Source: Cupriavidus necator
GTDB taxonomy: Bacteria; Pseudomonadota; Gammaproteobacteria; Burkholderiales; Burkholderiaceae
Assembly: GCF_016127575.1 (NCBI RefSeq)
Contig: NZ_CP066018.1
Location: forward strand, 1,800,001-1,832,000
DNA length: 32,000 bases
Direction of reading: 5' to 3'
Below the pieces are notes generated by a model. The model worked only from the letters and a program-made list of their open reading frames with translations. It did not search any database and was not told where the DNA came from. A program made the position numbers and the translations under genes. Positions 1 through 32,000 of this stretch are shown one piece after another. Numbering within the stretch: the stretch's first letter is position 1; each line of letters opens with the position of its first letter.

Positions 1-573
<573 letters not shown>

Positions 574-608
574 TCGCAGTAAGCTGTTTGCCGCCGCAAG
601 GTGGCCCG

Positions 609-644
609 AAAGCCCGGCTGATCCAGCCGGGCTTTTTTTCTTTC
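609..644 (+). terminator. Rho-independent terminator downstream of rpoC
   Basis: Perfect 10-bp GC-rich stem AGCCCGGCTG (611-620) / CAGCCGGGCT (624-633) with a 3-nt loop, followed by TTTTTTTCTTT. Confidence 0.85.
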
Positions 645-758
645 CGCCCGCAGCCGGCCCTGTCGTGAGAATGTTCGGACTGTTAGCCCGGCGGGCACGG
701 AAGCGGCCCCCTTAGTGGTATGGTTACGGCTTTTCCGGCTTCAGCAATTCCGTTGTCT

Positions 759-2606
<1,848 letters not shown>

Positions 2607-2646
2607 CCGAGGGCAGCGTCAGCGCGTCCCGGGTCGGGTATACGGC

Positions 2647-2675
2647 TTGACGGTATACGATTCCCCTGCTAGGAT
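2647..2675 (+). promoter_or_regulatory. Candidate sigma70 promoter of the str operon (rpsL-rpsG-fusA-tuf)
   Basis: TTGACG (2647-2652), 17-nt spacer, TAGGAT (2670-2675). Lies about 280 nt upstream of the rpsL ATG. Confidence 0.45.
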
Positions 2676-2953
2676 GCCAGATTCGAGTTTTTGGCTTTGG
2701 ATTTCGCTCGCCCGTCGGAGAAGTGGCCTTTAGGCCGCGGCCGGCAAGCCTTCCGGACTGGGTTCCCATGGACCGGTGGCGGCAGACGCGGGATCCGGGT
2801 GCCGGCTCGCGCTCTTTGGCATGCTGTTACCGCACAGTCCCGTCTCCAGAGCGCGTCCGCTCATCTCTCCCGCCCAAAACCCGTAGTTGCCTCTCCATTT
2901 CGGTGCATGCCGGTGCGAGGGGCGTTTTTCGTCAAACCAAGCTGGATTGAACA

Positions 2954-3331
2954 ATGCCAACTATCAACCAACTGGTTCGCAAGCCGCGCGTCTCTGAAGT
3001 CGTCAAGAGCAAGAGCCCGGCGCTTGAGAACTGCCCCCAGCGCCGTGGCGTGTGCACCCGCGTGTACACCACGACGCCGAAGAAGCCGAACTCGGCACTG
3101 CGTAAGGTTGCCAAGGTGCGCCTGACCAACGGTTTCGAAGTGATTTCGTACATCGGCGGTGAAGGCCACAACCTGCAGGAACACTCGGTCGTGCTGATCC
3201 GCGGCGGCCGTGTGAAGGATCTGCCGGGTGTGCGTTACCACATCGTCCGTGGCTCGCTCGACCTGCAAGGCGTGAAGGACCGCAAGCAGGCTCGTTCGAA
3301 GTACGGCGCGAAGCGTCCGAAGGCAGCCTAA
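2954..3331 (+). CDS. rpsL: 30S ribosomal protein S12
   Basis: [12 protein letters not shown]...[52 protein letters not shown] is an unmistakable S12 sequence, 125 aa. Confidence 0.98.
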
Positions 3332-3556
3332 GCTATAGCAGCCTGGGTCGGAAAGACCCGAAGCAACAAACGATAGCCTGTGGCGCGAGTCATGGTGCTG
3401 TCACCAGGCGGCGGTACAACGGAGCGCCTTTTTGGCAACCGTGCCGTCGAGTAAGTGGTCACCCGGCGAATTTGCTGTCTATCGCATGCAAGCTAGTTGG
3501 TGGCCGGAGAGCGGGAAAAACTGACCACGCTCTCAACTGAATCTAAAGGAAAGAAG

Positions 3557-4027
3557 ATGCCACGTCGTCGTGAAGTCCCCAAGCGGGATGTTCTGCCTGA
3601 TCCGAAGTTCGGCAACGTTGAAGTTGCCAAGTTCATGAACGTGCTGATGCTGGACGGCAAGAAGTCGGTTGCCGAACGTATCGTCTATGGCGCGTTCGAC
3701 CAGATCGAAAAGAAGGCAGGCAAGGCCCCCATCGAAGTGTTCTCCGTTGCCATCAACAACGTGAAGCCGGTGGTGGAAGTGAAGAGCCGTCGCGTGGGCG
3801 GCGCCAACTATCAGGTTCCGGTCGAAGTCCGTCCGTCGCGTCGTCTGGCATTGGCGATGCGTTGGCTGCGCGAGGCCGCGAAGAAACGCAGCGAGAAGTC
3901 GATGGCGCTGCGCCTGGCAGGTGAGCTGCTGGAAGCATCGGAAGGCCGTGGCGGCGCAATGAAGAAGCGTGACGAAGTGCACCGCATGGCCGAAGCCAAC
4001 AAGGCGTTCTCGCATTTCCGCTTCTAA
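3557..4027 (+). CDS. rpsG: 30S ribosomal protein S7
   Basis: [19 protein letters not shown]... is the canonical S7 N-terminus. ATG at 3557 is preceded by AAAGGAAAG. The ORF-track start at 3497 is an upstream in-frame alternative codon with no support. Confidence 0.96.
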
Positions 4028-4144
4028 GCGCGCGATAGCGTTTGTTGGTTGCCGGGCGGGCTGTGTTTTTACACATCTCGCCCGTTTGTGTTAGGGGCGC
4101 GGGCCATGAGATGCCGGCGCCTCACGGACGAATAGAGGATTAAA

Positions 4145-6253
<2,109 letters not shown>

Positions 6254-6331
6254 TTGGAAGTTTGCCGCCGCGCCTGCCGGTGCGGCGGCGCGATGAAACA
6301 ACAAGACTGCATTCCTATCAGGAGTTAAGAA

Positions 6332-7522
6332 ATGGCAAAGGAAAAGTTCGAGCGGACCAAGCCGCACGTGAACGTTGGTACGATTGGTCACGTTGACCAT
6401 GGCAAGACCACGCTGACCGCAGCGATTGCCACGGTGCTGGCAGCCAAGTTTGGCGGTGCCGCCAAGAAGTACGACGAAATCGACGCAGCGCCGGAAGAAA
6501 AGGCACGCGGTATTACCATCAATACCGCGCACGTCGAGTACGAAACGGCCAACCGCCACTACGCGCACGTTGACTGCCCGGGCCACGCTGACTATGTGAA
6601 GAACATGATCACGGGTGCCGCCCAGATGGACGGCGCGATCCTGGTTTGCTCGGCTGCTGACGGCCCGATGCCGCAAACGCGTGAGCACATCCTGCTGGCC
6701 CGCCAGGTTGGCGTGCCGTACATCATCGTGTTCCTGAACAAGTGCGACATGGTGGACGACGCTGAACTGCTCGAGCTGGTCGAGATGGAAGTTCGCGAGC
6801 TGCTGTCGAAGTACGAGTTCCCCGGCGACGACACCCCGATCATCAAGGGTTCGGCCAAGCTGGCGCTGGAAGGCGACAAGGGCGAGCTGGGCGAAGTGGC
6901 CATCATGAACCTGGCCGACGCGCTGGACACCTACATCCCGACGCCGGAGCGTGCCGTTGACGGTACCTTCCTGATGCCTGTGGAAGACGTGTTCTCGATC
7001 TCGGGTCGCGGCACCGTGGTGACCGGCCGTATCGAGCGCGGCGTGGTGAAGGTCGGTGAGGAAATCGAAATCGTCGGTATCAAGCCGACGGTGAAGACCA
7101 CCTGCACCGGCGTGGAAATGTTCCGCAAGCTGCTGGACCAGGGTCAAGCCGGCGACAACGTTGGCCTGCTGCTGCGCGGCACCAAGCGTGAAGACGTCGA
7201 GCGCGGCCAGGTGCTGTGCAAGCCGGGTTCGATCAAGCCGCACACCCACTTCACCGGCGAGGTGTACATCCTGTCGAAGGACGAAGGCGGCCGTCACACC
7301 CCGTTCTTCAACAACTACCGCCCGCAGTTCTACTTCCGTACCACCGACGTGACCGGCTCGATCGAGCTGCCGAAGGACAAGGAAATGGTCATGCCGGGTG
7401 ACAACGTGTCGATCACCGTCAAGCTGATCGCCCCGATCGCCATGGAAGAAGGCCTGCGCTTCGCTATCCGCGAAGGTGGCCGTACCGTCGGCGCCGGCGT
7501 CGTGGCAAAGATCCTCGACTAA
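6332..7522 (+). CDS. tuf: Elongation factor Tu
   Basis: [32 protein letters not shown]...[25 protein letters not shown]..., 396 aa. AGGAG lies 6 nt upstream of the ATG. Confidence 0.98.
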
Positions 7523-7531
7523 GCACTTCCT

Positions 7532-7556
7532 GGGACATGCCTGTCGGGCATGTCCC
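7532..7556 (+). other. Stem-loop in the 78-nt tuf-rpsJ spacer (function unknown)
   Basis: GGGACATGCC (7532-7541) pairs perfectly with GGCATGTCCC (7547-7556) around a 5-nt loop. No T-tract follows, so it is not a canonical terminator. Confidence 0.4.
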
Positions 7557-7600
7557 CATTCAACGGGCACGTTGCCCAATCGCTCTTTTAAGGAAATATC

Positions 7601-7909
7601 ATGCAGAACCAGAAGATCCGTATCCGCCTGAAGGCTTTCGACTACCGCCTGATCGACCAGTCGGCCGCCGAAATCGTGGATACCGCCAAGCGTACCGGCG
7701 CAATCGTCAAGGGCCCGGTGCCCCTGCCGACCCGCATCCAGCGCTTCGACATCCTGCGTTCGCCGCACGTCAACAAGACCAGCCGCGATCAGTTTGAGAT
7801 CCGCACGCACCAGCGCCTGATGGACATCGTCGACCCGACCGACAAGACGGTTGACGCGCTGATGAAGCTCGACCTGCCGGCAGGCGTGGACGTCGAGATC
7901 AAGGTGTAA
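7601..7909 (+). CDS. rpsJ: 30S ribosomal protein S10
   Basis: [34 protein letters not shown]...GPVPLPT...[21 protein letters not shown], 102 aa. Confidence 0.98.
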
Positions 7910-7944
7910 TCATGCTTCGGGCCGCGCCTGCGGCCTGCTGCAGC

Positions 7945-7981
7945 AAAACGGCGAACCGTATGGTTCGCCGTTTTTGTTTTC
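7945..7981. terminator. Intrinsic terminator immediately after rpsJ, possibly bidirectional (the convergent AraC-family gene ends at 8103)
   Basis: AAAACGGCGAACC (7945-7957), loop GTAT, GGTTCGCCGTTTT (7962-7974), then TGTTTT. The A-tract/T-tract symmetry also gives a TTTT run after the stem on the minus strand. Confidence 0.8.
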
Positions 7982-8102
7982 AAGGCTTGCATACAGCAGC
8001 CTTGCTCCCCGGATTGCTCCCCTGCCGCGCCAGCTACAGTTGCGCGATGAGCTGAGCGATCGCGGCGGCTGCCCGAAGCGGCAGCACTGAATTCACACAA
8101 GC

Positions 8103-9104
8103 CTAGCCCGCTCCGCGCCGCCGCAAGGTCTGCGCGGGGCACTCCCCGAACGCGCGCCGGTATTCCGCGCTGAACCGCCCCAGATGGGCAAAGCCCCAGC
8201 GCAGCGCGGCCGCGCTCACTGACGACACCGACGCGACGTTCAGCAGGTCGTGCCGCACGCGCTCCAGCCGCACCGTGCGCAGGTAGGCCATCGGCCCGGT
8301 GCCGCGATGCTCGCGGAAGCCGGCGAACAGGCTGCGTACGCTGACGCCGGCAACCTCGGCCAGCACGGCGGGGGTCAGCTCCGCCGCCGCGTTTGCGTGA
8401 ATATATTCCTCCACCACTTTCACATGGCGCGGTGCCAGCGGCTTGCCGTGCTCGCGCACTGCATCCGACAGGCTGTGCGGCTGCGACGTCAGCAGCGTGC
8501 CGATCACCAGCTGTTCCAGCTGGCAGGCGGTCAGCGGATGGCGTGCGGTCTCGGGCGCGGTCGCCAGCATCGCGGCGAGATAGCGCATCAGCTCATACCA
8601 CGCGCCGCTGCGCCAGGCCATGCCGAGCGCAAAGCGCAGCGGCCGCTCGGACCGCCGGCCCAGATGGGCCGCGCAGATGCGTTCCAGCGCACTGCGTTCG
8701 ATGCGCACGATCAACTGGTCGTTGTCGGCGCTCCAGCGCATGGCCAGCGCATCGCTGGGCGTCAGCACCGAAGCGCAGTCGGGCGTGGAAACGATGTGCT
8801 GGTCGCCGCAGCGGATCTCGGCCTGTCCTTGCAGCGGCATCTGCACCAGCAGGAAGTCGCCGAGCGGGCCGGGGTCGATGGTGACGTCGGCGCCGTAGGC
8901 GAGGCGGTTGAACGAGACCGCGCCAAGCGGCGCATGATGCATGCGTGCCTGCAAGCGGGTGCCGCGTATCTCGAGCCGGTGCGGCTTGAACACGCGCCCG
9001 ACGGCGGCGCGCGTCTCGGCCAGGTCGGTCGAGGCGAACACGCACCGGGCGGGATCGCCGAGCAGGGCGCTCGCCAGCGGTCCGGCGGCGGGGGGCAGCT
9101 GCAT
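8103..9104 (-). CDS. AraC/XylS-family transcriptional regulator (iifR-like position)
   Basis: The C-terminus has the AraC double HTH ([24 protein letters not shown]...[26 protein letters not shown]). The start is set at ATG 9104 (MQLPPAAG...) because GAGGAG lies 7 nt upstream. The longer ORF-track N-terminus (to 9272) is Arg/Pro-rich and has no RBS. Confidence 0.85.
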
Positions 9105-9246
9105 TGTCTCGCTCCTCTGGCGGGGCCGCGGCGCTGCCGGTGACCGTGCGCGCCGCTGATTCCGGGGCCGGCCCGGCATGACGGCCGGGGCACGGTTTCC
9201 CACGCGATCCACTATAGCGGATGGCCTCGCCGTCTGCGCTGCGGCG

Positions 9247-9276
9247 TTGACCGAGCCCGAAGTTTCCTGCACTAAT
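9247..9276 (+). promoter_or_regulatory. Candidate promoter of the catabolic operon
   Basis: TTGACC (9247-9252), 18-nt spacer, ACTAAT (9271-9276), located in the divergent intergenic region. Confidence 0.35.
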
Positions 9277-9280
9277 CGGA

Positions 9281-9302
9281 TAGCCGCTGCGCCCAGCGGC
9301 TA
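9281..9302. promoter_or_regulatory. Perfect 8-bp inverted repeat just downstream of the candidate -10 (operator or leader hairpin)
   Basis: TAGCCGCT (9281-9288), 6-nt spacer, AGCGGCTA (9295-9302). Confidence 0.35.
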
Positions 9303-9389
9303 GTTTGCTGCGGTGCGGAGCCACCATTATGGAAGCCAGCACGGCAGTCCCACCAGACACCGGAAAGAGAACGACAAGGAGCGCAGGCC

Positions 9390-10619
9390 ATGGGCCAGAC
9401 CATCCAGATCCAGACCCCCGAAGGCAGTTTCAGCGGTTATCTCGCCACCCCGGCGGCAGGCAAGGGCCCGGGCATCGTGTTGTGCCAGGAGATCTTCGGC
9501 GTCAACGCGACCATGCGGCAGGTGGCGGACTACTACGCCGAGGAGGGCTATACGGTGCTGGTGCCCGACCTGTTCTGGCGCATCGCGCCCGGGATCGAGC
9601 TGACCGACCGCGGCGAGGACTTCCAGCGGGCGCTGGGCCTGTACCAGCAGTTCGACGAAGCCGCGGGCGTGCAGGATGTGGGCGCCGCGCTTGAAGCGCT
9701 GCGTGCGCGGCCGGAATGCGTCGGCCAGACCGGCGTGCTGGGCTTCTGCCTGGGCGGCAAGCTGGCCTACCTGGCGGCCTGCCGGCTGCCCGACGTGGCC
9801 TGTGCGGTGGCGTACTACGGCGTGGGCATCGAGCACGCGCTGGGCGAAGCCGCCAACGTGCGCGGCCGCCTGGTGCTGCATATCGCCGAGAAAGACGGAT
9901 TCTGCCCGCCGCAGGCGCAGGCTGCGATCCGCGCAGCCCTGGCCGGGCGCGAGAACATCGAGGTCTACGTCTACGCTGGCGTCGACCATGCCTTTGCCCG
10001 CACCGGTGGCGAGCACTTCGACAAGCCCTCGGCGCTGATGGCGCACCAGCGCTCGATCGCGGCGCTGCGCGGTGAAATGGGTCCGCACTACGATTTCTCC
10101 GCGCTGTGGGACAAGCACTGCGAATACGAATTTGCCACCCGCGATGTCGACGCCACCATGGCGACGATGGTGCCGCAGCCCTATGTGAACCATATCCCGA
10201 CCATGACCGGCGGGGTCGGCTACGCGCAGCTGCGGCGTTTCTACCAGCACCATTTCGTGCACAGCAATCCGCCCGACACCACGCTGATCCCGCTGTCGCG
10301 CACGGTCGGGGCCACGCAGATCGTCGACGAGATGCTGTTCTGCTTCACGCATAGCTGCGAGATCGACTGGATGCTGCCCGGCGTGCCGCCCACCGGCAAG
10401 CGCGTGGAGATCCCGCTGATCGCCATCGTCAAGTTCCGCGGCGACAAGCTGTACCACGAGCATATCTACTGGGACCAGGCCAGCGTGCTGGTGCAGATCG
10501 GCAAGCTGGATCCGGCGGGTTTGCCGGTCGCGGGCGTGGAGACCGCGCGCAAGCTGCTGGACGAGACCCTGCCGTCGAACACACTGATGGCGCGCTGGCA
10601 GCAGAGCGAAGGCAAATAG
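9390..10619 (+). CDS. Dienelactone-hydrolase-fold domain fused to a C-terminal NTF2/SnoaL-like domain (iifA-like position)
   Basis: The N-terminal ~230 aa align by eye to ClcD-type carboxymethylenebutenolidase: QEIFGVN (Glu), GFCLGG (Cys nucleophile), VDHAF (His). The C-terminal ~170 aa (DFSALWDKHCEYEF...IVKFRGDKLYHEHIYWDQASVL) look like an NTF2-like alpha+beta barrel. AAGGAG lies 8 nt upstream of the ATG. Confidence 0.8.
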   Translation: MGQTIQIQTPEGSFSGYLATPAAGKGPGIVLCQEIFGVNATMRQVADYYAEEGYTVLVPDLFWRIAPGIELTDRGEDFQRALGLYQQFDEAAGVQDVGAALEALRARPECVGQTGVLGFCLGGKLAYLAACRLPDVACAVAYYGVGIEHALGEAANVRGRLVLHIAEKDGFCPPQAQAAIRAALAGRENIEVYVYAGVDHAFARTGGEHFDKPSALMAHQRSIAALRGEMGPHYDFSALWDKHCEYEFATRDVDATMATMVPQPYVNHIPTMTGGVGYAQLRRFYQHHFVHSNPPDTTLIPLSRTVGATQIVDEMLFCFTHSCEIDWMLPGVPPTGKRVEIPLIAIVKFRGDKLYHEHIYWDQASVLVQIGKLDPAGLPVAGVETARKLLDETLPSNTLMARWQQSEGK

Positions 10620-10704
10620 GCTGCGCCCGCCGCATCGATCCGGAACGGGCCCGCAGAGGCCCGCCCGCAACCATCGCCGGCTGTTGCCGGCACAGGAGAC
10701 AAGC

Positions 10705-11493
10705 ATGAAAGGACTGCAGGGCAAGGTGGCCATTGTCACCGGCGGCGCCACGCTGATCGGCGCCGGCGTGGCGCGGGCCTTTGTCGAGGCCGGCGCGCGC
10801 GTGGCGATCTTCGACATCGATGCCGCCAACGGCGAGCGCGTGGCCGCGCAGCTGGGGGCGAACGCGCTCTTCATCGCCACCGACATCACGCGTGACGAGC
10901 AGGTTCGCGATGCCGTGGCGCAGGTGGTGCAGCGCTTTGGCGGCGTGGACTGCCTGGTCAACCTGGCCTGCACCTATCTCGATGACGGCTTCCGCTCGAA
11001 TCGTGCCGACTGGCTGGCGGCGCTCGACGTCAACGTGGTGTCGGGCGTGATGCTGGCGCAGGCGGTGCACCCGCATATGCGGGCGCGCGGCGGCGGTGCG
11101 ATCGTCAATTTCACCAGCATCTCTGCCAACGTGGCGCAGACCGGGCGCTGGCTCTACCCGGTGTCGAAAGCCGCCATCGCGCAGCTGACGCGCAGCATGG
11201 CGATGGACCTGGCGCCGGACCGCATCCGCGTCAACGCGGTGTCGCCAGGCTGGACCTGGTGCCGGCTGATGGACGAGGTCAGCGGCGGCAACCGTGCCCG
11301 CACCGATGCGGTGGCCGCGCCGTTCCACCTGCTGGGCCGCGTCGGCGAGCCCGACGAGGTGGCCCAGGTGGTGCTCTTCCTCTGTTCCGACCATGCCAGC
11401 TTCGTCACCGGTGCCGACTATGCCGTCGACGGCGGCTATTCCGCCATGGGGCCGGAGCAGAACGTGCCCGCCATCGGCAAGCTGGCCGGCTGA
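10705..11493 (+). CDS. Short-chain dehydrogenase/reductase (SDR), iifB-like position
   Basis: MKGLQGKVAIVTGGATLIGAG (TGxxxxGxG Rossmann motif) and a YPVSKAA (YxxxK) catalytic motif. AGGAGA lies 5 nt upstream of ATG 10705. The ORF-track start at 10684 is a TTG with no RBS. Confidence 0.88.
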   Translation: MKGLQGKVAIVTGGATLIGAGVARAFVEAGARVAIFDIDAANGERVAAQLGANALFIATDITRDEQVRDAVAQVVQRFGGVDCLVNLACTYLDDGFRSNRADWLAALDVNVVSGVMLAQAVHPHMRARGGGAIVNFTSISANVAQTGRWLYPVSKAAIAQLTRSMAMDLAPDRIRVNAVSPGWTWCRLMDEVSGGNRARTDAVAAPFHLLGRVGEPDEVAQVVLFLCSDHASFVTGADYAVDGGYSAMGPEQNVPAIGKLAG

Positions 11494-11526
11494 ACGCCGC
11501 CGAACGATCCTTCAGGAGAAAACGTC

Positions 11527-12768
11527 ATGAGCCAACGCATCGCCATCGTCGGAGCTGGCCAGTCGGGCCTGCAAATGGCCCTCGGGCTGCAAGCCAACGG
11601 CTACCGGGTCACGCTGCTGTCCAACCGGACCCCCGAGCAGATCCGCGGCGGGAAAGTCATGTCCAGCCAGTGCATGTTCGACCGCGCGCTGCAGGCCGAG
11701 CGCGAGCTCGGGCTGAACTGGTGGGACGATGCCTGCCCGCCGGTGGAGGGCATCGGCCTGGCCGTGCCGCATCCCGAGCAGGCCAGTGCCCGCGCGATCG
11801 ACTGGGCCGCGCCGCTGGACCGCCCGGCACAGGCGGTGGACCAGCGCCTGAAGATGCCCGCGTGGATGGAGGCCTTCGTTGCACGCGGCGGCGACCTGCG
11901 CATCGCCGATGTCGGCCCGGATGAACTGGAGGACCTGACCCGCGAGCATGACCTGGTGCTGCTGGCGGCCGGCAAGGGCGAGATCGTCAGCCGCTTCGAG
12001 CGCGATGCCTCCCGCAGCCCGTTCGACAAGCCGCAGCGCGCGCTGGCGCTGACATATGTGACCGGCATGCAGCCGCGCACGCCGTTCTCGCGGGTTTGCT
12101 TCAACCTGATCCCGGGCGTGGGTGAATACTTCGTCTTCCCCGCGCTGACGCTGTCGGGGCCGTGCGAGATCATGGTGTTCGAAGGCATCCCGGGCGGCCC
12201 GATGGACCGTTGGGCCGAGGCGCGCACGCCGGCGCAGCACCTGGCGGAAAGCCAGCGCATCCTGCAGACCTACCTGCCATGGGAGGCCGAGCGCTGTGAG
12301 CGGGTCGCGCTGACCGACGACAACGGCATCCTTGCCGGACGCTTCGCGCCAACGGTGCGCAAGCCGGTGCTGACGCTGCCGTCCGGGCGGCTGGTGTTCG
12401 GCATGGCCGATGCCGTGGTGGTCAACGACCCGATCACGGGGCAGGGTTCGAACAACGCAGCCAAATGCTGCAAGGTCTATCTCGATGCGATCCTGGCACG
12501 CGGCGACCAGCCCTTCGACCAGGACTGGATGGAGCGCACCTTCGACCAGTACTGGCAGTACGCGGGCGACGTGGTGGCGTGGACCAACTCGCTGCTGACC
12601 CCGCCGCCGCCGCATATCCTGGCGCTGCTGGGCGCCGCGGGGCAGGCGCCGGCACTGGCCGCGCGCATCGCCAACGGTTTCGACAATCCGCCGGACTATT
12701 TCCCGTGGTGGCTGGATCCACAGGCTTGCCACCAGCTGATCAACCAGTACGTCGCCGAGGCCGCCTGA
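11527..12768 (+). CDS. StyA-like (group E) FAD-dependent monooxygenase, oxygenase component (styrene/indole monooxygenase family; iifC-like)
   Basis: RIAIVGAGQSGL dinucleotide-binding motif, SPFDKPQRAL, DPITGQGSN and WTNSLL blocks match my recollection of StyA. The 413-aa length also fits. AGGAG lies upstream. Confidence 0.8.
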   Translation: MSQRIAIVGAGQSGLQMALGLQANGYRVTLLSNRTPEQIRGGKVMSSQCMFDRALQAERELGLNWWDDACPPVEGIGLAVPHPEQASARAIDWAAPLDRPAQAVDQRLKMPAWMEAFVARGGDLRIADVGPDELEDLTREHDLVLLAAGKGEIVSRFERDASRSPFDKPQRALALTYVTGMQPRTPFSRVCFNLIPGVGEYFVFPALTLSGPCEIMVFEGIPGGPMDRWAEARTPAQHLAESQRILQTYLPWEAERCERVALTDDNGILAGRFAPTVRKPVLTLPSGRLVFGMADAVVVNDPITGQGSNNAAKCCKVYLDAILARGDQPFDQDWMERTFDQYWQYAGDVVAWTNSLLTPPPPHILALLGAAGQAPALAARIANGFDNPPDYFPWWLDPQACHQLINQYVAEAA

Positions 12769-12769
12769 C

Positions 12770-13270
12770 ATGCACGCCGCCACGCCCGCCACTTCCGTCC
12801 ATGATCCCCGCGAACTGCGCCGGGTTTGCGGCCGCTATGCCACCGGCGTGGCCGTCATCGGCGCCTGCGGGGCGCAGGGCCGGCCCGTCGGCTTGACGGT
12901 GAACTCGTTTGCCTCGCTGTCGCTGGCGCCGCCGCTGATCCTGTGGAGCCTGGCGCTGCACTCGCCGAATGCGGGCCTGTTCGTGCCCGGCGCGCCTTTC
13001 GGCGTCAGCATCCTGCGCGCCGGCCATGGCGAACTGGCGCGCCGCTTCGCCACGCCGGTGGCGGACAAGTTCGCGGGCGTCGCCCACGGGCGCTGCGAGC
13101 GCGGCGTGCCCTACCTGGACGAAGCACTGGCGACCCTGGCCTGCCGCGTGGAGCGGGCCGACCCGGTAGGCGATCATCTGCTGATCGTCGGCGCCGTCGA
13201 GGCATACGAGGCAGGGGAGGGCGAACCGCTGGTATTCTATGGCGGCGATTTCGTGCGCCTCGCCGCCTGA
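12770..13270 (+). CDS. NAD(P)H:flavin oxidoreductase, reductase component (StyB/HpaC-like; iifD-like)
   Basis: Flavin_Reduct signature ...YATGVAVIGA...GLTVNSFASLSLAPPLILWSL...GDHLLIVG.V, 166 aa. The ATG lies 1 nt after the stop of the upstream gene (TGAcATG), implying translational coupling. Confidence 0.85.
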   Translation: MHAATPATSVHDPRELRRVCGRYATGVAVIGACGAQGRPVGLTVNSFASLSLAPPLILWSLALHSPNAGLFVPGAPFGVSILRAGHGELARRFATPVADKFAGVAHGRCERGVPYLDEALATLACRVERADPVGDHLLIVGAVEAYEAGEGEPLVFYGGDFVRLAA

Positions 13271-13403
13271 GCAACCATCTCCCGGATGCGCTTCGCGGCA
13301 CTTCAACTACCGCCCGTCGCCTCCACACCACACCCCAAGTCACGCAAGCGCCACTACTGCGGCACGCCTGCCTACAACACTGCAGGCGAATCCGCAATTC
13401 ATA

Positions 13404-13432
13404 TTGCCCTTTCCAAACCGCTGCGATATAGT
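13404..13432 (+). promoter_or_regulatory. Candidate strong sigma70 promoter for rplC and the downstream S10-operon genes
   Basis: TTGCCC (13404-13409), exactly 17 nt, TATAGT (13427-13432), with an AT-rich stretch (CAATTCATA) just upstream. Lies about 135 nt before the rplC ATG. Confidence 0.55.
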
Positions 13433-13569
13433 GTAAGGCTACCCGTTTCCTCGGGTAGTGGGCTGGCCACTTTGGCCGCGCGCAGTCTTCTTTAGCGCAA
13501 GCCCACAGCAAACACAGTTTTCGTGTATCAATCAGCCCCGGCCAATCGCAGCTGGGAATGGAGCAAACC

Positions 13570-14220
13570 ATGAGCCTTGGCCTTGTAGGTCGCAAGGTTG
13601 GCATGACCCGTATTTTCACGGACGACGGTGAAGCAATTCCCGTTACCGTGGTCGAGGTCGGCGACAACCGCGTGACGCAAATCAAGACGGACGAGACCGA
13701 CGGTTATACCGCGGTTCAAGTCACCTTCGGCGCACGACGCGCAAGCCGCGTTACCAAGCCGCTGGCGGGTCATCTCGCCAAAGCCGGCGTGGAAGCCGGC
13801 GAAATCATCCGCGAATTCCGTATCGATGCAGCCAAGGCTGCCGAACTGCAAGCTGGCGGTTCGCTGTCGGTCGACCTGTTCGAAGTCGGTCAGAAGATCG
13901 ACGTGCAGGGCGTGACCATCGGTAAGGGCTACGCCGGTACCATCAAGCGCTATCACTTCGCCTCCGGCCGTGCCACCCACGGTAACTCGCGCTCGCACAA
14001 CGTGCCGGGCTCGATCGGTATGGCGCAGGATCCGGGCCGCGTGTTCCCGGGCAAGCGCATGACCGGTCACCTGGGCGATGTCACCCGCACCGTGCAGAAC
14101 CTGGAAATCGCCAAGATCGACGCAGAGCGCAAGCTGCTGCTGGTCAAGGGCGCCATCCCCGGCTCCAAGAACGGCAAGGTCATCGTTACCCCGGCCGTCA
14201 AGGCCAAAGCCAAAGCTTAA
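13570..14220 (+). CDS. rplC: 50S ribosomal protein L3
   Basis: [19 protein letters not shown]...PVTV is the canonical L3 N-terminus. GGAG lies 6 nt upstream of ATG 13570. The ORF-track start at 13558 would add 4 residues. Confidence 0.96.
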
Positions 14221-14232
14221 GGAGCGCATGTA

Positions 14233-14853
14233 ATGGAACTCAAGCTCCTCCAGGACAATGGCCAGATCGGCGCGGGCGTTGACGCTTCGCCCGAAGTGTT
14301 CGGCCGTGACTACAACGAAGCCCTCGTTCACCAGATCGTCGTCGCTTACCAGGCCAACGCTCGCAGCGGTAACCGTAAGCAGAAGGATCGTGAAGAGGTC
14401 AAGCACACGACCAAGAAGCCGTGGCGCCAGAAGGGTACGGGCCGTGCTCGTGCCGGTATGTCTTCCTCGCCGCTGTGGCGCGGGGGCGGCCGTATCTTCC
14501 CGAATTCGCCGGAAGAGAACTTCACCCAGAAGGTCAACAAGAAGATGTTCCGTGCCGGCATGCGCTCGATTTACTCGCAGCTCGCACGTGAAGGTCGTAT
14601 CAACGTGGTGGACGGTTTCACTGTCGACGCGCCCAAGACCAAGCTCTTGGCCGACAAGTTCAAGGCCATGGGCCTGGACTCGGTGCTGATCATCACCGAC
14701 AGCCTCGACGAAAACCTCTACCTGGCTTCGCGCAACCTGCCGCACGTGGCAGTTGTCGAGCCGCGCCAGGCTGATCCGCTGTCGCTCGTGCACTACAAGA
14801 AGGTGCTGGTGACCAAGGCAGCCGTCGCGCAGATCGAGGAGTTGCTGAAATGA
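14233..14853 (+). CDS. rplD: 50S ribosomal protein L4
   Basis: 206 aa with ...[15 protein letters not shown]...SPLWRGGG..F, the L4 signature. Confidence 0.97.
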
Positions 14854-15164
14854 CGCAAGTAGCCAAGAACGATCATCGTTTGATGCAGGTGCTGCTCGCG
14901 CCGGTGGTTTCCGAAAAGGCAACCCTGGTCGCCGACAAGAATGAACAGGTCGTGTTCGAAGTGGCCCGCGATGCCAACAAGGCAGAAGTGAAGGCCGCCG
15001 TCGAACTGCTGTTCAAGGTCGAGGTGCAGTCCGTTCAGATCCTGAACCAGAAGGGCAAGCAGAAGCGTTTTGGCCGTTTCATGGGGCGTCGCAACCACGT
15101 GAAGAAGGCCTACGTTTCGCTGAAGCCGGGTCAGGAAATCAATTTTGAAGCGGAGGCCAAGTAA
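14850..15164 (+). CDS. rplW: 50S ribosomal protein L23
   Basis: 104 aa with ...[11 protein letters not shown]....NQ.VF.V...ANK.EVK.AVE.LF.V.V. Its start overlaps the rplD stop (ATGA). Confidence 0.96.
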
Positions 15165-15166
15165 TC

Positions 15167-15997
15167 ATGGCACTCGTCAAGACCAAGCCGACTTCCCCGG
15201 GTCGTCGCTCGATGGTGAAGGTGGTCAACAAGGACCTTCACAAGGGCGCCCCGCACGCTCCGCTGCTGGAAAAGCAATTCCAGAAGTCGGGCCGTAACAA
15301 CAACGGTCATATCACCACCCGCCACAAGGGCGGTGGTCATAAGCACCACTACCGCGTGGTCGACTTCAAGCGCAACGACAAGGACGGCATCCCCGCCCGC
15401 GTCGAGCGCCTGGAATACGATCCGAACCGCAGCGCCAATATCGCGCTGGTGCTGTTCGCCGACGGCGAGCGCCGCTACATCATCGCCACCAAGGGCATGG
15501 TTGCCGGCCAACCGCTGATGAACGGCTCGGAAGCGCCGATCAAGGCCGGTAACAACTTGCCGATCCGCAACATTCCGGTCGGTACCACGATCAACAACGT
15601 GGAAATGCTGCCTGGCAAGGGTTCGCAGATCGCACGTGCCGCCGGCGGTTCCGCCGTGCTGCTGGCTCGTGAAGGCCTGTACGCCCAGGTTCGCCTGCGC
15701 TCCGGTGAAGTGCGCCGCGTGCACATCGAGTGCCGCGCCACCATCGGTGAAGTGGGCAACGAAGAGCACAGCCTGCGCGTCATCGGCAAGGCCGGTGCGA
15801 CCCGCTGGCGCGGTATCCGCCCGACGGTCCGTGGTGTCGTGATGAACCCGGTCGACCACCCGCACGGTGGTGGTGAAGGCAAGACCGCTGCTGGTCGCGA
15901 TCCGGTTTCGCCGTGGGGTACCCCGGCCAAGGGTTACCGTACCCGCAGCAACAAGCGCACGGACAGCATGATCGTCCAGAAGCGCCACAAGCGTTAA
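15167..15997 (+). CDS. rplB: 50S ribosomal protein L2
   Basis: 276 aa with GRNN.G.IT.RH.GGGHK..YR..DF.R and [13 protein letters not shown]. Confidence 0.98.
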
Positions 15998-16019
15998 TCG
16001 GTAGGTAGGAGCTAAAGAT

Positions 16020-16295
16020 ATGACTCGTTCCGCTAAAAAGGGTCCGTTCTGCGACGCCCACCTGCTGAAGAAGGTGGAAGTCGCATCGAGCGGCAAGGAC
16101 AAGAAGCCCATCAAGACTTGGTCGCGTCGCTCGACCATTCTGCCGGAGTTCATTGGCCTGACGATCGCCGTTCACAACGGCCGTCAACACGTGCCGGTGT
16201 ACGTTACGGAAAACATGGTTGGCCACAAGCTCGGTGAATTTGCGATTACCCGCACGTTCAAGGGCCACGCGGCTGACAAGAAAGCGAAGAGGTAA
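16020..16295 (+). CDS. rpsS: 30S ribosomal protein S19
   Basis: [18 protein letters not shown]...[34 protein letters not shown], 91 aa. Confidence 0.98.
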
Positions 16296-16304
16296 GGTGC
16301 CATC

Positions 16305-16634
16305 ATGGAAGTGAAAGCGATTCATCGCGGTGCCCGCATCTCCGCCCAGAAGACGCGCCTGGTCGCTGACCAGATCCGTGGTCTGCCGATCGAGCGCGCG
16401 CTCAATGTCCTGACGTTCAGCCCGAAAAAGGCTGCCGGGATCGTGAAGAAGGTGGTCGAATCGGCCATCGCCAACGCTGAGCACAACGAAGGCGCCGACA
16501 TCGACGAACTGAAGGTCAAATCGATCTTCGTCGACAAGGCAACCTCGCTCAAGCGCTTCACCGCACGGGCGAAGGGCCGCGGCAACCGCATCGAGAAACA
16601 AACCTGTCACATCACTGTGACGCTCGGCAACTAA
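16305..16634 (+). CDS. rplV: 50S ribosomal protein L22
   Basis: 109 aa with ...[17 protein letters not shown]......[20 protein letters not shown], at the syntenic position. Confidence 0.97.
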
Positions 16635-16643
16635 GGAGTCACG

Positions 16644-17441
16644 ATGGGACAGAAGATTCATCCGACTGGCTTCCGCCTGGCTGTCAGCCGTAACTGGGCT
16701 TCGCGCTGGTACGCCAGCAACACGAAGTTCGCCGGCATGCTGAAGGAAGACATTGAAGTTCGAGACTTCCTGAAGAAGAAGCTGAAGAACGCATCGGTTG
16801 GCCGCGTCGTGATCGAGCGCCCCGCCCGCAATGCACGCATCACCATTTACAGCTCGCGTCCGGGCGTGGTGATCGGCAAAAAGGGTGAGGATATCGAACT
16901 GCTCAAGGCTGAACTGCAGCGTCGCATGGGCGTGCCCGTGCACGTGAACATCGAGGAAATCCGCAAGCCGGAAACCGATGCTCAGCTGATCGCCGATTCG
17001 ATCACCCAGCAGCTCGAGCGCCGCATCATGTTCCGCCGCGCCATGAAGCGCGCCATGCAGAACGCGATGCGCCTGGGCGCCCAGGGTATCAAGATCATGA
17101 GCGCCGGCCGTCTGAACGGTATCGAAATCGCACGTACCGAGTGGTACCGCGAAGGCCGTGTGCCCCTGCACACCCTGCGCGCCGACATCGACTACGGCTT
17201 CTCCGAAGCAGAAACCACCTACGGCATCATCGGTGTCAAGGTGTGGGTCTACAAGGGTGATCACCTCGGCCGCAACGACGCGCCGGTGGTGGAAGAGCCG
17301 CAGGACGACCGTCGTCGTCGCCCGGGTCGTCCGGAAGGCCGCCGCCGTGAAGGCGAAGGCCGTCCGGGTGGCAACCGCCGCGGCGGTGCCGGTGCCGGTC
17401 GCCGCGCTGCGCCTGGCGCAGATGCGAAGAGTGGAGAATAA
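16644..17441 (+). CDS. rpsC: 30S ribosomal protein S3, with an Arg/Gly-rich C-terminal tail
   Basis: [12 protein letters not shown]......W.SRWYA...F...L.ED..VR..L, 265 aa. The KH and S3-C domains are recognisable. The last ~45 aa are low-complexity. Confidence 0.97.
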
Positions 17442-17443
17442 CG

Positions 17444-17860
17444 ATGCTGCAACCTAAGCGCAGAAAATACCGCAAGGAGCAGAAAGGCCGCAACACGGGT
17501 AAGGCTACCCGTGGTAACGCCGTGTCTTTCGGCGAATTCGGCCTGAAGGCCATGGGCCGTGGCCGCCTGACCGCTCGTCAGATCGAGTCGGCACGTCGTG
17601 CGATGACCCGCCACATCAAGCGTGGCGGCCGCATCTGGATCCGGATTTTCCCGGACAAGCCGATCTCGAAGAAGCCTGCCGAAGTCCGTATGGGTAACGG
17701 TAAGGGCAATCCGGAGTACTACGTGGCTGAAATCCAGCCGGGTAAGATGCTGTACGAAATGGATGGCGTGAGCGAAGACCTGGCACGTGAGGCGTTCCGC
17801 CTCGCGGCCGCCAAGCTGCCGATCGCCACCAATTTCGTGGTGCGCCAGGTCGGGACGTAA
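17444..17860 (+). CDS. rplP: 50S ribosomal protein L16
   Basis: [48 protein letters not shown], 138 aa. Confidence 0.98.
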
Positions 17861-17871
17861 GGAGAGCAGGG

Positions 17872-18066
17872 ATGAAAGCATCCGAACTTCGCGGCAAGGA
17901 CGCCGCCGGGCTGAACCAGGAGCTCTCCGAGCTGCTGAAGGCCCAATTTAGCCTGCGCATGCAAAAGGCGACCCAACAGCTGCAGAACACCAGCCAGCTG
18001 AAGAAGGTTCGCAAGGACATCGCGCGTGTGCAAACCGTGCTGACTCAAAAGGCAAACGCGAAATGA
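17872..18066 (+). CDS. rpmC: 50S ribosomal protein L29
   Basis: MKASELRGK....L.QEL.ELLK.QF.LRMQ.A.GQL, 64 aa, at the syntenic position. Confidence 0.95.
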
Positions 18067-18341
18067 CTGAAGCTGCACAAACGGAAAAGTCGCTTCGCCG
18101 TACCCTGGTCGGCCGTGTCGTGAGCGACAAGATGGACAAGACCGTTACGGTCTTGGTGGAAAACCGCGTCAAGCATCCTCTGTACGGCAAGTACGTGCTG
18201 CGTTCGAAGAAGTACCACGCACACGACGAAGCCAACCAGTACAAGGAAGGCGACAAGGTCGAGATCCAGGAAGGCCGTCCGCTGTCGCGGACCAAGTCCT
18301 GGGTGGTTTCCCGGCTGGTAGAGGCTGCACGCGTCATCTAA
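18063..18341 (+). CDS. rpsQ: 30S ribosomal protein S17
   Basis: ...[42 protein letters not shown]....GD.V.I.E.RPLS..K.W, 92 aa. Its start overlaps the rpmC stop (ATGA). Confidence 0.97.
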
Positions 18342-18364
18342 GAACAACACGTTCTTAGCTTGAC

Positions 18365-18400
18365 TTGCAAGTCCAGGATTATGTAGCTATAATCCTGGAC
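18365..18400 (+). promoter_or_regulatory. Near-consensus spc-operon promoter overlapped by a perfect 12-bp inverted repeat (likely the S10-operon terminator hairpin and/or an operator)
   Basis: TTGCAA (18365-18370), 17 nt, TATAAT (18388-18393). GTCCAGGATTAT (18371-18382) pairs perfectly with ATAATCCTGGAC (18389-18400) around a 6-nt loop, followed by TTCCGCTTTGTTG. Confidence 0.6.
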
Positions 18401-18620
18401 TTCCGCTTTGTTGCGTTCGCCTTTGCATTACCACCCGGGCGGGCCTGTGAAGCGAGCCAGGACCGAGCGCCCTCAACAAATAGTTGAGATCGCGTGGTTC
18501 CTACCGACTTCAAAGTTGATCAACCCATACGGAGCTGGCGCAATGCCGGAGCCGACGGGACCAAGACTGACCGATGGGCGCTTTTTGCACCTGACGGATT
18601 AAGTTGGGAAGACAAACACC

Positions 18621-18989
18621 ATGATTCAGACAGAAAGCCGGCTCGAAGTAGCCGATAACACTGGTGCGCGCGAAGTGCTGTGCATCAAGGTGCTGGGTGG
18701 CTCCAAGCGCCGCTACGCAAGCGTTGGCGACATCATCAAGGTGACCGTCAAGGACGCAGCGCCGCGCGGTCGCGTGAAGAAGGGCGACATCTACAACGCC
18801 GTCGTCGTGCGTACCGCCAAGGGCGTGCGCCGCGCTGACGGTTCGCTGATCAAGTTCGACGGCAACGCCGCCGTCCTGCTGAACAACAAGCTCGAGCCGA
18901 TCGGCACCCGTATCTTCGGGCCGGTGACTCGTGAACTCCGTACCGAGCGCTTCATGAAGATCGTGTCGCTCGCTCCGGAAGTGCTGTAA
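18621..18989 (+). CDS. rplN: 50S ribosomal protein L14
   Basis: [48 protein letters not shown], 122 aa. Confidence 0.98.
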
Positions 18990-18998
18990 GGAGCCGCC

Positions 18999-19307
18999 AT
19001 GAACAAGATTCGCAAAGGCGACGAAGTCATTGTGCTGACCGGCAAGGACAAGGGCAAGCGCGGTACCGTGCAAGCCGTCCTGGGTGACAAGGTTGCGGTG
19101 CAAGGCGTGAACATCGCCAAGAAGCATGCCCGCCCGAACCCGATGCTGGGCACTACCGGTGGTGTGGTCGACAAGGTCATGCCCCTGCATATTTCCAACG
19201 TTGCGCTCGTGGATGCCAATGGCAAGCCGTCGCGCGTCGGCATCAAGGTGGAAGACGGCAAGCGCGTGCGCGTGCTGAAGACCACCGGCGCCGTCGTGGC
19301 AGCTTGA
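18999..19307 (+). CDS. rplX: 50S ribosomal protein L24
   Basis: [24 protein letters not shown]....V.V.GVN..KKH.., KOW motif, 102 aa. Confidence 0.97.
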
Positions 19308-19332
19308 TTCTGGGCACGTATAGGAGTTGAGC

Positions 19333-19875
19333 ATGGCAGCACGTCTGCAAGAGTTTTACAAAGAACAGGTTGTGCCGAAGCTGATCGAACAGTTCGGCTA
19401 CAAGTCGGTCATGGAAGTGCCGCGCATCACCAAGATCACCCTGAACATGGGTCTTGGCGAAGCCATCAATGACAAGAAGATCATTGAGAACGCCGTCGGC
19501 GACCTGACCAAGATCGCCGGTCAGAAGCCGGTCGTGACGAAGGCCAAGAAGGCTATCGCCGGCTTCAAGATCCGTCAGGGCTACCCCATCGGTGCGATGG
19601 TGACCCTGCGCGGCGAGCGCATGTTCGAATTCCTCGATCGTTTCGTTACCGTGGCCCTGCCGCGCGTGCGTGACTTCCGTGGTGTGTCGGGCCGGTCGTT
19701 CGACGGTCGTGGCAACTACAACATCGGTGTGAAAGAGCAGATCATTTTCCCCGAAATCGAGTACGACAAGATCGACGCACTGCGTGGTCTGAACATCAGC
19801 ATCACGACGACGGCAAAGAACGACGAGGAAGCCAAGGCACTCCTCGGTGCGTTCAAGTTCCCGTTCCGCAATTAA
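19333..19875 (+). CDS. rplE: 50S ribosomal protein L5
   Basis: [45 protein letters not shown] lies 6 nt upstream of ATG 19333. The ORF-track start at 19327 is a TTG two codons upstream. Confidence 0.97.
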
Positions 19876-19884
19876 GGGGTAACC

Positions 19885-20190
19885 GTGGCTAAACTGGCTC
19901 TGATTGAACGTGAGAAGAAGCGCGCCAAGCTGGTGGCGAAGTATGCCGCCAAGCGCGCCAACCTCAAGGCCATTATCGATGACCAAGAGAAGTCGGAAGA
20001 AGAGCGTTACAGCGCGCGTCTCGAGCTGCAACAGCTCCCGCGCAACGCGAACCCGACTCGCCAGCGTAACCGCTGCGCGATCACCGGTCGTCCCCGCGGT
20101 ACCTTCCGCAAGTTTGGCCTGGCGCGTAACAAGATCCGCGAAATCGCCTTCAAGGGCGAAATCCCGGGTCTGACGAAAGCCAGCTGGTAA
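19885..20190 (+). CDS. rpsN: 30S ribosomal protein S14 (long, non-zinc form)
   Basis: [26 protein letters not shown]......RN.C..TGRPRG..RKFGL.R.K.RE.A..GEIPG..KASW, 101 aa, GTG start. Confidence 0.96.
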
Positions 20191-20217
20191 TTACGCACAG
20201 GCTACAGGAGAAACAGT

Positions 20218-20613
20218 ATGAGCATGAGCGATCCTATCGCCGATATGCTGACGCGCATCCGCAACGCCCAGGGCGTGCAGAAAGCGTCGGTTGTCATGCC
20301 GTCGTCGAAGCTGAAAGTGGCAATCGCCAAGGTCCTGAAGGACGAAGGCTACATCGACGACTACGCCGTCCAGGAAGATGGCGGCAAGGCACAACTGAGC
20401 ATCGGTCTCAAGTACTACGCCGGCCGTCCGGTCATCGAGCGCATTGAGCGCGTCTCGAAGCCCGGCCTGCGCGTGTACAAGGGCCGCAGCGACATCCCGC
20501 AAGTGATGAACGGCCTGGGTGTGGCGATCATTTCGACCCCGCAGGGTCTGATGACCGACCGCAAGGCTCGCGCCACTGGCGTGGGCGGCGAAGTTCTCTG
20601 CTACGTCGCTTAA
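20218..20613 (+). CDS. rpsH: 30S ribosomal protein S8
   Basis: [18 protein letters not shown]......[18 protein letters not shown], 131 aa. Confidence 0.98.
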
Positions 20614-20623
20614 GGAGAGAACC

Positions 20624-21157
20624 ATGTCCCGTGTAGGTAAGGCTCCCATCGCGCTCCCCAAGGGCGCGGAAGTGAACGTGGCGGCTGGCGTGCTCTCCGT
20701 AAAGGGCCCGCTCGGTACGCTGTCGCAGCCGATTCACAGCCTGGTCAAGGTCAATGTCGAGAACGACACGCTGACCTTCAGCCCGGCTGACGAATCGCGT
20801 GAAGCAAACGCTCTGCAGGGCACCATGCGTGCTCTGGTGGCCAACATGGTCAAGGGCGTAACCACCGGTTTCGAGCGCAAGCTGAACCTCGTCGGCGTGG
20901 GCTATCGTGCCCAGCTGCAAGGCGCTGCGCTGAAGCTCCAGCTTGGTTTCTCGCACGACGTGATCCATGAGATGCCGGAAGGCGTGAAGGCGGAAACGCC
21001 GACGCAGACCGAGATCATCATCAAGGGTGCGGACAAGCAGAAAGTCGGTCAGGTTGCCGCGGAAGTCCGCGCGTACCGCCCGCCTGAGCCCTACAAGGGC
21101 AAGGGTGTGCGTTACTCGGACGAGCGCGTCATCCTGAAGGAAACCAAGAAGAAGTAA
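20624..21157 (+). CDS. rplF: 50S ribosomal protein L6
   Basis: MSRVGK.PI.LP.G.EV.......VKGP.G.L...........LVGVGYRA...G..L.L.LGFSH, 177 aa. Confidence 0.97.
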
Positions 21158-21165
21158 GGGGTGCA

Positions 21166-21525
21166 ATGATGAACAAGAAAGACGCTCGTTTGCGCCGTGC
21201 ACGTCAGACCCGCGCCAAGATCGCGGAGATGAAAGTCAATCGTCTGACCGTGTTCCGTACGAATTCGCATATTTACGCCCAGGTTTTCTCGGAGTGCGGC
21301 ACCAAGGTGCTGGCTTCCGCGTCGACCGCCGAGGTGGAAGTGCGCAAGGAACTGGATGGCAAGGGCGCTACCGCCGCTGCCGCCACCGTGGTTGGCAAGC
21401 GCATCGCCGAGAAGGCGAAGGCTGCCGGCGTGGAAACTGTCGCGTTCGATCGCGCCGGCTTCCGTTTCCATGGCCGCGTCAAGGCCCTGGCAGACGCCGC
21501 CCGCGAAGCCGGCCTGAAGTTCTAA
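21166..21525 (+). CDS. rplR: 50S ribosomal protein L18
   Basis: (M)[18 protein letters not shown]......RL.VFR.N.HIYAQV...[22 protein letters not shown]. The start is ATG 21166 or the adjacent ATG 21169. Confidence 0.96.
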
Positions 21526-21546
21526 GCGCATAGAGAGAGATACGTC

Positions 21547-22065
21547 ATGGCAAAGATGCAAGCAAAAGTCCAACAGGACGAACGCGACGACGGCCTCCGC
21601 GAGAAGATGATCTCGGTCAACCGCGTCACCAAGGTGGTGAAGGGTGGCCGGATTCTCGGTTTCGCTGCGCTGACCGTGGTTGGTGACGGCGATGGCCGCA
21701 TCGGCATGGGCAAGGGCAAGGCTAAGGAAGTGCCGGTTGCTGTTCAGAAGGCAATGGACGAAGCCCGTCGCAAGATGGTCAAGGTCTCGCTGAAGAACGG
21801 CACGCTGCAACATGAAGTCGTTGGCAAGCACGGCGCCGCCAAGGTGCTGATGATGCCCGCCAAGGAAGGTACCGGCGTGATCGCCGGCGGCCCGATGCGC
21901 GCGATCTTCGAAGTGATGGGCGTCACCAACGTGGTGACCAAGTCGCACGGCTCCACCAACCCGTACAACATGGTTCGTGCCACGCTGGACGGCCTTCAGA
22001 AGATGAGCACGCCGGGCGAAATCGCCGCAAAGCGTGGCAAGTCGGTCGAAGACATCCTGGGTTAA
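21547..22065 (+). CDS. rpsE: 30S ribosomal protein S5
   Basis: ...L.EK.I.VNRV.KVVKGGR...[22 protein letters not shown], 172 aa. Confidence 0.97.
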
Positions 22066-22075
22066 GGTGAACGCA

Positions 22076-22258
22076 ATGTCGCAGAAAACCGTAAAAGTGC
22101 AACTCGTGCGCAGCCTGATCGGCACGCGCGAGGATCATCGCGCCACTGTTCGTGGCCTGGGCCTGCGCCGCATCAACTCGGTGTCGGAGCTGCAGGACAC
22201 GCCCGCTGTGCGCGGCATGATCAACAAGGTCTCGTACCTGGTCAAGGTTCTGGCCTGA
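22076..22258 (+). CDS. rpmD: 50S ribosomal protein L30
   Basis: [58 protein letters not shown], 60 aa. The ATG at 22076 has AAGGTGA upstream. The longer ORF-track start overlaps rpsE and is rejected. Confidence 0.95.
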
Positions 22259-22280
22259 TACCGGGAACTCGGAGAGCAAG

Positions 22281-22715
22281 ATGCAACTGAACAACCTGAA
22301 ACCGGCCGCCGGTTCGAAGCACGCCAAGCGTCGCGTCGGTCGCGGTATCGGCTCCGGCCTTGGCAAGACTGCCGGTCGCGGTCACAAGGGTCAGAAGTCG
22401 CGTTCGGGCGGCTTCCACAAGGTGGGCTTCGAAGGCGGTCAAATGCCGCTGTATCGTCGCCTGCCCAAGCGCGGCTTCACCTCGCTGACCAAGGCGTTCA
22501 ACGCCGAAGTCACGCTGCGTGACATCGAGCGCCTGGAAGCGGCCGAAGTCGACCTGCTGGTCCTGAAGCAAGCTGGCCTGGTGGGCGAGCTGGTCAAGAG
22601 CGCCAAGGTCATCAAGGCTGGCGAACTGACCCGCAAGGTGACGATCAAGGGTCTGGGCGCCACCGCTGGCGCCAAGGCCGCGATCGAAGCCGCCGGCGGC
22701 CAGATCGCAGCCTGA
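22281..22715 (+). CDS. rplO: 50S ribosomal protein L15
   Basis: [12 protein letters not shown]...[27 protein letters not shown]....[16 protein letters not shown], 144 aa. Confidence 0.97.
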
Positions 22716-22758
22716 CAGGCATTTATCGCAGCATAGGCAGTTATAGTCGGAGCATCGT

Positions 22759-24102
22759 TTGGCCACGGCGAAACCCAATGCAAGCGCGCAAGCCAGGAAC
22801 ACGGCGAAGTACGGCGACCTCAAGCGCCGGCTGATGTTCCTGGTGCTGGCCCTGATCGTGTACCGCATCGGCGCTCATATTCCGGTGCCCGGTATCGATC
22901 CGGAGCAGCTTGCGAAGCTTTTCCAGAGTCAGTCGGGTGGCATCCTCGGGATGTTCAACCTGTTCTCGGGCGGGGCGCTGTCGCGCTTTACCGTCTTCGC
23001 GCTCGGCATCATGCCGTACATCTCGGCGTCGATCATCATGCAGTTGCTGACGATCGTGCTGCCGCAGCTGGAGGCGCTGAAGAAGGAAGGGCAGGCAGGG
23101 CAACGCAAGATCACGCAGTACACGCGCTACGGCACCGTGGTCCTGGCCACGTTCCAGGCGCTGTCGATTGCGGTGGCGCTGGAGTCGCAGCCTGGGCTGG
23201 TGCTGGATCCGGGCCTGATGTTCCGGGCCACGGCAGTGATTACGCTGGTGACCGGCACGATGTTCCTGATGTGGCTGGGTGAGCAGATCACCGAGCGTGG
23301 TCTGGGCAACGGCATCTCGATCATCATCTTCGGCGGTATCGCGGCGGGCCTGCCCAACGCGATCGGCGGACTGTTCGAACTGGTCCGCACGGGTTCCATG
23401 AGCATCATCGCGGCGATCTTCATCGTGGCGATCGTGATCGGTGTGACCTTCGCCGTGGTGTTCGTCGAGCGAGGCCAGCGCAAGATCCTGGTGAACTATG
23501 CCAAGCGTCAGGTCGGCAACAAGGTGTACGGCGGCCAGTCGTCGCACCTGCCGCTGAAGCTGAACATGGCAGGGGTGATTCCGCCGATCTTCGCATCGTC
23601 GATCATCCTGTTCCCGGCGACGATCGCGGGCTGGTTCACGTCCGATGCGACGGGCTCGGTTGGCGGGTTCATCAAGGACCTGGCTGCCACGCTGTCGCCG
23701 GGCCAGCCGGTCTACATCCTGCTGTACGCTGCTGCGATTGTATTTTTCTGCTTCTTCTACACGGCCCTGGTGTACAACAGCCGTGAAGTGGCAGACAACC
23801 TGAAGAAAAGCGGTGCCTTCATTCCGGGCATTCGTCCAGGCGAGCAGACGACGCGCTATATCGACAAGATTCTGGTGCGCCTGACGCTGGCTGGTGCGGT
23901 CTATATCACACTGGTCTGCCTGTTGCCGGAATTCCTGGTGCTGCGGTGGAACGTTCCGTTCTACTTTGGCGGAACCTCGCTGCTGATCATCGTGGTCGTC
24001 ACGATGGACTTCATGGCTCAGGTTCAGTCTTACGTGATGTCGCAGCAATATGAGTCGCTGCTGAAGAAGGCGAATTTCAAGGGCAATCTGACCTTGCGCT
24101 GA
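22759..24102 (+). CDS. secY: Preprotein translocase subunit SecY
   Basis: ...[29 protein letters not shown]......[27 protein letters not shown], multi-pass membrane protein, 447 aa. Probable TTG start at 22759 with GGAG 6 nt upstream. No in-frame ATG occurs before the first TM helix. Confidence 0.95.
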
Positions 24103-24125
24103 CTTCGGATCGGTACAGGCTAGGT

Positions 24126-24344
24126 ATGGCAAAAGACGACGTCATCCAGATGCAGGGGGAGGTCCTGGAAAACCTTCCCAATGCGACGTTCCGGGTCAAG
24201 TTGGAAAATGGCCATGTAGTACTGGGCCATATCTCCGGCAAGATGCGAATGAACTACATCCGGATTCTTCCGGGTGACAAGGTGACGGTCGAGCTGACCC
24301 CATATGATCTGTCGCGCGCACGAATCGTCTTCCGGACGAAGTGA
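24126..24344 (+). CDS. infA: Translation initiation factor IF-1
   Basis: [69 protein letters not shown], 72 aa. Confidence 0.98.
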
Positions 24345-24374
24345 GCGAACAGGAATTGAAGGAAGAGGAAAATT

Positions 24375-24491
24375 ATGAAAGTGCTGGCTTCTGTTAAGCG
24401 CATTTGCCGCAACTGCAAAATCATCAAGCGCAACGGTGTCGTGCGCGTGATCTGCTCGTCGGATCCCCGCCACAAGCAACGCCAAGGCTAA
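24375..24491 (+). CDS. rpmJ: 50S ribosomal protein L36 (zinc-ribbon form)
   Basis: Not in the ORF track because it is too short. Read directly: ATG 24375 ... TAA 24489-24491 gives [38 protein letters not shown] (38 aa, C-x2-C...C...H). GAGGAA lies upstream. Sits at the syntenic position between infA and rpsM. Confidence 0.93.
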
Positions 24492-24510
24492 TCGGAAAGA
24501 GGATTGACGA

Positions 24511-24876
24511 ATGGCACGTATCGCAGGGGTTAACATCCCGAACCACAAGCACACCGAAATCGGCCTGACGGCCATTTATGGTGTCGGCCGCTCGCGCGCT
24601 CGCAAGATTTGCGAGGCCACCGGTGTACCGTTTGACAAGAAGGTCAAGGATCTGACCGACGCCGACCTGGAAAAGCTTCGTGACGAAGTGGGCAAGGTCA
24701 CGGTCGAGGGTGACCTGCGTCGTGAAACCACGATGAACATCAAGCGTCTGATGGACCTTGGTTGCTATCGTGGCATGCGTCACCGCAAGGGCCTGCCCAT
24801 GCGCGGTCAGCGTACCCGGACCAATGCCCGCACCCGCAAGGGTCCGCGCAAGGCCGGCGTGGCTCTGAAGAAGTAA
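24511..24876 (+). CDS. rpsM: 30S ribosomal protein S13
   Basis: [19 protein letters not shown]...A..IC...G.......L......LR......VEGDLRRE....[31 protein letters not shown], 121 aa. Confidence 0.98.
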
Positions 24877-24900
24877 AGCCGAAGGCAGAGGAAGAAACTA

Positions 24901-25299
24901 ATGGCAAAAGGTCCGAATAACGCCGCTCGCGCGCGTAAAAAGGTCAAGAAGAACGTTGCCGACGGCATTGCGCACGTCCACGCCTCGTTCAACAACACCA
25001 TCATCACGATCACCGACCGCCAGGGCAACGCCCTGTCGTGGGCGACCGCCGGTGGCCAGGGCTTCAAGGGTTCGCGCAAGTCGACCCCGTTCGCTGCCCA
25101 GGTTGCTGCCGAGAACGCCGGTCGCGTGGCGCAAGACCAGGGCATCAAGAACCTGGAAGTGCGCATCAAGGGCCCCGGCCCGGGTCGTGAATCGGCTGTC
25201 CGCGCGCTGAACGCGCTGGGCATCAAGATCGCGATCATCGAAGACGTCACGCCGATTCCGCACAACGGCTGCCGTCCGCCGAAGCGCCGCCGCATCTGA
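24901..25299 (+). CDS. rpsK: 30S ribosomal protein S11
   Basis: ...[49 protein letters not shown].......[40 protein letters not shown], 132 aa. Confidence 0.98.
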
Positions 25300-25364
25300 G
25301 CGTTGGTGTGTCCGGGCCCGGTGGGTTTACCTGCCGGTTTCGGATATGGTAGTATCGCGCGTTG

Positions 25365-25399
25365 ACCTGCTGCATTTTAATGCGGCAGGTTTTCGTTTT
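25365..25399 (+). terminator. Intrinsic terminator/attenuator between rpsK and rpsD
   Basis: ACCTGCTGCA (25365-25374) pairs with TGCGGCAGGT (25381-25390): 10 bp including one G.U, with a 6-nt loop, followed by TTTCGTTTT. There is no T-run on the minus strand, so it acts on the + strand only. Confidence 0.7.
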
Positions 25400-25602
25400 G
25401 CGTCGAGGGAGTGTCTCTTGCGGCACATTCCCATGCCGGCGCACTGTAAATGCTTGCAGCGTCGTACCCGGCAACGGGGCGCGCTTAATAAGCCCACCGT
25501 CCGTCACGGTCTCCCCGGGTGCAGAATTGCACTGCGGAAGTACTGCGTTGACGGACTCGCGGCGCGTCTTGAAGGCGTCGCGATCGATCAAAGGAAGACA
25601 AC

Positions 25603-26226
25603 GTGGCACGTTATACCGGCCCGAAGGCCAAACTTTCCCGCCGTGAAGGCACCGACCTGTTCCTGAAGAGCGCCCGTCGCTCGCTCGCCGACAAGTGCAA
25701 GCTGGACAGCAAGCCGGGCCAGCACGGCCGCACCTCGGGTGCACGCACCTCCGACTACGGCAACCAGCTGCGTGAAAAGCAGAAGGTCAAGCGCATCTAT
25801 GGTGTGCTCGAGCGCCAGTTCCGCCGCTACTTCGCCGAAGCCGACCGCCGCAAGGGCAACACCGGCGAAAACCTGCTGCAACTGCTGGAATCGCGCCTGG
25901 ACAACGTTGTGTACCGCATGGGCTTTGGCTCGACCCGCGCTGAAGCGCGCCAGCTGGTGTCGCACAAGGCGATCCTGGTGAACGGTCAGACCCTGAACGT
26001 GCCGTCGGCCCAGATCAAGTCTGGCGACGTCGTCACCATCCGCGAACAGTCGAAGAAGCAAGTCCGTATCGCTGAAGCGCTGTCGCTGGCCGAGCAGTCG
26101 GGCTTCCCGACCTGGGTGGCGGTGGATTCGAAGAAGTTCGAAGGTACCTTCAAGCAAGTGCCGGATCGCGCCGATATCTCGGGCGACATCAACGAAAGCC
26201 TGATCGTCGAACTGTACTCGCGTTAA
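25603..26226 (+). CDS. rpsD: 30S ribosomal protein S4
   Basis: [23 protein letters not shown]........K.......PGQHG.......S.YG.QLREKQK..R.YGVLE.QFR.Y, 207 aa. GTG start at 25603 with AAGGAAG upstream. Confidence 0.97.
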
Positions 26227-26393
26227 TCACGCGAGCGGAACGGCCCAGAGCTTGCGTTCGCCGCAAAGCTTCCCTTCCAGCCCGACGCGCTGTACGCGCG
26301 GTCGGGCTTCGCCCATCTCGCGATGGGATTTTCAGGTTCCAAACGTCAGCCTTATCGGTGTAACGAGCCGAGGGTATTGAAAAGGACAACCTA

Positions 26394-27374
26394 ATGCAAA
26401 CAGCACTCCTCAAGCCAAAAATCATCGCCGTCGAGCCTCTGGGCGACCATCACGCCAAAGTCGTGATGGAGCCGTTCGAGCGCGGCTACGGCCATACGCT
26501 CGGTAACGCCCTGCGTCGCGTGCTGCTGTCGTCGATGGTCGGCTATGCACCGACCGAAGTCACGATCGCTGGGGTGGTCCACGAGTATTCCACCATCGAC
26601 GGCGTGCAGGAAGACGTCGTCAACCTGCTGCTCAATCTGAAGGGCGTGGTGTTCAAGCTGCACAACCGCGACGAAGTCACGGTGTCGCTGCGCAAGGATG
26701 GCGAAGGCGTGGTCACGGCTGCCGATATCGAGCTGCCGCACGACGTCGAGATCATCAACCCGAACCACGTGATCGCCCATCTGTCCGCCGGCGGCAAGCT
26801 GGACATGCAGATCAAGGTCGAGCAAGGCCGCGGCTATGTGCCGGGCAACGTGCGCAAGTTCGGCGACGAGTCGGGCAAGGTCATCGGCCGCATCGTGCTG
26901 GACGCTTCGTTCTCGCCGGTGCGCCGCGTCTCGTACGCGGTTGAATCCGCTCGCGTGGAACAGCGTACCGACCTGGACAAGCTGGTGATGAACATCGAAA
27001 CCGACGGCGTGATCTCGCCCGAGGAAGCGATCCGCCAGTCGGCCCGCATCCTGGTCGACCAGCTGTCCGTGTTCGCCGCGCTGGAAGGCACCGAGTCGGC
27101 AGCCGAGGCTGCATCGAGCCGCACGCCGCAGATCGATCCGATCCTGCTGCGCCCGGTCGACGACCTGGAGCTGACGGTGCGTTCGGCCAACTGCCTGAAG
27201 GCCGAGAACATCTACTACATCGGCGACCTGATCCAGCGTACCGAGAACGAACTGCTCAAGACCCCGAACCTGGGTCGCAAGTCGCTCAACGAGATCAAGG
27301 AAGTCCTCGCATCGCGTGGCCTGACCCTTGGCATGAAGCTCGAGAACTGGCCGCCCGCAGGTCTGGAGAAGTAA
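26394..27374 (+). CDS. rpoA: DNA-directed RNA polymerase alpha subunit
   Basis: ...[31 protein letters not shown]...GV.EDV..ILLNLK plus the C-terminal domain [44 protein letters not shown], 326 aa. Confidence 0.98.
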
Positions 27375-27510
27375 TTGTGGCGCGGGGCATTGGTCCCGCA
27401 CCGCGGTAACCGCCCTGGCTTCGTGCCAGGACTCGTATGACTACCGGCCCGCGTCCAGCCGCATCGGACGATAGAAGAGCTGGTCAAACACTTAACTGAA
27501 AGGAATCATC

Positions 27511-27906
27511 ATGCGTCACCGTCATGGTCTGCGGAAACTGAACCGCACCTCGTCGCACCGTCTCGCGATGCTGCGCAACATGTCCAACTCGCTGTTCCAG
27601 CACGAGCTGATCAAGACCACCGTGCCCAAGGCCAAGGAACTGCGCAAGGTTGTCGAGCCGCTGATCACGCTGGCCAAGAAGGACACCGTTGCCAACCGCC
27701 GCCTGGCTTTCGCCCGTCTGCGCGACCGCGACATGGTCACCAAGCTGTTCACCGAACTGGGCCCGCGCTACGCCACCCGTCCGGGCGGCTACACCCGCAT
27801 CCTGAAGTTCGGTTTCCGTCAGGGTGACAATGCGCCGATGGCGCTGGTCGAACTGGTGGATCGTCCGGAAATCACCGAAGCCCCGGCTGAAGAAGCCGCG
27901 GAATAA
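27511..27906 (+). CDS. rplQ: 50S ribosomal protein L17
   Basis: [49 protein letters not shown], 131 aa. Confidence 0.98.
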
Positions 27907-27960
27907 GGTAGTTTCCCGCCCGCCGCTGCGGCGACGGGTACGGGCACACCGCTTACAATC

Positions 27961-27992
27961 GAGCCAGGCATCTGCCTGGCTCTTTTGTTTTT
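27961..27992 (+). terminator. Rho-independent terminator of the alpha operon
   Basis: GAGCCAGGC (27961-27969), loop ATCT, GCCTGGCTC (27974-27982), followed by TTTTGTTTTT. Confidence 0.85.
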
Positions 27993-28026
27993 GGGCCGCC
28001 GCCGTGCCTGCCGCAAGGAGATGTCG

Positions 28027-28404
28027 ATGCAAAGCCATGCCAGCCAGCCGGATGCCGGCGCCCCGGGCGATCCGGCCGAGGTGATCGTCGTGATCACCAA
28101 TACTCCAGATGCCGAGACCGCGGCGCACCTGTCGCAGGTAGTGCTGGAGGCGCGCGCCGCCGCCTGCGTGAACCGCCTGGCGCCGGTCGAGTCCGAGTAC
28201 TGGTGGCAGGGCAAGCTGGAGCGCGCGCAGGAGTGGCCGCTGCTGATCAAGACCACGCGTGCACGTTACGCTGCGCTGGAGGCCGTGATCCGGCAACATC
28301 ACCCCTACGACGTGCCGGAACTCATAGCGTGGCCGGTGACGGCCGGTTACGCGCCGTACCTGGCCTGGGTCAGCAGCGAGACCGCCTCAGGGCCGGCAAA
28401 GTAG
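28027..28404 (+). CDS. cutA: Divalent-cation tolerance protein CutA
   Basis: ...VVITN.P....A..L....LE.R.AACVN.L.PV.S.YWW.GK.E...E..L.IKT....Y..LE..I...HPY.VPE.IA. Start chosen at ATG 28027 (AGGAG 6 nt upstream). ATG 28021 is an alternative. Typical cutA-dsbD pairing. Confidence 0.85.
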   Translation: MQSHASQPDAGAPGDPAEVIVVITNTPDAETAAHLSQVVLEARAAACVNRLAPVESEYWWQGKLERAQEWPLLIKTTRARYAALEAVIRQHHPYDVPELIAWPVTAGYAPYLAWVSSETASGPAK

Positions 28405-28475
28405 GGGCAACCGCGCCCGCAGCGCAGCAGCAGGTACGCCGCCCCCCCAGTTCAAGACAGACAGGAAACAGCGAG

Positions 28476-30374
28476 ATGACAATCGGTTTGGCACTTCCGG
28501 AGCGCGCGCGCGGGCAGGTCTGGGCGCGGCATATTGCCGCAGCGCTGCTGGCGGCATTGGCCTGGGTGTGCCTGGCGGGCGGCGCGCATGCCGCCACCGA
28601 AGACGACTTCCTGCCGCCGGAGCAGGCCTTCCGCTTCGCCGCGAGCCAGCTTGACGACAAGACTGTCGAGGTGCGCTTCGAGGTTGCCCCCGGCTACTAC
28701 ATGTACCGCGAGCGCTTCGCCTTTGCCGCGCAACCCGCCGACGTGAAGCTGGGAATGCCGGCGTATCCGCCGGGCAAGGTCAAGTTCGACGAGACCTTCG
28801 GCAAGGAGATGGAGACCTACCGCGACAGCGTGGTCATCCGCGTGCCGGTGGAGGCGGCGCCGGCCGACGGCAAGTGGTCGCTGACGGTCACCTCGCAGGG
28901 CTGCGCCGACAAGGGCCTGTGCTATCCGCCGATGGAGAGCGTGTACAAGGTCGGCGGCAGCGGGCTGGCCGACCTGTTCGGCAAGCGCGGGCGCTCGGAT
29001 GCGCCGGCGGCCGTGCCTGCCCCTGCGCCAGCCGCCCCCGCGGTGCTGCGCGCCGACGACAGCGACCGCATCGCCGGCGCGCTGGCGAGCCGCAACCTGG
29101 CCCTGATCGCCGCACTGTTCTTCGGCCTGGGCCTGCTGCTGACGTTCACTCCATGCGTGCTGCCGATGGTGCCGATCCTGTCCTCGATCGTGGTGGGCGA
29201 GCACGTCACGCGCGGCCGTGCGCTGGTGGTGTCGCTGGCCTACGTGCTGGGCATGGCGGTGGTGTACACCGCGGTCGGCGTGGCTGCCGGGCTGCTGGGC
29301 GAGGGCCTGTCGGCCGCGCTGCAGACACCGTGGGTGCTGGGCCTGTTCGCAGCGCTGATGGTGGCCCTGGCGCTGTCGATGTTCGGGCTGTACGAGCTGC
29401 AACTGCCGCAGCGCTGGCAGACCCGCCTGACCGAATCGTCGCACCGCCGCCAGGGCGGCCAGGTGGCGGGTGCGGCGGCAATGGGCGCGATCTCGGCGCT
29501 GATCGTCGGGCCCTGCGTCACCGCGCCGCTGGCCGGGGCGCTGGCCTATATCGCGCAATCCCGCGACGCCGTGATCGGCGGCGCGGCGCTGTTCGCCATG
29601 GCGCTCGGCATGGGCGTGCCGCTGGTGCTGGTGGGCGTGGGCGCGGGCAACCTGCTGCCGCGGGCCGGGCGCTGGATGGAGGTCACCAAGCGCTTCTTCG
29701 GCTTCCTGCTGCTGGGCGTGGCGCTGTGGATGCTGGGGCCGGTGCTGCCGGCCTGGGCCTCGATGCTGGCGCTGGCGGCGCTGCTGCTGGTGGCGGCGGT
29801 GTTCCTGGGCGCCTTTGACGGCCTGGGCCCGGATCCGCGCAACCTGGCGCGGGTGGGCAAGGGCGTGGGCGTGCTGTTTGCGATCGCAGCGGCGATCGTG
29901 CTGATTGGCGTGGCCTCGGGCGGGCGCGATCCGCTGCAGCCGCTGTCGCACCTGAGCGTGGCACGCGGTGGCGCGGAAGCCGCTGCCGGCGCACAGGCGG
30001 TGCGCTTCGAGCGCGTGCGCAGCGTGGCCGAGCTCGATGCCCGCGTGGCGCAGGCCGCCGCCGCAGGCAAGCCGGTGCTGCTGGATTTCTACGCCGACTG
30101 GTGCGTCAGCTGCAAGGAAATGGAGCGCATGACCTTCGTCGATCCGCGCGTGCGCGCGCGGCTGTCCGAGATCGTGCTGCTGCAGGCGGACGTGACCGCC
30201 AACAATGCCGACGACAAGGCGCTGCTCAAGCGCTTCGGCCTGTTCGGGCCGCCCGGCATCATCCTGTTCGGGCCTGACGGGCGCGAGCGCCCGGTGCGCG
30301 TGATCGGCTACCAGTCGGCCAACCGCTTCCTGGAAAGCCTGGAGCGGGCCTTCGGCACGCGTACCAGCACCTGA
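28476..30374 (+). CDS. dsbD: Thiol:disulfide interchange protein DsbD (DipZ)
   Basis: Signal peptide (…AALAWVCLAGGAHAA), N-terminal periplasmic domain (QGCADKGLCYPP), membrane core with FTPCVLPM and VGPCVTAPL Cys motifs, and a C-terminal thioredoxin fold (FYADWCVSCKEME). Start at ATG 28476. The 5' part of the ORF-track ORF (28203-28475) overlaps cutA and is rejected. Confidence 0.9.
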   Translation: MTIGLALPERARGQVWARHIAAALLAALAWVCLAGGAHAATEDDFLPPEQAFRFAASQLDDKTVEVRFEVAPGYYMYRERFAFAAQPADVKLGMPAYPPGKVKFDETFGKEMETYRDSVVIRVPVEAAPADGKWSLTVTSQGCADKGLCYPPMESVYKVGGSGLADLFGKRGRSDAPAAVPAPAPAAPAVLRADDSDRIAGALASRNLALIAALFFGLGLLLTFTPCVLPMVPILSSIVVGEHVTRGRALVVSLAYVLGMAVVYTAVGVAAGLLGEGLSAALQTPWVLGLFAALMVALALSMFGLYELQLPQRWQTRLTESSHRRQGGQVAGAAAMGAISALIVGPCVTAPLAGALAYIAQSRDAVIGGAALFAMALGMGVPLVLVGVGAGNLLPRAGRWMEVTKRFFGFLLLGVALWMLGPVLPAWASMLALAALLLVAAVFLGAFDGLGPDPRNLARVGKGVGVLFAIAAAIVLIGVASGGRDPLQPLSHLSVARGGAEAAAGAQAVRFERVRSVAELDARVAQAAAAGKPVLLDFYADWCVSCKEMERMTFVDPRVRARLSEIVLLQADVTANNADDKALLKRFGLFGPPGIILFGPDGRERPVRVIGYQSANRFLESLERAFGTRTST

Positions 30375-30398
30375 CGCGTACCTAGTGCTGCGCGGTGG

Positions 30399-31613
30399 CT
30401 ACCGTTCCAGCCGCCGCCCCAGCGCCCACAGCGCGGCCAGCCCCAGCGCCACGGCGCCCATCAGGCCGATCGACCACCAGAACCCGTGCGGCTCGCGCAG
30501 CCAGGGCATGCGGTCGAAGTTCATGCCGAAGACACCGGTGATCAGCGTCAGCGGCATGAACAGCGCCGTGATCAGCGTCAGCGCGCGCATGGTGCGGTTG
30601 GTCCGGTGCGCCACCGCGGAGAAGTGGATCTGCACCGCCGACTCGATCGAATCCTCCAGCCGGCGCGCGTGCGCCAGCACGCGCTGGATATGCTCCATCA
30701 CGTCGTTGATGCGCACCAGCAGCACCTCGTCACGCCCCGGCGCATTGGCCGGGCCGCCGGGCTGGTCGCTGCTGAAGCGGTTGTCGAGCAGGCTGTCGCG
30801 GAATTCCTGCAGCGCGTCGCGTTGCTCTTCGCTCAGGTGCTCCAGCTTGCGCAGCTGGATGCGGGCATCCAGCAGTCCCTCCCAGCTTGAGAAGCTGCGG
30901 CGCGAATTGAGCAGCGCGCGCTGCCAGCGGTCGAGCTGGCGCGTCAGCGGCGCGCGCAGTTCCAGGTAACGGTCGACCATCGCATTGAGCAGGCGCAGCA
31001 TCAGGTCCTCGGGCCGGCTGGGCGGGCGCACGCCGTGCAGCAGCGGCTGGCCATTGCCACGCACGGGCGTGGCCTGCGGGCGTGGTGCCTGGCATAGCTC
31101 GATCAGACGCTGGCGCACCTGGTCAACGGTGCGCGATTGCCCCGAGCGCACCGTGACCAGCACCGTGTCGAACACGAAAAACGTGACCGGCTGGGTGTCG
31201 ATCTTGGCCAGTGCCGGGAGGAAGCCGGGCGGATAGCGCTTCTGGCGGGCGGCGGACTCGGCAGCGGACGGCTTCGCCGTTCCGGCCACAGGGTCCTGCG
31301 GCTCGGCCTCGGCGATGGCGCGGCTGGTCTCGAAGGTGAGCTTGCGGAAGATCACCATGTCGTACGCATTGGTCGTGTCGAAATACGACGGATGCGCGGC
31401 ATTGGTGGCGTCGGCCAGGTGCAGGTCCAGGATCGGCGCGCCGGCAAGCTGGCGCACGCTCTCGCGCCAGACATCCGGCGCGGCGGTGACTTCTTCTGTG
31501 GAGAAATCCGCCCAGACGAACAGCGACGCGGCATTGCTGCCGAGGAAGTTGCCCGCCTCGGTGAGCGAGGCGAGCGGGTGTACCTGGCTGGCCGAGAAGC
31601 CTAGCAGTTCCAT
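30399..31613 (-). CDS. CorA-family divalent metal ion transporter
   Basis: The C-terminus has two TM helices flanking the GMN signature (ALFMPLTLITGVFGMNFDRMPW...FWWSIGLMGAVALGLAALW). 404 aa, with a low-complexity Ala/Pro-rich segment in the cytoplasmic domain. Confidence 0.8.
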   Translation of the reverse strand: MELLGFSASQVHPLASLTEAGNFLGSNAASLFVWADFSTEEVTAAPDVWRESVRQLAGAPILDLHLADATNAAHPSYFDTTNAYDMVIFRKLTFETSRAIAEAEPQDPVAGTAKPSAAESAARQKRYPPGFLPALAKIDTQPVTFFVFDTVLVTVRSGQSRTVDQVRQRLIELCQAPRPQATPVRGNGQPLLHGVRPPSRPEDLMLRLLNAMVDRYLELRAPLTRQLDRWQRALLNSRRSFSSWEGLLDARIQLRKLEHLSEEQRDALQEFRDSLLDNRFSSDQPGGPANAPGRDEVLLVRINDVMEHIQRVLAHARRLEDSIESAVQIHFSAVAHRTNRTMRALTLITALFMPLTLITGVFGMNFDRMPWLREPHGFWWSIGLMGAVALGLAALWALGRRLER

Positions 31614-31635
31614 AGGCGCTCTGTCGGTTAGCCGC

Positions 31636-32000
<365 letters not shown>

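Follow-up and report, generated by a model that had tools for sequence, protein, structure and literature searches.

Indole-inducible conversion of indole to anthranilate has been shown for Acinetobacter and for Cupriavidus sp. SHE (PMC6221969; PMC4577076). The Acinetobacter operon comprises iifABCDE, and the regulatory gene iifR lies downstream of it. IifB converts indole-2,3-dihydrodiol to 3-hydroxyindolin-2-one, and in Acinetobacter sp. O153 IifA is a cofactor-independent oxygenase that converts 3-hydroxyindolin-2-one to anthranilate; iifE was reported to be excluded from having a role in converting indole (PMC6221969), so iifE is not an essential feature of the iif cluster. IifA of A. baumannii is a 416-aa DLH protein, and IifR of this species has both an AraC_binding_2 and an HTH_18 domain (PMC4577076). 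A second AraC-controlled set of indole catabolism genes is the WHOP region of Pseudomonas savastanoi (whpR, dhoAB, ipoABC), in which dhoA, dhoB, ipoA, ipoB and whpR are homologous to iifA, iifB, iifC, iifD and iifR, respectively. This region belongs to a larger, virulence-linked genomic island that also contains antABC and catBCA.

The ribosomal genes concerned here are best known from Escherichia coli. Its S10 operon starts with a promoter and an ~170-nt, L4-controlled leader before rpsJ, and rplC follows ~30 nt after rpsJ. The gene order rplC-rplD-rplW-rplB is the same in Cupriavidus necator, and rpsJ is the upstream neighbour in both species. However, in C. necator rpsJ lies 78 nt after tuf and ends in a putative terminator, and it is rplC that has a predicted promoter and a structured leader in front of it.

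An iif cluster lies between rpsJ and rplC

The window, a 32,000-nt stretch of C. necator DNA, was 100% identical to a 4.05-Mb chromosome. In it, rpsJ (ribosomal protein S10; 7601–7909, plus strand; Pfam PF00338, E = 1e-36; NCBIfam S10 equivalog, E = 2e-51) and rplC (ribosomal protein L3; 13570–14220, plus strand; NCBIfam L3_bact, E = 2e-84) are separated by 5,660 bp (7910–13569). An earlier note on this DNA had reported the 5.66-kb gap, with an AraC-family regulatory gene on the minus strand and a four-gene operon on the plus strand, co-oriented with the ribosomal genes; the end of rpsJ at 7909, the start of rplC at 13570 and the domain matches all bear this out. The regulatory gene is iifR (8103–9104, minus strand), which encodes a 333-aa AraC/XylS-family protein (PF14525, E = 4e-50; PF12833, E = 7e-21). 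On the plus strand follow iifA (9390–10619; 409 aa, a dienelactone-hydrolase fold with a SnoaL-like C-terminal domain; PF01738, E = 5e-41; PF12680, E = 1e-6), iifB (10705–11493; 262 aa, a short-chain dehydrogenase; PF13561, E = 1e-61), iifC or indA (11527–12768; 413 aa, StyA/IndA-like; PF17885 Smoa_sbd, E = 1e-44) and iifD or indB (12770–13270; 166 aa, a flavin reductase; PF01613, E = 6e-33). The five proteins correspond to CAJ94553–CAJ94557 of C. necator H16, and IifR has the exact sequence of CAJ94557. The stretch between rpsJ and rplC is the iifR-iifABCD (alias ind) cluster on chromosome 1 of C. necator H16. We found no mention of this position of the cluster in the searchable literature.

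The same five protein types, of similar sizes, are encoded by iif genes in A. baumannii ATCC 19606 and Acinetobacter sp. O153 and by the iif/ind genes of Cupriavidus sp. SHE. The cluster shares with the Acinetobacter operon the order iifA-B-C-D, with iifA first and iifB between iifA and iifC, and, by prediction, the pathway from indole to anthranilate. The adjoining IifR combines AraC_binding_2 and HTH_18 domains, as in A. baumannii. Unlike in Acinetobacter, iifR is divergent and upstream, and no gene for an IifE-like outer-membrane protein (MetA-pathway phenol-degradation-like) was present between iifD and rplC. In contrast to the WHOP region, the cluster of Cupriavidus consists of no more than its five genes, set within a core ribosomal region.

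The functions of the enzymes were predicted from sequence comparisons. IifC aligned with PDB 7z4x/7z97 over residues 3–403 (E = 6e-190), whereas styrene monooxygenase 3ihm gave only E = 2e-40. We take 7z4x to be the indole monooxygenase VpIndA1 of Variovorax paradoxus, which the entry name does not state; the likeness to this one crystallised enzyme is at the enzyme level. The genes iifC and iifD are 1 nt apart, the paired arrangement of a two-component flavin monooxygenase. IifC is predicted to be the oxygenase component of such a flavin-dependent indole monooxygenase, and IifD to be the NADH:flavin reductase that supplies it with reduced FAD. IifA matched PDB 1din over residues 4–224 (E = 1e-39), and its homologues (70–98% identity) are encoded by the first gene of iif clusters in 80 genomes. 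The top NCBIfam match of IifR was AndR, at a score under the cutoff of that model. Cupriavidus sp. IDO (L014), an indole degrader, has the cluster with proteins that are 81–91% identical, and the cluster also occurs in the indole degrader KK10, whose IifC and IifD fall into the same 90% clusters. In the literature accessible to our search, we found no record of H16 itself turning over indole. In the predicted pathway, the AraC-type IifR, a putative indole-responsive activator, would turn on iifABCD when indole is present. IifC, together with IifD, would oxygenate indole at C2–C3, IifB would oxidise the dihydrodiol to 3-hydroxyindolin-2-one, and IifA would open the ring to give anthranilate.

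The substrate could instead be a styrene-type alkene or another N-heterocycle. IifC carries the NCBI name 'styrene monooxygenase/indole monooxygenase family protein', its score against the NCBIfam StyA model was below the cutoff (213 versus 550), IifA–D had no match among the NCBIfam equivalog models, and Cupriavidus strains also turn over skatole and other indoles. Against this, IifC resembles the 7z4x chain far more closely than it does StyA, and the four enzymes, including the DLH–SnoaL protein IifA, together with an AndR-like AraC regulator are diagnostic of the indole-to-anthranilate route as it has been characterised. We therefore regard a substrate other than indole as unlikely.

The divergent control region between iifR and iifA (9105–9389) was examined in an alignment of 15 Cupriavidus loci. 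One conserved block is CCACTATAGCGGAT, a putative TATAGT −10 element on the minus strand (9211–9216). Other conserved blocks are TTGACC (9247–9252), ACTAAT (9271–9276) and TTTCCTGCACTAATCGGATAGCCGCTGC...CTAGTTTGCTGCGGTGCGG. These blocks are candidate promoter and operator elements.

Flanking signals at filled and empty sites

The earlier note had described rpsJ and rplC as normally adjacent, co-transcribed genes, and held that transcription and autoregulation of the S10 operon had to be rewired because of the insert. We compared sites with the insert (filled) and without it (empty). The insert-free rpsJ–rplC spacer is 288–358 nt long in C. gilardii, C. respiraculi, C. plantarum, C. campinensis, two Cupriavidus loci (L105 and L106) and Ralstonia, and it already contains a terminator-like hairpin and a promoter-like site. 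Together with the lack before rpsJ of a promoter-like site and of any Rfam match, even at E ≤ 1, this sets the lineage apart from an operon of the E. coli type.

On the upstream side, tuf (EF-Tu; 6332–7522, plus strand, from its ORF and translation) is followed by a 78-nt gap (7523–7600) in which scans found neither a promoter nor a terminator; the fold of 7523–7603 was a stem without a U-tract. Because no U-tract terminator or promoter-like site separates the two genes, rpsJ is probably on the str/tuf transcript. A pair of hairpins follows rpsJ (7913–7981; −42.8 kcal/mol; z-scores of −5.8 for the plus and −6.9 for the minus strand) and was picked up by the terminator scan. The second has a 13-bp stem (7945–7974) followed by UUUUUGUUUU, and its agreement with the consensus and its conservation suggest that it is the intrinsic terminator of rpsJ. 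Since an A-tract lies upstream of it, this hairpin could also serve the convergent iifR on the minus strand. Both hairpins have aligned counterparts in the corresponding position of C. gilardii, C. respiraculi, C. plantarum, C. campinensis and Ralstonia, all of which lack the insert. The non-coding spacer of ~120 nt between the putative terminator and the iifR stop codon (7982–8102) is specific to the necator allele, as judged by a BLASTN break at 7979–8109 against other Cupriavidus; in most Cupriavidus, iifR ends 20–40 nt from the terminator in the alignment.

On the downstream side, the sequence TTGCCC, 17 nt, TATAGT (13404–13432, plus strand) was the sole promoter-scan match in 9 kb. The pattern TTGCNC-17-TATAGT is conserved in all Cupriavidus, insert-bearing and insert-free, and in Ralstonia. 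Its consensus and conservation point to a sigma-70-type promoter of the rplC unit, which is headed by rplC and continues with rplD, rplW and rplB. Among 88 diverse regions upstream of rplC, 47 also had promoter-like sites, compared with 0.6 expected from shuffled sequences. The spacer between iifD and this promoter (13271–13403) is C-rich and G-poor (C 0.43, G 0.19) and poorly conserved between clades. A terminator scan of this spacer found no intrinsic terminator; either read-through into rplC or Rho-dependent termination is possible after iifD. Thus, induced iif transcription might run into rplC and add some coupling.

When filled and empty sites were aligned, they shared the rpsJ hairpins, the rplC promoter and an ~130-nt leader, and homology was lost only from the T-tract to about position −40. 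The cluster would accordingly have entered a stretch of 80–140 nt of unconserved DNA that reaches exactly from the putative terminator to the predicted promoter. In Cupriavidus and Ralstonia, rpsJ would be the tail of a str/tuf unit closed by a strong intrinsic terminator, and rplC would head a separate unit that has a structured leader and a sigma-70-type promoter of its own. Because insert-free relatives already have the rpsJ terminator and the separate rplC promoter, the cluster appears to break no operon.

The order of events in the earlier note would be the reverse: a co-transcribed rpsJ–rplC operon was split by the insertion, and a new terminator and promoter evolved later. In E. coli the two genes are indeed adjacent in one L4-regulated operon. 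In addition, the A-tract 5' of the terminator has 4–5 A in most filled alleles and 1–3 A in empty ones; the longer tract could be a small adaptation after insertion by which the hairpin came to work in both directions and so to serve iifR. However, the terminator, promoter and leader can be aligned in seven lineages without the insert, among them the sister genus Ralstonia, and these alignments largely refute a split. A promoter-like motif and a hairpin near rplC also occur in Burkholderia multivorans, where the rpsJ–rplC spacer has TTGCAG-17-TACAAT (recognised by eye and unflagged by the consensus promoter scan), and in many betaproteobacterial-looking metagenome contigs. We consider a split operon highly improbable; neither adjacency and co-transcription of rpsJ and rplC nor a forced rewiring is supported for this lineage.

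Distribution and age of the insertion

The order S10–(iifR)–iifA..–L3 was found in all 26 insert-bearing Cupriavidus loci. The insert is present in the necator/taiwanensis, basilensis and metallidurans/pauculus clades, and is decayed or absent in a few genomes. In other genera the iif clusters are located elsewhere, and the site has no insert in Ralstonia and B. multivorans. With regard to whether the insert is clade-typical, it is typical of most Cupriavidus but not of the whole family.

An assembly artefact is excluded, since more than 25 independent assemblies, complete chromosomes among them, show this rpsJ–iif–rplC arrangement. The GC content (0.67–0.73) and GC3 (0.86–0.90) of the module equal those of recQ, dsbD and corA, which are native genes of the window outside the ribosomal set. 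Pfam and NCBIfam revealed no transposase or integrase domain in the five genes, there was no tRNA in the module region, and only GC-rich chance matches were found as terminal direct or inverted repeats. Orthologues differ by 10–25% at the protein level across clades. In neighbour-joining trees built on short alignments, the Cupriavidus iif genes were monophyletic, their three sub-clades mirrored the rplC-rplD-rplW tree, and the empty species were basal. The native composition, the lack of mobile-element marks and the age proposed in the earlier note were all upheld, the last by the match between iif sub-clades and ribosomal-gene tree. A compact 5.7-kb accessory module within a core gene block, variably present inside one genus, might suggest a recent mobile element, a genomic island or an assembly chimera. 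Given the identical junctions in closed chromosomes, the orthologue divergence, the native composition and the absence of integrase, transposase, tRNA and flanking repeats, this is extremely unlikely.

The insertion would have occurred in the ancestor of the three clades and then been inherited mostly vertically. The descent was not purely vertical, since the empty loci L105 and L106 lie inside the filled pauculus group, with a campinensis-like spacer, and the position of C. laharis in the iif tree disagrees with that in the ribosomal tree; allele exchange via the conserved flanks, or loss, also took place. Loss is seen in part in DTP0602 (L003), which kept iifA alone, and in C. lacunae (L011), which lost iifR and iifC. 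This partial decay and the nesting of L105 and L106 would also fit an insert ancestral to all Cupriavidus, or older, with clean secondary deletions at the empty sites. On the other hand, the empty C. gilardii/C. respiraculi, C. plantarum and C. campinensis are basal, beside empty Ralstonia. Moreover, the empty spacers contain no iif remnants, and L103, L105 and L106 have a common spacer motif that is absent from filled alleles, which points to retained or re-imported ancestral alleles rather than deletion scars. An older insert with secondary deletions is therefore improbable.

Taken together, the best explanation, which we hold to be quite probable, is that an iif indole-to-anthranilate cluster became seated between an existing terminator and an existing promoter, interrupting no transcription unit, and has been inherited mostly vertically since. 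With mostly vertical inheritance at that site, ribosomal-gene expression would have needed no rewiring.

A conserved hairpin precedes rplC

The rplC leader (13437–13569, plus strand) contains three upstream hairpins and a conserved hairpin with the stem 13537–13542/13551–13556 and the loop CAAUCGCA. This hairpin ends 4 nt 5' of the GGAG ribosome-binding site of rplC (13560–13563). A consensus fold of 18 leader sequences predicted 37 pairs, four of them with compensatory changes; the fold of the single sequence had −51.3 kcal/mol and z = −2.4. We searched metagenomes with the pattern CCCNNC-CAAUCGNN-GNNGGG. Of 120 matches, 106 were located 12–82 nt before an L3 gene. The pattern fixed the outer pairs and the loop and left two stem pairs unconstrained; both of these were kept (as G-C, A-U, C-G or G-U) in 104 of the 106 rplC-linked matches but in only 4 of the 14 unlinked ones. 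The rplC-linked contigs have rpsJ–rplC spacers of 102–356 nt, and many carry betaproteobacterial-looking ribosomal genes. Rfam gave no leader match for this locus, and in a quick mimicry check CCAATCG was not found in E. coli 23S rRNA.

Ribosomal-protein leaders are characterised by a conserved, covarying structure that keeps a fixed position in front of the gene. The hairpin may thus be an undescribed leader of this type, widespread in Betaproteobacteria. Feedback control, which in E. coli acts at the S10 leader, might here act at this hairpin instead, with L4 or L3 as possible effectors.

One metagenome contig (L145) has an unrelated 8.3-kb block between rpsJ and rplC, with genes for an MscS channel and sugar metabolism (GH4, PfkB, GT20/S6PP).

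These observations can be joined in a tentative reading, which we put forward as a possibility somewhat short of even. The hairpin would be an undescribed betaproteobacterial ribosomal-protein leader and a possible substitute for the S10 leader, and the rpsJ–rplC spacer would have become a permissive landing site because the lineage placed an operon boundary there. The spacer would then have been occupied independently at least twice, by iif in Cupriavidus and by the 8.3-kb block in L145. The iif insert itself is a known cluster; the potentially new element at this locus is the rplC hairpin beside it.

A probable indole-catabolic cluster between rpsJ and rplC

The gene order of the window was rpoC' - recQ - rpsL - rpsG - fusA - tuf - rpsJ, a 5,660-bp gap, and rplC - rplD - rplW - rplB, followed by the remainder of the S10/spc/alpha block. 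The gap between rpsJ (7601-7909, + strand) and rplC (13570-14220, + strand; GGAG ribosome-binding site 7 nt upstream) contained an AraC-family gene on the - strand (iifR, 9104..8103) and four genes on the + strand, encoding a dienelactone-hydrolase/SnoaL fusion (iifA, 9390-10619), a short-chain dehydrogenase (iifB, 10705-11493), a StyA-like flavoprotein oxygenase (iifC, 11527-12768) and a flavin reductase (iifD, 12770-13270). The earlier note had placed and called these five genes correctly; their products are entered for C. necator H16 as CAJ94553-CAJ94557.

IifC matched PDB 7z4x (E 6e-190), and styrene monooxygenase matched at E 2e-40. We take 7z4x to be the indole monooxygenase VpIndA1, a point on which the entry name is silent. 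Cupriavidus sp. IDO and KK10, both indole degraders, carried orthologues. The module agreed in domain content, protein sizes and gene order with the iif operon of Acinetobacter baumannii, which encodes a 416-aa dienelactone hydrolase (IifA), a 261-aa short-chain dehydrogenase (IifB), a 412-aa IifC, a 176-aa flavin reductase (IifD) and a regulator with AraC_binding_2 and HTH_18 domains (IifR; PMC4577076). A review attributes indole-to-anthranilate conversion to the same iif/ind cluster in both Acinetobacter sp. O153 and Cupriavidus sp. SHE: IifC and IifD form indole-2,3-dihydrodiol, IifB yields 3-hydroxyindolin-2-one, and IifA produces anthranilate (PMC6221969). The Acinetobacter operon also has iifE, whose role in indole conversion has been ruled out (PMC6221969), whereas no iifE was found in the window cluster. 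The module is a further member of a known, characterised catabolic cluster. Strongly conserved blocks in the iifR-iifA intergenic region would fit divergent promoters and an operator.

Two other features of the block were observed. The recQ helicase gene (720-2606) lies between rpoC and rpsL, likewise in other Cupriavidus, and in a Ralstonia locus LysR and MFS genes separate recQ from rpsL; recQ is a second site of non-ribosomal genes within the RNA-polymerase/ribosomal block. C. taiwanensis (LT976995.1; L005:7289-8377) has a tandem rpsJ pair (7488-7796 and 8001-8309) with DNA copies ~97% identical; this ~510-bp duplication may be real or may stem from the assembly.

Architecture of the rpsJ-rplC spacer

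The distance from rpsJ to rplC was 288-358 nt in every insert-free genome. Alignment of these empty sites revealed two hairpins directly 3' of rpsJ, the second with a G+C-rich stem of 12-13 bp and a T-tract after it, then 80-140 nt without conservation, a promoter motif (TTGCNC - 17 nt - TATAGT) and a ~130-nt leader, the final 50 nt of which were nearly invariant. Genomes with the insert had the same hairpins at an unchanged distance from rpsJ (window terminator stem 7945-7974, fold z -5.8) and shared the promoter and leader with the empty sites; the window promoter, 13404-13432, was the sole promoter-like match in the 9 kb scanned. Thus, the iif cluster is confined to the unconserved middle of the spacer. 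At permissive thresholds, the sole Rfam match was a sub-threshold one of 7902-7977 to the Xanthomonas sRNA Xoo2 (26 bits, where the cutoff is 45); we judged this to be chance, because the terminator stem carries the alignment and Xoo2 is reported to be specific to X. oryzae.

Neither a U-tract terminator nor a promoter-like site was found by scanning and folding the 78-nt tuf-rpsJ gap. The simplest reading, given the predicted function of the terminator and promoter, is that the str/tuf unit ends with rpsJ and that rplC opens a separate unit, insert or not. The earlier note had described a split S10 operon and a forced rewiring of its transcription. The first is not supported, since the predicted terminator and promoter already lie between rpsJ and rplC in every empty genome; nor is the second, since the relatives with empty sites have the same flanking signals. 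Judged from these sequences, the insert requires no rewiring of ribosomal-gene expression.

Two small side effects on transcription may occur. On the 5' side of the rpsJ terminator stem (window 7940-7948), most filled Cupriavidus alleles have a run of 4-5 A, and empty ones have 1-3 A (L094-L106 compared), a comparison confounded by shared ancestry; the longer run would possibly aid hairpin termination of the convergent iifR. A terminator scan found no intrinsic terminator 3' of iifD, so induced iif transcription might enter rplC or be stopped by Rho; the 133-nt stretch after iifD is C-rich and G-poor in H16.

Distribution and history of the insert

An exact-match search with the S10 protein found ten Cupriavidus chromosomes, each with an insert between S10 and L3. 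Scanning one genome per species with IifA yielded at least 80 loci. Among the matches listed, S10 and L3 flanked the cluster in 12 of 12 Cupriavidus-type loci, a lower bound on filled species because some Cupriavidus species, C. necator itself included, were missing from these matches. Such flanks were found in none of the 68 listed loci from other genera (Burkholderia, Paraburkholderia, Hydrogenophaga, Acidovorax, Bordetella, Achromobacter, Halomonas and others). C. metallidurans carried the insert; the site was empty in C. gilardii, C. respiraculi, C. plantarum, C. campinensis, Ralstonia and the Cupriavidus assemblies CP186010 and SGXM01. The insert is therefore usual in most of the genus, but it is not typical of the whole family, the possibility raised in the earlier note, because other genera carry iif away from S10/L3. 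The papers that could be searched made no mention of the position of the iif cluster between rpsJ and rplC.

In a neighbour-joining tree of rplC-rplD-rplW, the empty species were basal (gilardii and respiraculi, then plantarum, then campinensis), beside Ralstonia, and the filled genomes formed three clades: metallidurans/pauculus, basilensis and necator/taiwanensis. In the IifA and IifC trees, Cupriavidus formed a single clade divided into those three groups, and its sister was a small Burkholderia/Paraburkholderia group with the cluster located elsewhere. These trees agree with one insertion that preceded the split of the three filled clades. The placement of C. laharis was discordant between the iif and ribosomal trees. 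The two empty Cupriavidus assemblies (L105 and L106) fell inside the pauculus group, with spacers resembling that of C. campinensis, and a third locus with an identical L3 protein (L107) was filled; it is reasonable to infer that recombination via the nearly invariant flanks has swapped filled and empty alleles. The insert had native composition (GC3 0.86-0.90), and searches of the insert and its borders turned up no recombinase genes, tRNA or flanking repeats. With iif sub-clades that mirror the ribosomal tree, these features support the suggestion of an old, domesticated insertion. Decay was seen in DTP0602 (L003:8310-10019), where only iifA and its promoter region are left, and in C. lacunae (L011:509-3746), which has lost iifR and iifC and has a shortened iifB homologue (615 of about 786 nt aligned). 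Selection on the cluster is evidently not uniform across the genus.

An unrelated 8.26-kb insertion was found in the rpsJ-rplC spacer of a different organism, whose L3 is 76% identical to that of the window (metagenome contig CXWL01115972.1; L145:597-8860). It encodes DUF2784 and DUF2214 proteins and, on the opposite strand, an MscS channel, a PIG-L deacetylase, a GH4 glycosidase, a PfkB kinase and a GT20+S6PP synthase/phosphatase, and the rplC promoter (TTGCGT-17-TATACT) and hairpin are kept. This insertion is, by all appearances, independent of the iif insertion. Given the spacer architecture, the inter-operon position of the iif cluster is only mildly surprising.

A conserved hairpin in the rplC leader

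A search for S10 homologues returned mainly metagenome proteins, Burkholderia multivorans being the main useful match. Its 177-nt rpsJ-rplC spacer contained TTGCAG-17-TACAAT and the same terminal hairpin. Unlike the tuf-rpsJ gaps of Cupriavidus and Ralstonia, that of B. multivorans (L108:2713-3000) had a terminator-like hairpin, a promoter-like TCGACA...TAGAAT and a ~120-nt leader; both promoter motifs were read by eye and were unflagged by the consensus scan. The boundaries of ribosomal transcription units seem to vary among genera of one family.

In the window, the hairpin (13532-13556; stem 13537-13542 / 13551-13556, loop CAAUCGNN) adjoins the rplC ribosome-binding site on its 5' side. It also occurred at L108:3452-3476, at a further locus (L109:3583-3606) and in metagenome stretches (L111-L230). 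Searching metagenome contigs with the pattern TCAGCCC-N2-3-CCAATCG-NN-G-NN-GGG gave 120 stretches, 106 of them with the hairpin 12-82 nt 5' of an L3 gene 60-98% identical to that of the window; the S10 spacers in these linked stretches were 102-356 nt. Of the 106 linked matches, 104 preserved both stem pairs left free by the pattern, with covariation (G-C, A-U, C-G, G-U), but only 4 of the 14 unlinked ones did so. A promoter-like motif was present in the 180 nt upstream for 47 of 88 unique regions (0.6 expected from shuffles). The presence of promoter motif and hairpin in B. multivorans and the metagenomes indicates that both long predate the Cupriavidus insertion.

Rfam at gathering thresholds gave no match in the window or ten related loci, and no relevant paper on a betaproteobacterial rplC leader emerged from a literature search. 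As for rRNA mimicry, exact CCAATCG was absent from E. coli 23S rRNA, with one-mismatch matches at chance level. The hairpin is a candidate ribosomal-protein leader in Betaproteobacteria. The motif CCAATCGC was found both in its loop (13542-13549) and in the tuf-rpsJ spacer (7566-7575, GTTGCCCAATCGCTCTTTT, right after a small hairpin); it was absent upstream of rpsJ in B. multivorans, and its sharing between the two sites may be coincidental.

Implications

Five H16 genes with generic annotation names gain a likely indole-catabolic function. If the predicted signals hold, 7982-13403 in H16 is probably a dispensable, insulated slot for engineers, with a strong terminator on one side, a strong housekeeping promoter on the other and near-invariant homology arms. 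An E. coli-centred assumption is also corrected: in Cupriavidus, Ralstonia, Burkholderia multivorans and many metagenome contigs of betaproteobacterial look, the 'S10 operon' appears to begin at rplC, with rpsJ terminated separately or forming its own unit. The rplC hairpin points to a possible control of ribosomal-protein synthesis in a class without the E. coli leaders.
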